From: Nitrosomonas sp.
GTDB lineage: Bacteria; Pseudomonadota; Gammaproteobacteria; Burkholderiales; Nitrosomonadaceae
Assembly (NCBI GenBank): GCA_019635215.1
Contig: JAHBZZ010000010.1
Coordinates: 29,516-93,515 of the forward strand
Length of the DNA stretch: 64,000 nt
Direction of reading: 5' to 3'
Under the pieces are notes generated by a model. That model did not search any database. It had not been told where the DNA came from and was given only the letters and a program-made list of their open reading frames with translations. A program made the position numbers and the translations under genes. This document shows positions 1 to 64,000 of this stretch, piece after piece. Positions within the stretch are counted from its first letter, which is position 1. Every line of letters starts with the position of its first letter.

Positions 1-37
1 TCCCGACATTTGGACGATATCCATTACGGTCAATCAT
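1..37 (-). CDS. rppH: RNA pyrophosphohydrolase RppH, 5' end only (runs off the window)
   Basis: Minus strand from ATG at 37 reads MIDRNGYRPNVG, the characteristic RppH/NudH N-terminus; divergent from proS. Confidence 0.8.
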   Translation of the reverse strand, partial: MIDRNGYRPNVG

Positions 38-278
38 GTTAAAGATCCATTTGACCCATTAAAATAATAATATAAATTTTTCCATACTTTTTTATAGCAT
101 TAAAGCACCGATTCAATCGTCATAAACACAAATCAGCTGTTTATCAATGCCCAAATTTTATTTTAACAAACCATTTCCAATTTTAATTATCTCTATTCTT
201 CCGTAAGACTTAACCATACTTAAGCAAAGATTTCAAGGTAGAATTGCATCCCTTCTTTAATCATTGATGGAACCAAGC

Positions 279-1991
279 ATGCGCGTCTCGCAATTTTTCA
301 TTTCGACACTCAAAGAAGCGCCCGCTGAGGCCGAACTTATCAGTCACAAACTGATGCTGCGGGCAGGACTTATTAAACGTCTGGGCAGTGGATTATATAC
401 TTGGATGCCGCTCGGTTTAAGGGTGTTGCGAAAAATAGAACATATCGTCCGCGAAGAAATGGATCACAGCGGCGCTATAGAATTACTCATGCCTGCCATA
501 CAACCTGCTGAACTATGGCAAGAATCGGGGCGATGGGATGTATTTGGACCGCAGATGCTAAAAATAAAAGACCGCCATGAACATGACTTTTGTTTTGGCC
601 CGACACACGAAGAAGTCATCACCGATATTGCGCGTCGCGAAATAAACAGCTACCGACAACTGCCAGTCAATTTTTACCAGATTCAGACAAAATTCCGTGA
701 TGAAATCCGTCCTCGCTTTGGTGTTATGCGCGCACGCGAATTTCTGATGAAAGACGCTTATTCCTTTCATGCGGACACAACCAGTCTGGAAGAAACCTAT
801 CAACTGATGTTCCAAACATACAGTCGCATTTTCACCCGTCTGGGTTTAAATTTTCGCGCAGTCGCCGCTGACACCGGTGCCATTGGCGGCAGCGGTTCGC
901 ACGAATTTCATGTACTGGCGGATTCGGGTGAAGATGCCATCGCATTTTGTTCCCATTCTGATTATGCTGCCAATATTGAACTGGCGACATCACAACCTTC
1001 GGAAGACGCTTCGCAGCAGGAACCGATCAGAGAAATACAGAAAATACACACACCCGACCAGAAGTCCTGTGCTGATGTCGCTGAATTTCTTGGCATTCCA
1101 TTACCGAAGACTGTAAAAACACTGGCTGTAACAGCCAGTGGAAAGCTCTATCTACTACTGCTACGCGGGGATCATCAGTTGAACGAGCTCAAAGTCAGGA
1201 AAATTCCATTTCTCGCTCATTTTGAAATGGCCAGTGAAGATATCATTCTGCGCGACACGGGCACTATTCCGGGTTTTATAGGTCCGCTTGGATTGGATAT
1301 GGAAATCATAGCCGATCCGGTCGTGATGAAAATGCGTAACTTTGCCTGCGGTGCAAATGAGGCGGGATTTCACTATATCAATGTCAATTTTGGCCGCGAT
1401 CTCAAAAAGCCACAACATGTTTTTGATATCCGTAATGTCTGCGCAGGCGATCTTTCTCCGGATGGCAAAGGCACGCTTGAAATCCGCCGGGGTATTGAAG
1501 TCGGGCATATATTCAAATTACATACGAAATATTCGCAACTGATGAAGGCAAGCTATCTAAATGCCACTGGACAACTGCAAAATTTTGAAATGGGGTGTTA
1601 TGGCATCGGTATTTCCCGCATTGTTGCAGCCGCAATAGAGCAAAATCACGATCAGCACGGCATTATTTTTCCAGAAAGCATAGCGCCATTTCGATTAGTC
1701 ATCATTCCCATCGGAATGCACAAAAGTGATCAGGTCAGTAGTGAAACCGAGAGACTTTATCATCTGTTCTTGAACAATGGTATTGAAACCTTGCTTGACG
1801 ATCGCAGCGAGCGTCCCGGCGTCATGTTTGCAGATATGGAACTGATTGGCATACCGCATCGTATCGTGATAAGCGATCGTGGATTAATGCAATCAACCGT
1901 GGAATATAAAGGCCGCAATGATCAAGATGCACAAACAATCCCTCTGCATGAAATCGTTTCGTTTATGATGGCAAAATTATGTACAAATTAA
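279..1991 (+). CDS. proS: Proline--tRNA ligase
   Basis: MRVSQFF start (ORF track begins at 264); motifs [43 protein letters not shown] and the INS editing insertion. Confidence 0.98.
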
Positions 1992-2575
1992 TTCTGTTTT
2001 CTTTCGCACTATCATACGCATTCACGGTGCAGGCTAATACACAGCATTATGAGAGACTGATCGTTAGTACACACACTTTCTCACATACCGTAATCAATGA
2101 CGAAGCCGTTACCTATCAGCAATACGCTAGACTGGCAACCGACAATGACTGGCTGGCGGTTATGAGCGAACGGCTCAAACGGTTCAAACCCGATCAATAT
2201 GAACGTGAGGCTTTTTTGCGCACGGTCTATTATGAAGCAAAACGTGCCGGACTTGATCCGCAACTCGTGCTCAGTGTCATCCAGGTTGAAAGTGGTTTTA
2301 AAAAATATGCCATATCACACGCCGGCGCACGTGGCTACATGCAGATCATGCCGTTCTGGGTTGAAACCATCGGAGACAATAAACACAACCTGTTCCACCT
2401 GCGCGTCAATTTGCGCTATGGCTGCATGATTCTGAGGCATTATCTGGATAAAGAAAATGGCGACTATTTCCGTGCGCTGGGACGCTATAACGGTAGTCTT
2501 GGCCAAGCTTCCTACCCCCAGCTGATTTTCAGTTTATGGTTCGGAACCTGGAGCTACGCAAATAATGCCACCTAA
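1979..2575 (+). CDS. Lytic transglycosylase (SLT domain), exported
   Basis: Signal peptide; IQVES catalytic Glu motif, [10 protein letters not shown] and ALGRYNG; overlaps the proS stop by 13 nt. Confidence 0.9.
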
Positions 2576-2601
2576 AAGAAAAAACACCTCATCCTGCCGC
2601 G

Positions 2602-3063
2602 TCATCTGGAATCAATGAATGCTTCGATGCTTTCGCGCGTAACAATACCCAGCTTCCGCGCCGCTGGTTGACCATCCGGATCAAAAAAGTAAGTACTCGG
2701 CAGCATTGAGATATCGTCCAGTTGTGATGCGATACGCCTATTGCCGAGAATCGTCGGATAACTGATAGACATCTTTTCCACAAATTTCATGACTACATTC
2801 GGGTCAGAAAATTCCATCGCCACACCGATCACCATCACATCTTTCCGGCTCTCATACAGTGAAATCAGATCAGGAATTTCCTCCAGACACGGCGGACACC
2901 AGGTAGCCCAAAAATTGACGACCACCCAGCGCCCTTTATAATCCGCCAGCGTATGAATCCTGCCTTGCGTATCCTTAAATTGGAATGCCTCGGCCTGCAA
3001 CACAAACAACAGCAAAGCGAAACCGGCTAGAATCCCGATTCTACGACTGTTCTTTACCGGCAT
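2602..3063 (-). CDS. TlpA/ResA-family thiol:disulfide oxidoreductase
   Basis: N-terminal signal/TM segment; NFWATWCPPC CxxC motif; LPSTYFFD cis-Pro region. Confidence 0.9.
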   Translation of the reverse strand: MPVKNSRRIGILAGFALLLFVLQAEAFQFKDTQGRIHTLADYKGRWVVVNFWATWCPPCLEEIPDLISLYESRKDVMVIGVAMEFSDPNVVMKFVEKMSISYPTILGNRRIASQLDDISMLPSTYFFDPDGQPAARKLGIVTRESIEAFIDSR

Positions 3064-3090
3064 CGATCGTTCTGAAAAATTGTGTCATCG

Positions 3091-4623
3091 TCAAACCTGC
3101 GGGTGCTCTCTTTCCAGCTTACTATGCAATTTATTCAATGCACTTAAATAAGCTTTCGCAGACGCCACAACAATATCCGTATCAGCACCATGACCGTTAA
3201 CGATACGGCCGGATTTCTGCAGACGCACGGTCACTTCACCTTGAGCATCTGTACCGCTGGTTATATTATTCACGGAAAATAACTGCAATTCGGCGCCACT
3301 GGCCAGTAATTTCTCAATTGCACGGAAAGTGGCGTCGACAGGACCGCTACCCTCAGATTCGGCATGCAGTTCATTGCCATCATCGGATATCACCAATTTG
3401 GCATACGGAATCTCACCCGTTTCGCAATGAATAATAAGCGACAATAAGCGATACCGCTCCTGAAGCACCAGAGCTTCATCGGATACCAGCGCATGCAAAT
3501 CTTCATCGAAAATTTCATGTTTCTTATCCGCCAGTTCTTTAAAACGCAAAAACATATTATTGAGCATTTCTTCCGATTCAAATTCGATGCCCAGCTCTTT
3601 CAACCGACTGCGGAAAGCATTACGTCCCGAATGTTTACCCAGCAATAATTTATTGGCCCCCCATCCCACATCTTCTGCGCGCATTATTTCGTAAGTCTCA
3701 CGGTGCTTCAGTACGCCATCCTGATGGATTCCTGATTCATGTGCAAATGCATTTGCGCCCACGATTGCCTTATTCGGCTGCACCGGAAAACCTGTTATCC
3801 CCGATACCAGCTTACTGGCAGGAACAATCTGCTTCGTGTCTATTTTTGTATCGCAGAGGAAATAATCCTGCCGGGTTCGTACAGCCATGACCACTTCCTC
3901 CAAAGAAGCATTTCCGGCTCTCTCTCCAAGTCCATTAATCGTACATTCGACCTGACGTGCGCCATGGGTAACCGCCGAAAGTGAATTCGCAACCGCCAGT
4001 CCCAGATCATTATGACAATGAACTGAAAATACCACCTTATCCGAATTGGGGATACGCTCGCGGAGAATCCGGATTAAATTGCCGAACTGTTCCGGCATTG
4101 TGTAACCCACCGTATCCGGAATATTCACAGTAGTGGCTCCCGCGTCTATGACTTTCTCGATAATCCGGCATAAGAAACCTATCTCGGAACGCCCCGCGTC
4201 CTCCGGAGAAAAATCAATATCATCCGTATATTCGCGCGCCCATTTTACCGCTTTAATCGCCTGTTCAATGACCTGTTCAGGCGACATGCGCAATTTGTTT
4301 TTCATGTGAATGGGCGAAGTGGCGATGAACGTATGTATGCGTGCAGCGCCCGTTCCCTTGAGCGCTTCACCGGCGCGTCTGATGTCTGACTCAATTGCGC
4401 GTGCGAGACCGCAGACTATACTGTCTTTAACAGACTCAGCAACAGCCCTGACTGCCTCGAAATCACCATTCGAAGCGGCAGGAAATCCCGCCTCAATCAC
4501 ATCGACCCCCATCCGCTCCAGCTGCCAGGCAATGCGAAGTTTCTCTTCTTTCGTCATGGATGCGCCAGGACTCTGTTCACCATCACGCAAAGTCGTATCA
4601 AAAATAATCAAATGTTCCTGCAT
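3091..4623 (-). CDS. leuA: 2-isopropylmalate synthase
   Basis: [25 protein letters not shown] and HESGIHQDG motifs, plus the C-terminal regulatory domain (GSGPVDA). Confidence 0.98.
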
Positions 4624-4661
4624 TTATACTCTCCACATAGGGAAGAAAATTAAATCGTGAC

Positions 4662-4682
4662 AAAATCCGTAAATCGGATTTT
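4662..4682 (-). terminator. Hairpin AAAATCCG-N5-CGGATTTT between the leader ORF and leuA (possible attenuator terminator)
   Basis: Perfect 8-bp inverted repeat; short stem with a weak U-tract. Confidence 0.35.
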
Positions 4683-4709
4683 ATTTTAGAAAAAAATAGA
4701 GATACGATC

Positions 4710-4802
4710 TTATACTGTGCGCACGCGGCGCAGCAGACGCCCTGTCAGCAACCATGGCGTATAAAGATGAAATGACGTGATTAAAGAAACATGAATAATC
4801 AT
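4710..4802 (-). promoter_or_regulatory. Candidate leuA leader peptide (30 aa, MIIHVSLITSFHLYTPWLLTGRLLRRVRTV)
   Basis: Short ORF ending 86 nt upstream of leuA; 6 Leu codons including two tandem LL pairs; followed by the hairpin at 4662-4682. Confidence 0.5.
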
Positions 4803-4856
4803 AGTGCAAGAATATAATTATTTTTTTTCTTTTATGCAACAGATTTGGTTTGAGTT

Positions 4857-5654
4857 TTACTCTATACCAGTTTCGCTTTTCTTTCTATTTCTGAAAAAGC
4901 GCCACAATTTTATGAGATATCCGGAAGAAGCATATCCCGCAAAAAGACAAAACAGTACAACCGGCGGATGACTTGGAATCAGCACAAAAAAGAACATAAC
5001 CAATAATAAAATCGTGACAAACGGCACCCTTCTGCGCAGATTGATTTCTTTGCCGCTATAAAAAGGAATGTTACTGACCATAGTCAATCCGGCAAAAAGC
5101 GTAATGATCAAAGCCAACCACTGAATATCATTACCCGCCACATTAAAGTCCAGCGCCACCCACACCAGGCCTGCAATCAGCGCAGCGGCTGCGGGACTGG
5201 GCAATCCCTGAAAAAAACGCTTATCGATGACGTCAATGTTGGTATTAAAGCGCGCCAGTCGCAACGCGGCACATGCGCAATAAATAAACGCGGCAATCCA
5301 TCCCCACTGCCCCATTTCCTTCAACGCCCATTCATACATAATCAACGCAGGAGCCACACCGAATGACACCATATCAGACATACTGTCATATTCGGCGCCA
5401 AACTCGCTTTGTGTATCTGTCAATCGTGCGACACGACCATCCAGGCCATCAAGCACCATAGCAATTAGTATGGCGATTGCTGCGTGCTCAAAATTAGCGT
5501 GTATGGCCTGAATAATCGCATAAAACCCTGCAAATAACGCAGCGGTTGTAAATAGGTTAGGCAACAGATATATGCCACGACGACGCAGACGAAATTGATT
5601 GACAGCACCATCCGGCTGTTCGGCAGGGTCTGGATGTGTATCAGGCATAGACAA
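4857..5654 (-). CDS. pssA: CDP-diacylglycerol--serine O-phosphatidyltransferase
   Basis: LPNLFT start; DGLDGRVAR...G...DSMSDMVSFG CDP-alcohol phosphotransferase motif; multiple TM segments. Confidence 0.95.
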   Translation of the reverse strand: MSMPDTHPDPAEQPDGAVNQFRLRRRGIYLLPNLFTTAALFAGFYAIIQAIHANFEHAAIAILIAMVLDGLDGRVARLTDTQSEFGAEYDSMSDMVSFGVAPALIMYEWALKEMGQWGWIAAFIYCACAALRLARFNTNIDVIDKRFFQGLPSPAAAALIAGLVWVALDFNVAGNDIQWLALIITLFAGLTMVSNIPFYSGKEINLRRRVPFVTILLLVMFFFVLIPSHPPVVLFCLFAGYASSGYLIKLWRFFRNRKKSETGIE

Positions 5655-5690
5655 TACAAGTTTTCAACATGCTTTGGTGACTAAACTACA

Positions 5691-6338
5691 TTATTCTCTA
5701 AATTCAGCAAGCACTGTTGTCGTTGCACGCACTTTATCACCGATATTGACATTGATCTTGGTATCCAGTGGAAGATAGACATCGACACGCGAACCAAAAC
5801 GGATAAAGCCAAACCGCTGACCACGTGAAAGATGATCGCCCGGCGATGTACTGCAAACAATACGCTTGGCAATCAACCCGGCAACCTGAACACAGGTCAC
5901 ATCCGCACCATTATCCGCCTTAATCCACAAGGCATTACGCTCATTCTCCAAAGATGCTTTAGGCAAATCCGCGTTGATGAACTTACCCGGGAAATACCAT
6001 TTATCACGCACCTCGCCATCAATCGGGCTTCGATTGGAATGCACATTAAAGACATTCATAAAAACACTGACTTTAATTGCTTCCCGCTTCAGGTAGGGAT
6101 CCTCTACCTTTTCGACAGCCACAATTCTGCCGTCTGCCGGTGACAAAACGGCATTGGGTATCACAGGCACTTCGCGCGGCGGATCACGAAAAAACTGCAA
6201 TACAAAGACGGCGACAATCCAGAAAAACAATGCCCAGGTAAAACCAGCAAAATAATGAACCAGCAAGGCCATCGCGAATGTTATCGCGATGAAAGGCCAA
6301 CCTTCTTTAGCAATCAGAGGATGCGGATAGTGAGTCAT
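5691..6338 (-). CDS. psd: Phosphatidylserine decarboxylase proenzyme
   Basis: [18 protein letters not shown] and RFGSRVD (GS autocleavage site) motifs. Confidence 0.95.
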
Positions 6339-6393
6339 AAAAAGTCTTCAAAAACCAAAAAATTCAATAACAAAATAATAATCGAATTGCATG

Positions 6394-7419
<1,026 letters not shown>

Positions 7420-7495
7420 TTATACGCAATTTGAAACGGAAAGAAACGCTTCTTTCCCACTCCTAAAACTCAAGACCTCAATTCCGAATTGGTGA

Positions 7496-7987
7496 TTATA
7501 CCTTCAAAACCCAGTCCCCACGTCCGATACCTGAAGCGCCTGTACGAACCGTCTCCAGGACAGTACTGCCGTCAATGTTATCCAGAAACGCGTCCAGTTT
7601 CGAACTCGTTCCTGTCAGTTCTATCGTATAGGACTTGTCCGTAACATCAATAATCGAACCACGGAAAATATCCACCAAACGCTTTATTTCGTCGCGATCC
7701 GGACCTAATGCCTTTATCTTAACCAACATCAGCTCCCGCTCAATATGATCGCCATTAATCAGATCAATTACTTTCACGACTTCAATCAGCTTATTCAATT
7801 GCTTGGTCACCTGTTCGATCACCTCGTCCGAACCCGTTGTCACTAAAGTCATCCGTGACAATGTGGGATCCTCTGTCGGCGCAACTGAAAGAGATTCAAT
7901 ATTGTAACCGCGCGCAGAGAATAAACCCGCCACACGGGATAGCGCACCCGCCTCGTTTTCCATCAACAGTGAAATAATATGTCGCAT
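7496..7987 (-). CDS. ilvH: Acetolactate synthase small (regulatory) subunit
   Basis: ENEAGALSRVAGLFSARGYNIESL ACT domain; ERELML and VRTG motifs. Confidence 0.96.
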   Translation of the reverse strand: MRHIISLLMENEAGALSRVAGLFSARGYNIESLSVAPTEDPTLSRMTLVTTGSDEVIEQVTKQLNKLIEVVKVIDLINGDHIERELMLVKIKALGPDRDEIKRLVDIFRGSIIDVTDKSYTIELTGTSSKLDAFLDNIDGSTVLETVRTGASGIGRGDWVLKV

Positions 7988-7992
7988 TTCTT

Positions 7993-9696
7993 TTATACCA
8001 GAATCATTTCGGAAAGGCCTTTACCGCCAGGTACCATCGGAAAAACGTTTTCCGTCTGGTCAGTCAGAAAATCAAGGAACACCAACCGATCTTTCAGTTT
8101 AAATGCTTCTTTCAACGCGCCCTCAATGTCCTCAGGCCGCTCGATTCTCATGCCCACATGACCATAGCTCTCGGCAAGCTTGATGAAATCGGGCAGCGCA
8201 TCCATATAGGATTCCGAATAGCGGTTACCATGAAAAAACTCCTGCCATTGCCTGACCATACCCATGTAACGATTATTCAAATTCACAATCTTCAACGGCA
8301 GTTTATATTGTTTGCATGTGGACAATTCCTGTATGCACATCTGTATACTGGCTTCACCCGTAACACAAGCCACTTTCGCTCTGGGATTGGCAAGCTGCAC
8401 ACCCATCGCTGCGGGCATGCCAAATCCCATGGTGCCCAGCCCGCCCGAATTAATCCAACGCCGCGGTTTGTCAAACTTATAAAACTGCGCAGCCCACATC
8501 TGATGCTGCCCGACGTCCGAAGTAACGAATGCATCACCTTTGGTCACTTCATACAGTTTCTCGACAACCATTTGTGGCTTGATAATACTGCTTGCCCTGT
8601 CATACTTGAGACAATCGCGCGCGCGCCACAGGTCGATTTGATTCCACCATTCACGCAGCGCATTCTGGTCAGGCTCTTCTTTCACGCTCTTCAGCAACCG
8701 GATCAATTCTTTCAAGACATCAGGTACATTTCCGACAATGGGAATATCCACCTTGACACGTTTTGAAATTGACGAGGGATCGATATCAATATGAATGATT
8801 TTCCGGTTTTCATTGGAAAAATGCTTGGGATTACCGATAACGCGATCATCAAAACGCGCTCCCACCGCTATCAGCACATCGCAATACTGCATGGCCATAT
8901 TCGCTTCATACGTGCCATGCATGCCCAGCATGCCAATAAATTGCTCGTCCGTAGCCGGAAAACCGCCCAGCCCCATCAGGGTGTTAGTACAAGGATAATT
9001 GAGCATTTTGGTTAACTCAGTCAGCAGCTTGGCCGCATCACTGAGAATAACCCCGCCCCCGGTATACACAACCGGTCTTTTTGCACTCAATATCAGATCG
9101 ACGGCTTTCTTAATCTGCTTCGCATTGCCTTTTACAACCGGATTATATGACCGCATCGACACCTTATCTGGATAATCAAACACGGCTTTTTGTTGTGTCA
9201 CATCCTTGGGAATATCAACGAGTACCGGGCCCGGACGGCCTGTAGATGCAATATAAAACGCTTTTTTCATGGTTATAGCCAGCTCGTTGATATCGCTGAC
9301 CAGAAAATTATGTTTCACGCAGGGCCGGGTTATACCAACGGTATCCACTTCCTGAAAGGCATCCAATCCTATCGCGCTCGTCGGCACCTGCCCACTGATA
9401 ATCACCAGCGGTATGGAATCCATATACGCCGTAGCAATGCCGGTAACGGCATTCGTCACACCCGGTCCCGATGTAACAAGCGCCACGCCCACCTTATTGC
9501 TGGAACGCGCGTAACCATCCGCAGCGTGTACTGCAGCCTGCTCATGCCTGACCAGAATATGTCTTACTTTGTCTTGTTTGAACAATTCATCATAGATAAA
9601 AAGTACCGCGCCACCGGGATAGCCAAAAATACATTCAACGCCCTCTTCTTGCAGGCAACGTATCGTTATTTCCGCACCGGTTAATTCCACACTCAT
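7993..9696 (-). CDS. ilvI: Acetolactate synthase large subunit
   Basis: FGYPGGA, RHEQ, TSGPG, GMLGMHG, DVGQHQM and GGLGTMG motifs; TPP motif region GEASIQM...NN. Confidence 0.97.
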
Positions 9697-9837
9697 GCTT
9701 TCTGCATCCCAAATTTAAAATAATCACTAAAAATTTCAAACAATCATCTTTTCCGGAACGACGAATCGATGCCGCTATACTTTGCACAGTCATTATTACC
9801 CATCAATTCAAATCACCCTTTGTAACGTTTGAACCGC

Positions 9838-11322
9838 TTACGCGCTTCCCGTACCGCCCACGGTCAGCTCTTCAATGCGTAAGGTAGGCTGACCCACACC
9901 TACCGGCACGCTCTGTCCATCTTTGCCACAGGTACCAACCCCGGAATCCAGCGTCATATCATTGCCGATCATGGAAACGCGCGTCAGCACATCCGGCCCG
10001 TTGCCAATCAATGTAGCACCCTTGACCGGATAAGTGATCTTACCATTTTCTATCCGGTAGGCTTCTGCGGCTGAAAAAACAAATTTACCATTGGTGATAT
10101 CGACCTGACCGCCGCCGAAATTCGCCGCATAGAGCCCATTCTTAACCGATGCGATAATTTCGGCAGGGTCTTTATCGCCATTCAGCATATACGTATTGGT
10201 CATACGCGGCATGGGTATATGCGCAAACGATTCCCGCCGCCCGTTTCCTGTCAAGGGCACATTCATCAAACGCGCATTCAGACTATCCTGCATATAGCCT
10301 CTTAGAATGCCATCTTCGATGAGCGTCGTACATTGCGTTGGATTACCTTCATCATCAATGTTCAGAGAACCACGCCGCTTGGCCAGGGTGCCATCATCGA
10401 CAACCGTGACACCCGGCGCCGCAACACGTTGATCTATCCGTCCGGAGAACGCCGAGCTACCCTTACGGTTGAAATCGCCCTCCAACCCGTGTCCGATCGC
10501 TTCGTGCAATAAAATTCCCGGCCAGCCATTACCGAGTACAACCGTCATGGCTCCGGCAGGCGCAGGACGCGCATCCAGATTGGTCACAGCCTGCTGTACA
10601 GCTTTAGCCGCATAATCCTGTAAAACCGCTTCAGTAAAATAGGCATAATCAAAACGTCCGCCACCGCCCGCGACACCTTGTTCACGACGCCCGTTTTCCG
10701 CTGCAATGACTTGTACCGACACCCGCACCAGCGGCCTGACATCCGCTGCCAGCAGACCATCACTGCGCATCACCAGAATCACTTCATATTCTCCCGCCAG
10801 CGAGGCCATCACTTGAATCACGCGCGGATCAAGCTTGCGTGCATAACTTTCGAGCTTTTCCAATAACAGCACCTTTTCCGTATCCTGCAAGCTTGCGATA
10901 GGATCTTCAGGTAAATAAAGCAACGGCGCGTGCTGAATCTGTGCATTTGCAGCCACCTGAACAGATTGACTGCCCCCTTGACTCGAAATCGCACGGGTTG
11001 CCTTTGCGGCCGATTCCAGCGCCGCCATACTAATATCGTCTGAATAGGCGAAAGCCGTTTTATCGCCGCTGATCGCACGCACACCGACACCCTGCTCGAT
11101 ATTAAAACTGCCTGATTTGACGATACCTTCTTCCAGCATCCAGCCTTCTGAACGGCTGTATTGAAAATACATATCCGCATAATCGATTTTATGCGCCAGA
11201 ATCTGATCCAGAACCTGCTGCAGTCCTGACGCATCGATATTGTAGGGCGACAATAAGCAGCGATCAGCTATTCCATAATAATCAACAGCTTTATTTGTCT
11301 GATAGCGGGATTCTGTAATCAT
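9838..11322 (-). CDS. tldD: Metalloprotease TldD
   Basis: [13 protein letters not shown] zinc motif; PMPRMTNT and [16 protein letters not shown] motifs. Confidence 0.96.
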
Positions 11323-11406
11323 AGTCAGAGGATATTATTAAAGCCAAAAAACGATTGGTCGGTTAGCAAAAAATTATAAACCATAGCGAGCGTCTTAACC
11401 GCCGCA

Positions 11407-12228
11407 TTACAGCCGGCGGTGCTTCAAAGCCGGCAGACTGGTGCGCACCCGCTTCAGATACTTTGGATCAATCTCGGCAACCACCGCGTCTGATCCGCGC
11501 GGCAGACGTTTCAGCACAACGCCCCACGGATCCACGATCATGCTGTCTCCATGCGTTTCACGCCCATTGACATGATAGCCGCCCTGTGCCGGTGCTATGA
11601 CATAAGCCTGATTTTCAATGGCGCGCGCGCGGACGAGAATCTCCCAGTGCGCTTTGCCGGTTACCGCAGTAAATGCCGCCGGTGCAAGTATAATGTCTAC
11701 ATTATCCATCTTGCGGTATAACTCGGGGAAACGCAGATCATAACAAATGGAAAGCCCGATGCGCCCAAAAGGGGAATCGCATGCCACAACCGCATCGCCC
11801 GCCTGGATCGTTTTTTCCTCGGCATAGCGCTCATGCTCCATACTCAGTCCGAACAAATGGATCTTGTCGTAGCGCGCAACCTGATTGCCGGTATCCGAGT
11901 ATACCAGACAGCTATTATAGACCTTATTCGGATCAGGGGATGCCAACGGAACCGATCCGCCGACCAGCCAAACACCGAGGCGCTTAGCCGTTTCACTGAG
12001 AAAATCCTGGATCGGACCCTTTCCGGGTTGTTCCATGGCAGCCAGTTTGTCCGTATCCTTCATTCCCATGATACAAAAGTATTCCGGCAACACGACAAGC
12101 CTGGCATGCTGTGAAACCGCGTCTTCAATATGGCGCGCCGCTTCTTCCAGATTAGCATCCACAGTCGGTCCGGACGCCATCTGTATGGCCGCAACACGAA
12201 AACAGCACGCATTATTTTCTTCAGGCAT
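11407..12228 (-). CDS. Carbon-nitrogen hydrolase (Nit/deaminated glutathione amidase family)
   Basis: E-K-C triad in LPEYF, YDKIHLF and ICYDLRFPE; RARAIEN motif. Confidence 0.92.
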   Translation of the reverse strand: MPEENNACCFRVAAIQMASGPTVDANLEEAARHIEDAVSQHARLVVLPEYFCIMGMKDTDKLAAMEQPGKGPIQDFLSETAKRLGVWLVGGSVPLASPDPNKVYNSCLVYSDTGNQVARYDKIHLFGLSMEHERYAEEKTIQAGDAVVACDSPFGRIGLSICYDLRFPELYRKMDNVDIILAPAAFTAVTGKAHWEILVRARAIENQAYVIAPAQGGYHVNGRETHGDSMIVDPWGVVLKRLPRGSDAVVAEIDPKYLKRVRTSLPALKHRRL

Positions 12229-12500
12229 CTCTCTTTAAACTCTTAAACTCGTTTAGCTATAATAATCAGTTCGATGAATCGACATGACGCAAAGCATTAT
12301 TCATTAATTACATAGTCATAAAATACTCAGAGCCCGGTAAAGCTTACTGAAATATTCATGAAAAAAGCGATCAATATATCAAATCAGGCATTTTAGCATT
12401 TAACACTGCCTTGATTCTATTTTCAATGACTATATATCTGCTTCAATTTCTGTCAGTATAGAACCAATCCGTTATTCACCGTCACCGCCTGGAATGTTCC

Positions 12501-15317
12501 ATGATTAACACAGTCGACGCCCAATCCCGCCAGGTGCTCGAAAAAGCTCTGTTGTTCAGTCGTTACATGCAACGTACACTAAACGGCAATCCGGCGGATA
12601 AAGTCATTCTGCTGCAACATCTGGAAAAAGCGTTTCAGTATGATGACATGGAATATTTTCTGCGGGATCGCAGCCCATCCATCAAACAGGAAACCGATCT
12701 CAACCACGTACTCCGGCAACTGCGAAAGCACGTCATGCTCAGGACAATCACCCGTGATATCGGCGGACTCGCCGATCTCGCCGAAGTCATGTCCACCATG
12801 ACCGATCTCGCTGAAATCAGCATCCAGTCTTCCCTGCAACATCATTACCACTGGCTCGCCGAACTCGGCCGTTTCGGCTTTCCGGTCGGCAAAGCCAGCA
12901 AGAAACAGCAACCGCTGCTGGTGGTCGCCATGGGTAAGCTGGGTGGACGCGAACTCAATGTTTCCTCAGATATCGACCTGATTTTTGTTTATCCGGAAGA
13001 TGGTGAAACCAACGGAAAAAAAACGATTTCCAATCATGAATTCTTCGCGCGCCTCGGACGAAAACTGATCGCAAGCTTAAACGACTACACCGTTGACGGT
13101 TATGTCTTCAGGGTCGATATGCGATTGCGGCCGCATGGCGAAAACAGCCCGCTGGCCATCAGCTTTGACATGCTCGATGACTATTTCAAAACCCAAGGGC
13201 GCGAATGGGAACGCCACGCTTGGATCAAAGGACGTGTGGTCGCCGGATCGGCTGAAACTGAAGACGAATCCCGCTTAATGGAACAAATCGTCAGGCCGTT
13301 CGTGTTCCGCAAATACCTTGATTTCGATGCTTATGAAGCGATGCGCCGTTTGCATATGCAACTGAGAAAAGAAGTCGAGCGGCGTGAAATGCATGACAAC
13401 ATCAAACTGGGCCCGGGCGGTATCCGTGAAATTGAATTCGTCACGCAGGTGTTCCAGCTGATACGCGGCGGACGCGATGTTGACCTGTGCATCCGGCCAA
13501 CACTGGAAGTATTGCAATGCTTGCAGAAAAAACAGCAGTTGCCGCACCAGACCGTCACAGAACTGGTGGAGGCCTACTATTTCCTACGCACACTGGAGCA
13601 CCGCCTGCAATACCTCGATGACCAGCAAACCCAGACACTGCCCGGAAACCCGGATGACCAGGGCCGCATCGCCATAGCCATGGGCTTCCAGGATTACGAC
13701 CGTTTTATGCATCATCTGGATGTACACCGCATGAATGTCACACATCACTTTGAATTCATTCTTGCAGCCCCGAAAAAATCACCCGCACATGATGTACTGT
13801 CGCCACTCTGGCAAACCCAGACGCATGATGCGGCCCAGACAGAAGCGGCGACATCGCAGCTCAGCACCCTGGGTTTTGCGGAACCCGTCAAAATCTCCGG
13901 CCGGCTGCAACAATTCTACCAAAGTCACTTTTATCACCAACTGCCGGAATCCAGTCAGCAAAAAATCGATATGCTCATGCCCGTACTGGTTGAAGTGATT
14001 GCCCGGTTCCCACCGGTTGAAATCACACTCGAGCGCATGCTGAAATTACTGGAAATCGTCAGTGCACAGCAATCTTCACCGGCATCGTATCTGACGCTGC
14101 TGCTGGAACACCCCGACACATTGCCGCGCGTCGCGAAACTGATCAGCATCAGCCAGTGGGCCAGCGATTATCTGGGCAGGCACCCCATTCTGCTGGACGA
14201 ACTGCTGCGGCACAAAGAACCCAATCCCCTGCCGGACTGGAACGCACTCAAGCATGAACTGCTCGATCAGCTCAACCACGTCAATAAACCGAAAAGTGAC
14301 GTTATCGGATGGCAAATGGACCATTTACGCCATTTCCAGCACGCGCAGGTCTTTCAACTGCTGGTCAGCGACCTTGAAGGCGTCATGCAACTGGAAACGC
14401 TGAGCGACCACCTGACCGCACTGGCGGATCTGATTCTGGAAACCGTTCTCGACCTGGCCTGGAGCGGATTACGCAAACAGCACCGCAACAAGCCGCAACT
14501 GGCCATCATCGGCTATGGCAAACTGGGCGGCAAGGAACTGGGCTACGCTTCCGATCTGGATATTATCTTTCTCCATGATGATCATCACCCGGACGCACCG
14601 GAAAATTACGCCCGGCTCGCGCAAAGTATCAATGTGTGGCTGAACAGCCATACCTCGGCGGGCCTGCTCTATGCCACCGATCTGCGGCTGCGTCCGAATG
14701 GCAACAGCGGATTACTGGTGCATTCCATCGAAGCCTTTGCGCAATACCAGCGCAGTCAGGCCTGGGTCTGGGAACACCAGGCATTGACCCGTGCGCGATT
14801 TGTCGCCGGCGATCCTGTCGCAGGCCAGGCATTTGAATCCACCCGCAAGGAAATTCTTTGCCAGGCGCGCGATTTAAAAAAACTCAAGCAGGAGATCCTC
14901 GCCATGCGTGAAAAAATGCGCGATGCACATCCCCACCCGAATTCAAGTCCGGCCACCTTGTTCGATATCAAACACGACCGTGGCGGCATTATCGATGTCG
15001 AATTCATCGTACAATACCTCGTTCTGGGATTCGCACACCGGCATCCTGAATTGACCGACAATATCGGCAACATCGCACTGCTGAAACTGGCGGCCGAGTT
15101 AGGACTGATTACGTCACAAAGTGCCGAAAATTGTCGCATCGCCTACCGTGAATACCGGCGTACCCAGCACCGCCAGCGCCTCAACAGCGACAGCGGATTA
15201 TCGGGAGAAAACATTGCCGATCATGCAACACTGGCATTTACCGAAGCGGAAAAACAGCACCTGAAAGACGGCCGCACGGCAGTCATCCGGCTATGGGAAG
15301 AAGTGTTCAGCGATTAA
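12501..15317 (+). CDS. glnE: Glutamine synthetase adenylyltransferase/adenylyl-removing enzyme
   Basis: Two nucleotidyltransferase domains (MGKLGGRELNVSSDIDL and YGKLGGKELGYASDLD); WERHAW/WEHQAL; KLGPGGIREIEF. Confidence 0.97.
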   Translation: MINTVDAQSRQVLEKALLFSRYMQRTLNGNPADKVILLQHLEKAFQYDDMEYFLRDRSPSIKQETDLNHVLRQLRKHVMLRTITRDIGGLADLAEVMSTMTDLAEISIQSSLQHHYHWLAELGRFGFPVGKASKKQQPLLVVAMGKLGGRELNVSSDIDLIFVYPEDGETNGKKTISNHEFFARLGRKLIASLNDYTVDGYVFRVDMRLRPHGENSPLAISFDMLDDYFKTQGREWERHAWIKGRVVAGSAETEDESRLMEQIVRPFVFRKYLDFDAYEAMRRLHMQLRKEVERREMHDNIKLGPGGIREIEFVTQVFQLIRGGRDVDLCIRPTLEVLQCLQKKQQLPHQTVTELVEAYYFLRTLEHRLQYLDDQQTQTLPGNPDDQGRIAIAMGFQDYDRFMHHLDVHRMNVTHHFEFILAAPKKSPAHDVLSPLWQTQTHDAAQTEAATSQLSTLGFAEPVKISGRLQQFYQSHFYHQLPESSQQKIDMLMPVLVEVIARFPPVEITLERMLKLLEIVSAQQSSPASYLTLLLEHPDTLPRVAKLISISQWASDYLGRHPILLDELLRHKEPNPLPDWNALKHELLDQLNHVNKPKSDVIGWQMDHLRHFQHAQVFQLLVSDLEGVMQLETLSDHLTALADLILETVLDLAWSGLRKQHRNKPQLAIIGYGKLGGKELGYASDLDIIFLHDDHHPDAPENYARLAQSINVWLNSHTSAGLLYATDLRLRPNGNSGLLVHSIEAFAQYQRSQAWVWEHQALTRARFVAGDPVAGQAFESTRKEILCQARDLKKLKQEILAMREKMRDAHPHPNSSPATLFDIKHDRGGIIDVEFIVQYLVLGFAHRHPELTDNIGNIALLKLAAELGLITSQSAENCRIAYREYRRTQHRQRLNSDSGLSGENIADHATLAFTEAEKQHLKDGRTAVIRLWEEVFSD

Positions 15318-15362
15318 CGAAAGTAGCGAAAAAACAGTGCATAAACGATTATTCTAGAATTT

Positions 15363-15378
15363 TGGCATGATTCATGCT
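15363..15378 (+). promoter_or_regulatory. Sigma-54 -24/-12 promoter of the pilin gene
   Basis: TGGCATGATTCATGCT has GG and GC at the exact sigma-54 spacing, 55 nt upstream of the pilin ATG; type IV pilin genes are commonly RpoN-dependent. Confidence 0.7.
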
Positions 15379-15433
15379 TAAAGAATAAATACACACACTC
15401 AGTGTGTAATGATTAACTTTTAGGAGACTAAAC

Positions 15434-15892
15434 ATGCAAAAAACACAAAAGGGTTTTACATTAATCGAGTTGATGATCGTCGTGGCGATTATTGGTATTC
15501 TGGCTGCGATCGCAGTGCCTGCTTATCAAAACTATACTCTGAGAGCACGCTTTACTGAAGTCGTAAATGCAACTGCTCCTTATAAAACCGCTGTCGAAAT
15601 ATGCTTCCAGACAGGTCCCTGTAATAATGCCGGCACTGCCGTTCAAGTTCTCGCTACAGGTGCAACACGAGCACCGACAGGTGTACCCAACGATCTTGCC
15701 GGACCAGTGGGCGGGGTTCAATCTGTTGCTGTTGGCCTTACCGGAATTATAACGGCCACTCCAGTTGCTGCTAACGGTATTCAAGCCGCCGACACCTACA
15801 TCATTACACCGACAATAACAGGAAACTCACTGACTTGGGCAGTTTCTGGCGGATGCCAAGCAGCTGCAAGCACTGGTAGTCCTATTTGCTAG
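15434..15892 (+). CDS. pilA: Type IVa major pilin
   Basis: Short leader [26 protein letters not shown]; C-terminal Cys pair; AGGAGA ribosome-binding site. Confidence 0.93.
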
Positions 15893-15898
15893 CCCGCG

Positions 15899-15997
15899 AT
15901 CGGGTCGGGATGATGGGGTTTTGCCCATCACCTCTCCCACACCACCGGACATGCGGTTTCGGCTTCGCCGATACGCCGCATTCCGCATCCGGCGGTT
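15899..15997 (-). mobile_element. Group IIC intron 3' remnant (domains V and VI); no RT ORF
   Basis: Minus strand reads AACCGCCGGATGCGG..CCGCATGTCCGGTGGT (CGC triad), then GTGGGAGAGGTGATGGG CAAAA CCCCATCATCCCGACCCGAT (DVI with bulged A and AT end). Confidence 0.85.
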
Positions 15998-16027
15998 GAA
16001 CCGGGTGACTTACCGCGTACCACGCAT

Positions 16028-16058
16028 GCCCGATTACCTTCACGTAATCGGGCTTTTT
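16028..16058 (+). terminator. Perfect 10-bp hairpin plus T-tract (likely pilA terminator; second copy at 17368-17398 after parE)
   Basis: GCCCGATTAC-CTTCAC-GTAATCGGGC followed by TTTTT. Confidence 0.7.
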
Positions 16059-16136
16059 CTTTCCCGGCTCCACCCATTCCCCACATCCCGCATTCGGGGT
16101 CATTGCCACATTCCCCGCGTAACATTCAGCGCACTT

Positions 16137-16220
16137 TGTCATTCCGAGCAATGCGAGGAATCTTGGGTTTTGGGCGCATGAATAAACGCTCAAGATTTCT
16201 CGCTGCCGCTCGAAATGACA
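16137..16220. repeat. 84 bp imperfect palindrome TGTCATTCCGAGC...GCTCGAAATGACA (second copy at 17575-17658)
   Basis: ~29-bp arms pair with few mismatches; resembles the widespread GTCATTCC...GAATGAC intergenic palindromes. Confidence 0.8.
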
Positions 16221-16246
16221 GCATAATCAAACGCCCTGTCAAATAA

Positions 16247-16405
16247 GGAGCCGTGAAAGAATAAGTGTGACAATTGAGCGCGTCTGGCTGGATGCAATGC
16301 AAGACGAGAGGAGGAGTCATAGCACAAGCTATGGCGACGACGAACAACGCCGCAGTGTGCCTGCCAGATGTGATTCAAGTGTTACAGTTATTTATGAACG
16401 GCTCC
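16247..16405. mobile_element. 159 bp MITE (second copy at 17685-17843)
   Basis: Terminal inverted repeats GGAGCCGT../..ACGGCTCC extend imperfectly to ~25 bp; TAA on both flanks (candidate target-site duplication); no coding capacity. Confidence 0.75.
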
Positions 16406-16543
16406 TAAGGCTGAATAGTTACTTCCCCGCAACCTCACGCATAACAAACGCCACTCCCTTCATTCAAATCCGGACACCTCAATATTGGCAACACTGAGCG
16501 GAAGCATAAGTCCGGATAGATTGCCGCACCAATTATCCCGCTT

Positions 16544-16683
16544 AGAGACCTTTGCACGGTGTCATGAGCGGTGCGAGAATAAGGCAAAAATTTGTGAAAA
16601 AGCGGAGTTTCAGGGTAAATGAGCATTTTTCACAAATTTTTAATGCCATTATCGTGCCGCGTAGTAACCGTGCGAAGGTCTCT
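16544..16683. mobile_element. 140 bp MITE with IS5-family-like ends
   Basis: AGAGACCTTTGCACGGT / ACCGTGCGAAGGTCTCT inverted ends; inner AAAAATTTGTGAAAAA/TTTTTCACAAATTTTT hairpin; CTT on both flanks. Confidence 0.8.
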
Positions 16684-16763
16684 CTTAGATTATTTCCTTG
16701 GCATGCATACCAATCTTTGGTAAATTATAAGGAAGGAAGACAATATTTTGGAAAGGTTAGAAA

Positions 16764-17003
16764 ATGGCCAAAAATACCAGTGTTTCGCTTGGCGATCATT
16801 TTGAGACTTTCGTTGATGAACGGGTCAAGGCGGGGCGCTATGCTTCAGCAAGTGATGCCGTGCGCGCAGGACTCAGACTTCTGGAACAGGAGGAAACCAG
16901 ACTGGAGGCATTACGCGCTGCCCTTATCAAAGGTGAGGAAAGCGGTATTGCCGAGGACTACGACATTGAGACCATACAGCGTGAGCTTGATAGTGAAGAA
17001 TAA
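16764..17003 (+). CDS. parD: ParD-family (RHH) antitoxin
   Basis: NTSVSLG...[18 protein letters not shown]...[12 protein letters not shown]; TAATG overlap with parE; upstream operator-like TACCAA-TCT-TTGGTA at 16708-16722. Confidence 0.92.
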
Positions 17004-17308
17004 TGCGCTTTAAGGTTTCAAAAGAAGCGCGGGACGATATACGCAAAATTGGCCGTTACACGCAACGCAAATGGGGCAAGGATCAACGCCAGAATTATTT
17101 AAACGATCTGGATAAAAAATTCGGTTTACTTGCAGAAAACCCTCTTCTGGGTCGTCGCTGCGACAGTATCAGAGAAGGATATTTCCGGTTTGAATATGTC
17201 AGCCACGTTATTTTTTACAGGCAGGAAAAAGACTTTATCGTTATTTCCCGTGTCATACACCAAAGCCGCGATGTAAAGGCGTTACTCGGTGAAACAGGCA
17301 AGACGTGA
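17003..17308 (+). CDS. parE: ParE-family toxin
   Basis: SKEARDDIRKIGRYTQRKWG...LAENPLLGR...GYFRF...HVIFY...RVIHQSRD; translationally coupled to parD. Confidence 0.92.
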   Translation: MRFKVSKEARDDIRKIGRYTQRKWGKDQRQNYLNDLDKKFGLLAENPLLGRRCDSIREGYFRFEYVSHVIFYRQEKDFIVISRVIHQSRDVKALLGETGKT

Positions 17309-17351
17309 ACAACGCCTTGAACAACTCGAAACTCAGCGCCGGGAACTAGGC

Positions 17352-17981
17352 ACCGCGTACCACGCATGCCCGATTACCTTCGCGTAATCGGGCTTTTTCT
17401 TTCCCGGCTCCACCCATTCCCCACATCCCGCACGCTAACTTCCGGGCTTTCATGTCACACCATAACGCCGGATTACGCTTCGCCAACCCGGCCTGCCGTT
17501 TTTTTCTTTATCGATACGCCACATCCCGCATTCGGAGGCATTGCCACATTCCCCGCGTAACATTCAGCGCACTTTGTCATTCCGAGCAATGCGAGGAATC
17601 TTGGGTTTTGGGCGCATGAATAAACGCTCAAGATTTCTCGCTGCCGCTCGAAATGACAGCATAATCAAACGCCCTGTCAAATAAGGAGCCGTGAAAGAAT
17701 AAGTGTGACAATTGAGCGCGTCTGGCTGGATGCAATGCAAGACGAGAGGAGGAGTCATAGCACAAGCTATGGCGACGACGAACAACGCCGCAGTGTGCCT
17801 GCCAGATGTGATTCAAGTGTTACAGTTATTTATGAACGGCTCCTAAGGCTGAATAGTTACTTCCCCGCAACCTCACGCATAACAAACGCCACTCCCTTCA
17901 TTCAAATCCGGACACCTCAATATTGGCAACACTGAGCGGAAGCATAAGTCCGGATAGATTGCCGCACCAATTATCCCGCTT
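17352..17981 (+). repeat. Direct repeat copy 2 (630 bp; carries a 98 bp insertion at 17433-17530)
   Basis: Matches 16012-16543; the insertion is bounded by a duplicated CCACATCCCGCA and contains a REP-like hairpin. Confidence 0.97.
17463..17496 (-). repeat. REP-like hairpin (GCAG-GCCGGGTT-GGCGAAGCGT-AATCCGGC)
   Basis: Same architecture as the REPs at 18711 and 19153. Confidence 0.7.
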
Positions 17982-18015
17982 GGTGTTTAACGTATGTCGT
18001 TATACAATTAACAGT

Positions 18016-18297
18016 ATGATCAAGACTTTCGCCACGAAGGAAACGGCTGCGGTGTTTGCCAGTGAAAAGGTTAGGAGACTTCCGCCAGAGATCCTTCAGG
18101 TTGCGCGTCGGAAATTGGCACAGCTGCATCGTGTTTCTTCTATTGAAGAACTGCGCATTCCACCCGGGAACAGACTTGAAAAATTGTCTTCTAACCGGGA
18201 TGGACAGTGGAGTATCCGCGTCAATGACCAATGGCGAATTTGTTTCCGATTCGAGGCAGGCGACGCATTTGACGTCGAGATTATTGATTACCATTGA
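18016..18297 (+). CDS. higB: HigB-family toxin (RelE/ParE superfamily)
   Basis: MIKTF..., LRIPPGNRLEKL and GQWSIRVNDQWRICF; lies upstream of its antitoxin; operator-like TAACG-N5-CGTTA at 17988-18002. ORF track start 17923 is probably too early. Confidence 0.93.
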   Translation: MIKTFATKETAAVFASEKVRRLPPEILQVARRKLAQLHRVSSIEELRIPPGNRLEKLSSNRDGQWSIRVNDQWRICFRFEAGDAFDVEIIDYH

Positions 18298-18309
18298 GAG
18301 GCAACTGTT

Positions 18310-18681
18310 ATGACTATTCGTATCGAAGAACTGGAGCACATGGATTTCAGCGATGTCGCTGAAGGTGGAAAGCTGCATCCTATTCACCCCGGTGAGATTC
18401 TGCGAGAGGAATTTCTCGTTCCGTTGAAGATTACTCCCCATGCACTTTCTCTGGCGCTGCAGATTCCTGCTACACGTATTAACGATATCGTGCTGGAACG
18501 CCGTGCAATTACTACCGATACTGCTCTGAGACTGGCCCGATATTTTGGCAATACCGCTGAATTCTGGATGGGGCTTCAAGTGGACTACGATATGGCTATC
18601 GCCCGAAATTCCTTGCAGGATACATTGGATAGGATTCAACGATTTGTGCCCGCTAATGTGAGCCCGCGTAGGTCCGATTAG
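18310..18681 (+). CDS. higA: HigA-family XRE-HTH antitoxin
   Basis: PIHPGEILREEFL, RINDIV, AITTDTALRLARYFGNTAEFWMGLQ and YD motifs. Confidence 0.93.
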   Translation: MTIRIEELEHMDFSDVAEGGKLHPIHPGEILREEFLVPLKITPHALSLALQIPATRINDIVLERRAITTDTALRLARYFGNTAEFWMGLQVDYDMAIARNSLQDTLDRIQRFVPANVSPRRSD

Positions 18682-18745
18682 CTTTGCGTAACCGGGCTTC
18701 GTATTAGCTTTAATGTCGGGTTATACTTCGCTCAACCCGACCTAC
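18668..18745. repeat. Pair of oppositely oriented GTAG-type REP hairpins (18668-18697 on +, 18711-18745 on -)
   Basis: GTAG-GTCCGATTA..TAACCGGGC and, on the minus strand, GTAG-GTCGGGTT-GAGCGAAGTAT-AACCCGAC. Confidence 0.75.
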
Positions 18746-18761
18746 CCCCACCCACCCCGAT

Positions 18762-18800
18762 AATGGCGAAGAACCGTTCAGAATCCAGCCGCTTCAATAG
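18762..18800 (+). pseudogene. C-terminal remnant of a DUF4160-like protein (NGEEPFRIQPLQ*)
   Basis: 12 codons ending 11 nt before the DUF2442 ATG, with the stop overlapping the RBS; resembles the end of DUF4160, the usual upstream partner of DUF2442; no start codon remains. Confidence 0.6.
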
Positions 18801-18811
18801 GAGATTGAATC

Positions 18812-19102
18812 ATGTATCCATCAGTAAAGCATGTTGTACCCGCTGAAGATTACACGCTCTCTATCGACTTCGATAACGGCGAACGCGGTACTTTGGATAT
18901 GAAGCCATTTCTGGATTTTGGTGTTTTTCAGCGGCTAAAGGATCGCGCGGCCTTCAATCGGGTGCGGGTAGTCTTTGATACCGTCGAATGGGATACAGGA
19001 ATAGATTTAGACCCCGAATTTGTTTACCGTAAATGCCGGTTATTGAATACACAACAAAGCGATGCGCCGACACACATATCCGAATCTGCAAAGCCCGCGT
19101 AA
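18812..19102 (+). CDS. DUF2442-family protein (putative TA component)
   Basis: V..VVPAEDYTLSIDFDNGE...D...F..LKD...F..VRV...TVEW..GIDLDPE.VY pattern; AGGAG RBS. Confidence 0.85.
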   Translation: MYPSVKHVVPAEDYTLSIDFDNGERGTLDMKPFLDFGVFQRLKDRAAFNRVRVVFDTVEWDTGIDLDPEFVYRKCRLLNTQQSDAPTHISESAKPA

Positions 19103-19152
19103 ATGCGGGCATTCGAGTTCGATTTTATCGCGGCAATGCACACCTCATCACG

Positions 19153-19187
19153 TAATGTCGGGTTACGCTTCGCTCAACCCGACCCAC
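19153..19187 (-). repeat. REP hairpin; direct repeat of 18711-18745
   Basis: TAATGTCGGGTTACGCTTCGCTCAACCCGACCCAC versus TAATGTCGGGTTATACTTCGCTCAACCCGACCTAC (3 mismatches). Confidence 0.8.
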
Positions 19188-19408
19188 CCCAACTATTCCA
19201 ACTTAAGCTTTACAATTTCCCATTCCTTTTCCTCTAGCTGGAAAAAGGAGCGGTCATCACCGATCGGCCATTTGCCGCCGGTTACAAAATTGTCAATATA
19301 CGGCATGGTCATTCGCTGGTAATATAGCGCTTTTGAAACGGCTGGATCCGTGTGCTTTTTGGCTCGATTGTTCCTCCGGATAATAATAAAACACTGATAT
19401 ATACGTTA

Positions 19409-20470
19409 ATGACAACGCTCAAGAATGACACTTTTTTGCGGGCTTTATTGAAACAACCTGTTGAATATACCCCCGTGTGGATGATGCGCCAGGCGGGACG
19501 TTATCTGGCTGAATACAATGCAACCCGCGCACGCGCCGGTGATTTTCTGACCTTGTGCAAAACCCCGGCGCTGGCGACAGAAGTGACGCTGCAGCCCTTG
19601 GAACGTTTTCCCTTGGATGCCGCGATTTTATTTTCCGATATCCTGACGATTCCCGATGCAATGGGTCTCGGGTTGCGTTTCGCACAAGGCGAAGGCCCGA
19701 TGTTCGAAAGGCCCCTGAAAGACGAAAAAGCGATTCATGCGCTCAGAGTACCCGATCCGGCCACCGATTTGCGCTATGTGATGGATGCCGTGGCGGAAAT
19801 CCGCAAAGCACTGGATAACCGCGTGCCGTTGATCGGCTTTTCAGGCAGCCCTTTCACGCTGGCCTGTTATATGGTGGAAGGACGCGGCGGCACCGATTTC
19901 CGTGATATCAAGACAATGCTGTACAACCGGCCCGATTTATTACACCGGATACTGGATAAAAACGCACAGGCTGTGACGGCATACCTGAACGCGCAGATCG
20001 AATCGGGCGCACAGGCCGTCATGATTTTTGACACCTGGGGTGGTGCGTTGTCGCATTCCGCCTATCAGGAGTTTTCCCTGAACTATATGCGGCAAATTAT
20101 TGCCGGCATTACGCGGGAAAAGAACAATACGCGTATTCCCAGTATCGTATTCACCAAGGGGGGCGGTTTATGGCTGGAAGCGATCGCGGCTATCGGCTGC
20201 GATGCGGTAGGCCTGGATTGGACGATCGACATCGGCGATGCGCGCCGCCGCGTGGGTGATAAAGTGGCCCTGCAGGGCAATCTCGATCCTTCGATACTCT
20301 TTGCCTCACCCGAGGTGATCACGAAGGAAGCGGAAAAAATACTGACAAGCTACGGTCATGGTTCCGGTCATGTATTTAACCTGGGTCATGGCATATCCCA
20401 GTTTACCCCACCGGAAAATGCCGCCGCACTGATTGAAGCGGTTCACACACTGAGCCGCAAATTTCATTAA
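19409..20470 (+). CDS. hemE: Uroporphyrinogen decarboxylase
   Basis: [32 protein letters not shown] and FNLGHG motifs; likely start ATG at 19409 (track: 19352). Confidence 0.97.
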
Positions 20471-20524
20471 GGTTTCAGGCTATCAGTCATATAGCCTGTA
20501 AAGAAGTTGTAAAAAGGTAACATT

Positions 20525-21217
20525 GTGCATATTTTGATCATTGAAGATGACATGGCGATTGCCGCCAACCTTTATGATTTTCTTGAATCGCGCGGACACA
20601 GCGTGGACGCGGCAGCCGATGGTGCTGTGGGACTTCATCTGGCAGCCACGCAGCAGTTTGACGCTATTCTGCTCGATCTGGGCCTGCCCGGTATGAGTGG
20701 CCTGGCCCTGTGTCAGAAACTGAGAAATGAATTAAGGATTGATACACCGGTCCTGATGTTGACCGCGCGGGACACGCTGGAAGACAAACTGACCGGTTTC
20801 GAATACGGCGCGGATGATTATCTGATCAAACCATTTGCGCTCAAGGAAGTCGAAGCACGGTTAAGCGCGTTACACAAACGCCATTCCGGGCGGGTTGCGA
20901 GCCGCACGCTGGAAGTCGGCAATCTATCCTACGATCCCAAGACGTTTTCAATCCGCTTTGAAAACAAGGATGTCAAATTGCCGCCTAAATGCGTACGTTT
21001 GCTGGCCCTAATGATGAGCGAGCCCGGACGCGTATTCAGCCGTAAGGAACTGGAGTCGGAGGCTTGGGAAGATGCGCAGGAAACCAGCGATACATTGCGC
21101 AGTCATATGCACGTTTTGCGGCGTGCCTTGTCACGTGTCGGCGGCTATGATCCGATTGAGACCGTGCACGGTATTGGGTATTGTCTGTCTTCCCGTGATA
21201 AAACACATCCGGATTAA
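20525..21217 (+). CDS. OmpR-family response regulator
   Basis: ILIIEDD, LLDLGLPG, MLTAR and GADDYLIKPF receiver motifs; winged-helix end IETVHGIGY. Confidence 0.93.
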   Translation: MHILIIEDDMAIAANLYDFLESRGHSVDAAADGAVGLHLAATQQFDAILLDLGLPGMSGLALCQKLRNELRIDTPVLMLTARDTLEDKLTGFEYGADDYLIKPFALKEVEARLSALHKRHSGRVASRTLEVGNLSYDPKTFSIRFENKDVKLPPKCVRLLALMMSEPGRVFSRKELESEAWEDAQETSDTLRSHMHVLRRALSRVGGYDPIETVHGIGYCLSSRDKTHPD

Positions 21218-22499
21218 GCATGGCCTGCGGCTGCGCGTCGCCAACGCATTGGCGAATTTCTGTATTGTCATTGTCGGCGCGTTATGCACCATTTTATATG
21301 TCACCTCCGACAATATTGAAGAAGCACATATCAAACAAGTGATCGAAGTGGAAATGGATCATCTTGTGCACCGTTACAGCAAGCATTCTGATTTTTACTC
21401 CCAAATCGGCTCGCATCTCAAAAACTACGTTATTCGTAACGTCGATGACGAATTACAGATTCCACCTTACTTTCGTGGTTTGAACGACGGTTATCACAGA
21501 ATTTACTATAACTACGAGAATATCTATGTTTTAGTAAAATCCATAGAAAATATTAAGTTTATCGTTGCCTATCGCATCACTTTGCATACACAACGGTTAA
21601 GCGAATTAAGAATACTTATTCTGCTCTCCTGGATTGCTGTCATTGCCATCGCATTTGTGGTCGGTTATGGCCTGGCGGGTATGCTGGTCAAGCAAGTCAC
21701 CGATCTTGCGGAGAGAGTCAAACTTCTGGCTCCCGGTGATGTACAAGGTGTACCGTTAATGAAATCCGACATGGATGAGGAAGTGGCTCAGCTGGCATCG
21801 GCGCTGGATGGCTATCAGAACCGGATACGCAGCATGCTGCAAAGGGAACAGGAATTCACCGCCAATATCAGCCATGAATTGAGGACACCAATTACGACAA
21901 TCTTAACCAGCTGCGAATTATTGGATGCGGAACCGGGTCTTTCCGATAAGGTGCGTCTGCGCATCAAACGGATAGAATCAGCCACGACACGCATGGGCGA
22001 ACAGCTGCAAGCGCTGCTGTTCCTGGCGCGCGAACAGGCGCTGGGTGTAATGGAACCCGTCGCCATAGCGGAATGTGTCAATGATGCAGCCGAACCGCTG
22101 TATCCTGAAATCCATCGCAAGAAACTGAAATTCATGACCAATGTCAGCCCGGACATCATTATTCTGTTGAACCGGCAAGCATTGCATACTGCGTTAACCA
22201 ATCTGCTGCGCAATGCCATTCAATATACTGACGAAGGCTCTATCCGGGTGGATTACAGCAACGGCAACCTATCGGTTACCGATACCGGGATGGGTATTGA
22301 ACCGGCTTTTCTACCATTATTATTTGAACGCTTTTTTCGCGGCACCACACGCGTCGAAGGGCTAGGCATCGGACTGCCGATTGTTAAACGCATCTGTAAC
22401 CACTATGGCTGGCAAATCAACGTCGAAAGCCAAGTCGGACGGGGCACTACTTTCCGCATCACTTTTTCATCGCAACTGCATCCCAAAAAAATGCAGTGA
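21195..22499 (+). CDS. Sensor histidine kinase (HAMP-HisKA-HATPase)
   Basis: Two TM segments; EFTANISHELRTP H-box; NLLRNAIQY, DTGMGI and GLGIGL. Start uncertain (GTG 21195; track 21072). Confidence 0.92.
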   Translation: MIKHIRIKHGLRLRVANALANFCIVIVGALCTILYVTSDNIEEAHIKQVIEVEMDHLVHRYSKHSDFYSQIGSHLKNYVIRNVDDELQIPPYFRGLNDGYHRIYYNYENIYVLVKSIENIKFIVAYRITLHTQRLSELRILILLSWIAVIAIAFVVGYGLAGMLVKQVTDLAERVKLLAPGDVQGVPLMKSDMDEEVAQLASALDGYQNRIRSMLQREQEFTANISHELRTPITTILTSCELLDAEPGLSDKVRLRIKRIESATTRMGEQLQALLFLAREQALGVMEPVAIAECVNDAAEPLYPEIHRKKLKFMTNVSPDIIILLNRQALHTALTNLLRNAIQYTDEGSIRVDYSNGNLSVTDTGMGIEPAFLPLLFERFFRGTTRVEGLGIGLPIVKRICNHYGWQINVESQVGRGTTFRITFSSQLHPKKMQ

Positions 22500-22529
22500 T
22501 GCCTCAAAACCGCTGCCTATCTTGCTGAC

Positions 22530-23879
22530 TCAAGCAAAAGTATTGACGATTCCGTTATGCCTGTTTGAAATGAACTGTTTTTCCAGGTTTAGATTTGATT
22601 CATCACGCGCATTAAAACCGTTTGCATTTTGGACGTGTTGACGGCCTTGCCGTTCACCCTGCTCCTGGCGTTGAAACGATTCGGCACCGACCATCACATC
22701 GCCAAGCTGGATACCGCTCTCCGCCATCATTTCACGTAATCGGGGCAGCGCCGTTTCGATGGCCTCACGCACAGCCGGATGAGGCGAAACAAATTGCGCC
22801 GAGGCTTGCGTGCCATTGTCCCCGGTGAGACTCAACACGATTTCAACAGGGCCGAGATGTGCAGGATTCAGACGAAGCTCCGCAACCTGATGGTGTTGAT
22901 GCGCAAGCCAGACGATTTTCTGCGCAAACTCATTACCCCATTTGGGCTGCCCCATTTGCGTATCCAAACCGACAGGTTGAGGCGTGACTGTTTGCACTGC
23001 CGCATTTGAAGCCGTTTGCGTCACACCACTCAGACCGGATTGACTGTGGGCATGTTGCGGCGCATCAAGGCCAATCTGCACTGCAAGGGCCGCCTCTCCC
23101 ATTGTAGTTACACCGCTCAGGCCGGATTGGCTGTGAAGTTGCGGCATATCAAGGTCGGTTTGCAATGAAAAATTCATTTCGCCTACTCGAGTGAACAAAT
23201 TTTTCTGAAATTCGGAAGTCAGTAACGGTAACGCTGAATCATCCACAAAATGTGCGGCTTGCAGTGTATGCCTCAAATTATTTCCGCCATTCCCTGCGGG
23301 ATTCTGCATGGGCCCTTCCTGCGAACTGAACTGAAACGATTGTATGGCGGCAGCGATAGTCAGACCCGGAGCTGGTGGTATGACGCCTACGCTCTTTTCG
23401 TTCAACCCGGGTTGAACGTTATGCAACACGAAATTTTCTGCAGGCACTTCTGCGGATACAATCGGCGGCATGATTTCTACATTAACACTGTTTCCCGGGA
23501 ATAGAATCTGAGCAACCTGAATCTGATTTGCCATGAATTCATTATTCGCATTCGCCGTACTTGTTGTATTGTCTACAATATCCACCGCATCGGTTGCATC
23601 GGCTACTTTGGTTACTTTGGCTATACCGGTTTTATCTGTAGTGCTCCCCTTTTCAGTAGATATAGTAGATACGGATTCTGCCGACTTGCTGTTCGTATCC
23701 GGAGTTGTTTTTTTTGCATGGTCTGCTACCGGAGCGGACTCCTTTTCAGCAACCTCACGCGCCAGAATGGTGTCAAATTTTCCCGATTCAGACTTGCTCG
23801 AATGGTTTTGTCCGTCATAACCTTTCTCGGGTTGTTGAACCTGCGTGGGTATTTGTACAGGGGCGATTGGATTTAACAT
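22530..23879 (-). CDS. fliK: Flagellar hook-length control protein
   Basis: Low-complexity N-terminus; C-terminal AELRLNPAHLGPVEI...VREAIETALPRLREMM T3S4 domain. Confidence 0.92.
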   Translation of the reverse strand: MLNPIAPVQIPTQVQQPEKGYDGQNHSSKSESGKFDTILAREVAEKESAPVADHAKKTTPDTNSKSAESVSTISTEKGSTTDKTGIAKVTKVADATDAVDIVDNTTSTANANNEFMANQIQVAQILFPGNSVNVEIMPPIVSAEVPAENFVLHNVQPGLNEKSVGVIPPAPGLTIAAAIQSFQFSSQEGPMQNPAGNGGNNLRHTLQAAHFVDDSALPLLTSEFQKNLFTRVGEMNFSLQTDLDMPQLHSQSGLSGVTTMGEAALAVQIGLDAPQHAHSQSGLSGVTQTASNAAVQTVTPQPVGLDTQMGQPKWGNEFAQKIVWLAHQHHQVAELRLNPAHLGPVEIVLSLTGDNGTQASAQFVSPHPAVREAIETALPRLREMMAESGIQLGDVMVGAESFQRQEQGERQGRQHVQNANGFNARDESNLNLEKQFISNRHNGIVNTFA

Positions 23880-23941
23880 GACTTGTATCCTATAAAATGA
23901 TTGTCTTTCGATGGCTTACAACCGGACAACGATCTCTTCGT

Positions 23942-24397
23942 TTATTTCATCAGGCCTGGATTTTTCCGGACAAAGCGATTGGAAGAAAATTCATCCACTT
24001 CTTTTTGCTCGAGTTTCTTTTGTTTGAGCGCCGCAATTCTCTGATGACGTTGCGACACCGTATCGTAAGCATTCAATTTACGCTGACAGGCCTGATACTC
24101 ATCACTACCAATCTTACGGTTGCTTTCCGCGTACTGGACCGCACGCTGCTGTTCGGCAATAGCAGTATCCAGTTTCTTAATGAAAATCATAAAATTACGC
24201 CATTCGGCATGACCCATGCCATTCCGTGATACATTCTGCAGCTGCAGCTGATAACTCCGCCGATAATTCAGTAGCAAATCGAGTTTTTGCCCTGCTTCCC
24301 GGTACTGCACATTCAATCTTCCCAGTTTCTTTGCGGAATCGTCATTTTGCTTTCGGGCGAATTCAAGTAATTTTTGTAAAGACTCATTTTCAGGCAT
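23942..24397 (-). CDS. fliJ: Flagellar export protein FliJ
   Basis: Coiled coil with YRRSY, LDTAIAEQ and EQKEVDE; lies between fliI and fliK. Confidence 0.9.
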   Translation of the reverse strand: MPENESLQKLLEFARKQNDDSAKKLGRLNVQYREAGQKLDLLLNYRRSYQLQLQNVSRNGMGHAEWRNFMIFIKKLDTAIAEQQRAVQYAESNRKIGSDEYQACQRKLNAYDTVSQRHQRIAALKQKKLEQKEVDEFSSNRFVRKNPGLMK

Positions 24398-24425
24398 TTA
24401 TAAAATCCGTTTAAGATGATTCGAC

Positions 24426-25853
24426 TCAGAACGTATCGAATATTGTCATCATTTTCTGAATGCTATCGTCATAATTTTCATGCTGCATCATCCCTTGCTG
24501 CAGGAAACTCTCGAGCTTGGGATAAAGCTGAATGGCCTGGTCCAGCGCCGGATCCGAACCCGGCATATAAGCGCCTACGCTGATCAGGTCATAGCTGCGC
24601 TGATAACGGGAAAAGGCGCTTTTGAATTTTCTTGCCGCTTCTATTTGCTCGGGGGATACCACACTCGACATCACACGGCTGATCGATGCCTCGATATCAA
24701 TCGCCGGATAATGGCCGGCTTCCGCCAGCCGGCGTGCAAGTACGATGTGTCCATCCAGAATCGCCCGTGCACTGTCGGCAATCGGATCATTATGATCGTC
24801 GCCCTCGGTCAGCACGGTATAGAATGCGGTAATGGAACCACTATCCTTGTTGCCGTTACCTGCGCGTTCAACCAGTTGCGGCAGTTTGGCAAAAACGGAG
24901 GGCGGATAACCTTTTGTTGCAGGGGGCTCGCCAATCGCCAGAGCGATCTCCCGCTGCGCCATTGCATAGCGTGTCAGCGAATCCATAATCAGCAGCACAT
25001 GCTTTCCTTCATCACGGAAATATTCTGCGATCGCTGTTGCATATGACGCACCTTGGAGACGCAATAGCGGCGAGGTATCCGCAGGCGCCGCAACAACGAC
25101 GGAACGCCCGAGCCCCTCATGCCCCAATATGTTTTCGATGAACTCTTTAACTTCGCGCCCGCGCTCACCAATCAGACCGACAACAATCACATCGGCGCTG
25201 GTGTAGCGCGCCATCATGCCGATCAATACACTTTTACCAACACCGCTGCCCGCGAACAATCCCATGCGTTGACCACGGCCAACAGTGAGCAATGTATTAA
25301 TGGCACGTACACCGACATCCAACGGTTGAGAAACCGGAATGCGTTCGAGCGGATTGTATGGTCTGCTGTATAGTGGAACGCACTTTTCCGCCTTTATCGG
25401 CCCCAGATTATCCAACGGCTCTCCGACACCATTCAATACGCGCCCCAGCAATCCATGTCCTACGTAGACATGTTTGGCCTGATCCAAGGCGCGTCTTTTC
25501 GGATACTGTGTCGTTCCTACTTTAGGCACCTGCGCAACAATTTCTGTGGGTATTACTCTTGCACCCGGCGTCAGTCCATACACTTCGCCTGTCGGCATCA
25601 GAAACAAGCGCCCTTCTGAGAAACCGACGACTTCGGCGAATATGCTATTGCCGTTAAACAGAAAAACAGTACAACTGCTGCCGACCGCAAGTTTAAGACC
25701 CACTGCTTCCATGACCAGACCGGCAACCTTCGTTACGGTTCCGCTCGGCAAAATCGGATCGGCAGCCAGGATAAGCTGGTTGCAGTTTTCTAAAAAACTG
25801 CACCAATTACCATGATGACTGTGCATACCGCTGTTATTTTTCAATCCAATCAT
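24426..25853 (-). CDS. fliI: Flagellar export ATPase
   Basis: AGSGVGKS Walker A; [16 protein letters not shown] and [10 protein letters not shown] motifs. Confidence 0.97.
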
Positions 25854-26592
25854 TTTGCTGACCTATAGCATCCAGAACTCTGCGCCAGCGTGTTTCCACA
25901 CTGGCATCAACTTCACTGCCGCCGGCTTCAATACGGCAACCACCTTGAACGATCTGATCGTCTTCATAAACTTCCCAATTGCCTTGCAAAATTTGTTCAT
26001 TCAGATACTGGCGCACGATTCTGGCATCGTCCGGATGCAGAAACAGACGAATATGCTGCATAATGCCCGGGAGTTGACGTACGGCATCCTGTACAACAGA
26101 AAGAATCAATTCAGGCCGTAAGACAATTGCCTGCATGGTTATTTTCTTAGCCAGATCAATGGCAAGTGTTAAAAGATTTTGTGCAACCTGCTGATCCAGC
26201 GTATGAAGCTGATCGCCAAGATGCTCAAATACCCGATTGACATGCGCCAACTCCGTTTTTATTTCAGATTCACCTTCTTGGCGGCCTTCCTGATACCCTT
26301 TGTTGTAGCCTTCCTGATACCCTTTGCTCAAGCCTTCGTCATGGCCTTGTTTTTGTCCGTCCACTCTGGCCTGTTGCAATATCGCTGCAATCTCTTCTTC
26401 TGTTATCCTGACTTCTTTTTCTTGATCTACGGTCTCATTCTCACTTGAGTGATCAGCTTGCCTTTCTTCTGCCTGCGTATCCTGTTCCTGACATGCCGGC
26501 GTGGAATCCGGCACGGACTGATCCAACATATCCCATTGCCAAAGCCGGCACGATTTGAGTTTGTCTTTTGATATGACAACGGTTGTTTCCAT
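25834..26592 (-). CDS. fliH: Flagellar assembly protein FliH
   Basis: GxxxG repeats ([25 protein letters not shown]); LHPDDA and GGCRIE...DASVETRW. Confidence 0.93.
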
Positions 26593-26643
26593 ACGTATGG
26601 ACCTGGTTATTTAGACTCGATCACCCGGAGTAAACCAGCGGGC

Positions 26644-27639
26644 TTAAATATAACTATCCTCACCCTTGCCGCCCAGTACGATCTGTCCGCTCTCAGCCAG
26701 CTGACGCAGCACTTTGAGTATTTCTTTCTGTTCGGCTTCTACTTCGGATACACGTACCGGTCCTTTGCCTTCAATATCTTCCTTGAGTGCTTCAACCGCA
26801 CGTTTAGACATGTTCTTGAAGATTTTTTCCCGAACTTCTTCCGGCGCGCCTTTCAAGGCGGTCACCAGGGATTCGGACTGTACTTCTCTCAGCAACAACT
26901 GGATACCCTGGTCATCGACATCAGCCAGATTATCGAATACGAACATTTCATCCATGATCTGCTGCGCCAGATCTTCGTCATATTGCTTGATATTTTCGAT
27001 GACACTGGCTTCCTGAGCAGTAGGTACGAAGTTGAGTATTTCGGCTGCAGCGCGGACTCCCCCCATTGGCGCTTTACGGATATTGGCGCTGCCGGACAGC
27101 AATTTCATGAGCACATCGTTGAGCTCTCTTAATGCATCCGGTTGAATACTGTCCAATGTTGCGATACGCAATAATGTGTCATTGCGTAACCGCTCCGGAA
27201 AAAGGCTGAGTATTTCACTGGCATGGTCACGTTCAAGATGTACCAGGATTGTGGCTATAATCTGCGGGTGTTCATTCCTGATCATTTCAACAATTGACGG
27301 CGCGTCCATCCATTTGAGACCCTCGATACCACTTGTATCGCCACCATGCAAAATACGATCAATCAGATTGGCAGCTTTTTCATCGCCCAATGCATTGACC
27401 AGTACTTTGCGGATATATTCATTGGCATCCTGCCCCAACGCGGTTTTCCCAGATGCTTGCGCGCTGAATTCATCAATCACACTCTCAATTTCCGCCTGAG
27501 TGACATTATTCAGCGTCGACATGGCTGTTCCCAATTTCTGAACCTCTTTAGGTGACAAAAATTTGAACACCGATGCAGCTTCTTGTTCACCGAGTGACAT
27601 CAGCAAAATAGCACTTTTCTTTAAACCATTATTATCCAT
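26644..27639 (-). CDS. fliG: Flagellar motor switch protein
   Basis: KSAILLMSLGE, EHPQIIA, MFVFDNL and NMSKRA motifs. Confidence 0.97.
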   Translation of the reverse strand: MDNNGLKKSAILLMSLGEQEAASVFKFLSPKEVQKLGTAMSTLNNVTQAEIESVIDEFSAQASGKTALGQDANEYIRKVLVNALGDEKAANLIDRILHGGDTSGIEGLKWMDAPSIVEMIRNEHPQIIATILVHLERDHASEILSLFPERLRNDTLLRIATLDSIQPDALRELNDVLMKLLSGSANIRKAPMGGVRAAAEILNFVPTAQEASVIENIKQYDEDLAQQIMDEMFVFDNLADVDDQGIQLLLREVQSESLVTALKGAPEEVREKIFKNMSKRAVEALKEDIEGKGPVRVSEVEAEQKEILKVLRQLAESGQIVLGGKGEDSYI

Positions 27640-29362
27640 TGTTCACCCATTCTTTCACTACATTAGCAACAATAGCCGGTTCTTCAATCGCCATCTGTCT
27701 GATTCTTTTTAAATTCTTTTCAAACTGCTCTTTTCTGAGCGCTTCTTCGGTAGGTTCCTGATTCAGTAATGGCGTACCGTCCGGCGCAAACTGTACGGGA
27801 TGCCCGGATTCATCAACGGCTGCAATACCATCAGGCAGTTGAGCGGTTTCTTTTTCTTCCAGTGCGGGATCATCGGTCAGTGATTTCAGGAATGGACGCA
27901 GAACTTTTAACAAAAAGAACAGCACAATGGCGGCAATGATCAGCTGTTTACCGATTTCCATCGCCGCCATGATGATGTCAGGATCCTGCCATAGCGGCAT
28001 TTTCTGTGATGCGTCATCAATGTCACTAAACAGATTGTTTGTAACCGTTAAGGTATCACCCCGTTCCTCGTTATAACCTATGGCATTTTTTACCAGTTGA
28101 TTGATTTCCCGAATTTCTTCCCCGGAAAGCGGTGCATAAGTCACATTGCCTTCCTCATCAATTATTCTCCGGTAATTTACAACGACTGCTGCGGATAGGC
28201 GCCTGATATTGCCGGTCGGTAACTGCGTATGCTGTATCGTTTTATCGACTTCATAGTTAATGGTCGATTCCTTGCGCTGATCGGTCGGCAGTGGTTCAGG
28301 CTTCTTCTCGCCGTCTTCGCCTTCCAGCTCTATCGGAGCGATTGCAGGTTCCGGTGGACGATTTGTCAATGCGCCCGGTATTCCACCGTCAAATTTATTG
28401 CCTGTAGACAAGGATTCCATCGTCTGCTGACTGCGAACGGAAGCCGGATCGTCCGGTGTATTATTGGGCCGGTAAATTTCTTCGGCCCGCTCTATTCTCG
28501 AAAAATCCAAGTCGGCTGTTACCTGCGCGCGTACATTGGCGCTACCAGTGATTGGTGACAGTATTTTTTCGATGCGCTGTACGTAACTTTTTTCTAGCTC
28601 ATGCAGATATTCCAATTGCTTTGCGTCAAACTTAGATTCTTTTTTCGGTGCTTGTCCACTTAACAAATTACCGTTCTGATCGACGACCGTCACATTCTTC
28701 GTGGGTAAACTGGGGATACTGCTGGAAACGAGATGAACAATAGCGCTGACCTGCTCTTCGCCCAACACGCGCCCCGGATACAGATTCAGCAATACAGAAA
28801 CAGTAGGCTGTTGCCTTTCTCTTGCAAAAACAGATGGTTTCGAAATAGCCAGATGAACACGTGCGCTTTGAACAGCCGCCAGTGATTGCACCGAACGCGC
28901 CAATTCACCTTCCAGCGCGCGTTGATAATTGACTTGTTCGAGAAACTGACTGGTTCCGAACTTCTGGTTCTCCATTAGCTCAAATCCGGCCAGACCGCTG
29001 CGCGGCAATCCCTGACCGGCAAGACGCAACCGGATTTCGTGCACCTGATTATTGGGTACCAGTATAGCCCCGCCACCGTCAGAAAGTTTGTACGGCACAT
29101 TCGATTGCTGCAATGCGCTAATGATGGCGGCACCGTCCTGATCGGAAACATTGGAAAACAGCACCCGGTAATCCGGAGACTGGCTCCAAAGCCAGGCGCC
29201 CACCAGCAATGCAACCGTTGCTGCAGCGACAACCATGATACCCAGTTTTTTCTGCTGGGATAACTGATTGAATTTGTCTAATCCAAATGCTGAGCTTGCT
29301 GATGTATCTGGCTGTACTGCAGCTGAATTTGCTGTATTGACTTCATTGGGTACCGTGGCCAC
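27632..29362 (-). CDS. fliF: Flagellar M-ring protein
   Basis: Two TM segments; FGTSQFLEQVNYQRALEGEL, ARVHLA and YEVDK motifs. Confidence 0.97.
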   Translation of the reverse strand: MATVPNEVNTANSAAVQPDTSASSAFGLDKFNQLSQQKKLGIMVVAAATVALLVGAWLWSQSPDYRVLFSNVSDQDGAAIISALQQSNVPYKLSDGGGAILVPNNQVHEIRLRLAGQGLPRSGLAGFELMENQKFGTSQFLEQVNYQRALEGELARSVQSLAAVQSARVHLAISKPSVFARERQQPTVSVLLNLYPGRVLGEEQVSAIVHLVSSSIPSLPTKNVTVVDQNGNLLSGQAPKKESKFDAKQLEYLHELEKSYVQRIEKILSPITGSANVRAQVTADLDFSRIERAEEIYRPNNTPDDPASVRSQQTMESLSTGNKFDGGIPGALTNRPPEPAIAPIELEGEDGEKKPEPLPTDQRKESTINYEVDKTIQHTQLPTGNIRRLSAAVVVNYRRIIDEEGNVTYAPLSGEEIREINQLVKNAIGYNEERGDTLTVTNNLFSDIDDASQKMPLWQDPDIIMAAMEIGKQLIIAAIVLFFLLKVLRPFLKSLTDDPALEEKETAQLPDGIAAVDESGHPVQFAPDGTPLLNQEPTEEALRKEQFEKNLKRIRQMAIEEPAIVANVVKEWVNNG

Positions 29363-29726
29363 AAATATTCTCCTGCCTGAGTGTTTTTTCGCTTATCTAT
29401 TCATGCAAAATGGATTTAAGAAATTTTCATTCAGTACTGTGTCAATGATTTAAGTTGTATTATGATTAGCCGTAAACATCTCTTGAGTCCACCCCGTGTG
29501 TTTACCTGATATGCAAATACACGATCGAAAGATGCATTATCGATAATTTTTTATGCGCTTAATGTCTAAATAAAGCGGATTTGTCTGCCCTATTCCCGCC
29601 ATAATCATCCCTTTAATCAATGTTATCCTGACGACCATTATGCTTATAGTTTTCTGCACGGCAGACTAAAAAACGGAATAACCGCTTACCAAACAAACCG
29701 ATAATTTTTACTCATAAGGTCGTATC

Positions 29727-30050
29727 ATGGATAAATCCGGAATTAATACTATACTTGATCAACTGCGGACAGCTTCAGCACAGGCATCCGGCATAAAGCG
29801 GCAGGAAGTGGAAAGTGATGCGGTCAAGGTTGATTTCGGTGAAACTTTAAAAGCTGCCGTAGACAAGACGAACAACCTGCAACAAACCGCTGACCGAATG
29901 ACCCGGGATTTTGTCAGTGGCGAGTCCAATATGGATTTGCACGATGTCATGATCTCCTTACAAAAGGCTAATATTACCTTCCAGAGCATGGTGCAGGTCC
30001 GTAATAAATTAGTCACCGCTTACCAGGAAATTATGAATATGCAGGTTTGA
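29727..30050 (+). CDS. fliE: Flagellar hook-basal body protein
   Basis: LHDVMISLQKA...VQVRNKLVTAYQEIMNMQV C-terminus; divergent from fliF. Confidence 0.96.
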   Translation: MDKSGINTILDQLRTASAQASGIKRQEVESDAVKVDFGETLKAAVDKTNNLQQTADRMTRDFVSGESNMDLHDVMISLQKANITFQSMVQVRNKLVTAYQEIMNMQV

Positions 30051-30117
30051 ATTCAGCAAATGCTGGGGATTGCATAACGTAATAAAGACCCGGTAATTTT
30101 AAAAAGGGTAACTCCAT

Positions 30118-31266
30118 TTGTCACAGAAAGAGGATTTGTTTGCGCATCAGGACACACTTGCGCAATTACACGAAGACATTCCGTTATCCGATAAACTGAG
30201 TTTTATCCATCAGATCATTCTCCAGGATTTTCCTTTTATCAATCGTTTGGCTATCGCGCTGTTTGATGAAAAAACGGATATGCTCAAAACCTATACGCAT
30301 AGTACGGATGATACCGATAATCCAATGACCGCTTATGAGGCGCCGCTCAACGCAGCGCCTTCTTTACGCGACATTATCGAACAACGATGTCCGCGACTGG
30401 TGCAGGATTTAAATATTTTTATCCAGGGCACGCATGAACATACCCAACGCATTGCAACCAAAGGTTATAAGTCCAGCTACACTATGCCGCTGTATCAAAA
30501 TGGTGCTTTCATCGGTTTTTTGTTTTTCAACTCGTTACAGGAACATCCTTTTACACCTGCCATTTTGCGGCAAATCGATATCTATGGGCACCTGATCGCG
30601 CTTATGGTGATCAATGAATTGACCGCCATCCGCACGCTGATCGCTGCGGTACAGGCCGCACGCAGCATGACACATTACCGTGACATTGAAACCGGCAAGC
30701 ATATCGACCGTACTGCACACTATGCGCGCCTTATTGCACGGGAACTGGCGCAAGACTATAACATCAGCGACGAGCAGATCGAACACATTTTTCTGTTTTC
30801 TCCGTTACATGATGTTGGCAAAATCGGTATTCCGGACAGCATTCTGCGTAAACCCGGAAAACTGGATGATGAAGAGTTCGACGTGATGAAAACACATCCG
30901 GAAAAGGGACGTGAGATTATTGACACGATTCTTGATGATTTCAGTTTATATGCACTGGATCATGTCAACATCATGCGTAATATTGCCGAGTATCATCATG
31001 AAGCGGTGGATGGCAGCGGCTATCCAAAGGGATTGAAAGGCGATGAAATCCCGATTGAGGCCCGTATCAGCGCAGTAGCCGATGTATTTGATGCACTGAC
31101 TTCACGTCGCACCTACAAAATGGCATGGAGTAATGAAGAGGCTTTTGCGTTATTGAGGCAATTATCCAATACAAAACTGGATCGTGACTGCGTAAATGCG
31201 TTACTCAAGTATCCAGATAAAATATTGGAAATTCAGCAACATTTCAAGGATGATGAGCTGACCTGA
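30118..31266 (+). CDS. GAF + HD-GYP c-di-GMP phosphodiesterase
   Basis: RDIETGKH, LHDVGKIG, HHEAVDGSGYP and VADVFDALT motifs; N-terminal GAF-like region; TTG start. Confidence 0.9.
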   Translation: MSQKEDLFAHQDTLAQLHEDIPLSDKLSFIHQIILQDFPFINRLAIALFDEKTDMLKTYTHSTDDTDNPMTAYEAPLNAAPSLRDIIEQRCPRLVQDLNIFIQGTHEHTQRIATKGYKSSYTMPLYQNGAFIGFLFFNSLQEHPFTPAILRQIDIYGHLIALMVINELTAIRTLIAAVQAARSMTHYRDIETGKHIDRTAHYARLIARELAQDYNISDEQIEHIFLFSPLHDVGKIGIPDSILRKPGKLDDEEFDVMKTHPEKGREIIDTILDDFSLYALDHVNIMRNIAEYHHEAVDGSGYPKGLKGDEIPIEARISAVADVFDALTSRRTYKMAWSNEEAFALLRQLSNTKLDRDCVNALLKYPDKILEIQQHFKDDELT

Positions 31267-31312
31267 TAAAGTTTTCGGCACAAATCATGCCCATCGGTCC
31301 ATACAAATATTG

Positions 31313-32158
31313 TCACACCGGTTGAATCATGCCGAACAAGCCTAGCAGCATTTTGATTGCCAGACAATACAGCAGTACGACAAATATTTTTCTGAGCGTG
31401 ACGGTCCGGACTGAATGTGTTGTTCTTGCACCCAACGGCGCTGTCAGCATACTGGCCAGCGCCAGCCAGCCCAAAGCCGGCAGATAGACATAGCCCAGAC
31501 TATACTCAGGCAGAGCGTATGACTGCATGAGACCGTTCAGAATATATCCGACTGTACCTGCCACAGCGATAGGAAAACCAATGGCGGCAGCCGTACCGAT
31601 GGCATGTTGCATTTTGATACGGCGCAGTATCAAAAAGGGCACTGTCAGGATACCGCCACCGATAGCGACCAAACTGGAAACAACTCCGATCACGCCGCCG
31701 GCAGCAAAAAAACCGGATTTTCCGGGAAAGTCGCGATGAAAATGCGGATTCAAATCCGTATCCGGCTCAGGCTTAAAAATAAGCTTCAGCAGCATATCCG
31801 TCGCAACATAAAAAATAAACACGGTAAAGATCACATGCAACACCATACTGGACAGCATTCCGGCCAGAACAGTGCCGCTCAGCGTGCCGACCAGAATACC
31901 GGGAACCATGTATTTAAATATCTTCCAGTTAACCGCACCATGTTTGTTATGCGTATATAGACTGGCCGCTGCTGTAAAAATAATGGCAGCCATAGTTGTA
32001 CCCAGCGCAAGATGCAAAATACGGTCCGGTGGAAAACCCTGTACTGTGAAGAAGAAAGTCAATGCCGGAACGATAATGAGGCCGCCGCCAATACCCAACA
32101 GCCCGGCAAAAAAGCCGACGATGGCACCCAGCAACAAATAGATAAGCCACCATTCCAT
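31313..32158 (-). CDS. TauE/SafE-family sulfite exporter
   Basis: GFFAGLLGIGGGLIIVP, ALGTT, IGGGILTVPFL and AIGTAAA motifs; ~8 TM segments; likely start 32158 (track 32200). Confidence 0.9.
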   Translation of the reverse strand: MEWWLIYLLLGAIVGFFAGLLGIGGGLIIVPALTFFFTVQGFPPDRILHLALGTTMAAIIFTAAASLYTHNKHGAVNWKIFKYMVPGILVGTLSGTVLAGMLSSMVLHVIFTVFIFYVATDMLLKLIFKPEPDTDLNPHFHRDFPGKSGFFAAGGVIGVVSSLVAIGGGILTVPFLILRRIKMQHAIGTAAAIGFPIAVAGTVGYILNGLMQSYALPEYSLGYVYLPALGWLALASMLTAPLGARTTHSVRTVTLRKIFVVLLYCLAIKMLLGLFGMIQPV

Positions 32159-32166
32159 GATATAAA

Positions 32167-32628
32167 TCAGGCTTGCAGGATTTTCAGGATGAACTTCCAT
32201 TCATCCGGATCGACCGGCGTAATGGACAATCGATTGCCGGTTTGCAATATACGCATGCGCTTGAGCTCCGGGTATTGCCGCAATTCCTTGATCGTCAGTA
32301 AGCGCGTTTTCTTTCTGAGTGTGATTTCAACATTAAACCAACGCGGATTATCCTGACTGGCCTTGGGGTCATAATGTCTGCTGTTAGCATCAAATTGTGT
32401 CGCATCCGGATAAGCAGAATGAGTTACTTCGGCAATACCGACAATTCCGGGCTGTGCACAACAGGAGTGATAGAAAAATGCCAGATCACCGACGTGCATT
32501 TGTTTCCACATAAAATTGCGTGACTGATAATTACGTACGCCATCCCATACTGTCGTTTGGCCAGGCAAGGCAGCCAGATTATCAATACTGAATTTGTTGG
32601 GCTCAGATTTCATCAGCCAGTAACGCAT
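32167..32628 (-). CDS. EVE domain protein
   Basis: YWLMKSEP, WDGVRNYQ, FFYHS, DPKA...PRW and RLSITPV motifs. Confidence 0.95.
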   Translation of the reverse strand: MRYWLMKSEPNKFSIDNLAALPGQTTVWDGVRNYQSRNFMWKQMHVGDLAFFYHSCCAQPGIVGIAEVTHSAYPDATQFDANSRHYDPKASQDNPRWFNVEITLRKKTRLLTIKELRQYPELKRMRILQTGNRLSITPVDPDEWKFILKILQA

Positions 32629-32998
32629 ACCTATTCCAATCTATGAGATGATTTGTGTATTGATTCATGTTGTTTATTATAGTGCAGGTACGGTTCTTGC
32701 GTCACGGTGGTAGGAAAACGGTGTGTTCGTTAGAACAAAAGGCTCAGAATCGATTTAAAACCGGCTATTATCAATCGCTGATTCACCTGCTTGCGATCGA
32801 TATAGTCTTGAAAATGGATTGAAAGCAAGAAGTAATCCGTGCCTGATCTTATCCAATAAACCCGTGTAATATCAAAAGCAGACCAAAAAGAAATTTAATT
32901 TGCTTTCTCATTCTCTATAATAATGCCTGGATTCATTGAAACATTTCACAGACGATAAAGTGATGTGTTTACTATACTGACTAACAATAAATGGATGA

Positions 32999-33955
32999 AT
33001 GTTTATGACTGATGAGGAAGAAAAGCCGGTTAACCCGAAGTGGGAACGTCAGCTAATCGAGGGGCTAGCATTTGCCGCGTTGCGTGAGCAACGGCGTGTA
33101 CGGATCTGGGGTATATTTTTTAAGTCACTGACTTTCATATATCTTTTTATACTTCTTCTTGCTTTTACAGACCTGTTTGAAGGTACGGGAGTCGGGATCT
33201 CTGACAAGCACACGGCTCTCATTGATGTGAATGGCATGATTATGCCGGATAGTATCAATAATGCTGACAACATTAATGCAAGCTTAAGATCGGCCTTTAA
33301 AGACAATAGCACACAAGGCGTTATTTTGCGTATCAACAGCCCTGGCGGCAGTCCTGTCCAGGCAGGTTACATCAATGATGAAATACACCGGTTGCGTGCC
33401 CAGTATCCGGATATTCCGCTGTACGCAGTTATCGGCGACATCTGTGCATCCGGGGGTTATTACATTGCGGCTGCGGCTGATAAAATCTTTGTTGACAAGG
33501 CCAGCCTTGTCGGTTCGATCGGTGTCCTGATGGATGGATTCGGCTTTACAGGAACCATGGAAAAACTCGGTATCGAACGCCGTTTATTCACTGCGGGAGA
33601 ACATAAAAGCTTCCTGGATCCGTTTGCGCCGCTTGATCCGAAACAGCGGGAACATGTCACCGGGCTGCTGAACGAAATTCACGAGCAGTTCATTCGCATT
33701 GTGCAACAAGGCAGAGGCGAACGACTCAAAGACGCACCGGAAATTTACAGCGGGATGATATGGACCGGCAAGAAAAGTATTGAACTGGGTCTGGCGGATG
33801 CAATGGGCAGTACAGAGTATGTTGCACGCGAGATAATAAAAGCTGAATCGATAGTCAATTTCTCAGCCCGCGAGAGCCTGCTTGACCGCTTCACCAAGCG
33901 CGTCGGCCAGGTTTCATCATCATTCTTGCTGAATAACGATTTGCATCTCAGATAA
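32999..33955 (+). CDS. S49-family peptidase (SppA-like)
   Basis: N-terminal TM; INSPGGS, ASGGYYIA and VGSIGV motifs. Confidence 0.93.
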   Translation: MFMTDEEEKPVNPKWERQLIEGLAFAALREQRRVRIWGIFFKSLTFIYLFILLLAFTDLFEGTGVGISDKHTALIDVNGMIMPDSINNADNINASLRSAFKDNSTQGVILRINSPGGSPVQAGYINDEIHRLRAQYPDIPLYAVIGDICASGGYYIAAAADKIFVDKASLVGSIGVLMDGFGFTGTMEKLGIERRLFTAGEHKSFLDPFAPLDPKQREHVTGLLNEIHEQFIRIVQQGRGERLKDAPEIYSGMIWTGKKSIELGLADAMGSTEYVAREIIKAESIVNFSARESLLDRFTKRVGQVSSSFLLNNDLHLR

Positions 33956-34047
33956 TTTTCAGAAAGCTGAATCGAATGCGTGAGAAAAATATCAGATTGA
34001 AAATCCAATCGATATCATGCCGACAGTAATGCGCAAGAAACGATAAC

Positions 34048-34773
34048 ATGACCGGGAAACTATACCTGATCCCGACGCCCATCAGCGCGTCGGATATGGA
34101 CTGGATCATACCGCCATCAGTCAGGGCATCGATACAAACATTGTCCTGTTTTGTCGTTGAGCATCCCAAAACCGCCCGGCAATTTCTGAAACAAATCGCA
34201 TGTAAACTGCCGCTACAAGCGATTCAGTTGCACATATTGAATGAACATTCAAAGCCGGGTGATCTGGAGGCATTGTTGCAGCCGGTATTATCCGGCCAAG
34301 ATACAGGCCTGTTATCTGAGGCCGGCTGCCCGGCTATCGCCGACCCGGGCAGTGATCTTGTGCGCTTGGCACATGATAAAAATATTCCAGTTATTCCATT
34401 GGTCGGCCCCTCTTCGATCATCTTGGCATTAATGGCTTCCGGCCTCAATGGACAAAGCTTCTGTTTTAACGGTTATCTGCCCATCGAGAAACACGCGAGA
34501 CTGCAGCAGATTACCATGCTGGAAAAGCGCTCCATTAAACATAACCAAACACAGATTTTTATCGAAGCGCCGTACCGTAATCAGGGATTACTCGAACATA
34601 TCGTGCAAACTTGCCAGGATAATACGGATTTATGTATTGCAGCCCACCTGACTGCTGCCGGCGAAATGATTGCCACAAAAACGGTCAAAGAATGGAAACA
34701 AGCTTTATTACCGGATATTCATAAAATACCGACAATTTTTTTACTACAAGGCCACCCCCATTCGGCCACATAG
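34048..34773 (+). CDS. Tetrapyrrole-methylase-family SAM methyltransferase (RsmI-like)
   Basis: GKLYLIPTPI, LSEAGCPAIADPG, PLVGPSS and FIEAPYRN motifs. Confidence 0.88.
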   Translation: MTGKLYLIPTPISASDMDWIIPPSVRASIQTLSCFVVEHPKTARQFLKQIACKLPLQAIQLHILNEHSKPGDLEALLQPVLSGQDTGLLSEAGCPAIADPGSDLVRLAHDKNIPVIPLVGPSSIILALMASGLNGQSFCFNGYLPIEKHARLQQITMLEKRSIKHNQTQIFIEAPYRNQGLLEHIVQTCQDNTDLCIAAHLTAAGEMIATKTVKEWKQALLPDIHKIPTIFLLQGHPHSAT

Positions 34774-34826
34774 CAATCACCGTAACACCATTCACAAAAC
34801 AAAACGCGCAGTACCCATGAATTTTA

Positions 34827-35834
34827 TCAATCCAGATCCCGGCCCATCAGTAGATTGATGAATTTCTGACGCGTCTCACTGGATGCATCGCGATACAGTG
34901 AATATTGCGCATGCCGGTCAGGTTGCGCCGTATCGATTTCTATCCCCCATAACGGTGACAACGCCATGGGCAGATTCGAATAACGCACATCGATCAGTGT
35001 TTCAGGCTGTTCCGACCACAATGCAACCAGTCCGTCGGAAAAATGCGTAAAGCGTGCAATGTCCTCAGTAAGCGTCGATGAAGCAGGCAAATCCGGCATA
35101 TCGCGCGACGGATCAAACAATGCAATACTGTCCCCCGGATAGATGCGCGCATCCGAAAAAGGGCTTATGCGTATGGCATCCACATACAACCTGCCGTCGT
35201 TCTGATAAATCGATCGCCAAAGTATCATATTAGCCAGCGTGGGCTTGACCAGTAACCGTTCTATCGTATGCCCTCTTTCGGCAGCCAGTGTTTCAGCGAT
35301 ACCTTGCGCACGTTGCAACTGCACCCAGCCAAACGACAAATAAACCCCCGCGAGCAACAATCCGGTACGGGCCGCTGCATGGGAATATTTCCGAAAAGCA
35401 TAGATAACCGCTACAAGCAATATCAAGGTAAACACGGGATCAATCACCGAAATGATATTGAGTGCCAGACGCGCATCACTCAATGGCCAGAACAGATGCG
35501 TACCGTAGCTGGTAAATGCGTCCAATACGCCACTCAGGCAATAACCCAGAAAAGCAAACAGATAAATCCGTGCAAACGGCAACCGTTTGCGTAAAAAAGG
35601 CCATAGGAATACTGCAGCGATCAGTGCACCGAAAGGCACAAAAAAAATGGAATGCGTGAAATGCCGGTGGAACTCGATATTGAGTAAGGGATCGTTTTCC
35701 GACTGAATCAAGATATCCGCATCCGCGATGATGCCTGCGAAAAAACCGATACCCGCAGCCACACGTGTTTCTTCATACTTTGCACCGGATTGCGCCATAC
35801 CTGCGCCAAGCAAACCCTGGGTGAATAAATCCAT
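34827..35834 (-). CDS. Inner-membrane metal-dependent hydrolase (YdjM-like)
   Basis: MDLFTQGLLG, DADI, HRHFTHS and LDAFTSYGT..WP motifs; likely start 35834 (track 35912). Confidence 0.85.
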   Translation of the reverse strand: MDLFTQGLLGAGMAQSGAKYEETRVAAGIGFFAGIIADADILIQSENDPLLNIEFHRHFTHSIFFVPFGALIAAVFLWPFLRKRLPFARIYLFAFLGYCLSGVLDAFTSYGTHLFWPLSDARLALNIISVIDPVFTLILLVAVIYAFRKYSHAAARTGLLLAGVYLSFGWVQLQRAQGIAETLAAERGHTIERLLVKPTLANMILWRSIYQNDGRLYVDAIRISPFSDARIYPGDSIALFDPSRDMPDLPASSTLTEDIARFTHFSDGLVALWSEQPETLIDVRYSNLPMALSPLWGIEIDTAQPDRHAQYSLYRDASSETRQKFINLLMGRDLD

Positions 35835-36025
35835 AATCGTTACTACAAAAATAGCGTAATGTTCGTTAAAAACGCTGATTGCCAACTTAAAAACGCATTG
35901 ACAACCGCACATTAAATCAAATGAAAATAGATAAATACGACTCCCTACCAGCCGCTACCGCGAACAGCACATCCGTTCATAGCACGCCATTACACGGATA
36001 ACACACATTACCTCACAATAGATGA

Positions 36026-36640
36026 CTACAGATCAATACCCTTCTGCGCCATGACTCCGGAACGGTAAGCATGTTTGACATCATGCATTTCGGTCACTGT
36101 ATCGGCCAGTTCGCAAAGCGCCTGTGGCGCGGCGCGCCCGGTAATAACCACATGCTGCATGGATGGCCGGTTCTGTAAATCTTCCAGCACGGCTGCTATA
36201 TCCAGCCAACCGTATTTCAACGGATACGTCAACTCATCCAACACGATCAGATCCAGTTGCGGATCACGCAGCATGTTCTGAACGACCGCCCAGCCGCGTC
36301 GCGCCGTTTCGGTATCTCGTTCCAGATTCTGCGTATCCCAGGTAAAACCTTCACCAAGCACATGCCAGACGATGTTGGCATGCTGACGGAAAAACGCTTC
36401 CTCGCCGGTATCCGAGCGCCCCTTGATGAATTGCGCAACTGCAGCCCGCATACCGTGTCCTAATGCGCGCGCAACCATCCCGAATGCGGAACTGGACTTG
36501 CCTTTACCGTTTCCCGTCAGCACCAACAACAATCCTTTAGTCTGATCGGCACGGGCAATCGCGGCATCCACGATTTCCTTCTTACGCTGCATGCGCCTGC
36601 GATACCGCAGGGCCTGGTCTGCGTCATTGCAATCACTCAT
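36026..36640 (-). CDS. cobO: Cob(I)alamin adenosyltransferase CobO/BtuR
   Basis: TGNGKGKSSSAFG, QFIKG, LDELTYPL, ITGRAAP and KHAY...GID motifs. Confidence 0.96.
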   Translation of the reverse strand: MSDCNDADQALRYRRRMQRKKEIVDAAIARADQTKGLLLVLTGNGKGKSSSAFGMVARALGHGMRAAVAQFIKGRSDTGEEAFFRQHANIVWHVLGEGFTWDTQNLERDTETARRGWAVVQNMLRDPQLDLIVLDELTYPLKYGWLDIAAVLEDLQNRPSMQHVVITGRAAPQALCELADTVTEMHDVKHAYRSGVMAQKGIDL

Positions 36641-36643
36641 TGA

Positions 36644-37225
36644 TCAATCACTGGCTATATCACGTGAATGTGCTAATTGCCGAATGGAAACAATAATCAT
36701 ATGTATTGCAATGGCAAAACCCGCATAGAACAGGAATGATTCGGCATACATCGGGAAATAGACCGACATCCGTTCGGCATATTCAAGCCATGTGGTATCG
36801 GCAAAATGGCCCGAGAAGAAATAAAAACCACCACTGGAAAACAGTTCGCACAGGATTAATCCTGACATGATGCTCAAGGACAATGGCATCAGTGAGCGCC
36901 ATGCATAGTGATGCCGTTCGGCATACCAGCGACCGGCCAGCCAAAGTGATGCATAAGCCGGTAGCAGGAGAGTATATGCAGGCGTTAGGCAGAAGTCACT
37001 CACCCCACCCCAGGCATAAGCCATATAATCAAGCCACCAGGCCAATACCAGCAAAGCCGGTAATGGCCACACAGCGCGCAGATAAACACCCGCGAGAAAA
37101 AAGACCGCCCAGGATGCACCCGGTAGGTTATGCATCGATACAAAATAATGGCTGCGCGTAATGATCATTAACACGGTGAGCAGTAACGCGATAATCATTT
37201 GATGGCGTATGGATAAAGTAAGCAT
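36644..37225 (-). CDS. btuM: BtuM-type stand-alone cobalamin transporter
   Basis: TRSH, LPGASWAVFFLAG, WGGVSDFC (conserved Cys) and SGGFYFFSG match my recollection of Thiobacillus BtuM; context btuB-X-cobO is the known BtuM arrangement. Confidence 0.85.
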   Translation of the reverse strand: MLTLSIRHQMIIALLLTVLMIITRSHYFVSMHNLPGASWAVFFLAGVYLRAVWPLPALLVLAWWLDYMAYAWGGVSDFCLTPAYTLLLPAYASLWLAGRWYAERHHYAWRSLMPLSLSIMSGLILCELFSSGGFYFFSGHFADTTWLEYAERMSVYFPMYAESFLFYAGFAIAIHMIIVSIRQLAHSRDIASD

Positions 37226-37238
37226 CTTGACTCCTTGA

Positions 37239-39131
37239 TTAAGGTTGATAGCGTATCATGGCAAAGAAATTACGTCCCGGCTGGTTGAAAAACGCCGCTG
37301 TTTCATAATGCTTGTCAAACAGGTTTTCAATACGTCCCTGCAAACGCCAATGTTTATTTAAGATATATTCGGCGCGCAGGTCAAACTTGACATAGCTGTC
37401 CAGTTTCCGTGTATTGCCGAGATCGTCGAAGCGTTCGCCTTCTGCCAGGAACATGGCACCAATACGGTACCGACCAAACTCACGGTCAATATCAAGACGG
37501 AAGGATTGTTCCGCACGCCGCGGCAGTATATTGCCTCTGCTCGCATCGGCGGAACGGTTTTCCGGATCGAGAAACGTCAGATTACCATTCAACAGCCAGC
37601 CGCGGATTGTTGTACTGAGCACGGCTTCCAATCCACGTATGTGTGCCTGAGCGATATTGGCAGGCAAAAAAGTATTGGCATCGAAGGCAATCATATTATC
37701 AATCCGCGTATCATATACATTCAACGACCATTTGCCCCATGCCATATTACCACGTGTACCAAATTCAAAACTGCGCGATTCTTCCGGACGTAAATCGGGA
37801 TTACTGAAACCGGGAAAATAAAGTTCATTGAATGTCGGTGCTTTAAATGCACTGCCGAAATTTGCCGTCAGACTGATACGATCTGTAATGGCATACCCCC
37901 AGCCCGCACCACCGGTTACCCAACTACCGAACTGCTGATTATCATCATAGCGTAATGACAATTGCGCGCGATGACGCTCAACCGTTGCAAGATACTGTGA
38001 AAAAGCACCCCAGTTTGCGCGTGAAGTTTTGGTAAACACCTCTGAGCTGTCGATATGATCATGCAGATAATCCATACCCACTGTCAATTGATGATTCGGA
38101 TTGATCGTAAAATCATTCTGCAGACTCACTGTATCGCGTGTCGTATTGAAACGCGACATAAACAACCTTTCCAGAAAATTATCGCTGTCTTCGCGGCTGC
38201 GGCCTGCAGTCAGATTGACACGCCAGAAATCCAGCGGCGAATAACGCGCGGAACCGCCAAACACCTGCTGCAGTGTCTCCGACACATTGACAAAGCTGCC
38301 ATCATAGTGTGCTCTACCGGCGGAATGCATAAAGTTGGCGTCAAGTTCCAGACCGTTCTCAAACCGGTAACCGGCACGCGCCGAACCAGCCACATTACGA
38401 TAACCGTCACGATCGGGTTCAACCGTAAAACAACCGGCCGTATCGCTGCCCGTGCATGCATTAAAACCTTTAGTACCTATACCACTGGCCGTCAGGTTAA
38501 ACCATCCTCGCTCACTTGATCCCGACAGCCCGACCGAACCGTTCAATGTACCGTAACTGCCGCCGCCAAAACTGAAGCTGGGACTGAAACCGCTGCCACC
38601 GCTTCCTTTACGGGTAAAAATCTGGATCACCCCGCCGATCGCTTCAGAACCATACAGACTTGAACGCGGCCCACGAACAATTTCAATGCGTTCAATCTGC
38701 TCAAGCGGAATATTTTCAAATGCAGTGGTACCCGATGTCACCGATCCCACCCGGATACCATCGATCATCACCATAATATGATCGGATTCGGTGCCGCGCA
38801 TCTGTACAAATGTACTTTTTCCCGGACCACCATGATTCATGATGCTCACGCCGGTCACGCCACGCAGTAAGTCCTGGATCGACCTGGATTGCTGACGTTC
38901 GATATCTTCACGTGTAATCACCGTCGCTGAGGCTAATGATACGTCGGCGGATTGCGCTGTACGCGCTGCTGTTACAATGATGGGTTTTTCAAAAGGATAA
39001 TTATTCTGCGGTATGCTGCCCGCCGCTGCATCAGCCGCAACCAGTGTCATAATGACCATGCCAGGCAGAAATTCAGCGGCGCGCACGCCGCTTGCAGCCA
39101 TGATCGCCGCAAACCGATTGTATTGTTCCAT
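37239..39131 (-). CDS. btuB: TonB-dependent cobalamin receptor
   Basis: IIVTAAR TonB-box region; IERIEIVRGPRSSLYGSEAIGGVIQIFT plug end; FKAPTFNELY and GRIENLFDKHY; upstream B12 riboswitch. Confidence 0.93.
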   Translation of the reverse strand: MEQYNRFAAIMAASGVRAAEFLPGMVIMTLVAADAAAGSIPQNNYPFEKPIIVTAARTAQSADVSLASATVITREDIERQQSRSIQDLLRGVTGVSIMNHGGPGKSTFVQMRGTESDHIMVMIDGIRVGSVTSGTTAFENIPLEQIERIEIVRGPRSSLYGSEAIGGVIQIFTRKGSGGSGFSPSFSFGGGSYGTLNGSVGLSGSSERGWFNLTASGIGTKGFNACTGSDTAGCFTVEPDRDGYRNVAGSARAGYRFENGLELDANFMHSAGRAHYDGSFVNVSETLQQVFGGSARYSPLDFWRVNLTAGRSREDSDNFLERLFMSRFNTTRDTVSLQNDFTINPNHQLTVGMDYLHDHIDSSEVFTKTSRANWGAFSQYLATVERHRAQLSLRYDDNQQFGSWVTGGAGWGYAITDRISLTANFGSAFKAPTFNELYFPGFSNPDLRPEESRSFEFGTRGNMAWGKWSLNVYDTRIDNMIAFDANTFLPANIAQAHIRGLEAVLSTTIRGWLLNGNLTFLDPENRSADASRGNILPRRAEQSFRLDIDREFGRYRIGAMFLAEGERFDDLGNTRKLDSYVKFDLRAEYILNKHWRLQGRIENLFDKHYETAAFFNQPGRNFFAMIRYQP

Positions 39132-39262
39132 GCTGTTCTCCTCCGCGCCACCCGCGCGTTATCGGGTTAAAAAAGGACCGCAGAGGAAAGAAACAGATCA
39201 ATATCGCCTGAGCACAAAGATGCTATCCAGACGGTAACGCCCTCCGCAATACCATTGTATTT

Positions 39263-39675
39263 ACATCAGGCCGGTCTCCGGACTCATGAGTAGCGATATT
39301 CGTCGGAATATCCTCAATCTGCGCCTTCCCGTACATTGACACAGTGGCGTTCGTTGCAGACTGTTGGCTCATTTACCGTTGCGGGGGCAGTGCTGGATTT
39401 GTTCCAAGAAACTGCTCAAGATCTCGATCAAGGGGGGACGCGGTGTCAGGCAAAATTGAACGACGCAAGCAAAGCGCAGCGAGCAGCCGTAGGCTGGCCC
39501 GTAGGGCGAGGCCGCCCACGCCGAGTAAAAAGCGCAGCATACTCGAAGCACGTAAGCATTTTGAGTTCGATTTTAACGCAACAATGCGCCCTTCAGTGAA
39601 ATCATGAACAGGTTCTAATGCATAAAACACACCAGCTTCCCGTTTAACCTCTTGTTAACAAAAGGCACCTGAAGT
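39263..39675 (-). ncRNA. Cobalamin riboswitch with an enlarged P4 arm
   Basis: Minus strand: ACTTCAGG-TGCC..AAACGGGAAGCTGGTG [insert] AATCCAGCACTGCCCCCGCAACGGTAA..GCCACTG..GGGAAGGC..AGTCCGGAGACCGG-CCTGATGT; the P1 ends pair. Confidence 0.92.
39407..39616. mobile_element. ~210 bp MITE inside the cobalamin riboswitch
   Basis: Imperfect terminal inverted repeats AGAAACTGCTCAAGATCTC / GAAATCATGAACAGGTTCT. Confidence 0.7.
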
Positions 39676-39685
39676 AAGGTTGCGG

Positions 39686-39714
39686 AGCGTACAGAGATGA
39701 TGACCGAATGTCAA
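39686..39714 (-). promoter_or_regulatory. Sigma-70 promoter of the btuB operon
   Basis: TTGACA-17 nt-TACGCT, ending ~10 nt before riboswitch P1. Confidence 0.75.
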
Positions 39715-39816
39715 GTGCGCGCTTTTCCCAAGACAAAATAAGTCGGGATGCTGGCACTACCACGTGTGTATACGGGATCAGAAACACTCCGCAAATAAAC
39801 CGCTTTCCCGCCTGAG

Positions 39817-40494
39817 TTACAAGGTATTGCCCTCGGTCAACTCGAACGATCCTTCGATCTCGCCATTGACAATGTAGCTATAGATACCCCTCGGCAAGCC
39901 ATAGACCTGTAATGGCACCACTCTCTCAAACGGAACCAAAGCCTGAGTACATACAACGCTACCATCGTCCGGTACCATGCTCACAGCATTAACGGTGATT
40001 TCAAACCGGCCATTTTTCAGGCGCTGGTGGATTCCTCTAATGGCTACGCAGCCATTGGATAAGTGTCCCCGGATATTCAGAAATACCTGAACGGGAAAAC
40101 TATCTGTGATATGTGCCTCCACACTATCGTCTGGCTGGAGGAAGTAGACGGAGCGTCCAGAGGTAGGTGTTAATTCGGCGGATTTGAATTCTTGCAGTTG
40201 CCAGCTGTTGCTATTGGAATCGAATATAAACAAACCATCCAGAAATGCACCGGGCTGTTCATCGGTATCCACACGCGGAATCGTCAAAACACCATCGCGG
40301 TAGTATGGAAAATCCGTGACCGGTCCATTCGCAATTGTTAGCATTCCATCCTGCTCTAACATCCCGACCTGTGCATCCATGCGGACATAAATCGTATTAA
40401 TGTAATCGTCTGTCAATGCCTGTGAGAAAACCAGGTTGATCGATAAGCAAATAGATACAACAAATACTGCTAAATCCCTCTTCATACGATTCAT
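39817..40494 (-). CDS. Exported hypothetical protein
   Basis: 225 aa ORF with signal peptide, AGGAG RBS and Cys pair (GC..VCTQALVPF); no family assigned. Confidence 0.75.
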   Translation of the reverse strand: MNRMKRDLAVFVVSICLSINLVFSQALTDDYINTIYVRMDAQVGMLEQDGMLTIANGPVTDFPYYRDGVLTIPRVDTDEQPGAFLDGLFIFDSNSNSWQLQEFKSAELTPTSGRSVYFLQPDDSVEAHITDSFPVQVFLNIRGHLSNGCVAIRGIHQRLKNGRFEITVNAVSMVPDDGSVVCTQALVPFERVVPLQVYGLPRGIYSYIVNGEIEGSFELTEGNTL

Positions 40495-40660
40495 TTCCTA
40501 CTCCTTCTGATTTTTACTTTACCCGTAACTTAATAGCATTCGATTATTTTAAGCAGACCGGGGCCTTCGATACAACCGCAATCATGATCTACTGCAAAAA
40601 CACCCCATGAATCCAATGCAACAAAACATTAGATTTTCGGTGTAAAGTTCTATCTGTGCG

Positions 40661-40696
40661 AAAGTGGGAAAGTGGGAAAGTGGGAAAGTGGGAAAG
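40661..40696 (+). repeat. (AAAGTGGG)4 tandem repeat; G3N5G3N5G3N5G3 quadruplex motif
   Basis: Four exact 8-mer copies plus AAAG, in an intergenic region. Confidence 0.9.
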
Positions 40697-40886
40697 GCTC
40701 ACGATAATCGAGAAGTGAAAAATGACGAATCGATTTGACGTAGGTGTGGAGCGTTTACGGTGGATCAAGCATAATTCACGCAAGTTTCAAGGGTTCCGCT
40801 AACATAAATTGATCTCGATGTGCTGTAGCAGAATATTCTCGACTACCCGGATGCCTATCAACAGGTTTTTATTATAATCATTAGGG

Positions 40887-41741
40887 TTGCTCTATATGGT
40901 TCCCGTGACTTGTAACCCAACAGAATCTTTATTCGACGCCGCATATTGCTGTCTGCAAGCCTGTGCGCCGGAAGACAAAGTGCGGCTTACTGAGTTGACC
41001 GCAAAAAAGTGGCGCAACGGCTTGCTATCGCTCGTATCTGAAAATGCTCCCGAACCCATCCGTGAACCGGGACGCCCGGCTAGGCCCGAGCTTGTCCTCC
41101 CCGGTAATGTACCCAAGCGGCGATTGGGTACAAAAGCCGGGCTCACGGCACTCATTCATGCCGTCACACATATTGAATTCAATGCGATCAATCTTGCGTG
41201 GGATGCCGTGTACCGGTTTCGCGAATTACCCGAACCGTTTTACAGCGACTGGGTGAAGGTTGCTCACGAAGAAGCGTATCACTTTCAGCTGCTGCGCACG
41301 CGCCTGAATGAATTGGGTCATGATTACGGCGATTTTCCGGCGCATAACGGCCTGTGGGAAATGGCCAGGAAAACGGACTTTGATCCCATGGTACGGATGG
41401 CGCTCGTGCCGCGCGTGCTGGAAGCCAGAGGACTGGATGTCACCCCCGGTATTATCAAGCGCCTGCGCGCAGTACAGGAAGAGAAAACGGTCGCCATTCT
41501 GGACATTATTCTGCGCGACGAAATCGGGCACGTGAAGATCGGATCGCATTGGTTTAAATACTTCTGCGATCAGCGCCATCTTGACTGCGAACAGACATTC
41601 CGGGATCTACTGAGTCAGTATTTTTCGGGACAGTTATCCGCGCCCTTTCACCACGAAGCAAGGAAACAGGCCGGATTCACTGTGGCGGAACTGGAGGCGC
41701 TGGAAGGTATAGCTGCCTCCGGGACGAAACAATCTATATAA
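40887..41741 (+). CDS. Ferritin-like protein (DUF455)
   Basis: HAVTHIEFNAINLAWD, EEAYHF, HNGLW, EARGLD and DEIGHV di-iron-type motifs. Confidence 0.9.
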   Translation: MLYMVPVTCNPTESLFDAAYCCLQACAPEDKVRLTELTAKKWRNGLLSLVSENAPEPIREPGRPARPELVLPGNVPKRRLGTKAGLTALIHAVTHIEFNAINLAWDAVYRFRELPEPFYSDWVKVAHEEAYHFQLLRTRLNELGHDYGDFPAHNGLWEMARKTDFDPMVRMALVPRVLEARGLDVTPGIIKRLRAVQEEKTVAILDIILRDEIGHVKIGSHWFKYFCDQRHLDCEQTFRDLLSQYFSGQLSAPFHHEARKQAGFTVAELEALEGIAASGTKQSI

Positions 41742-41774
41742 GCCAAGAGATAATCCACTCCGTGGACAGACGCA

Positions 41775-43376
41775 CTAATCCGCCGAATAAACGTAGCAAA
41801 CCGGTAGTGCATTCTTTTTACCCTTTGCAACGATACTAAATGTTTCACCATATTTAAAATCCGGTTTCTCACCGGTTTCAATGACATCACGCATGCTCTG
41901 ACTGATCAGCACATGCTCAGGACGGCAGTTTTTTTCTATGCGCGACGCGGTATTGACGACATCACCAATGGCTGTCCAGTCCAGTCTTTCCGGCGTGCCT
42001 ACATTACCTATGACGACCTTACCCCAGTGAATACCGATGCGCAGCAATAACCTGTCAAGATTTGCGCGTTCCCGTAAAAAATTGATATCCACTGAGTGAT
42101 TCTGCATTTCAAGTGCGGCAATAACGGCATCCCGGGGATTGCGGAAAAGCACCATAATACAATCACCCATAAATTTATCGATAAAACCACCATGTTTTTT
42201 TACGGACAGTGATATTCTGCGCAGAATGGAATTTAATGTATGAATAATGGATTCTTCCTTTTCATTCTTTTCGACGTAAGTCGTAAAACCTACAATATCG
42301 CAAAACAGGATTGCGATATGACATTCCTCGTTACTGAGCAGGTTTCCGCCCAACCGGACCACTTCTCTGGCTTTCTGTTCAACAAGCTGCGGAACATAGT
42401 TGCGGGTTATATTATGCACCCGGGCCTCATTCAGTATGGAGCCTTCCGATAACGCGCTACTGTTTTTTCCATCCAGGGATATTTCCTGCCAAAGGGTATG
42501 AATGATTCCCTGACTGTCACGAAAACCGCTGACATTAAAAAGCACCGATGTTCCATGATCATCACCCGTTTTGAGACGCATCCGATAATTTTCAAATTTA
42601 CCGTGCGGCGTATCCATCATCACGCCCCAAATCACGTCATTATAGAATCGTTTCGGAATTGCGCTTAAAAACACTGCCACTGAAGATTCGTTTTCTTTCA
42701 GATCAAGCTGCGACAGCAGTGATGGCGATAGCGACTGAATTGTTCCCAGGCTGTTAAAACAAACGATGCTATACGAAAGCTGTGTAAAAATTTCCCTGGA
42801 ACTGGTCTCTTGATCGTACCGGGACATCAATACCGGTGGTCTGAATACGCTCAGATCCATCCGCTGCCTGTAAAGGTTGAGTGTTCCCGAATAAAAATTC
42901 GGTTGACCGGCCATCTCCTGTATTTCCAGCCGATAGCCGAGTGTTTTGATCAATTTGTCATTCAACCGAATGGCATCACAGCAGAAACACGGTGCACTGA
43001 TGGCGGCAATGGTATCTTCCGTGTCCGGAAAAGATACCATGACATATAAACTATTTTCTCTGCAAAATTTAGCGATATTCTTGTCGCCATGCTCATTAAT
43101 TTCATTCTCGAACATAGCATCGAATTCAATTTCGTGATCGATATCGCTAAAACCGAAGTCATGCAGAATGATTTGTTTGAATACGTTGTAATGCAGCGCT
43201 TTTATCGCATGCACGGTCATCTGATGCAGTAAAAAAACGGTCGGTTCAAGCAGCGGCCTGAGTTTTAGCCGGTCAAGCGCTGTTGCGGTATTGCTCCGGA
43301 GAGTACCCCATATGTTTTGCCCTATTGAGGTAATGACTAGCTTATGTTCCAGATCGGATTCTACAAATGGCATCAT
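41775..43376 (-). CDS. Class III adenylate/guanylate cyclase with an unassigned N-terminal region
   Basis: FCDIVGFT, DKFMGDCIM, RIGIHWG, GNVG and TAIGDVVNTASRIE motifs. Confidence 0.9.
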   Translation of the reverse strand: MMPFVESDLEHKLVITSIGQNIWGTLRSNTATALDRLKLRPLLEPTVFLLHQMTVHAIKALHYNVFKQIILHDFGFSDIDHEIEFDAMFENEINEHGDKNIAKFCRENSLYVMVSFPDTEDTIAAISAPCFCCDAIRLNDKLIKTLGYRLEIQEMAGQPNFYSGTLNLYRQRMDLSVFRPPVLMSRYDQETSSREIFTQLSYSIVCFNSLGTIQSLSPSLLSQLDLKENESSVAVFLSAIPKRFYNDVIWGVMMDTPHGKFENYRMRLKTGDDHGTSVLFNVSGFRDSQGIIHTLWQEISLDGKNSSALSEGSILNEARVHNITRNYVPQLVEQKAREVVRLGGNLLSNEECHIAILFCDIVGFTTYVEKNEKEESIIHTLNSILRRISLSVKKHGGFIDKFMGDCIMVLFRNPRDAVIAALEMQNHSVDINFLRERANLDRLLLRIGIHWGKVVIGNVGTPERLDWTAIGDVVNTASRIEKNCRPEHVLISQSMRDVIETGEKPDFKYGETFSIVAKGKKNALPVCYVYSAD

Positions 43377-43404
43377 ATTGATATATCAATCAGTTATCAT
43401 ATGA

Positions 43405-44241
43405 TTAGAAACCATGAAGATAAATATCGCTGTGCAGCAGTTTCTGCAGAAAAGCATCATCCAGCAAAAAATTGCAAAGCGCAGCATCGGCGCCCAGGCA
43501 CATCAATTTTTCCCGGCGCGCAGTCAATGTCAGCATACGCGCCCCAAAGCCTGCGTTTTTGATGACACTGTTCGCAATGACAAGAAACAGCATGACTTTG
43601 TTCTCTGTTTGACTACGATGCAATGACTCCAGATCTGTCCCTGTGTAATCCACAAAATATGCCGGCAACTTCCATTCGACAATGGCGCGTTTGCCGACAT
43701 CATTATGGTTGATTTCGAGAAATTTCCGCTCCGCCTCTGCGCACGAACATGAATGCTCAAGCACATAACCCAGAACACCCGGATAATCATCCGGGTAATT
43801 GTAGTGCAATAAAACTTTCCCAATATCATGTAACAAACCGGCAACAAAGGCTTCCTCGGCTAACTTTGATTCCTCCATCTCAAGGCATATTTGCTGACAA
43901 GCCAGCGCTGTCAACAATGAATGCTGCCAGACATGCCTTTGAAAGAGCGTGTTTTTATTTTTCGTAAAAATGACGCGCGAAACAGAAAGCACCGCCAGCG
44001 AACGGATAATGTTGATACCCAGCAGATTAATGGCATGCGGAATCGTCTTGATCGGTTTACCGCAGTTGTACATCGCTGAATTAGCCACCCTGAGCACAAA
44101 CAACGCCATGCCTTGATCCGAACGAATCAACTGGTCCATTTCCTGAAAACAGGTATCAGAACCTGCATCAATACTAATGATCTGGGCAAGCAGATCCGGC
44201 CAAGCAATGATTTTCTTGTAATCAATCGAGTCGAGTTTCAT
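43405..44241 (-). CDS. HDOD-domain protein
   Basis: DQGMALFVLRVANSAMY, AINLLG, WQHSL and AFVAGLLHDIGK motifs. Confidence 0.92.
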   Translation of the reverse strand: MKLDSIDYKKIIAWPDLLAQIISIDAGSDTCFQEMDQLIRSDQGMALFVLRVANSAMYNCGKPIKTIPHAINLLGINIIRSLAVLSVSRVIFTKNKNTLFQRHVWQHSLLTALACQQICLEMEESKLAEEAFVAGLLHDIGKVLLHYNYPDDYPGVLGYVLEHSCSCAEAERKFLEINHNDVGKRAIVEWKLPAYFVDYTGTDLESLHRSQTENKVMLFLVIANSVIKNAGFGARMLTLTARREKLMCLGADAALCNFLLDDAFLQKLLHSDIYLHGF

Positions 44242-44294
44242 ACAATCCGGATGATGCTATCAATCAGGTCACCCCCTTCTATCCAATCGGCCGT

Positions 44295-44963
44295 TTAACG
44301 CTGCGCCGGAATCAGCACAATACTATAGGCATATACAGTTAAATTTTCGTGATCACCATCGGCTTTTGCAATCATTGCCGACTGTTCCTTCGGAGATTTG
44401 TTGCGCAACAATAAATCGGCTTCATTGAGCAATTCATTAGGAAAATACATCTGTGTGATCAAAGTCCGGAAACCCTTTCCGGAAATTTTGAAATGAATAT
44501 GCGGGGGACGCATCCACGTTTTTGTCGCCGGATAAGCGCCGGGTTTTACCGTTCTGAACCGGTAATGCCCGTCCGCATCGCTTCGGATAACGGCCCATCC
44601 TTGAAAATCGGGATCCCGCGGCGTCGGATTCGGATCCCTCGGGTGATTGTACCGGCCTGCCGCATTGGCCTGCCAGACATCGATTACAGCATCAGCAACC
44701 GGATTTCCGGAAATATCGGTTATTGTACCTTCAACAATGATCGCTTCTCCTTTTGCCACGCCTGTACGCCCCGTAATCCGTGTCATATCCGCATCCTTGT
44801 CAGCCTGATCGGCTACCGGATAGAAAGGACCTTCCACTTCAGCAGGCGTTGGCGCCAGCAGCGCCTGATCCCAGCTCTTCGCCACACCCGCGATGCCGAG
44901 AACCGTGCCCGCCAGTCCGTACCGGATTACATTTCTTCTGGAAATTTTTTTCATATTGGCCAA
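44295..44963 (-). CDS. Intradiol ring-cleavage dioxygenase homologue with a Tat signal
   Basis: SRRNVI twin-Arg leader; EGPFYP, WQANAAGRYNH, PGAYP and RPPHIHF (Tyr/Tyr/His/His ligands). Confidence 0.88.
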   Translation of the reverse strand: MANMKKISRRNVIRYGLAGTVLGIAGVAKSWDQALLAPTPAEVEGPFYPVADQADKDADMTRITGRTGVAKGEAIIVEGTITDISGNPVADAVIDVWQANAAGRYNHPRDPNPTPRDPDFQGWAVIRSDADGHYRFRTVKPGAYPATKTWMRPPHIHFKISGKGFRTLITQMYFPNELLNEADLLLRNKSPKEQSAMIAKADGDHENLTVYAYSIVLIPAQR

Positions 44964-45166
44964 TACACATTAAATACATTAAATCAATGCAGAATCTGTC
45001 TTTAGATGAATGCACATTCTCTATCATATTGCCTGCCTATCATAGGCATAATTACAAAAAAACATCCTTTTTACGTTTTTTAATAAAAATACTATGCAAT
45101 CCATGCATTTATTTGGCAGAATTAAGCATTCATGAATAACCTTTCTTATACCGGGGAAATCAAACG

Positions 45167-46510
45167 ATGAAATATAAAAATTTTCAGGAATTCTGCGACT
45201 ATGTTGCGGGTCGCAATCCAGTCCAGCCGGAATTCATACAAGCTGTCAAGGAGGTCATGGGTAGTCTTTGGCCTTTTATTATGGAAAATCCGCGCTATGC
45301 AGAACACGGTGTCCTGGACCGCCTGGTAGAGCCCGAACGTGCTATTATTTTCCGTGTCGCATGGATGGACGATCACGGTGAAGTTAAAGTAAACCGCGGT
45401 TACCGTATTCAGCACAGTTCATCAATCGGCCCTTACAAGGGTGGCACACGTTTTCACCCCTCAGTAAATCTCTCGATTCTTAAATTCCTGGCGTTTGAAC
45501 AGACTTTTAAAAATGCATTGACTACATTACCGATGGGTGGCGGAAAAGGCGGCGCAGACTTTGATCCCAAAGGTAAAAGCCCGGGCGAAATCATGCGCTT
45601 CTGCCAGGCTTACGCCAGTGAATTGTTCCGCCATATCGGTTCGGACACCGACGTGCCTGCAGGCGATATCGGTGTCGGCGGCCGCGAAGTCGGTTACATG
45701 GCAGGTATGGTGAAAAAACTGCTCAATCGCTCGGACTGTATTTTTACCGGAAAAGGTCTCAGTTTTGGCGGTTCACTGGTGCGCCCGGAAGCAACGGGAT
45801 ATGGTACCGTTTATTTCGCACAGGAAGTCCTCAAACATGCCGGACGCTCACTCGACGGCATGCGCGTATCGATATCCGGTTCCGGCAATGTGGCACAGTT
45901 TGCCATTGAAAAAGCCATGACGCTAGGCGCAAAAGTAGTCACCATTTCAGACTCAAGCGGCACTGTGGTAGACGAAGACGGCTTCACCGTAGAGAAACTC
46001 GCTGAATTATCCGAAGTTAAAAATCATTTATACGGCCGTGTCGACGAATATGCCAGACGCATCAACGCAACCTTCCTACCCGACACCAAGCCCTGGCATG
46101 TCCCCGTGGATGTTGCGTTACCCTGCGCAACCCAGAACGAAATCAGCGAAGAAGACGCCAAAACATTGGTCAAAAATGGGGTTATCTGCGTTGCGGAAGG
46201 CGCCAATATGCCATCGACAGCTGAAGCGGTTGAATGCTTTGAGCAGAACGGCGTACTGTACGCACCGGGTAAAGCCAGCAATGCCGGCGGTGTAGCCACT
46301 TCCGGATTGGAGATGAGCCAACACGCCATGCGCCTGTCCTGGACACATGAAGAAGTCGATGCACGCCTGCTTGAGATTATGCAAGCCATTCACCGCTCCT
46401 GTCTGCAATACGGCACAAAACCGGATGGCAGCGTCAATTACGTGGATGGCGCGAATATCGCCGGCTTTGTTAAAGTTGCCGATGCCATGCTGGGACAAGG
46501 CGTAACCTGA
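45167..46510 (+). CDS. gdhA: NADP-specific glutamate dehydrogenase
   Basis: GPYKGG, GGGKGG, DVPAGDIGVG, RPEATGYG, GSGNVA and KASNAGGV motifs. Confidence 0.97.
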   Translation: MKYKNFQEFCDYVAGRNPVQPEFIQAVKEVMGSLWPFIMENPRYAEHGVLDRLVEPERAIIFRVAWMDDHGEVKVNRGYRIQHSSSIGPYKGGTRFHPSVNLSILKFLAFEQTFKNALTTLPMGGGKGGADFDPKGKSPGEIMRFCQAYASELFRHIGSDTDVPAGDIGVGGREVGYMAGMVKKLLNRSDCIFTGKGLSFGGSLVRPEATGYGTVYFAQEVLKHAGRSLDGMRVSISGSGNVAQFAIEKAMTLGAKVVTISDSSGTVVDEDGFTVEKLAELSEVKNHLYGRVDEYARRINATFLPDTKPWHVPVDVALPCATQNEISEEDAKTLVKNGVICVAEGANMPSTAEAVECFEQNGVLYAPGKASNAGGVATSGLEMSQHAMRLSWTHEEVDARLLEIMQAIHRSCLQYGTKPDGSVNYVDGANIAGFVKVADAMLGQGVT

Positions 46511-46739
46511 TTTAATGTTACCGGCATCTCAGGAATAAATGCATCGCAGCACAGCCCGTCAGTTATCGTAGTAATTATTTTGATACGGATAATTACTGCG
46601 ATAGTTTCACCTTGAAGCAAAAGAACCGATACAATCTTCACAATTTTAGTTCAGCAGTTTCAGGGAAAATGCTGATCATGAAAAAGCAGCGGTTTCGCGA
46701 TGTTCGGTTTTTTGATGTTTTGTTTGTACTTTCCATATC

Positions 46740-48674
46740 ATGAACAAATTCCTGATCAGCCTTTTCATTCTTGTCCATGCGAGTATGCTTGCCGCCGTTC
46801 AAGCACATGCATCCTTTCAGCACGACGAGGATTTTCTCATCGCACGCAAAGCATTCCAGGACGGCAACGCCGCACTACTGGCTGAAAAAGCCGGATTACT
46901 GCGAAACCACGTTCTCGCACCTTATGTCGATTTTTACCAGTTCCGTTTGTATCTGCGATCAGCCAGCACCGCTTCAATACGCGATTTTCTCACACGTCAC
47001 AACGATACGCTGATGGCCGAGCGATTACGCACCGACTGGCTCAAACTGCTTGCCCAGACTCAGCAATGGGCGTTGTTTGAAAGTGAATTCGGGAAACTCG
47101 AAAACAAAGACACTGAATTATTGTGCTATGCCTATCAGCATCGTATTGAAACAAGTGATGCAGATGCTCAGTATAAAGCGCGTCAGCTGTGGTTTACCGC
47201 CGACAGCATGCCTGACAGTTGCACACCTGTTTTCAATACGCTGATGGCCAGAAATATCATCACCGTCGACGACCGGTGGGCGCGTATCCGATTGGCACTC
47301 GAAGCCGGCAAAACCGGTATGGCAATTTTTATCAATAACCGCATTCCTACAGGCGAGGCGCTCAACCGCGATGAATTAAACGCAGCTGCGCAGAATCCGC
47401 TGCACTATCTCAAAACACGTCAGAATAAAATCAGATCGCGTGCAGATCGTGAGATAGCCTTGTTTGCGCTATTGCGTTTACTCAGCAACGATACCAATCC
47501 GGCACTGGCGAAGTGGCTGAAAATCAAAGATGCACTGTCGCCATCCGACCAGTCCTATTTTCTGGCCAGGCTTGGTTACCGTGCCGCAATGCGGCATGAT
47601 CCACGCGCATTAGGCTGGTTCAATGCCGCACAACAAACCAAAACACTGCATCCGATGACGGACACGCTGCTGGCATGGCAGACACGCGCAGCACTGCGCG
47701 CAGGCAATTGGGATAGTATACTGAATGCGATCCACCGCATGTCCGCCGATGAGCAGGAGGACGGCGCATGGCGTTACTGGCGGGCACGGGCGCTGAAAGC
47801 AAAAGGCCTTTCGCTGGATGCCAACAAAATTCTGATACCGCTCAGCAACGAGCATAATTATTACGGCCAGCTTGCCAAAGAAGAACTCGGCACCATCCTT
47901 ACAGCAGCAAAGGATTCCCGTCCGGCAACTGCTGCAGAAATAGCCGCCATGGAAAAAATGCCCGGTGTTCAACGCACATTGGCGTTTTACCGGATGGGTT
48001 TGCGCACTGAAGCATATCGGGAATGGGTCTGGACCGTACGTAACTTTAATGACCGTCAATTCCTGGCCGCATCCGAAGTCGCACAGCGCCACGGTCATTA
48101 TGACCGCTCGATCAATACCGCGAACAGGACAGTACAGCAACACGACTTCAAACTGCGTTTTCCCACACCGCACCGCGAAACGCTGCGCCCCGTTTTGAAG
48201 GAACAGGATATCGACGAAGCCTGGGTTTACGGTCTTATCCGCCAGGAAAGCCGGTTTCTTGCCGATGTCACTTCCAGCGCAGGTGCCCGGGGACTCATGC
48301 AACTCATGCCTGATACCGCCCAGTGGGTCGCCAAGCAACTCGGCATCGACAATTTTCAGCAAAGCCTGGTTACCCGGGTCGATATTAATTTGCGGCTGGG
48401 CACTTACTACCTGAAACATGTGTACACAACGTTGAATAGCCAGCCCCTGCTGGCATCCGCTGCCTACAATGCCGGACCGGGACGCGCAAGACGCTGGCGG
48501 GATGACGAGAAAATTCTTGAAGGCGCAGTTTACGCCGAAACCATCCCTTTCAGCGAAACCCGCGACTATGTCAAGAAAGTACTCAAAAACACGGTGTATT
48601 ATGCCAACGTACTGGAACATGATCATAACCCGCCAACACTCAAAGAACGTTTGGGTTTTGTTGAAAAAAAATGA
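46740..48674 (+). CDS. slt: Soluble lytic murein transglycosylase (Slt70-like)
   Basis: Signal peptide; helical N-terminal region; IRQESRF, GARGLMQLMP, AYNAGPGR and ETRDYVKKV motifs. Confidence 0.93.
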   Translation: MNKFLISLFILVHASMLAAVQAHASFQHDEDFLIARKAFQDGNAALLAEKAGLLRNHVLAPYVDFYQFRLYLRSASTASIRDFLTRHNDTLMAERLRTDWLKLLAQTQQWALFESEFGKLENKDTELLCYAYQHRIETSDADAQYKARQLWFTADSMPDSCTPVFNTLMARNIITVDDRWARIRLALEAGKTGMAIFINNRIPTGEALNRDELNAAAQNPLHYLKTRQNKIRSRADREIALFALLRLLSNDTNPALAKWLKIKDALSPSDQSYFLARLGYRAAMRHDPRALGWFNAAQQTKTLHPMTDTLLAWQTRAALRAGNWDSILNAIHRMSADEQEDGAWRYWRARALKAKGLSLDANKILIPLSNEHNYYGQLAKEELGTILTAAKDSRPATAAEIAAMEKMPGVQRTLAFYRMGLRTEAYREWVWTVRNFNDRQFLAASEVAQRHGHYDRSINTANRTVQQHDFKLRFPTPHRETLRPVLKEQDIDEAWVYGLIRQESRFLADVTSSAGARGLMQLMPDTAQWVAKQLGIDNFQQSLVTRVDINLRLGTYYLKHVYTTLNSQPLLASAAYNAGPGRARRWRDDEKILEGAVYAETIPFSETRDYVKKVLKNTVYYANVLEHDHNPPTLKERLGFVEKK

Positions 48675-48738
48675 TATTTTTGATTTCATTTAAGAAATCT
48701 CACCCCGGCTTCTTGGCCTCGCTTAACTTGTCCCGGCA

Positions 48739-49983
48739 TTGAAAACTTACCTGGTAGGCGGCTCAGTACGCGATGAATTGTTGGGTCTGCCCGTAAAAGA
48801 TCATGATTATGTGGTTGTCGGCAGCACGCCGGAAGAAATGGTACGGCTGGGCTATCGCCCGGTGGGTAAGGATTTCCCGGTTTTTTTACATCCCGTAACC
48901 AAGGAACAATACGCGCTGGCGCGCACTGAACGCAAAATATCGCGTGGCTACAAGGGATTCGAGATCTTCACCACGCCGCAGGTCACACTGCAGGAAGATC
49001 TCGTGCGGCGCGACCTGACCATTAACGCCATCGCTAAAGACGCAGACGGCAACATCATCGACCCATTCAACGGCGTAGCCGATCTGGAAGCCGGCATTCT
49101 GCGCCATATCAGTCCGGCGTTCTCGGAAGACCCGGTGCGTATTCTTCGCATCGCCCGGTTTGCTGCGCGTTTCAGCTTCCGCATCGCACCGGAAACACTC
49201 GCACTGATGAGCGACATGGTGCATAACGGCGAAGTCGAGGCGCTGGTGCCGGAACGCGTCTGGCAGGAAATTTCCCGCGGCTTGATGGAAAGCAATCCCT
49301 CGCGTATGTTCTACATGCTGCGCGAATGTGGCGCATTAGCGCGTATTCTGCCCGAAATCGATGTTCTGTTCGGCGTACCGCAACCGGCACATGCCCATCC
49401 GGAAATCGATACCGGCGTACACACCATGATGGTTATCGACTTTGCGGCCTCCAGAAATTATGCCCTGCCGGTACGTTTTGCCGCATTGCTGCATGATCTC
49501 GGCAAAGGCACTACACCGCCGGAAGAATGGCCGCGGCATATCGGTCATGAACAGCGCAGCGTACAACTTGTACAGAATTTATGCGAACGCATTCGCGCGC
49601 CCAGAGATGAGCGCAATCTCGCCGTGCTAGTCGCACAGCTCCATGGCAAGGTACACCGCACCGGGGAATTGAATGCCGCCACAGTGGCTGATCTGTTTCA
49701 CGCGACCGATGCCTACCGCAAACCCGATCGATTCCAGACGTTTTTGCTGGCCTGCGCGAGTGATTTTCATGGCCGCCCCGGTTACGCCGAGCGGCCTTAC
49801 CCACCGATTACGCTGCTAAACCGGGCGCTCACCGCTGCACAACGTGTAGACGCCGGTGCAATAGCGGCATCGCTCAGGGATAAAATCACTGACAATGCCC
49901 TGTTGCCCAATGCGATCAATACCAAAGTGCGCGAAGCACGCATTGCAAAAATCAGACAAGTGCAAAATCACCTGGCGGATTAA
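48739..49983 (+). CDS. cca: Multifunctional CCA-adding enzyme
   Basis: LVGGSVRD, DHDYVV, RRDLTINA and EDPVRILR motifs, plus an HD domain (LLHDLGK). Confidence 0.96.
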   Translation: MKTYLVGGSVRDELLGLPVKDHDYVVVGSTPEEMVRLGYRPVGKDFPVFLHPVTKEQYALARTERKISRGYKGFEIFTTPQVTLQEDLVRRDLTINAIAKDADGNIIDPFNGVADLEAGILRHISPAFSEDPVRILRIARFAARFSFRIAPETLALMSDMVHNGEVEALVPERVWQEISRGLMESNPSRMFYMLRECGALARILPEIDVLFGVPQPAHAHPEIDTGVHTMMVIDFAASRNYALPVRFAALLHDLGKGTTPPEEWPRHIGHEQRSVQLVQNLCERIRAPRDERNLAVLVAQLHGKVHRTGELNAATVADLFHATDAYRKPDRFQTFLLACASDFHGRPGYAERPYPPITLLNRALTAAQRVDAGAIAASLRDKITDNALLPNAINTKVREARIAKIRQVQNHLAD

Positions 49984-50009
49984 CAATGGTCTCGTACGAA
50001 ATGTGAAAG

Positions 50010-50807
50010 TTATAACCGCCAGACCAGCAACGCCTGAAAAACATTCTCATTCACACGCGTTCCGAATTTATTGCTCCAGTACTGCCATTCGGTTCCGATA
50101 AACAGTTTTTGCGGCCGCTCCAGCAGCCGGTGACCCAGATCATAACGAAACTGTATCTGATAGAACAGCCAGGCATGTACTACACCGAACGGATTCTGCC
50201 GTTCGCCAATATACTCGATGTGACCTTCTATACTGAATCTGGAATTCAACAATTCAAAGGGATAACGGCCATTGATATCGACCATGAAACTGTCGGTCTC
50301 CTGGATCCTTGCACTACTGTCGTCAATGTAAGCTGTAAAATCCGAATTCAGGAAAGCGAATCCGGGCACATCCCAGGCGATACGCACACCCGGCAGATAT
50401 TTGCGCACGCCGGACCCGGGCGCCCAGTTGATCCCCATGAGCACGCCCAAATCCTTGACCGGCCCGATCGCCAGATCAATACCGGTGATTTTTCCCAGAC
50501 TCAGATTACCGTAATACTCACCGTAGTAGCCCACCTTGCCGTCATGCGGCACAGCCACATCAAAGAACAAGAAATTGTCGCCAAAACGCCAGCCGCTGGC
50601 ATGCTGGAAAGTAATCACCGATGTTCCGCTCTCTGCCTGAAGAAACGGCTGTTTGAGGTTACCGTACTGATAATGTATTTCCGATACCGACCAATCGAAA
50701 CCATAGGCTGTATCGGGAAACCGGAACAACCACAGACCGCATAACATAACCGACAAGTGAACAAGTATCCGGATACCGCGCAACACAATCAAATCACCGT
50801 ACAGCAT
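50010..50807 (-). CDS. Tsx-like outer-membrane channel
   Basis: Mature N-terminus FDWS..EIHYQYG; TFQHASGW..GDNFLFFD; alternating beta-strand pattern; terminal VWRL. Start uncertain (50807 or 50747; track 51044). Confidence 0.75.
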   Translation of the reverse strand: MLYGDLIVLRGIRILVHLSVMLCGLWLFRFPDTAYGFDWSVSEIHYQYGNLKQPFLQAESGTSVITFQHASGWRFGDNFLFFDVAVPHDGKVGYYGEYYGNLSLGKITGIDLAIGPVKDLGVLMGINWAPGSGVRKYLPGVRIAWDVPGFAFLNSDFTAYIDDSSARIQETDSFMVDINGRYPFELLNSRFSIEGHIEYIGERQNPFGVVHAWLFYQIQFRYDLGHRLLERPQKLFIGTEWQYWSNKFGTRVNENVFQALLVWRL

Positions 50808-51018
50808 TTTTCCAGAATACCTTTCAGCATGATAATGAACAATCTGGCGATCAATTGCATAGCACTTGATCATCCGGCTCCTGGCAATGGCGAACAAACC
50901 TCCGATCTCCATGCCAACGGAAGAAATGCACACAATTCCGCAGCCATACACAACAGAGAGACGATTACAGTCGCACATCAGGCAATCAACAACCCCTGAT
51001 GTATTCACCTGAGAAATA

Positions 51019-53073
51019 TCACGTGGCGCGCAGCGCCTGTTCAATCGTCTTCAGCAAATCCCGCAGTTTGAATGGTTTGGTGATATAGGCATTAAAGCCT
51101 GCCTGCATGCCCTTCTCAATATCACTCTCCATAGACGCCGCACTTACAGCGATTACGGGGATATGTGCAAGCGCTTTCATGCTGCGGATTTTTTTGAGCG
51201 CTTCAATACCGCTCATACCAGGTAAATTGATATCCATCAGAATAACGTGCGGATTTTCCCGCATGACCGCTGCCAGACCAGCTTCCGCATTGGGTTCAAT
51301 CATCAGTGTTATACCAGGAAATTGCGCCATGATCTGCAACATCAGTCTCTGGTTAAACAGATTATCTTCAATATAAAGAATTTTTGCATTCAGATTCATA
51401 AACCCCGTTTCAGCGTCAGCCACGCCATTTCCACCGGCTTTACCGGATTGCCGCTCGCTTTCCATGGCTTCCGGCAGCTCTATCCAGAAAACGGAACCTT
51501 CACCCGGATTGCTTGCAAAACCGATCTGACCGCCCATAATTTCTACCAGACTTTTGGTAATGGTCAATCCGATGCCTGTACCCTGGATCTGTGAATCCTC
51601 GATGCCCAAGCGGTTAAAAGGTTGAAAAAGCTGGCCCTGTTTTTCCTCGGGTATGCCAAGCCCGGAATCGGTCACCGCAATGCGAATCCAGCCTAGATTG
51701 ATCCTGCCGCACGAGACGGCAACCTTTCCGCCTATCCGGTTATATTTGATCGCATTGGAAACCAGATTCAGAAGTACTTGCTTCAATCGCTGATCATCCG
51801 CGCTGACATAGAAATCGCCGCTCTCCGTACATTCGCTGGACAAAGCAATATCATTCGCAAATGCGAGCGGCTGGGAAAGCACCAGGCATTCATCGACAAC
51901 ATCCCTGAGTGAAACCTTTTCTATGTGCAGATCAAATTTCCCGGCGTCGATTCTAGCTAGATCCAGAACTTCATTAATCAGCGACAGCAAATGATGTCCA
52001 CTACTCTGTATATAATCCACATATTGCTTCTGCTTGAGATCGAAATGCTGTGCTCCGCTGACTTCAAGTAAATGACTGAATCCAAGAATGGCATTCAACG
52101 GCGTACGCAGCTCATGACTCATGCGCGACAAAAACTCCGACTTGGCGCGGTTCGCGCTCTCCGCCGTTTGCTTCGCTTCCGCTAAAGCATTACGCTGACG
52201 GATCTGATTGCTGATCCAGATAAAAACCAGAATTCCAGTTACCATGGAAAAACTGATGCCAAAAATCCATATCCATTTGTAATAGGGAGAAAACTGCATC
52301 CATCCATTTCTGGGAACAGCGCCTAACTGCCAGGAACCGCTGGGTAAGGTCGTATCCATCAGGATAGGATGTTTATTGAACAATGCTGGGTCACCAAAAA
52401 AAACAGCACCTTGCACACCCGTTCCATCGACGCCCCGGATGGCAAGTTCAATATTGCGTTCGGACGGGATTATGCCGGCTTTTTTATAGAGCGTTTCCGC
52501 GTTGATAACGAGACTGGCAACCCCCCAGTATCGTTCATTGCCATTATCTTCCGCCGACTTTACCCAGATTGGCGTTAAGCTCATAAAGGCAAGATCCCCC
52601 TCCACCAATTGCAAAGGCCCGGATATCACTGTTTCCCGCAATCGGGCGGCCCGTTCGACGACAGGCCACTGCACCGGATTATCCCTATAAATCAGATCGA
52701 TAGCCATCTCATTACCTTCCACAGGATAAATGTAGCGCAGAATATTATTCGGTGCCAACCCGATATTTCGCACAATAGTTTTCCCGCGCAGCAGCACCTC
52801 GCCGACTTCCATAAATTTGTCGGCCGTAATATCCGGATAGGCTGTAACCAGACTGACTACGCCTTTTGTAAGATGAAGATTGGCATTGATTTCCAGTTCG
52901 AGGCGCGCACGCATCTGACTGAGTTCATTGATGACTTCTGCCCGCAGATCCTCCTGATAACGCATCTGTTCCTGCTGGCTGATCAAAGCGACGATGATTA
53001 TCAGAAAAACGGCGACTGTAACGGCTACCCAGGTAGGATTGTGTTTGAAATTCATATTTTTTATTTTTAACAA
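51019..53073 (-). CDS. CHASE-domain hybrid sensor histidine kinase
   Basis: TM-CHASE ([16 protein letters not shown])-TM; [23 protein letters not shown] and GTGIGL; receiver [11 protein letters not shown]. Confidence 0.92.
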
Positions 53074-53261
53074 GCCCTTGCGGTTGCATTGTAAGAAATG
53101 AAATCAGAATATTCCATGACATTCATCAAAGAATTTAAATGTTTCCTGTGGATGATTCTGTCAAACACACCATCCTCCTGACAAAATTCACTACATATAG
53201 AGCCACCCGGAATCAACCACAACAACGATCCTTACATACGTGCCTCAAATTGAGGCACGTA

Positions 53262-55211
53262 TCACCGTATGTCCATACGCGTATTGCAATAGGTCGTATC
53301 TTCCAGATGGCGGTTATAAATCGTCAAAATCCGGGTACCGTCATTTGGCCTGATGCGGCCCGCATTAATCTGCTGACGGACAAATTCCGACATGCGCCGA
53401 TCCAGATCATTGGGAAAATACTGCACCTGGTTAAGCATCTCCTTAACACTGACTCCTTTCAGTAATTCCTCTATCCAGAACCCGCCTTCCTCCTCCGCTC
53501 TTGCATAGATATGCACTTCATCGACACGGCCGAACAGATTATGCGCATCGCCAAGAATCTCCTGATAAGCGCCAACGAGAAAAATACCGAGATAATAAGG
53601 TTCATCAGGATGAAAATCATGCAAAGGCAGATAATTAACAGCGCCGGATGATGTAATATACTGACCGACCTTACCATCCGAATCGCAGGTCAGATCCACC
53701 AGCTGTCCTCTGCGCTCCGGTTTTTCCAGCAGCCTGTGCAGCGGCATGACGGGGAAAATCTGACCGATCGCCCAGTGATCGATAATCGAGTGAAACACCG
53801 AGAAATTACCCAGATAGAGATCGGTAAGCTGTTTCTCAAGCTCCAGTTGCTCCGCAGGCGCCGGACTCAGTTCAGCCGCTATCAGCTTGCGCAGCGCAAC
53901 CCGGCAAATGCTCCAATACAACGTATCCAGTTGCGCAAAATGCTCGACAGGCAGGTAGCCTAAACGCGCCATCTGCTCGCCCTCCTCACGGATTTCCCGC
54001 GCATCGTGATAGCACTCCAAAACGGCGGCGGCATGTTCAATCAGCGCCACTTCACGGCACACCATATCCATACGCATAACGACAGCTGGCACATCGCCCA
54101 GCACATCCGTCAGCGATGAACTGTCCGGCTTATGCACACCCAGAACAGGAACGACCAGTAAGGAATGATGCGCCGTCAGTGCGCGTCCGCTTTCCGACAA
54201 CAAATCGGGAACAGGTACGCCACGTTCATCGCAGATTTCCTTGACGCTATACACGATGACATTGGCATACTCTTTCAAGCCGTAGTTGATAAAACTGTCC
54301 GGGTTATTATAGTCCGCACCGTAATTCACGCCGAGCCCGCCACCGACATCCAGATAGCGGATGCGTAAACCCCGTAAAGTCAGATCCGCGTAAATCTGCG
54401 CAATCTCTTTGACCGCGCTGCGCAGCACCTGAATATCGGATATCTGGCTGCCCAGATGAAAATGCAGTAGCTCCAGTTGTTCCGCCATGCCCTGGCGCTC
54501 CAGCTGCTGCACCAACCTGACCAATTCAGACACTGTTAAACCGAATTTGGAACGCGCCCCGCCCGACTCGGACCAATGCCCCGATCCTCGCGTGCTGAGC
54601 TTCAGACGGACACCCAGGCGCGGCTTCAACGGTCGCGCTCCGGCCAGCACCATCAGCTGCTCGAATTCAGAATACTTCTCGATAATCGGCACAACCTGCT
54701 GCCCGAGCTGTTGCGCATTCAGCATCAGATTCAGCATGACATTGTCCTTAACACCATTGCACAGCAACAATGTCTTATCGCCCACCAACGGCAATGTTGC
54801 CAGCAATTCCGCCTTCGAACCGCATTCCAATCCGATATTAAATACCTGACCTGCATCCAGAATTTCAGCAACCACCTCATGCAGTTGATTGACCTTGACA
54901 GGATAAATGCTGCGATAGGCTCCCGCATAACCGCATTCCCGTATGGTTTCCTGAAACTTGAAATTCAGACGGTGCACGCGCGAACTGATGATATCCTGGA
55001 AACGAATCAGCATAGGTAAGGAAACATCCTCAGCACGAGCGGCACGGATGACATCCATGACATCAATCTGAAGCGTTTGGTCGGAAGTAGGGCAGACCGC
55101 AACGTGCCCCCGCGCATTCACGGAATAAAAACCGTCCGACCATTTATCCATAGCATACAGCGTCTGGGCATCAATGCAGCCCCATTCAGGTTTTAATGTA
55201 TCATCACGCAT
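53262..55211 (-). CDS. speA: Biosynthetic arginine decarboxylase
   Basis: IYPVKVNQ (PLP Lys), ECGSKAE, SKFGL, HFHLGSQI, DVGGGL, SESGRA, DLTCDSDG and GAYQEILG motifs. Confidence 0.95.
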   Translation of the reverse strand: MRDDTLKPEWGCIDAQTLYAMDKWSDGFYSVNARGHVAVCPTSDQTLQIDVMDVIRAARAEDVSLPMLIRFQDIISSRVHRLNFKFQETIRECGYAGAYRSIYPVKVNQLHEVVAEILDAGQVFNIGLECGSKAELLATLPLVGDKTLLLCNGVKDNVMLNLMLNAQQLGQQVVPIIEKYSEFEQLMVLAGARPLKPRLGVRLKLSTRGSGHWSESGGARSKFGLTVSELVRLVQQLERQGMAEQLELLHFHLGSQISDIQVLRSAVKEIAQIYADLTLRGLRIRYLDVGGGLGVNYGADYNNPDSFINYGLKEYANVIVYSVKEICDERGVPVPDLLSESGRALTAHHSLLVVPVLGVHKPDSSSLTDVLGDVPAVVMRMDMVCREVALIEHAAAVLECYHDAREIREEGEQMARLGYLPVEHFAQLDTLYWSICRVALRKLIAAELSPAPAEQLELEKQLTDLYLGNFSVFHSIIDHWAIGQIFPVMPLHRLLEKPERRGQLVDLTCDSDGKVGQYITSSGAVNYLPLHDFHPDEPYYLGIFLVGAYQEILGDAHNLFGRVDEVHIYARAEEEGGFWIEELLKGVSVKEMLNQVQYFPNDLDRRMSEFVRQQINAGRIRPNDGTRILTIYNRHLEDTTYCNTRMDIR

Positions 55212-55217
55212 TGGCAG

Positions 55218-56171
55218 TTACCTGTCCACGTTCGATTGCTCACGGCTTTCAGCTAAAAGGCATAACAGCTCAATCGCAATCTGCGCCGCCGCCAGCGCAG
55301 TAATTTCAGCATGATCATACGCAGGCGCAACCTCGACCACATCCATACCGATCAGATTGATACCGCGCAACTCACGGATAATGTTCAATGCCTGAAACGT
55401 GGAAAGTCCGCCCGGTACTGGCGTACCTGTACCGGGCGCAAACGCCGGATCCAGGCAATCGATATCAAATGTGATATAAACCGGCGTATCCTTGACGCGC
55501 TCCCGTATCTGAGCAGCAATGGCACGGCCTGTCGTCTGATGGACATCGGCGGCGGAAATGATAGTAAAACCCAACGTATCCTCATTAGTCGTCCGGATAC
55601 CAATCTGCGTAGAAGTCGCAGGATTAACGATATTCTCGTGCGCCGCATGATAAAACATAGTGCCGTGATTGATATCTTTCCCGGACGGCAGCCAGGTATC
55701 GGTATGCGCATCGAAATGAATCAAGCTGATCGTACCATAAGCAACTGCATGCGCCCGCAGACTGGGATAAGCGATGAAATGATCGCCACCCAGCAACAAA
55801 GATGTCGCACCTGAATCAATAATATGCGCAACATGCCGCTCGATATGCGAAACATCCTGCAGATGATCACCCGCTGGCGCACAATCGCCATAATCGATCA
55901 CACGAAGCGCAGAAAGCGGATCCACACGCCACGGCCAGGGGCGCTCCCATGCCAGCGAAAGTGATGCATTGCGTATCGCACGCGGCCCCAGCCGCGCCCC
56001 CGGACGGTTGGTTGTAGCAATATCCAATGGAACGCCTGAAACAGCCACATCAACGTCAGCCAGATCGGTCTGATAAGGCGCACGAAAAAAACTCGCCGCC
56101 CCCCCGAAACTCAACGTATGCGACATCCCCTGCCCCGGCTTCCCTCGGAATCCACTATCCCAATTGCTCAT
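55218..56171 (-). CDS. speB: Agmatinase
   Basis: GGDH, DAHTD, NHGTMF and TFDIDCLDPAFAPGTGTP motifs; GGAGG RBS before ATG 56171 (track 56213); 6 nt upstream of speA. Confidence 0.9.
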   Translation of the reverse strand: MSNWDSGFRGKPGQGMSHTLSFGGAASFFRAPYQTDLADVDVAVSGVPLDIATTNRPGARLGPRAIRNASLSLAWERPWPWRVDPLSALRVIDYGDCAPAGDHLQDVSHIERHVAHIIDSGATSLLLGGDHFIAYPSLRAHAVAYGTISLIHFDAHTDTWLPSGKDINHGTMFYHAAHENIVNPATSTQIGIRTTNEDTLGFTIISAADVHQTTGRAIAAQIRERVKDTPVYITFDIDCLDPAFAPGTGTPVPGGLSTFQALNIIRELRGINLIGMDVVEVAPAYDHAEITALAAAQIAIELLCLLAESREQSNVDR

Positions 56172-56262
56172 GAATATCCTCCTGCATGATTGTGGCCAAC
56201 ATCCCTCAATCATAATGATTGACAGCTATTTGTAAACTGTAATGTTAACCTGAGTTCGGGGG

Positions 56263-56469
56263 GTAATCCTCCCAGAAAATAACAGAAGTCAAAAGTAGAA
56301 TTTTCTTGTTATTTACAGAGAGGGTTCTGCGCTGAAGAAATCGAAATTTAGTGACAGCGAGATCATGGCGATACTCAAGCAGGCAGAGGCAGGAGTGCAG
56401 GTTCCTGAGTTGTGCCGTGAACATGGCATGAGTAGTGCAAGTTTTTATAAAAATGGCGCACTAACTTAA
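56263..56469 (+). pseudogene. IS3-family remnant (left end plus truncated orfA)
   Basis: 56332-56469 reads KKSKFSDSEIMAILKQAEAGVQVPELCREHGMSSASFYK; an extra AA shifts the expected FYKWR; no orfB follows. Confidence 0.85.
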
Positions 56470-56509
56470 ACCAATTTTTGATTCACGGGAAATATATCGA
56501 ATCGTTATT

Positions 56510-58768
56510 TTATCGTTCACTTTTATAAGAATACTGGTAAACATATTTACCGCGACCATAACGGGAAGTTGATACAGCGATATCGTTAACGACAATACCT
56601 TTGAGATTGACTCCAGCTTGGATCAGTCTTCTTGTGCTTTGTTCGAGCTCACGCATCGAATGCTGTCCTGCTTTGATTACCATGAGAACCGCCCCGGCAA
56701 GGTTACCAATGATAGCTGCATCTGTTACAGCCATGATTGGTGGGGAATCAATAATGACAAAGTCATACTGTTTACTGACACTATTCAAATAGCACCCGAA
56801 GCGCTCATGGAGCAGTAATTCAGAAGGATTCGGTGGAATGAAGCCTGAAGAAATGAAATCAATATTGACTTGCGGTATATGATGTATCGCTTCTTCAATT
56901 TCAACAGCATCCATAATAAGATCTGACAATCCATTTCCTCTGTTAATATTCAATTTCTTATGAAGAGTACTTTTACGCATATCACCATCAATCAATAATA
57001 TTTTTTTCCCCGCATCAGCCATGACCACGGCAAGATTGACAGAAACAAAAGATTTTCCAATATTTGGACTAGGGCCTGCAATCATGATGATATTATTAGT
57101 TGCTTTCAGGAATGCAAAATGCAATGAAGTTCGCAAGCTACGCAAACTTTCAACTGCAAGGTCATCTTTATTTTCGTAAGCCAGAAGTATAGGTTGTTCA
57201 GTTCTTATTGCGACGTTTTTGCTATATTTTCTTGCAAGTGTTTCCTGAAAATCGCTGTGCGGTATGGTCGCATAAACAGGTATATCTAAGTGCCGCTCAA
57301 TTAAATCAGGATCCTCAACGCCATGATGCAGCATCTTTCGTAACAATGCAGCCAGAATTCCCAGGACAAATCCTAATATAAGCGCAGTACCAACGATCAA
57401 AATTTTCTTAGGTTTGATCGGTTTATCAGGTAAGACAGCATAATCGATAATTCTCACATTACCTATGGTGCCGGCTTTCGCAACTCGTAATGTCTGCGCA
57501 TTATTGAGAAGTGTTGTATAAAGTTCAGTATTGACTCTGACGTCTCGCGACAATCTCAATATAATCTGCTGTGTTTCCGGTAGTTCTTCAATACTCTTAT
57601 CGTGAGAAGTGATCTGTTGATTCAACCGTGCTATTTGTTTATCGATTGAAATGATAGTCGGATGCGACTCGGTATATCTTTGTCGCAGATCATCCCTTTT
57701 TTGTTGTAGCAAAGTAACCTGCGTTTTTAATTCTACAGATCCTTTAAGAACATTCTGTGTTTCCAAATCCAGATCAACAGAACCCTTACGTGTCCGAAAT
57801 TCGTTTAACGCCGATGTGGCTGCTTCCAGCTGATCTTTAAGTATGGGAAGCTGTTTTTCCAGGAATTCCAGTGTCTTCTGTGATTCCGCCGATTTTTGTT
57901 CAACGCTTTGCATGACATAAATATTAGCAATTTCATTTAATATACGAACAGCCAATTCGGGGTTAGGGGACTCAACGGTTAATTCGAGTATACTGGTGTT
58001 TTTACCTTTTTCCGCAATAGAAATACTTTCTTTTAACCGTCTAATGGCTTGATTGTCAGATTGCCGCATAACGATGAACTGAGTATCCGGGCGCGATTTT
58101 AGCAGCGATACGAAGATAGTCACGGGTTGTTGATGGTTCTCTATTTTCCTGGTAACCAACTTGCCGACCTCGCCTTCAAGAATCATTTCATTGTTATGAA
58201 AAAGTTTGAATTGCCCTTGATTGCTCGCCTGTAGAATCATTTCCTTATCTTCCCAGTCTGCTGGAACTGTCAAGGAATCAATGTGTATGGCTTCTCCGCC
58301 CCATGCATATTGGGCCAGTTCTAAGACAGGACTGGATACAGAGTTATCGCGAATATTCGCCTGGTATTTTCTGGCAATCGTACTGCCGATTACAGGAAAA
58401 TATTTTGGTTCTGCAACAATGTTCAAATTCAGGCTTTTAATGGTTTTTCCCAAAATCATTCTTGACTTGATCAATTCAATTTCCGTCAATACGGGCATTT
58501 TTCCATCCAGCATACCTGTCAATGGTTCAAATCCAATTACTGACTGCGTTTTTTCTTTAACCTGTAATAATCCATCTGCTTTATAAATGGGTGTTCCAAG
58601 AATTGTAATGGCAATACCGAGAAAAAAAGCTATCAGGGTGATAATCGCAATCAGCCATTTGCCATCAAGTAAAGTACCCAATAACTCAACCAGATTGATT
58701 TCATCTGATTCATGTTGCCGCGAATAATCCGCCTGGTTTATGGATTGATCAGGAGCTGTGTTGAGCAT
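56510..58768 (-). CDS. wzc: Wzc tyrosine autokinase / polysaccharide co-polymerase
   Basis: Two TM segments; GPSPNIGKS Walker A, LIDGD and IIDSPP; C-terminal Tyr cluster YGRGKYVYQYSY. Confidence 0.96.
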   Translation of the reverse strand: MLNTAPDQSINQADYSRQHESDEINLVELLGTLLDGKWLIAIITLIAFFLGIAITILGTPIYKADGLLQVKEKTQSVIGFEPLTGMLDGKMPVLTEIELIKSRMILGKTIKSLNLNIVAEPKYFPVIGSTIARKYQANIRDNSVSSPVLELAQYAWGGEAIHIDSLTVPADWEDKEMILQASNQGQFKLFHNNEMILEGEVGKLVTRKIENHQQPVTIFVSLLKSRPDTQFIVMRQSDNQAIRRLKESISIAEKGKNTSILELTVESPNPELAVRILNEIANIYVMQSVEQKSAESQKTLEFLEKQLPILKDQLEAATSALNEFRTRKGSVDLDLETQNVLKGSVELKTQVTLLQQKRDDLRQRYTESHPTIISIDKQIARLNQQITSHDKSIEELPETQQIILRLSRDVRVNTELYTTLLNNAQTLRVAKAGTIGNVRIIDYAVLPDKPIKPKKILIVGTALILGFVLGILAALLRKMLHHGVEDPDLIERHLDIPVYATIPHSDFQETLARKYSKNVAIRTEQPILLAYENKDDLAVESLRSLRTSLHFAFLKATNNIIMIAGPSPNIGKSFVSVNLAVVMADAGKKILLIDGDMRKSTLHKKLNINRGNGLSDLIMDAVEIEEAIHHIPQVNIDFISSGFIPPNPSELLLHERFGCYLNSVSKQYDFVIIDSPPIMAVTDAAIIGNLAGAVLMVIKAGQHSMRELEQSTRRLIQAGVNLKGIVVNDIAVSTSRYGRGKYVYQYSYKSER

Positions 58769-59011
58769 TATTTATTCCCCAGATGGGTGATATGTCTGAT
58801 TCCAGCATGTTCGGAACGAGTGAATATGACTTCATAGAGGTAGCTCTATGCGCTCTTTTCAGTTTAAATTTCACATTGGATGAATAAAAGCTTTAAATTG
58901 CGATTTATCATACAATTTCGCCGGATTTTCTTATTTCTTATGTCTTCCCGCATACTGAAAACTGTATAGAGACATATAAAAGAAGAAAATTGCTTTAACA
59001 ATTTCTGATAG

Positions 59012-60241
59012 TTACGGCCCCTGTCTCTGGAAGGGCTGGATTCTTAAGAAACCATCAAAAGAATTCAACAAATTTATTGTAGGCTGAATCTGGGCAATAA
59101 TCTGGTTCCAACGAATACCTTGTGCACGATCGACATAAATAACATCACGTGGTTGTAACTGGAAACGCTCTGCCAGTAACAATGCGTCTGGTGATTTCGC
59201 GTCCAGATGAAAAATTTCTGATTTTCCCAGTCCGCCACGGAAAACAAAAACTCTCGCCGGATCTGATGTTTCCTGATCAAAACCACCCGCATCACTCAAA
59301 GCTTCAATGAGTGTCATGCGTGCCTTGTTCATGATCAGGCTGCGCGATCTACCTAAACCAGCGCCCCCAATAACCCTGAAATTGGTTTCTCCCAGAACAA
59401 AAACTTTATTTAATGAACTGTCAGGTACATTGAGCACATCTCCATGCCTGAGAAGTACATTTTGCGATAAATCACCGCCTTCATAGAGATTCAATAAATT
59501 AATACTGTAGGTTTTATCGTCTCTTGTTAATGTGATGTTACGCTGATCCGCTTCTGGATTAACGCCGCCCGCATTATTAATGGCTTCAAGTACTGTCAAG
59601 GGAATATCCTTAACTAATTGAATGCCGGGCTGTGCAACTTCACCAACGACGTATACGCGCTGACTGCGATATGCAGCAACGCGTACATCCAGTTGTACTT
59701 GCTCTATATATTTTGATAGCCTTAATGTTAATTCATCACGTATTTCTTCGACGGTTCTGCCAGCAGCCTGTACAACCCCCACATACGGGTAGAAAAAAGT
59801 ACCATCTTCTCCGACTACATTACCCGCTGCTTCAGCTGTACGAAACTGACCCGCAGGAATTGTCAACTCGGGATGGTCCCAAACTGTGATATTCAGAATA
59901 TCCCTAGGCCCTACCCGGTATTGGGTATAGATTTCTTCGACAGGGACACCTTTCGTGGCCTTTGATCCGATGCGATAATCAAAATAATGATTGGCGACAT
60001 TATCAGGAGCAAGACTGAGATTATTGAAATCTTTTTCCAGCTCTATGATTAATTTCGCATCAATCGTTTGAATATCCAGTTTCTTTAGAATTGTTTCATT
60101 ATTCTCTGTAACCGGCAATTCAACGCTCGATTTACGAGAAAAATGACTCATATGCTGCCCTGGTACTATAGAGCATGCGGTCAGATAAAAAAACACCAAT
60201 AATACAGACAGTTTTTTTGTATACATGGGATTCTTATTCAT
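59012..60241 (-). CDS. wza: Wza polysaccharide export lipoprotein
   Basis: Lipobox LTAC; YRVGPRDILNITVWDHPEL, DGTFFYPYVG and SLBB repeats. Confidence 0.95.
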   Translation of the reverse strand: MNKNPMYTKKLSVLLVFFYLTACSIVPGQHMSHFSRKSSVELPVTENNETILKKLDIQTIDAKLIIELEKDFNNLSLAPDNVANHYFDYRIGSKATKGVPVEEIYTQYRVGPRDILNITVWDHPELTIPAGQFRTAEAAGNVVGEDGTFFYPYVGVVQAAGRTVEEIRDELTLRLSKYIEQVQLDVRVAAYRSQRVYVVGEVAQPGIQLVKDIPLTVLEAINNAGGVNPEADQRNITLTRDDKTYSINLLNLYEGGDLSQNVLLRHGDVLNVPDSSLNKVFVLGETNFRVIGGAGLGRSRSLIMNKARMTLIEALSDAGGFDQETSDPARVFVFRGGLGKSEIFHLDAKSPDALLLAERFQLQPRDVIYVDRAQGIRWNQIIAQIQPTINLLNSFDGFLRIQPFQRQGP

Positions 60242-60369
60242 CTAGAAATATTATTACGCAGATCTTGCTGATAATTTTCTGGAGTATGATGTTTGAAGTG
60301 TCTTTGCAAATTTATTAAAAATACTTTCCAATTTTGAAAAAACAGCATGTTTCTCCGTAAAATTCCCGG

Positions 60370-60816
60370 TTAAACACACAGTTTTTCTGTCCACTCAGAA
60401 ACTCCTTTCTCGATTAATTCCAAAGATTTTTCAAAAGCTGGCAATTCTTTTTGATAAGGATCACTAATATCAAATTTTCCCCATTCCCCGAGCCGGAAAA
60501 TTTTCCCTTGTAAGCTGGGATTATTTTCTGCAAGAATACTCTTCTGATAAGATTCCATAACCAATATAAGATCGGCTTTGGTAACCATCTCGGTAGTTAA
60601 CCGACAAGCACGGTGACCTGAAATATCAATACCCTTCTTCAGCATTAATTTACAAGCTAACGGATCGGGTTTGTAACCAACTAACGCATTCAGTCCTGCT
60701 GAACTGACTTTACATTCCGATTTGTTCAGTGTCGACAGCTTATACTTTAACAATCCTTCAGCCATTGGGCTTCTACAGATATTACCGACACATACTATAA
60801 GAATATTATTAAACAA
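60370..60816 (-). CDS. wzb: Wzb low-molecular-weight protein-tyrosine phosphatase
   Basis: CVGNICRS P-loop; DISDPY. Confidence 0.95.
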   Translation of the reverse strand: MFNNILIVCVGNICRSPMAEGLLKYKLSTLNKSECKVSSAGLNALVGYKPDPLACKLMLKKGIDISGHRACRLTTEMVTKADLILVMESYQKSILAENNPSLQGKIFRLGEWGKFDISDPYQKELPAFEKSLELIEKGVSEWTEKLCV

Positions 60817-60872
60817 TTACTAAATTCTGCTTATCTGTGATCTAGTTGAAAATATCAAGTGAAACATCTGTT

Positions 60873-61961
60873 TTACATGCTCTTATGAGCCTTGTCAGTG
60901 TAGCCATATAACTCCATAAAACCTTTTCCTGTGTGAGTGCCTTCTATACTAACCGCTCCTTCCCAGTACACATTATAAGTTGTCTGATTCGCATCAAATT
61001 CACTACTTTCGATTATACTGCGCGTTTTAATATTTATATTCTTATTGGGCATGTTAATGGCCCATGCGATGGGATAGATATATCCTGTTTTTTTGCTGGT
61101 CCAGGTATCCAGTGGGGTAATTGTAAAATCATCATCAAACAGCATCCGGGTTATACCATTTTGTGTGATGCTACCTGCATAAAGCATTGAGTTATTCTCC
61201 TGATCGTGTAATTGATAAATCATTACATCGAGTCCTTCATCCAGTTGCAGACTGAACCAAGCCCACGCCAATTGCGTTGTTGCAAAATCTCCCCATTGAT
61301 GATCAAACCAGGCAATTCCAGTAACCGCCTCAGTTTTACCATCAATCTTTACAGTACCCGAAATCGCCATACGTGTTCTTGAATAATAAAAACTACTGCC
61401 AGCCTGGCCCAAAAAAATAATTCCATCATTTCCGTGAAATACTGGAGGCATAGTACTTTCCAATGTCAAGTCGAGGTCAAAATCTATATTCCTAACAATG
61501 AGTCGATCTTTACCATCAGAGCCGGACATTTCCCAATTTTTAAGCGCAAATTTGAATCCATTCTCAATTTCAGGAGAGACACCGCCGCCGGTAGTTCTGC
61601 GCTGATCTGTAAAATGCCGGCCTGTTTGATGATCACTCAGCGATACATGTTTTACCATATAGCTGATTAAATCTTGAATAATAAATGTCGTAAAGTGAAA
61701 ACTGTATTCTTTCCCAGATTCTGATGTTATATGTCCATTGTAGTACCACCATTCCATTTTGTCCTGATGAGGCGCGTCATCTTGAGGTAATGTTACTACA
61801 ATGGTATTTTCTGATTTACTTTCAAACCAGTCACTTGCAGGTCCTTGCGACGTTACTTCAATAAATAGCCAAGCACTGATTGTTATAAAAAGAATCAGAG
61901 AAACAACAATAAATTGTATTTTCAATAGTTGGTGTTTATTAAATTTCTGCCTGATTTTCAT
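60873..61961 (-). CDS. AttH/CrtC-like lipocalin-fold protein
   Basis: HQDKMEWWYYNG, SFYYS.TR, G.AWFDHQW, WAWFSLQL and YWEGAV motifs; N-terminal TM; likely start 61961 (track 62027). Confidence 0.85.
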   Translation of the reverse strand: MKIRQKFNKHQLLKIQFIVVSLILFITISAWLFIEVTSQGPASDWFESKSENTIVVTLPQDDAPHQDKMEWWYYNGHITSESGKEYSFHFTTFIIQDLISYMVKHVSLSDHQTGRHFTDQRRTTGGGVSPEIENGFKFALKNWEMSGSDGKDRLIVRNIDFDLDLTLESTMPPVFHGNDGIIFLGQAGSSFYYSRTRMAISGTVKIDGKTEAVTGIAWFDHQWGDFATTQLAWAWFSLQLDEGLDVMIYQLHDQENNSMLYAGSITQNGITRMLFDDDFTITPLDTWTSKKTGYIYPIAWAINMPNKNINIKTRSIIESSEFDANQTTYNVYWEGAVSIEGTHTGKGFMELYGYTDKAHKSM

Positions 61962-62411
61962 GCTAAATAAATTATAGTAACTAATTTCTATTAAAAAATC
62001 CGCGACACGGATACACAATCTTTTCAAATAGAGAAATTATATTTTTTTGAAAAATATAATAATTAACTAAAATTCGATCCTGTTCTTCACATTTATACCG
62101 CTAGTTTCTATATTTTTTTGACTTAACCAATTCTACAACTGACTACATATAATATTGTTCTAATATAAATTAACACTTTACTCAACACTATAAGCCATTT
62201 AGAATTCCTAAGAGAAACTATTATTATTCTCGTTTCTTTGTTTATTATTTAACAACATTTATTACTGATTTTCAGTATCAGTCGCGTAAACCATTAGTTT
62301 TATACATCGTCATAAACTTTTAGAGAAAAATCAACAACTCTTTTGATATCGTTGTTCAATATTAAGATAGTTTGGTTGCCTGATCTCGTAACCGGTGGAG
62401 ATTGTCATAAA

Positions 62412-63113
62412 ATGATGTTCAAATCAAAGTTTCAATTTGTCTTAATAACGTTTATCACTTTTGGTTTTCTGATTACACCACCGGTACATTCCGGTGTTAT
62501 CGGAACAGTCAGTCTGGAGATAACAGGCGGTTGCTTTTCATTTGGTGTAGGTGGCGCAACGGGTTGTGGTAACCTGAATCCTGATCATAAAGAATTCGCG
62601 ACTGGCAGCTTTGTTTTTACAAACACATTATCAGCAGCTTTTGATCCATCAACCCAAGATGCCGGCTTTGATGCGCTTGCCAGTTTACAAGCGACAAATG
62701 GCACAACTGATTTTAGTGATTCTCGCTCGGAGTCATTTCCCTCGTTCGCCACATTAATTTCAGATCCACGTTGGGGAATAGCCTCGGGGCTGGTTTTTGC
62801 ATTCGGCTCCAGTCCTATCGCGGGCTCCTTACCGTCTTCTTTTGGAATTGATCTTTCGTGGATAAATACGATTGATCCAACATCTACTCCAACCAATACT
62901 TTTGGCACCTTTTCTATTTTCTCGAATGATAATTTGAATGGTCTATCGCAAGCGCTGTTCGGACAGAATCTCCCATTTTCTGAAGTCATGTTCACTTCAA
63001 GTGCCAGTCTCACAGCATTTACAACCGCAATCCCAGAGCCCGCATTACTTACCCTGATTGGAATAGGGTTGCTGGGTATATATGTTCTGCCGCATAGACG
63101 CAGGTATTATTAA
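62412..63113 (+). CDS. PEP-CTERM sorting-domain protein
   Basis: Signal peptide; Ser/Thr/Gly-rich body; C-terminal IPEP-TM-RRR (IPEPALLTLIGIGLLGIYVLPHRRRYY). Confidence 0.88.
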   Translation: MMFKSKFQFVLITFITFGFLITPPVHSGVIGTVSLEITGGCFSFGVGGATGCGNLNPDHKEFATGSFVFTNTLSAAFDPSTQDAGFDALASLQATNGTTDFSDSRSESFPSFATLISDPRWGIASGLVFAFGSSPIAGSLPSSFGIDLSWINTIDPTSTPTNTFGTFSIFSNDNLNGLSQALFGQNLPFSEVMFTSSASLTAFTTAIPEPALLTLIGIGLLGIYVLPHRRRYY

Positions 63114-63440
63114 AGCATTAAAGCTTAAGTCATAAAGTTTTCTCGAGTATTTTATTTGATAAAACGATGCCCCGAACATATGCTTGTGCCGCTTGTGACA
63201 ATAGTAATTCGGCTAAAACATAGGTTCTGGGGCTTGTCGGTTTACTACTAGATTCATGCCATTACGAATGCACCGGGTGATTTCTGGATTTTATTCTATC
63301 CGGTGGATAAACTGCGATCTGGAAGATGAGAGTTTGTTGATTCTGACGACGAAAGGTGTCGGTGTTCTGTCAGATAATTTTAAAAGACATTGAATCGTTG
63401 CCCCGCCATTTCTACAGAACCTCTATGTGAAAACTACATT

Positions 63441-64000
63441 TTATTTATGTGAACTCCGTATTAGAGGTTTCAGGAGATCAACACCCACTTCCCAAACGAA
63501 CTGAAGAAGTTTGACTTGCCTACGGACTCGCGTTGGTTGCTGTAATAATCGGTAAAACCACTCAAGATTAAGACGCTGCATGAACAAAGGTGCACGCTTT
63601 ACAGTGCCAACGATCGTATCGAGTGTACCTCCGATGCCTTGGCAGATTTTGACCGATTCAAGCTGGTCGAGATACTTGGACATCCACTCTTCTTGCCGCG
63701 GACTACCTAGCGCAACAAATAGTATTTCTGCTTTTGATTCATTGATTTGCGCTACCAATGCATCCATGTCTTCGTCTTTGACATAACCATTGGCGCGGCC
63801 GACGATCTTGATGGCAGGGTGACGCTCACGCAGACGTTCTGCTGCACCCCGGTTGACTCCTTCCGTTGCTCCGTAAATAAAAATCCTGTAGCCACGATTT
63901 TCTGCCTGTGCGCAAATTTGCTGCATCAAATCTGCACCCGCCACTCGTTCCAACCTGTAACCTTTAATGCGCATGGCAAACACAATTCCAATTCCATCAG
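63441..64000 (-). CDS. WecB/TagA/CpsF-family glycosyltransferase (5' end outside the window)
   Basis: RVAGADL, FVALGSPRQE, GIGGTLD, RAP and LEWFYRL..QP motifs. Confidence 0.93.
   Translation of the reverse strand, partial: DGIGIVFAMRIKGYRLERVAGADLMQQICAQAENRGYRIFIYGATEGVNRGAAERLRERHPAIKIVGRANGYVKDEDMDALVAQINESKAEILFVALGSPRQEEWMSKYLDQLESVKICQGIGGTLDTIVGTVKRAPLFMQRLNLEWFYRLLQQPTRVRRQVKLLQFVWEVGVDLLKPLIRSSHK

Follow-up and report, generated by a model that had tools for sequence, protein, structure and literature searches.

REPs and their RAYT transposases are usually described as abundant, cargo-free, and vertically inherited, and their function is unclear. In Neisseria, minimal mobile elements and intergenic mosaic elements are strain-variable cassettes that lie between conserved genes, have no recombinase, depend on homologous recombination, and have short inverted repeats; the island described here is similar. 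In E. coli, the folA–apaH spacer contains the ccdO157 toxin–antitoxin (TA) module or a REP depending on the strain, and REPs were proposed to explain this plasticity, according to PMC3184786 (citing Mine et al. 2009). PMC13617665 describes a Photorhabdus ParE/RelE operon with a duplicated 24-bp palindrome on its flanks, of which the empty site has just one copy. An earlier note on the present DNA had presented its island as a candidate for an undescribed system. REP/RAYT systems are well described, but no link between RAYTs or REPINs and TA genes was reported in the texts covered by a full-text literature search and a keyword search of papers including PMC3390384.

We analyzed the interval between pilA and hemE in a 64,000-nucleotide stretch of Nitrosomonas DNA (the window; Table 1). 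On balance, sequence comparison leads us to favor the view that a low-copy family of GTAG-tagged REPs in one Nitrosomonas sub-clade has its home locus (REPtron) in this interval, that the RAYT was lost here, and that the modules are shuffled by recombination at the REPs. The glnE–pilA gene order at the left border is shared by synteny with four relatives (L010, L011, G003, and G178). The parDE, higBA, and DUF2442 modules all lie on the + strand with hairpins 3' of each, as the earlier note had claimed and as Pfam and NCBIfam searches and hairpin mapping bore out. ParD/ParE and HigB/HigA are adjacent small genes of known type II TA families (Pfam and NCBIfam). The truncated partner of DUF2442 is also real; i.e., 18762-18799 encodes NGEEPFRIQPLQ and a stop codon, the last 12 codons of DUF4160, identical to the C-terminus of an intact DUF4160 protein (PF13711, 88 bits) encoded upstream of DUF2442 in G178. 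DUF4160/DUF2442 is only a candidate TA pair, not an established one.

Table 1. Features of the pilA–hemE interval (positions in the window).
Feature	Position	Strand	Description
pilA (type IV pilin)	15434-15892	+	PF07963, PF00114; conserved left island border
E123, structured element, 119 nt	15893-16011	.	Collapsed hairpin resembling REP-A at its start (AGCCCGCG-ATCGGG)
Direct repeat copy 1	16012-16543	+	532 bp; REP-A (16028-16053), then leader 'u'
MITE1	16119-16422	.	304-bp insertion in 'u'; inverted ends GTAACATTCAGC/GCTGAATAGTTAC; second copy 17557-17860
MITE2	16544-16683	.	140-bp palindromic element; right border of direct repeat copy 1
parDE cassette	16684-17351	+	parD 16764-17003 (PF03693, 110 bits), parE 17003-17308 (PF05016, 75 bits); Pfam
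Direct repeat copy 2	17352-17978	+	627 bp; REP-A (17368-17393), REP-C (17465-17492), leader 'u' with MITE1
higBA module	18016-18681	+	higB 18016-18297 (PF05015, 69 bits; Pfam), higA 18310-18681 (TIGR02607, 111 bits; NCBIfam); 92% identity to L011 6725-7523
REP doublet	18661-18751	+	GTAG + hairpin A (REP-A, 18672-18697), spacer, hairpin B (REP-B, 18713-18741) + CTAC
DUF4160 relic + intact DUF2442	18762-18799 + 18812-19102	+	DUF2442: PF10387, 57 bits (Pfam); 86% identity to L011 7708-8097
Degenerate REP-A + REP-B	19092-19193	+	REP-A ~19092-19117; REP-B 19155-19183
hemE	19421-20470	+	Conserved right island border

A block of ~0.65 kb containing parDE was also found in G003, G134, G126, and G008 at 90-97% identity, with homology stopping at 16684-16688 and 17309-17351, and 17304-17346 is what remains of a foreign gene's 3' end. 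In L092 and L093, the block lies 3' of a gene whose final ~90 nt are duplicated behind parE. The claim that the island of the window contains no integrase, transposase, or RT gene was confirmed at the level of ORFs, and tblastn with five RAYT queries detected no RAYT relic in window positions 15000-20000.

The hairpins of the island are GTAG-tagged REPs arranged in inverted doublets of a type A and a type B. Type A is represented by three copies and a degenerate one, and type B by three copies, of which that at 17465-17492 is a variant C. The palindromes are 26-29 nt long, and single-strand folding of the two best type A copies gave z = -3.7 to -5.8. GTAG or a one-base variant (GTAA, ATAG, GAAG, or GCAG) immediately precedes hairpin A in 8 of the 11 aligned copies, the exact tag occurring in three (window 18668, C43:47358, and C43:60017); at the type A copies 16028 and 17368, GCAT takes its place. 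CTAC was found 3' of hairpin B. Besides those of the window, inverted A–spacer–B doublets occur at C1, C12, and C44, and L010, L011, and L110 have them too. The REPs lie 0-45 nt from stop codons; the higA stop codon falls inside hairpin A of the 18661 doublet, and the degenerate REP-A provides that of DUF2442. Two type A copies, 16028 and 17368, are terminator-like, the former having a T-run. The bracketing of DUF2442 by direct-repeat REPs held as proposed, as 41-nt repeats (18711-18751 versus 19153-19193) with 90% identity.

Across the genome, we counted ~27 copies of this REP family at 13 loci (~19 type A and 8 type B), compared with the usual >100 copies of a REP per genome. The family occurs in 8 of the 81 sampled genomes of the genus, and in the rest of the clade, pattern matches number 1-15 per genome. 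The REPs are clustered in a few places, and, as a correction to the earlier note, which spoke of a REP-rich hotspot, the family is low-copy and not abundant.

The element E123 (folding z = -3 to -4) lies 3' of pilA in the window and 3' of higA in L011, where positions 7536-7657 are 84.5% identical to it. Its start reappears at the REP doublet at C1:297787, in the type B position, and its second half is 71% similar to 17488-17538 (family D3).

The repeated unit of ~530 bp that the earlier note had placed in front of the first two modules exists as two direct repeats flanking MITE2 and parDE, with a 463-bp core that is 99.6% identical; however, it is not a MITE, as had been suggested, because only two adjacent copies and no dispersed ones exist in the 3.39-Mb genome. 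Since the unit is present just twice, it is a local duplication, of recent date, with a MITE-like 304-bp insertion inside. This insertion, MITE1, has an 8-bp target duplication (TTCCCCGC; 16111-16118 and 16423-16430), is missing from the otherwise collinear L011 sequence, and is confined to the two repeat copies, with no further copy in the genome. Copy 2 leads directly into higBA, as in L011, and a 98-nt piece with REP-C, located between 12-nt direct repeats, is missing from copy 1. MITE2 is dispersed, with ~13 full-length copies in the genome (86-92% identity), and occupies another site in G003, where overlapping BLAST blocks suggest an 8-bp target duplication. Reiteration of REPs together with stretches of flanking DNA, as seen here, is described for REP clusters in PMC3733652. 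Elsewhere in the genome, repeat–X–repeat structures also surround brnTA (378 bp, 96.8%), a Zeta-toxin pair, and a yefM segment; this layout accounts for four of the ~7 relevant local long repeats.

The gene content of the pilA–hemE interval varied in all five relatives that have the interval (the window, G003, G178, L011, and L010 all differ). Modules start and stop at REPs, and their order varies within the interval; G003 has shorter repeats than the window and different breakpoints. A second array lies between a lipoprotein gene and glgA, where hepT-mnt, mnt, RHH-ParE, or parDE2 occupy varying slots in four genomes and homology blocks begin and end at REP-A. A Pfam-confirmed TA gene was present within 700 bp of 6 of the 13 REP loci versus none of 26 random sites (Fisher p ~5e-4); two of the 13 REP loci belong to one cluster, and the enrichment was examined after the pattern had been noticed. 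Many TA loci of the genome have no REP-A nearby. The three outcomes that the earlier note had named as refuting its idea all failed to appear: the interval varies in every relative that has it, the REPs are clustered and enriched beside TA genes, and RAYTs exist in the lineage. The part of the idea in which TA genes are kept as cassettes between REPs and shuffled is therefore supported by comparison at both loci.

A RAYT (NF047646) flanked by its own REPs, which characterizes a REPtron, is absent from the window and present in relatives. In G178, an intact RAYT (203 bits) with A/B doublets on both sides lies within the same glnE–pilA...hemE island; in G150, the RAYT adjoins pilA, and RAYT relics adjoin hemE in G003 and G178. 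As relatives have a RAYT and doublets in the same island, the window island is, in our reading, a REPtron minus its RAYT, and because the window contains neither a RAYT nor a relic, it is a remnant of a REPtron, not a member. The lack of a recombinase goes back to a recent loss in this particular genome and does not characterize the system. A RAYT flanked by these REPs, for which the earlier note had proposed a search, exists in the G178 island, but the two RAYTs of this genome are only 51% and 65% identical to that enzyme and carry other, private hairpins. Because the cognate RAYT is absent and these two have other hairpins, the proposed action of a RAYT in trans is doubtful here.

In the reading that we favor, the REPs are inverted doublets (GTAG–hairpin A, spacer, hairpin B–CTAC) at gene 3' ends, sometimes acting like a terminator and sometimes giving a stop codon. 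Small, addictive type II TA modules, whose activity is predicted, would have gathered between doublets, so that every module is REP-bounded. Because REP doublets and the leader 'u' recur between modules, they would offer 50-600 bp to homologous recombination, permitting unequal crossing-over, re-integration of excised circles by single crossover, and exchange with DNA of other strains. Such events, breaking at REPs, could add, remove, reorder, or duplicate modules, and the near-identical 532/627-bp repeats around MITE2 and parDE would be the trace of one such recent event. Predicted TA addiction would account for the persistence of otherwise unstable repeat–X–repeat structures. RAYT catalysis would be unnecessary in this genome, which probably has none that serves this REP family. 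The private MITE insertion common to both 99.6%-identical repeats, the shorter G003 repeats with their different breakpoints, and the repeat–X–repeat structures elsewhere in the genome are signs of homologous recombination. However, breakpoints at REPs fit site-specific action equally well, and at 26-45 nt, the REPs offer RecA-dependent recombination a short substrate. The shuffling agent may be homologous recombination or a RAYT; our comparisons do not separate them.

Alternatively, a RAYT may nick GTAG-tagged hairpins and excise or insert REP-bounded single-stranded segments, as IS200/IS605 TnpA does at end hairpins, with TA modules as cargo and the window array frozen after RAYT loss. We consider this improbable, although several observations fit it. 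The RAYT lies inside the array with the same doublets on its flanks in G178 and G150, modules are found between direct-orientation REPs (DUF2442 at 18711/19153; hepT-mnt at C1:60090/61006), both long duplications of the genome start precisely at the 5' leader of a REP-A, and the C43 RAYT locus is also embedded in TA genes. However, the cognate RAYT is missing although the newest rearrangement is very recent (99.6% repeats), and what was duplicated, over 378-627 bp, is ordinary flanking DNA instead of precise hairpin-to-hairpin Y1 transposase products. In addition, the parDE block occurs in genomes without REP-A, where its ends lack REPs, the REPs do not always face the same way relative to the module (reversed at brnTA), and no cargo-carrying REPIN was found in our literature search. 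An extended version, in which REP doublets and RAYT form an integron-like gene-capture platform whose HUH transposase moves or recruits REP-bounded TA cassettes, and addictive cassettes stabilize the REPtron, is quite improbable in our estimate. If true, it would explain why TA genes surround both RAYT loci examined in the clade and why this low-copy REP family occurs mainly beside TA genes.

We consider it quite unlikely, too, that the association is a coincidence, with the REPs being mere terminators or mRNA-stabilizing hairpins near their RAYT while TA modules enter the same permissive spot through recombination in the conserved flanking genes. The distances to stop codons and the two terminator-like copies agree with such a role; REPs generally lie at gene 3' ends and can give stop codons (PMC3733652), and the E. 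coli folA–apaH spacer is, according to PMC3184786 (citing Mine 2009), a known variable intergenic TA site with REPs. However, REPs delimit the inter-strain homology blocks at two separate loci, the low-copy family is strongly enriched beside TA genes, and changes of module order within the interval are unexplained by flanking-gene exchange alone.

A group IIC intron, a type that targets hairpins, is a very improbable agent. Positions 15899-15997 on the minus strand, within E123, resemble an intron 3' end (domains V and VI; RF00029, 33.6 bits, and 32.4 bits at the homologous G178 place), but neither score reaches the gathering score of 40, a 19-26-nt insert interrupts the domain V loop, and no upstream domain I-IV match exists. 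Moreover, E123 starts as a REP-like hairpin, its second half resembles the sequence behind REP-C, and the only RT of the genome, a 348-aa ORF at C4 that looks putatively retron-like rather than like an intron maturase, has no group II intron RNA match at its locus. The tests do not support this reading.

TA cassettes are common in chromosomal integrons, and this genome has a true integron (IntI C11:43011-43982; TIGR02249, 491 bits) whose cassettes include a higBA pair. Nevertheless, a CALIN, i.e., an attC cluster without an integrase that is served by an integron integrase encoded elsewhere in the genome, is barely credible and was not supported, because a covariance model built from four attC sites of this integron, which recovers an attC of the integron locus that it was not trained on (E = 0.0024), found no attC between modules and no match in the window, the G178 island, or the G003 island (best island score with filters off, 8.5 bits, E = 1.2, away from any hairpin), and the hairpins bear GTAG tags, not attC R''/R' cores.

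Returning to the REPtron remnant that we favor, a small REP family is here tied to strain-variable TA rows at two loci, with a RAYT within one row. If REPs, with or without a RAYT, bound TA exchange, this would provide a concrete route for the spread of chromosomal TA genes without integrases or transposons and suggest a reason for the persistence of RAYTs and REPs. Even on an ordinary reading, a puzzling recombinase-less cassette array is explained as a REPtron minus its enzyme.

Among known systems, the island resembles REPtron/BIME clusters in its GTAG-tagged imperfect palindromes, extragenic at gene 3' ends and in inverted doublets, and in the RAYT (NF047646) of relatives, which is flanked by REPs in inverted orientation; it differs in having ~27 copies in few clusters versus hundreds, protein-coding TA modules between doublets, and a lost RAYT. 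Like a chromosomal integron array, it is a one-directional row of small, promoter-poor, often TA-encoding modules, each ended by a folded palindromic site, with strain-variable content; however, it lacks attC structure as well as an IntI at the locus, an HUH/Y1 transposase replaces the tyrosine recombinase as the associated enzyme, and its inter-module repeats reach hundreds of bp. The E. coli folA–apaH spacer likewise holds a TA module in an intergenic site between conserved housekeeping genes, but as a single module at a single site, with no array, resident RAYT, or second locus. The Photorhabdus ParE/RelE operon shares the palindrome–TA–palindrome plan and the lack of a mobility gene at the locus, whereas its palindrome, similar to a Tn3 res site, suggests a resolvase, and the GTAG REPs here are tied to a RAYT. 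Natural competence is not established for Nitrosomonas, and the Neisseria elements involve different repeat families in a different taxon.

Between pilA and hemE, the genome under study (G000; a 3.39-Mb assembly in 46 contigs, closest among named genomes to Nitrosomonas MAGs and N. oligotropha; the window is C2:29516-93515) carries parDE, higBA and a DUF2442 gene, all on the + strand and assigned with Pfam/NCBIfam. The segment upstream of DUF2442 (18762-18799) codes for NGEEPFRIQPLQ*, which matches exactly the C-terminal end of the DUF4160 protein that stands, intact, before DUF2442 in the relative G178; therefore, the truncated DUF2442 partner proposed in the earlier note is genuine. The island was also said to lack a recombinase gene, and indeed it contains no integrase-, transposase- or RT-like ORF, and tblastn with five proteins of REP-associated tyrosine transposases (RAYTs) detected no RAYT relic in it.

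Features of the pilA-hemE island and related elements of the same genome (positions without prefix are those of the window; C numbers are contigs)
Feature	Position	Strand	Remark
pilA	15434-15892	+	left border
E123	15893-16011		119-nt element
Repeat unit, copy 1	16012-16543
Doublet remains after E123, itself 3' of pilA	16028		type A
MITE1	16119-16422		insertion inside leader u
MITE2	16544-16683
parDE block	16684-17351		0.65 kb
parD	16764-17003	+
parE	17003-17308	+
Repeat unit, copy 2	17352-17978
Doublet after parE	17368; 17465		type A; variant C
higB	18016-18297	+
higA	18310-18681	+
Doublet after higA	18672; 18713		type A; type B
DUF2442	18812-19102	+
Doublet after DUF2442	~19092; 19155		degenerate A; type B
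hemE	19421-20470	+	right border
MITE2, two further copies	C11:36469-36610; C23:94251-94391
Repeat-flanked brnTA	C44:27372-28879		repeat of 378 bp, 96.8% identity, starting with a REP doublet
Repeat-flanked Zeta-toxin pair	C23:118186-119189
Repeat-flanked yefM segment	C43:49742-51705		beside a duplicated RAYT 5' end
RAYT	C43:49250-49876		intact
RAYT	C34:88935-89459		intact

Alignment of all hairpin copies resolved them into a type A palindrome, (AGCCCGC)GTAG|GCCCGATTAGCTTTGCGTAATCGGGC, and a related type B, GTCGGGTTACGCTTCGCTCAACCCGAC|CTAC, the latter being a GTAG-tagged palindrome on the opposite strand. That is, the hairpins are GTAG-tagged REPs. With 15-45 nt between them, a type A and a type B palindrome make up an inverted doublet resembling a REPIN or BIME unit, and such doublets or their remains lie 3' of parE, higA and DUF2442, so that each module does end in hairpins as first described. 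The hairpins fold well as single strands, and the type A copies 3' of E123 and parE are followed by a T-run with a terminator-like score. Both higA and DUF2442 terminate at stop codons that fall within REP sequence, as is known of GTAG REPs (PMC3733652). With nhmmer profiles, we counted approximately 19 copies of type A and 8 of type B in the genome, distributed among 13 loci. Of 81 genomes sampled from the genus, a pattern search detected the family in only 8, which have 1-15 copies apiece; therefore, the REP family is genuine but unusually small.

The unit repeated before parDE and higBA has its sole copies in the island, and each copy consists of REP-A and a leader (u). The 463-bp core is 99.6% identical between them, and the first copy lacks a 98-nt piece that carries REP-C and is flanked by 12-nt direct repeats. 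The leader lies directly 5' of higBA in G166 and 5' of MITE2-parDE in G178. The ends of MITE1 are inverted and it is flanked by a target duplication of 8 bp; it occurs nowhere in the genome other than in u, and is missing from G166. The first copy of the unit ends exactly where MITE2 starts, a 140-bp palindromic family with approximately 13 dispersed copies at 86-92% identity. The repeats that enclose parDE in G003 are shorter and end at window position 16141, the MITE2 insertion point in the second copy of that genome; MITE2 thus marks rearrangement breakpoints of the island in both genomes. The view of the 530-bp unit as a MITE had to be given up because it has two copies only; it is a very recent duplication of a REP and its flanking DNA, which two sister lineages have since remodelled in different ways. 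Reiteration of REPs with flanking DNA is described for REP clusters (PMC3733652).

Gene content between pilA and hemE differs among strains, with modules bounded by REPs, as had been predicted.

Layouts of two REP-bounded intervals in G000 and its relatives (pilA loci in window orientation; A' = degenerate type A)
Interval	Genome or locus	Layout
pilA-hemE	G000	pilA-E123-A-u-MITE2-parDE-A/C-u-higBA-A/B-(DUF4160 relic)DUF2442-A'/B-hemE
pilA-hemE	G003	pilA-E123-A-u1-parDE-A-u1-MITE2-u2-higBA-(RAYT relic)-hemE
pilA-hemE	G178	pilA-E123-A-A/B-DUF4160/DUF2442-A/B-RAYT-A/B-u-MITE2-parDE-(RAYT relic)-hemE
pilA-hemE	G166 (L011)	pilA-A/B-u-higBA-E123-(DUF4160 relic)DUF2442-A-lipoprotein-hemE
pilA-hemE	L010	pilA-A/C-A-93-aa ORF-A/C-higBA-like (opposite strand)-hemE
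pilA	G164	pilA-A-hisC
pilA	G116	pilA, then three REPs
lipoprotein-glgA	G000	A-mnt-hepT-A/B
lipoprotein-glgA	G166	A-mnt-A/B-RHH/ParE-A
lipoprotein-glgA	G178	A-parDE2-A/B-RHH-A
lipoprotein-glgA	G003	parDE2-A-mnt-A

Three genomes without REP-A also have the parDE block, at 90-94% identity, and the homology there stops at identical limits. In two of the three, it lies 3' of a gene whose last ~90 nt recur after parE, and 17304-17346 in the window is a relic of this gene-end duplication. The shared limits and the relic indicate that the parDE block came from elsewhere and that REPs are no part of it. The lipoprotein-glgA interval behaves likewise, its pairwise homology blocks beginning and ending at REP-A; content therefore varies in REP-bounded blocks at two loci, as judged by sequence comparison. 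Other REP loci of the genome adjoin brnTA (C44), Gp49/HTH_37 (C1:297 kb) and the RelE/Xre, HicAB and YefM genes around the C43 RAYT. The suspected enrichment of REPs beside toxin-antitoxin (TA) genes was borne out: a Pfam-confirmed TA gene lay within 700 bp at 6 of 13 REP loci versus 0 of 26 random positions, at which 145 ORFs of 55-160 aa went through the same Pfam scan (Fisher's exact p ~5e-4, by our own arithmetic, for 13 loci, two of them in one cluster, and a test devised after the pattern was noticed). Many TA loci of the genome have no REP-A nearby in a phmmer census, the panel of which was biased, being taken from REP-adjacent modules.

When the genome was compared with itself, ten pairs of local direct repeats emerged, each 60 bp or longer and 150-4000 bp apart, two of which are parts of the island's own repeat. 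After internal gene repeats and an IS fragment were set aside, four of the remaining ~7 bracketed TA-like modules: parDE of the island, brnTA, the Zeta-toxin pair and the yefM segment. Around the latter three, the repeats comprise 97-378 bp of adjoining sequence. The kinase gene at the brnTA site is only 78% identical in relatives, where REPs are absent from the site.

Both intact RAYTs of the genome (NF047646, ~195-200 bits) are directly flanked by private GTAG hairpins of their own, not by REP-A. We also searched the genus with a RAYT protein and fetched the matching loci. The G178 island, between glnE-pilA and hemE-response regulator, holds an intact RAYT (L110 5032-5562; NF047646, 203 bits) with A/B doublets on both sides, together with intact DUF4160-DUF2442, MITE2 with parDE and a RAYT pseudogene beside hemE. 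In G003, the closest relative (hemE protein 95% identical), a C-terminal RAYT relic adjoins hemE, and G150 has an orthologous RAYT beside pilA, 85% identical to that of G178, with a REP-A array at 260-bp spacing. The locus thus has, or once had, a resident RAYT. A RAYT flanked by the same REPs, as had been suspected, does exist in the lineage, in the G178 island; the two RAYTs of G000 are 65% and 51% identical to the G178 enzyme. The C43 RAYT was rejected as the cognate enzyme, as its immediate flanks carry a different private hairpin and it is 51% identical to the REP-A-flanked RAYTs of G178 and G150. Because relatives keep a RAYT or its relics at the locus and the G000 RAYTs are this divergent, the island is best interpreted as a REPtron with its RAYT deleted, the cognate RAYT appearing to be missing from G000.

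The array in G150 (C6, locus L111, 2980-4575) comprises seven REP-A copies repeating exactly every 260 bp; it is a REP reiterated in tandem with its flanking DNA, and adjoins a RAYT and pilA. A conserved coiled-coil ORF of 93-109 aa with no clear Pfam family stands beside REP-A or a RAYT in three genomes (L010 7895-8176; L120 2544-2834; L111 2027-2356), and further coiled-coil ORFs adjoin the RAYTs of C43 and of G003 contig C128. At this orthologous TA-rich locus (C43:47350-51700; L113 in G003), the RAYTs of the sister genomes are 51% identical, which suggests replacement of the RAYT at a fixed site.

A true and complete chromosomal integron lies outside the window, at C11:43011-52000, with IntI (TIGR02249, 491 bits) and a cassette array with classical attC sites, among whose cassettes are a higBA pair and an IS-like ORF. 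A covariance model built from these sites recovered an untrained attC there and found none in the window or the relatives' islands (best island score 8.5 bits with filters off); the island was thus not read as an integron or CALIN. E123 matched group II intron domains V/VI on the minus strand (15899-15997, 33.6 bits), as did its homologue at L110 6636-6727 (32.4 bits), both below the gathering score of 40. The domain V loop of these matches holds a 19-26-nt insert (26 nt in the window), and no intron domains were found upstream of 15899-15997. The sole RT of the genome, a 348-aa ORF after two small ORFs (C4:76600-77172, L009), looks retron-like rather than intron-encoded, as judged from its sequence, and its locus gave no match to group II intron RNA. 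A group IIC intron was rejected on these grounds. E123 starts with a REP-like hairpin that, elsewhere, stands in for type B within a doublet. The second half of E123 is similar to sequence 3' of REP-C, and the whole may be a decayed REP-derived element. It is conserved in four relatives, 3' of pilA in three and 3' of higA in G166.

We propose that recombination at REP doublets and linked repeats would shuffle the modules, and that TA addiction would keep repeat-flanked inserts otherwise prone to deletion; such preservation of unstable inserts is possible. As the agent, we lean somewhat towards homologous recombination, because the newest event duplicated hundreds of base pairs of ordinary flanking DNA in a genome without the cognate RAYT, breakpoints coincide with a MITE too, and the parDE block elsewhere carries no REP. 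RAYT-catalysed mobilisation of the modules is rather unlikely, although a RAYT is located within the array, direct-orientation REPs bracket several modules and both long duplications begin at a REP leader. Pure coincidence of REPs and TA modules is more doubtful still, because homology blocks end at REPs and TA genes are enriched at REP loci. Cassette movement by a RAYT, if true, would make the system of much greater interest.

REPs, REPINs, RAYTs and REPtrons are already well described. In a full-text search of the literature, we found no REP family largely devoted to bounding TA cassettes, no TA/REP arrays repeated at two loci and no RAYT within a TA array. The island shares the layout of a TA module at a REP-containing variable spacer with E. 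coli folA-apaH (PMC3184786), and palindrome-flanked TA genes with the ParE/RelE operons of Photorhabdus (PMC13617665), so that both are precedents.

Follow-up and report, generated by a model that had tools for sequence, protein, structure and literature searches.

The folding of riboswitches is generally regarded as tightly constrained. 'Variable insertions' have been described as a general property of riboswitches, in which long stem-loops are tolerated (Barrick & Breaker 2007, PMC2258182). In cobalamin riboswitches, L4 forms a T-loop through which the L4-L6 contact is made and which governs the global fold; the L5-L13 contact serves as the regulatory switch (PMC6158498). A BOX element lies between two T-box riboswitches in the pneumococcal trp leader, where regulation is apparently retained (Croucher et al. 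2011, PMC3049150), and a 2024 review raised MITEs forming riboswitch-like structures, as speculation only (PMC10969869). In the literature searched, we found no description of a MITE inside a riboswitch aptamer. Here we analysed a 64,000-nt stretch of a Nitrosomonas genome (the window, to which all positions refer unless a contig is given) and confirmed that the cobalamin riboswitch upstream of btuB-orf193-cobO carries a MITE inside P4/L4.

The riboswitch resembles the btuB-type RF00174 switches (the E. coli btuB leader, env8, and T. tengcongensis) in its core, B12 box, and C-rich L5, as well as in its G-rich L13 hairpin, its putative anti-SD/SD platform, and its location upstream of btuB and cobO. 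It differs from them in L4, which in Nitrosomonas forms no closed 7-nt T-loop and has an additional helix, P4a, extended here by the 208-nt MITE. Like the 'variable insertions' (PMC2258182), the insert is a long, non-conserved stem-loop, predicted to be stable, at a place where the fold tolerates one, and homologues vary in length; in contrast to them, its origin is known as a recent, dated transposition: sister species have the empty site, and the genome still contains the donor family. As in the pneumococcal case (PMC3049150), a leader under riboswitch control includes a small mobile repeat in its transcript, but BOX lies between complete aptamers, whereas the MITE lies inside one aptamer, in the helix of a loop that makes a tertiary contact.

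Identification of the riboswitch

A cmscan search gave a single match to the cobalamin riboswitch model RF00174 on the minus strand (39687..39252; 85.8 bits, E 9e-20), which covers the full model (positions 1-189) and lies above the curated gathering score of 31.5. No second RF00174 match was present in the whole genome (3.39 Mb, 46 contigs), so that the btuB leader holds its only one. In the alignment, the P4 loop (between model positions 58 and 59) holds about 230 inserted nucleotides. The parts of the aptamer are as follows.

39252..39687, minus strand: cobalamin riboswitch aptamer (RF00174, cmscan), 436 nt including the insert
39619..39687, minus strand: 5' part of the aptamer, with the P1/P2 5' strand, the P3-side hairpin (39666-39648), and GGGAA; it includes the P4 5' strand GCUGG (39636-39632), the L4 'UGU', and the P4a 5' strand (39629-39623)
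39252..39404, minus strand: 3' part of the aptamer, with the P4a 3' strand GGAAC, the L4 'AAAU', and the P4 3' strand CCAGC (39396-39392); it includes P5/L5 GCCCCCGC (39388-39381), P6 with its extension, and the B12 box AGUCCGGAGACCGGCC (39284-39269)

A sequence-only reading of this locus had proposed that all core motifs flank the insert, and this was the case on the minus strand, with GGGAAGCUGGUG on the 5' side and AAAUCCAGCACUGCCCCCGCAAC on the 3' side. The core nucleotides GGGAA, GGUG/AAUCC (P4-L4), GCCCCCGC (L5), GCCACUG, and the B12 box were all present. The proposed rough doubling of aptamer length was likewise found, at 436 nt compared with 215–225 nt in relatives with an empty site. 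The same reading had expected covariance-model searches to miss or split the switch; instead, Infernal returned one full-length match, about 25 bits below the empty allele of the relative L036.

Operon and expression platform

The aptamer lies 120 nt upstream of btuB, in the 5' leader of a B12 transport gene, and btuB is followed by orf193 and cobO. All three genes are intact, and their order is the same in relatives. The features around the aptamer are listed below.

39686..39714, minus strand: putative sigma-70 promoter of the btuB leader (-35 TTGACA at 39714-39709, 17-nt spacer, -10 TACGCT at 39691-39686)
39233..39253, minus strand: P13/L13 hairpin GGUA-UUGCGGAGGGCG-UUACC, with a G-rich loop proposed to form a kissing contact with the C-rich L5
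39178..39189, minus strand: putative anti-SD segment UUUCCUCUGCGG, able to pair with L13 (UUGCGGAGG) or with the SD
39135..39146, minus strand: Shine-Dalgarno region GCGGAGGAGAAC, ahead of the btuB ATG at 39131
37239..39131, minus strand: btuB-like TonB-dependent outer-membrane receptor, 630 aa, intact (Pfam Plug 1.4e-30, TonB_dep_Rec_b-barrel 3.7e-50)
37225-36644, minus strand: orf193, 193 aa, without a Pfam match
36640-36026, minus strand: cobO/btuR corrinoid adenosyltransferase (PF02572, 1.1e-63)

The promoter was read from the sequence, and its CTTGACA is kept in relatives. The -10 hexamer fits the consensus at only 3 of 6 positions, and for this reason the promoter was not called by the consensus scan. 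Neither an intrinsic terminator nor a sigma-70-like promoter was predicted on either strand of 39050-39900, the MITE included. The block UUGCGGAGGGC at L13 is near-invariant among the 17 relatives listed, two of which have UCGCGGAGGGC, and by analogy with the described switches L13 would pair with L5 in the Nitrosomonas btuB leader as well. The minimum free energy (MFE) fold paired the anti-SD segment with the SD region. This segment is conserved genus-wide and partly covaries, in that CCUUCGC goes with GCGAAGG in the SD of relatives, and we infer that UUUCCUCUGCGG acts as the anti-SD. The L13, anti-SD, and SD elements of the platform are intact and differ at about 5% of positions, compared with 15–27% at silent sites.

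The inserted element

The insert and its target-site duplication are located as follows; no strand is assigned to them.

39408..39615: long-form MITE, 208 bp, with terminal inverted repeats (TIRs) at 39408-39425 and 39598-39615 and with the 64-bp apical module
39616..39618: target-site duplication, copy 1, TAA on the plus strand (UUA in the RNA)
39405..39407: target-site duplication, copy 2, CAA on the plus strand (UUG in the RNA), carrying one mutation

The 208-bp insert is a MITE, as indicated by its terminal inverted repeats, TNA duplication, dispersed copies, empty sites in relatives, and matching IS. This agrees with the MITE of about 210 bp first proposed for the P4 arm. The inverted ends, proposed to be 19 bp and imperfect, are indeed imperfect and were found to be 18 bp long, with the consensus GAACCTGTTCAAGATCTC ... 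GAGATCTTGAACAGGTTC and two mismatches per arm in the window copy. A BLAST search of the insert against its own 3.39-Mb genome gave 78 pieces on more than 20 contigs, which correspond to about 45 copies (about 11 full-length and about 30 short ones) in both orientations. The consensus of the copies falls into two size classes, a short form of 141 bp and a long form of 205 bp, the latter being the short form plus a 64-bp apical module. This module also occurs without MITE ends in other Nitrosomonas. The target duplication is a 3-bp TNA, mostly TTA/TAA with some TCA/TGA, and is perfect in 19 of 33 copies; the target preference is weak (C-TNA-R).

The family was found in 21 of the 81 Nitrosomonas species sampled. 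It is especially abundant in the genome G116, the local sister of the window genome, which has more than 40 long copies and 151 candidates, one of them a second MITE directly after btuB. We found no description of this family in the literature searched. The 85-87-aa ORFs that run across the window copy are mechanical only, and the element is non-coding. An assembly artefact was also rejected: the window copy shares only 85–90% identity with each of the others and is flanked by a duplication of its own, the contig around it is 130 kb long, and an independent assembly contains its counterpart.

A search for an autonomous partner by means of paired MITE ends 0.8-3 kb apart and of small contigs gave ordinary genes only. 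The partner was located by searching the genome for Pfam DDE_Tnp_1, followed by relaxed matching of terminal repeats. An 840-bp IS was present at G000:C4:13889-14728 (duplication TTA) and C44:17464-18302 (duplication TAA), with the terminal repeat GAACCTGTTCAAAGTCT, whose first 12 bases are exactly those of the MITE end. It contains two overlapping ORFs, with DUF4096 (1e-19) and DDE_Tnp_1 (1.3e-29), joined at an A7 run. These ORFs, together with the ends and duplications, indicate that it is an IS5-family element, which we take to belong to the IS1031-like subgroup of the ISfinder scheme. The likeness of its ends and duplication makes it a candidate autonomous partner of the MITE. We presume that the MITE itself is of the kind known from the IS5 family, with 3-bp TNA/TWA duplications (IS1031-type in bacteria, Tourist/PIF-Harbinger in eukaryotes). 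It matches these elements in its 18-bp TIR, its 3-bp TNA duplication, and its 840-bp partner IS, but it occurs in two sizes, the larger with the 64-bp apical module.

Distribution and history of the insertion

We searched 121 Nitrosomonas species genomes with the joined flanks as an empty-site query. The btuB leader was present in 116 of the 121 genomes, and the MITE site was filled only in the window genome (G000) and in G116; it was unfilled in the other 114. Among 19 related btuB leaders that were scanned, 17 had aptamers of 215-230 nt, one of these being cut by a contig end. The leader of G116, L031, whose BtuB is 94% identical to that of the window, had an aptamer of 410 nt, and L041 had one of 289 nt owing to a different insert in the P6 extension. 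L031 carries the same MITE, inserted at the same base and equally oriented; there the duplication is a perfect TTA/TTA, and the element lacks 16 internal nt. A comparison of btuB leaders in relatives had been suggested as a check, and the alignment gave the precise empty site GCA-TTA-GAAC in L036, L032, L033, and L034. The picture that would speak against a mobile element, a long P4 common to relatives without dispersed copies of the insert, was thus the reverse of that observed. In metagenomes, the clade-specific 5' junction pattern gave 0 matches, and the broader core pattern gave 7 leaders, every one of them empty, with no further filled allele.

The dS values of btuB were about 0.42 between the window and L031, 0.43 between the window and L036, and 0.36 between L031 and L036, a near-trichotomy with a mosaic signal. 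Because of this mosaicism (dS of about 0.4 in all three pairs), the neutral yardstick was taken from the flanking genes in place of btuB by itself. The window and L031 had a dS of 0.23 in the upstream 225-aa gene and of 0.17 in orf193, compared with 0.58 and 0.49 to L036; the window and L031 genomes are local sisters, with the empty L036 as the outgroup. The simplest history would be a single insertion in the common ancestor of G000 and G116. The approximately 130 nt just 5' of the window MITE differ by 7.8% from the empty L036 and by 23% from L031. We read this segment as a recombination tract that ends at the MITE, and it also leaves room for two independent insertions. The tree of MITE copies, in which nine rows form a separate deep group (branch length of about 0.9) that probably consists of opposite-orientation loci, is star-like and cannot show whether the two btuB-leader copies are sisters.

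Landing site and predicted fold

The MITE entered, at a TTA, the apical loop of P4a, a small extra hairpin nested in L4, and did not strike the conserved T-loop itself. The insertion site first proposed was the P4 arm; the P4/L4 position stands, but the element did not enter a bare P4 loop, as the genus-wide P4a was already nested there. The Nitrosomonas btuB switches share the layout P4 - UGY - [G...C helix] - AAW(N) - P4. Most relatives have 17-28 extra nucleotides at the L4 position, and the longest extensions are about 70 nt in G008 and 85 nt in G079. The latter is single-copy in its genome, which indicates that long extensions exist at the L4 site without being current repeats. Covariation supports P4a: in 15 distinct sequences its closing G-C pair never varies, and the pair that follows (columns 9-28) occurs as UA in 8, CG in 6, and UG in 1. 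In the empty L036, P4a consists of GUUUUA/UAGAAC with the loop UGCAU, and the duplicated UUA lies partly in the loop and partly in the 3' strand of the stem. The P4a 3' strand UUAGAAC resembles the duplication followed by the end of the element.

The MITE RNA in the leader sense was predicted to form one long imperfect hairpin (-78.6 kcal/mol, z -2.7). The MFE prediction for the complete 436-nt aptamer retained P4 (GCUGG/CCAGC), the P3-side hairpin, and the base of P4a (UGUUUUA/UUGGAACA) together with the MITE rod; the MFE structure of the L031 allele had no clean rod at the base. The insert RNA is thus predicted to fold as a rod that lengthens P4a, which supports the earlier suggestion that it folds back on itself and lengthens the P4 arm. 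The element lies in the tip of a helix that projects from L4, and therefore the T-loop was not broken; entry into the loop of a P4a hairpin already nested in L4 would explain why the MITE was tolerated.

Conservation of the filled alleles

The conservation of the aptamer was evaluated at 121 positions that are invariant in 17 empty Nitrosomonas alleles, with a leave-one-out control. The window allele deviated at one of these positions (a stem G-C changed to G-U) and the L031 allele also at one, compared with 0–3 in the empty alleles under leave-one-out. The two MITE copies in the btuB leaders differ at 12% of aligned sites and in 23 gap columns, and this divergence resembles the silent divergence of the flanking genes. 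At the MITE rate and without selection, the two lineages would together be expected to carry about 14-16 changes (Poisson P ~1e-4). The two copies differ from the family consensus by about 9.5% and 5.4%; for independent insertions, the expectation would be about 11 and 6.5 changes, compared with the 1 and 1 observed. The part of the aptamer outside the MITE diverges by 10.6% between the two filled alleles and by 11.5-11.6% between filled and empty alleles. The core and platform of both filled alleles are as conserved as those of the empty alleles. These values suggest that the sensor was kept by selection while it carried the MITE, with a possible contribution from recombination with empty alleles. 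Because the local phylogeny is mosaic, empty alleles may have refreshed parts of the aptamer, and this weakens the argument. With one deviation per filled allele at the 121 positions and an intact platform, the switch is probably still functional.

Proposed mechanism and alternative explanations

We consider it fairly probable that the MITE is a tolerated, near-neutral insertion in a working translational B12 switch of btuB-orf193-cobO, and not an inactivation. The inverted ends and largely palindromic body of the MITE would fold on themselves in the transcript, giving a rod over all 208 nt that would stack on P4a and be directed away from the ligand pocket. This would reunite the P4/L4 halves and leave the L4 T-loop, the four-way junction, and the L5 loop free to form as usual. 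By analogy with the btuB and env8 switches, the binding of B12 would then stabilise the L5-L13 kissing contact. With UUGCGGAGGG held in L13, the anti-SD CCUCUGCGG would pair with the SD GCGGAGGAG and the translation of btuB would be turned off. No intrinsic terminator was predicted in the leader, which places the decision at ribosome binding, and the transcription of an extra 200 nt or so inside the aptamer would therefore be affordable. The MITE would now act as a giant 'variable insertion', a near-neutral passenger.

A rod of about 100 bp on L4 could also slow or misdirect folding or offer a substrate to RNase III, which speaks against a working switch. The MITE may accordingly have crippled or changed the switch, leaving it constitutively on or off, weaker, or slower, or with a leader destabilised by RNase III cleavage; the aptamer would then look intact because the decay is too recent or because recombination with empty alleles restores it. 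We regard this explanation as unlikely. It is consistent with an insertion within L4, the T-loop module that directs global folding (PMC6158498), with an imperfect duplex of about 100 bp that, judged from the predicted fold, is a plausible RNase III target, with the recombination tract beside the MITE (5' flank 7.8% from L036 and 23% from L031), and with the retention of the filled allele in only 2 of 121 species. However, the MITE copies have diverged by 12% from each other while each allele has changed once at the 121 critical positions, the platform differs by about 5% compared with 15–27% at silent sites, and btuB, orf193, and cobO are all intact. This is, moreover, the sole B12 switch of the genome, so that a loss of regulation would be unbuffered.

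Independent insertions at the same TTA in the window and in G116/L031, with the P4a loop as a hot spot for the transposase, appear improbable to us. The 5' flank groups the window with the empty L036 and L031 with L032/L033, but recombination ending at the MITE edge explains this tract equally well. Relative to the consensus, only one derived base is common to both copies, within a star-like phylogeny; the family is very active in G116 (more than 40 long copies, 151 candidates), and the empty site TTAGAAC equals the duplication followed by the initial four bases of the element. On the other hand, the target preference is merely C-TNA-R, so that a chance insertion at the same base and in the same orientation is improbable; the dS of the flanking genes is 0.17-0.23 between the window and L031 compared with 0.49-0.58 to L036, and the 12% divergence of the MITE copies fits the age of the window-L031 split. 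In regards to a role of the element itself, co-option of the MITE as a binding site for antisense transcripts of the roughly 45 other copies, as a processing site, or as a folding pause that tunes the B12 response is very improbable. The element is retained in two species, its divergence of 12% is somewhat lower than that of btuB 4-fold sites (26.5%), and its many copies in both orientations could yield complementary RNAs. Its rate nevertheless equals the silent rate of the adjacent flanking genes, the L031 copy has lost 16 nt, both copies have TIR mismatches, no promoter or terminator was predicted in or near the MITE, and the element is absent from the site in 114 of the 116 leader-bearing Nitrosomonas genomes.

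Implications

Beyond the favoured reading of a tolerated insertion in a working switch, a stronger claim would be that the aptamer with the MITE is fully functional as a B12 sensor and that events of this kind give birth to the 'variable insertions' of riboswitches. As a whole this is a speculation that we hold to be doubtful. If it is true, a palindromic MITE that inserts into the exposed loop of a hairpin is retained since it folds on itself, and it later decays to a lineage-specific extension helix; the 70-85-nt L4 extensions of G008 and G079, and perhaps P4a, would then be older remnants of this process. The organism itself is probably affected only slightly.

The locus combines a site that is filled in two species and empty in more than 100 relatives with a quantitative test of conservation and a candidate partner IS. 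The btuB leaders of related ammonia oxidisers form a matched series, with a 33-nt P4-L4 hairpin, an 85-nt L4 extension, and an extension of about 230 nt due to the transposon. This series raises the question of how much extra RNA a T-loop-bearing helix can bear, and also the questions of whether translational switches tolerate inserts better than transcriptional ones and whether mobile elements are a source of 'variable insertions' in many riboswitch classes. For annotation, the insert cost the match about 25 bits, and smaller aptamers with such inserts would be missed.

Likely mobilising partner, apical module and copy number of the MITE

The end of the MITE inserted in the cobalamin riboswitch corresponds to the first 12 terminal bases of an 840-bp IS5-family insertion sequence, copies of which were located outside the window in the same genome (G000):

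G000:C4:13889-14728, IS5-family insertion sequence, 840 bp
G000:C44:17464-18302, the same element, with several indels
G000:C2:102293 and G000:C25:23499, truncated copies

The insertion sequence contained DUF4096 and DDE_Tnp_1, a frameshift-like A7 run, and a TTA/TAA duplication. The 12 shared terminal bases indicate that this element is the likely mobilising partner of the MITE.

Window 39460-39525, 64-bp apical module of the long-form MITE

Internal sequence of the long form (positions 43-181 or 56-132 of the query) had matches elsewhere in Nitrosomonas, in repeats of the genomes G048, G057, G056, G037, and G043 that did not carry the terminal repeats of the long-form MITE, which suggests that the module is common to different MITE families. 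Two contigs begin or end within MITE copies (G000:C3:3-218 and G000:C16:50492-50698). These results indicate that the family causes breaks in the G000 assembly, and its copy number in this genome is therefore a lower bound.

Other inserts and extensions at Nitrosomonas btuB loci

The following inserts and extensions were found at the btuB loci of other species:

L031:4893-5033 (sister species G116), additional member of the MITE family, immediately past the btuB stop codon, between btuB and orf193
L109:150-234 (G079), L4/P4a extension of about 85 nt at the position of the window MITE
L108 (G008), L4/P4a extension of about 70 nt at the same position
L041:2680-2755 (= G117, L111), different insert of ~72 nt in the P6-extension region of the riboswitch

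The additional MITE in L031 was of the short form (141 bp, 94% identity to the consensus, duplication TTA), and neither the window nor the empty-site relative L036 has it. The G079 extension occurred as one copy in its own genome. The ends of the L041 insert were complementary (AAGGGTATC ... GATACCTTT), so this insert is possibly a small mobile hairpin as well.

Mosaic structure of the btuB locus and the conserved orf193

Recombination mosaics are frequent among outer-membrane receptors. The trees of btuB (window 37239-39131) and cobO differed from that of the adjacent genes, and the silent divergence (dS) between the window and L031 was about 0.4 for btuB and cobO versus 0.17–0.23 for the adjacent genes. 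Judged from these sequence comparisons, the btuB locus is a recombination mosaic.

Window 36644-37225, minus strand, conserved 193-aa ORF (orf193) between btuB and cobO

This ORF gave no match in Pfam. Its product begins with a hydrophobic stretch, and the ORF is found at the corresponding place in L031 and in the empty-site relatives L036 and L032.
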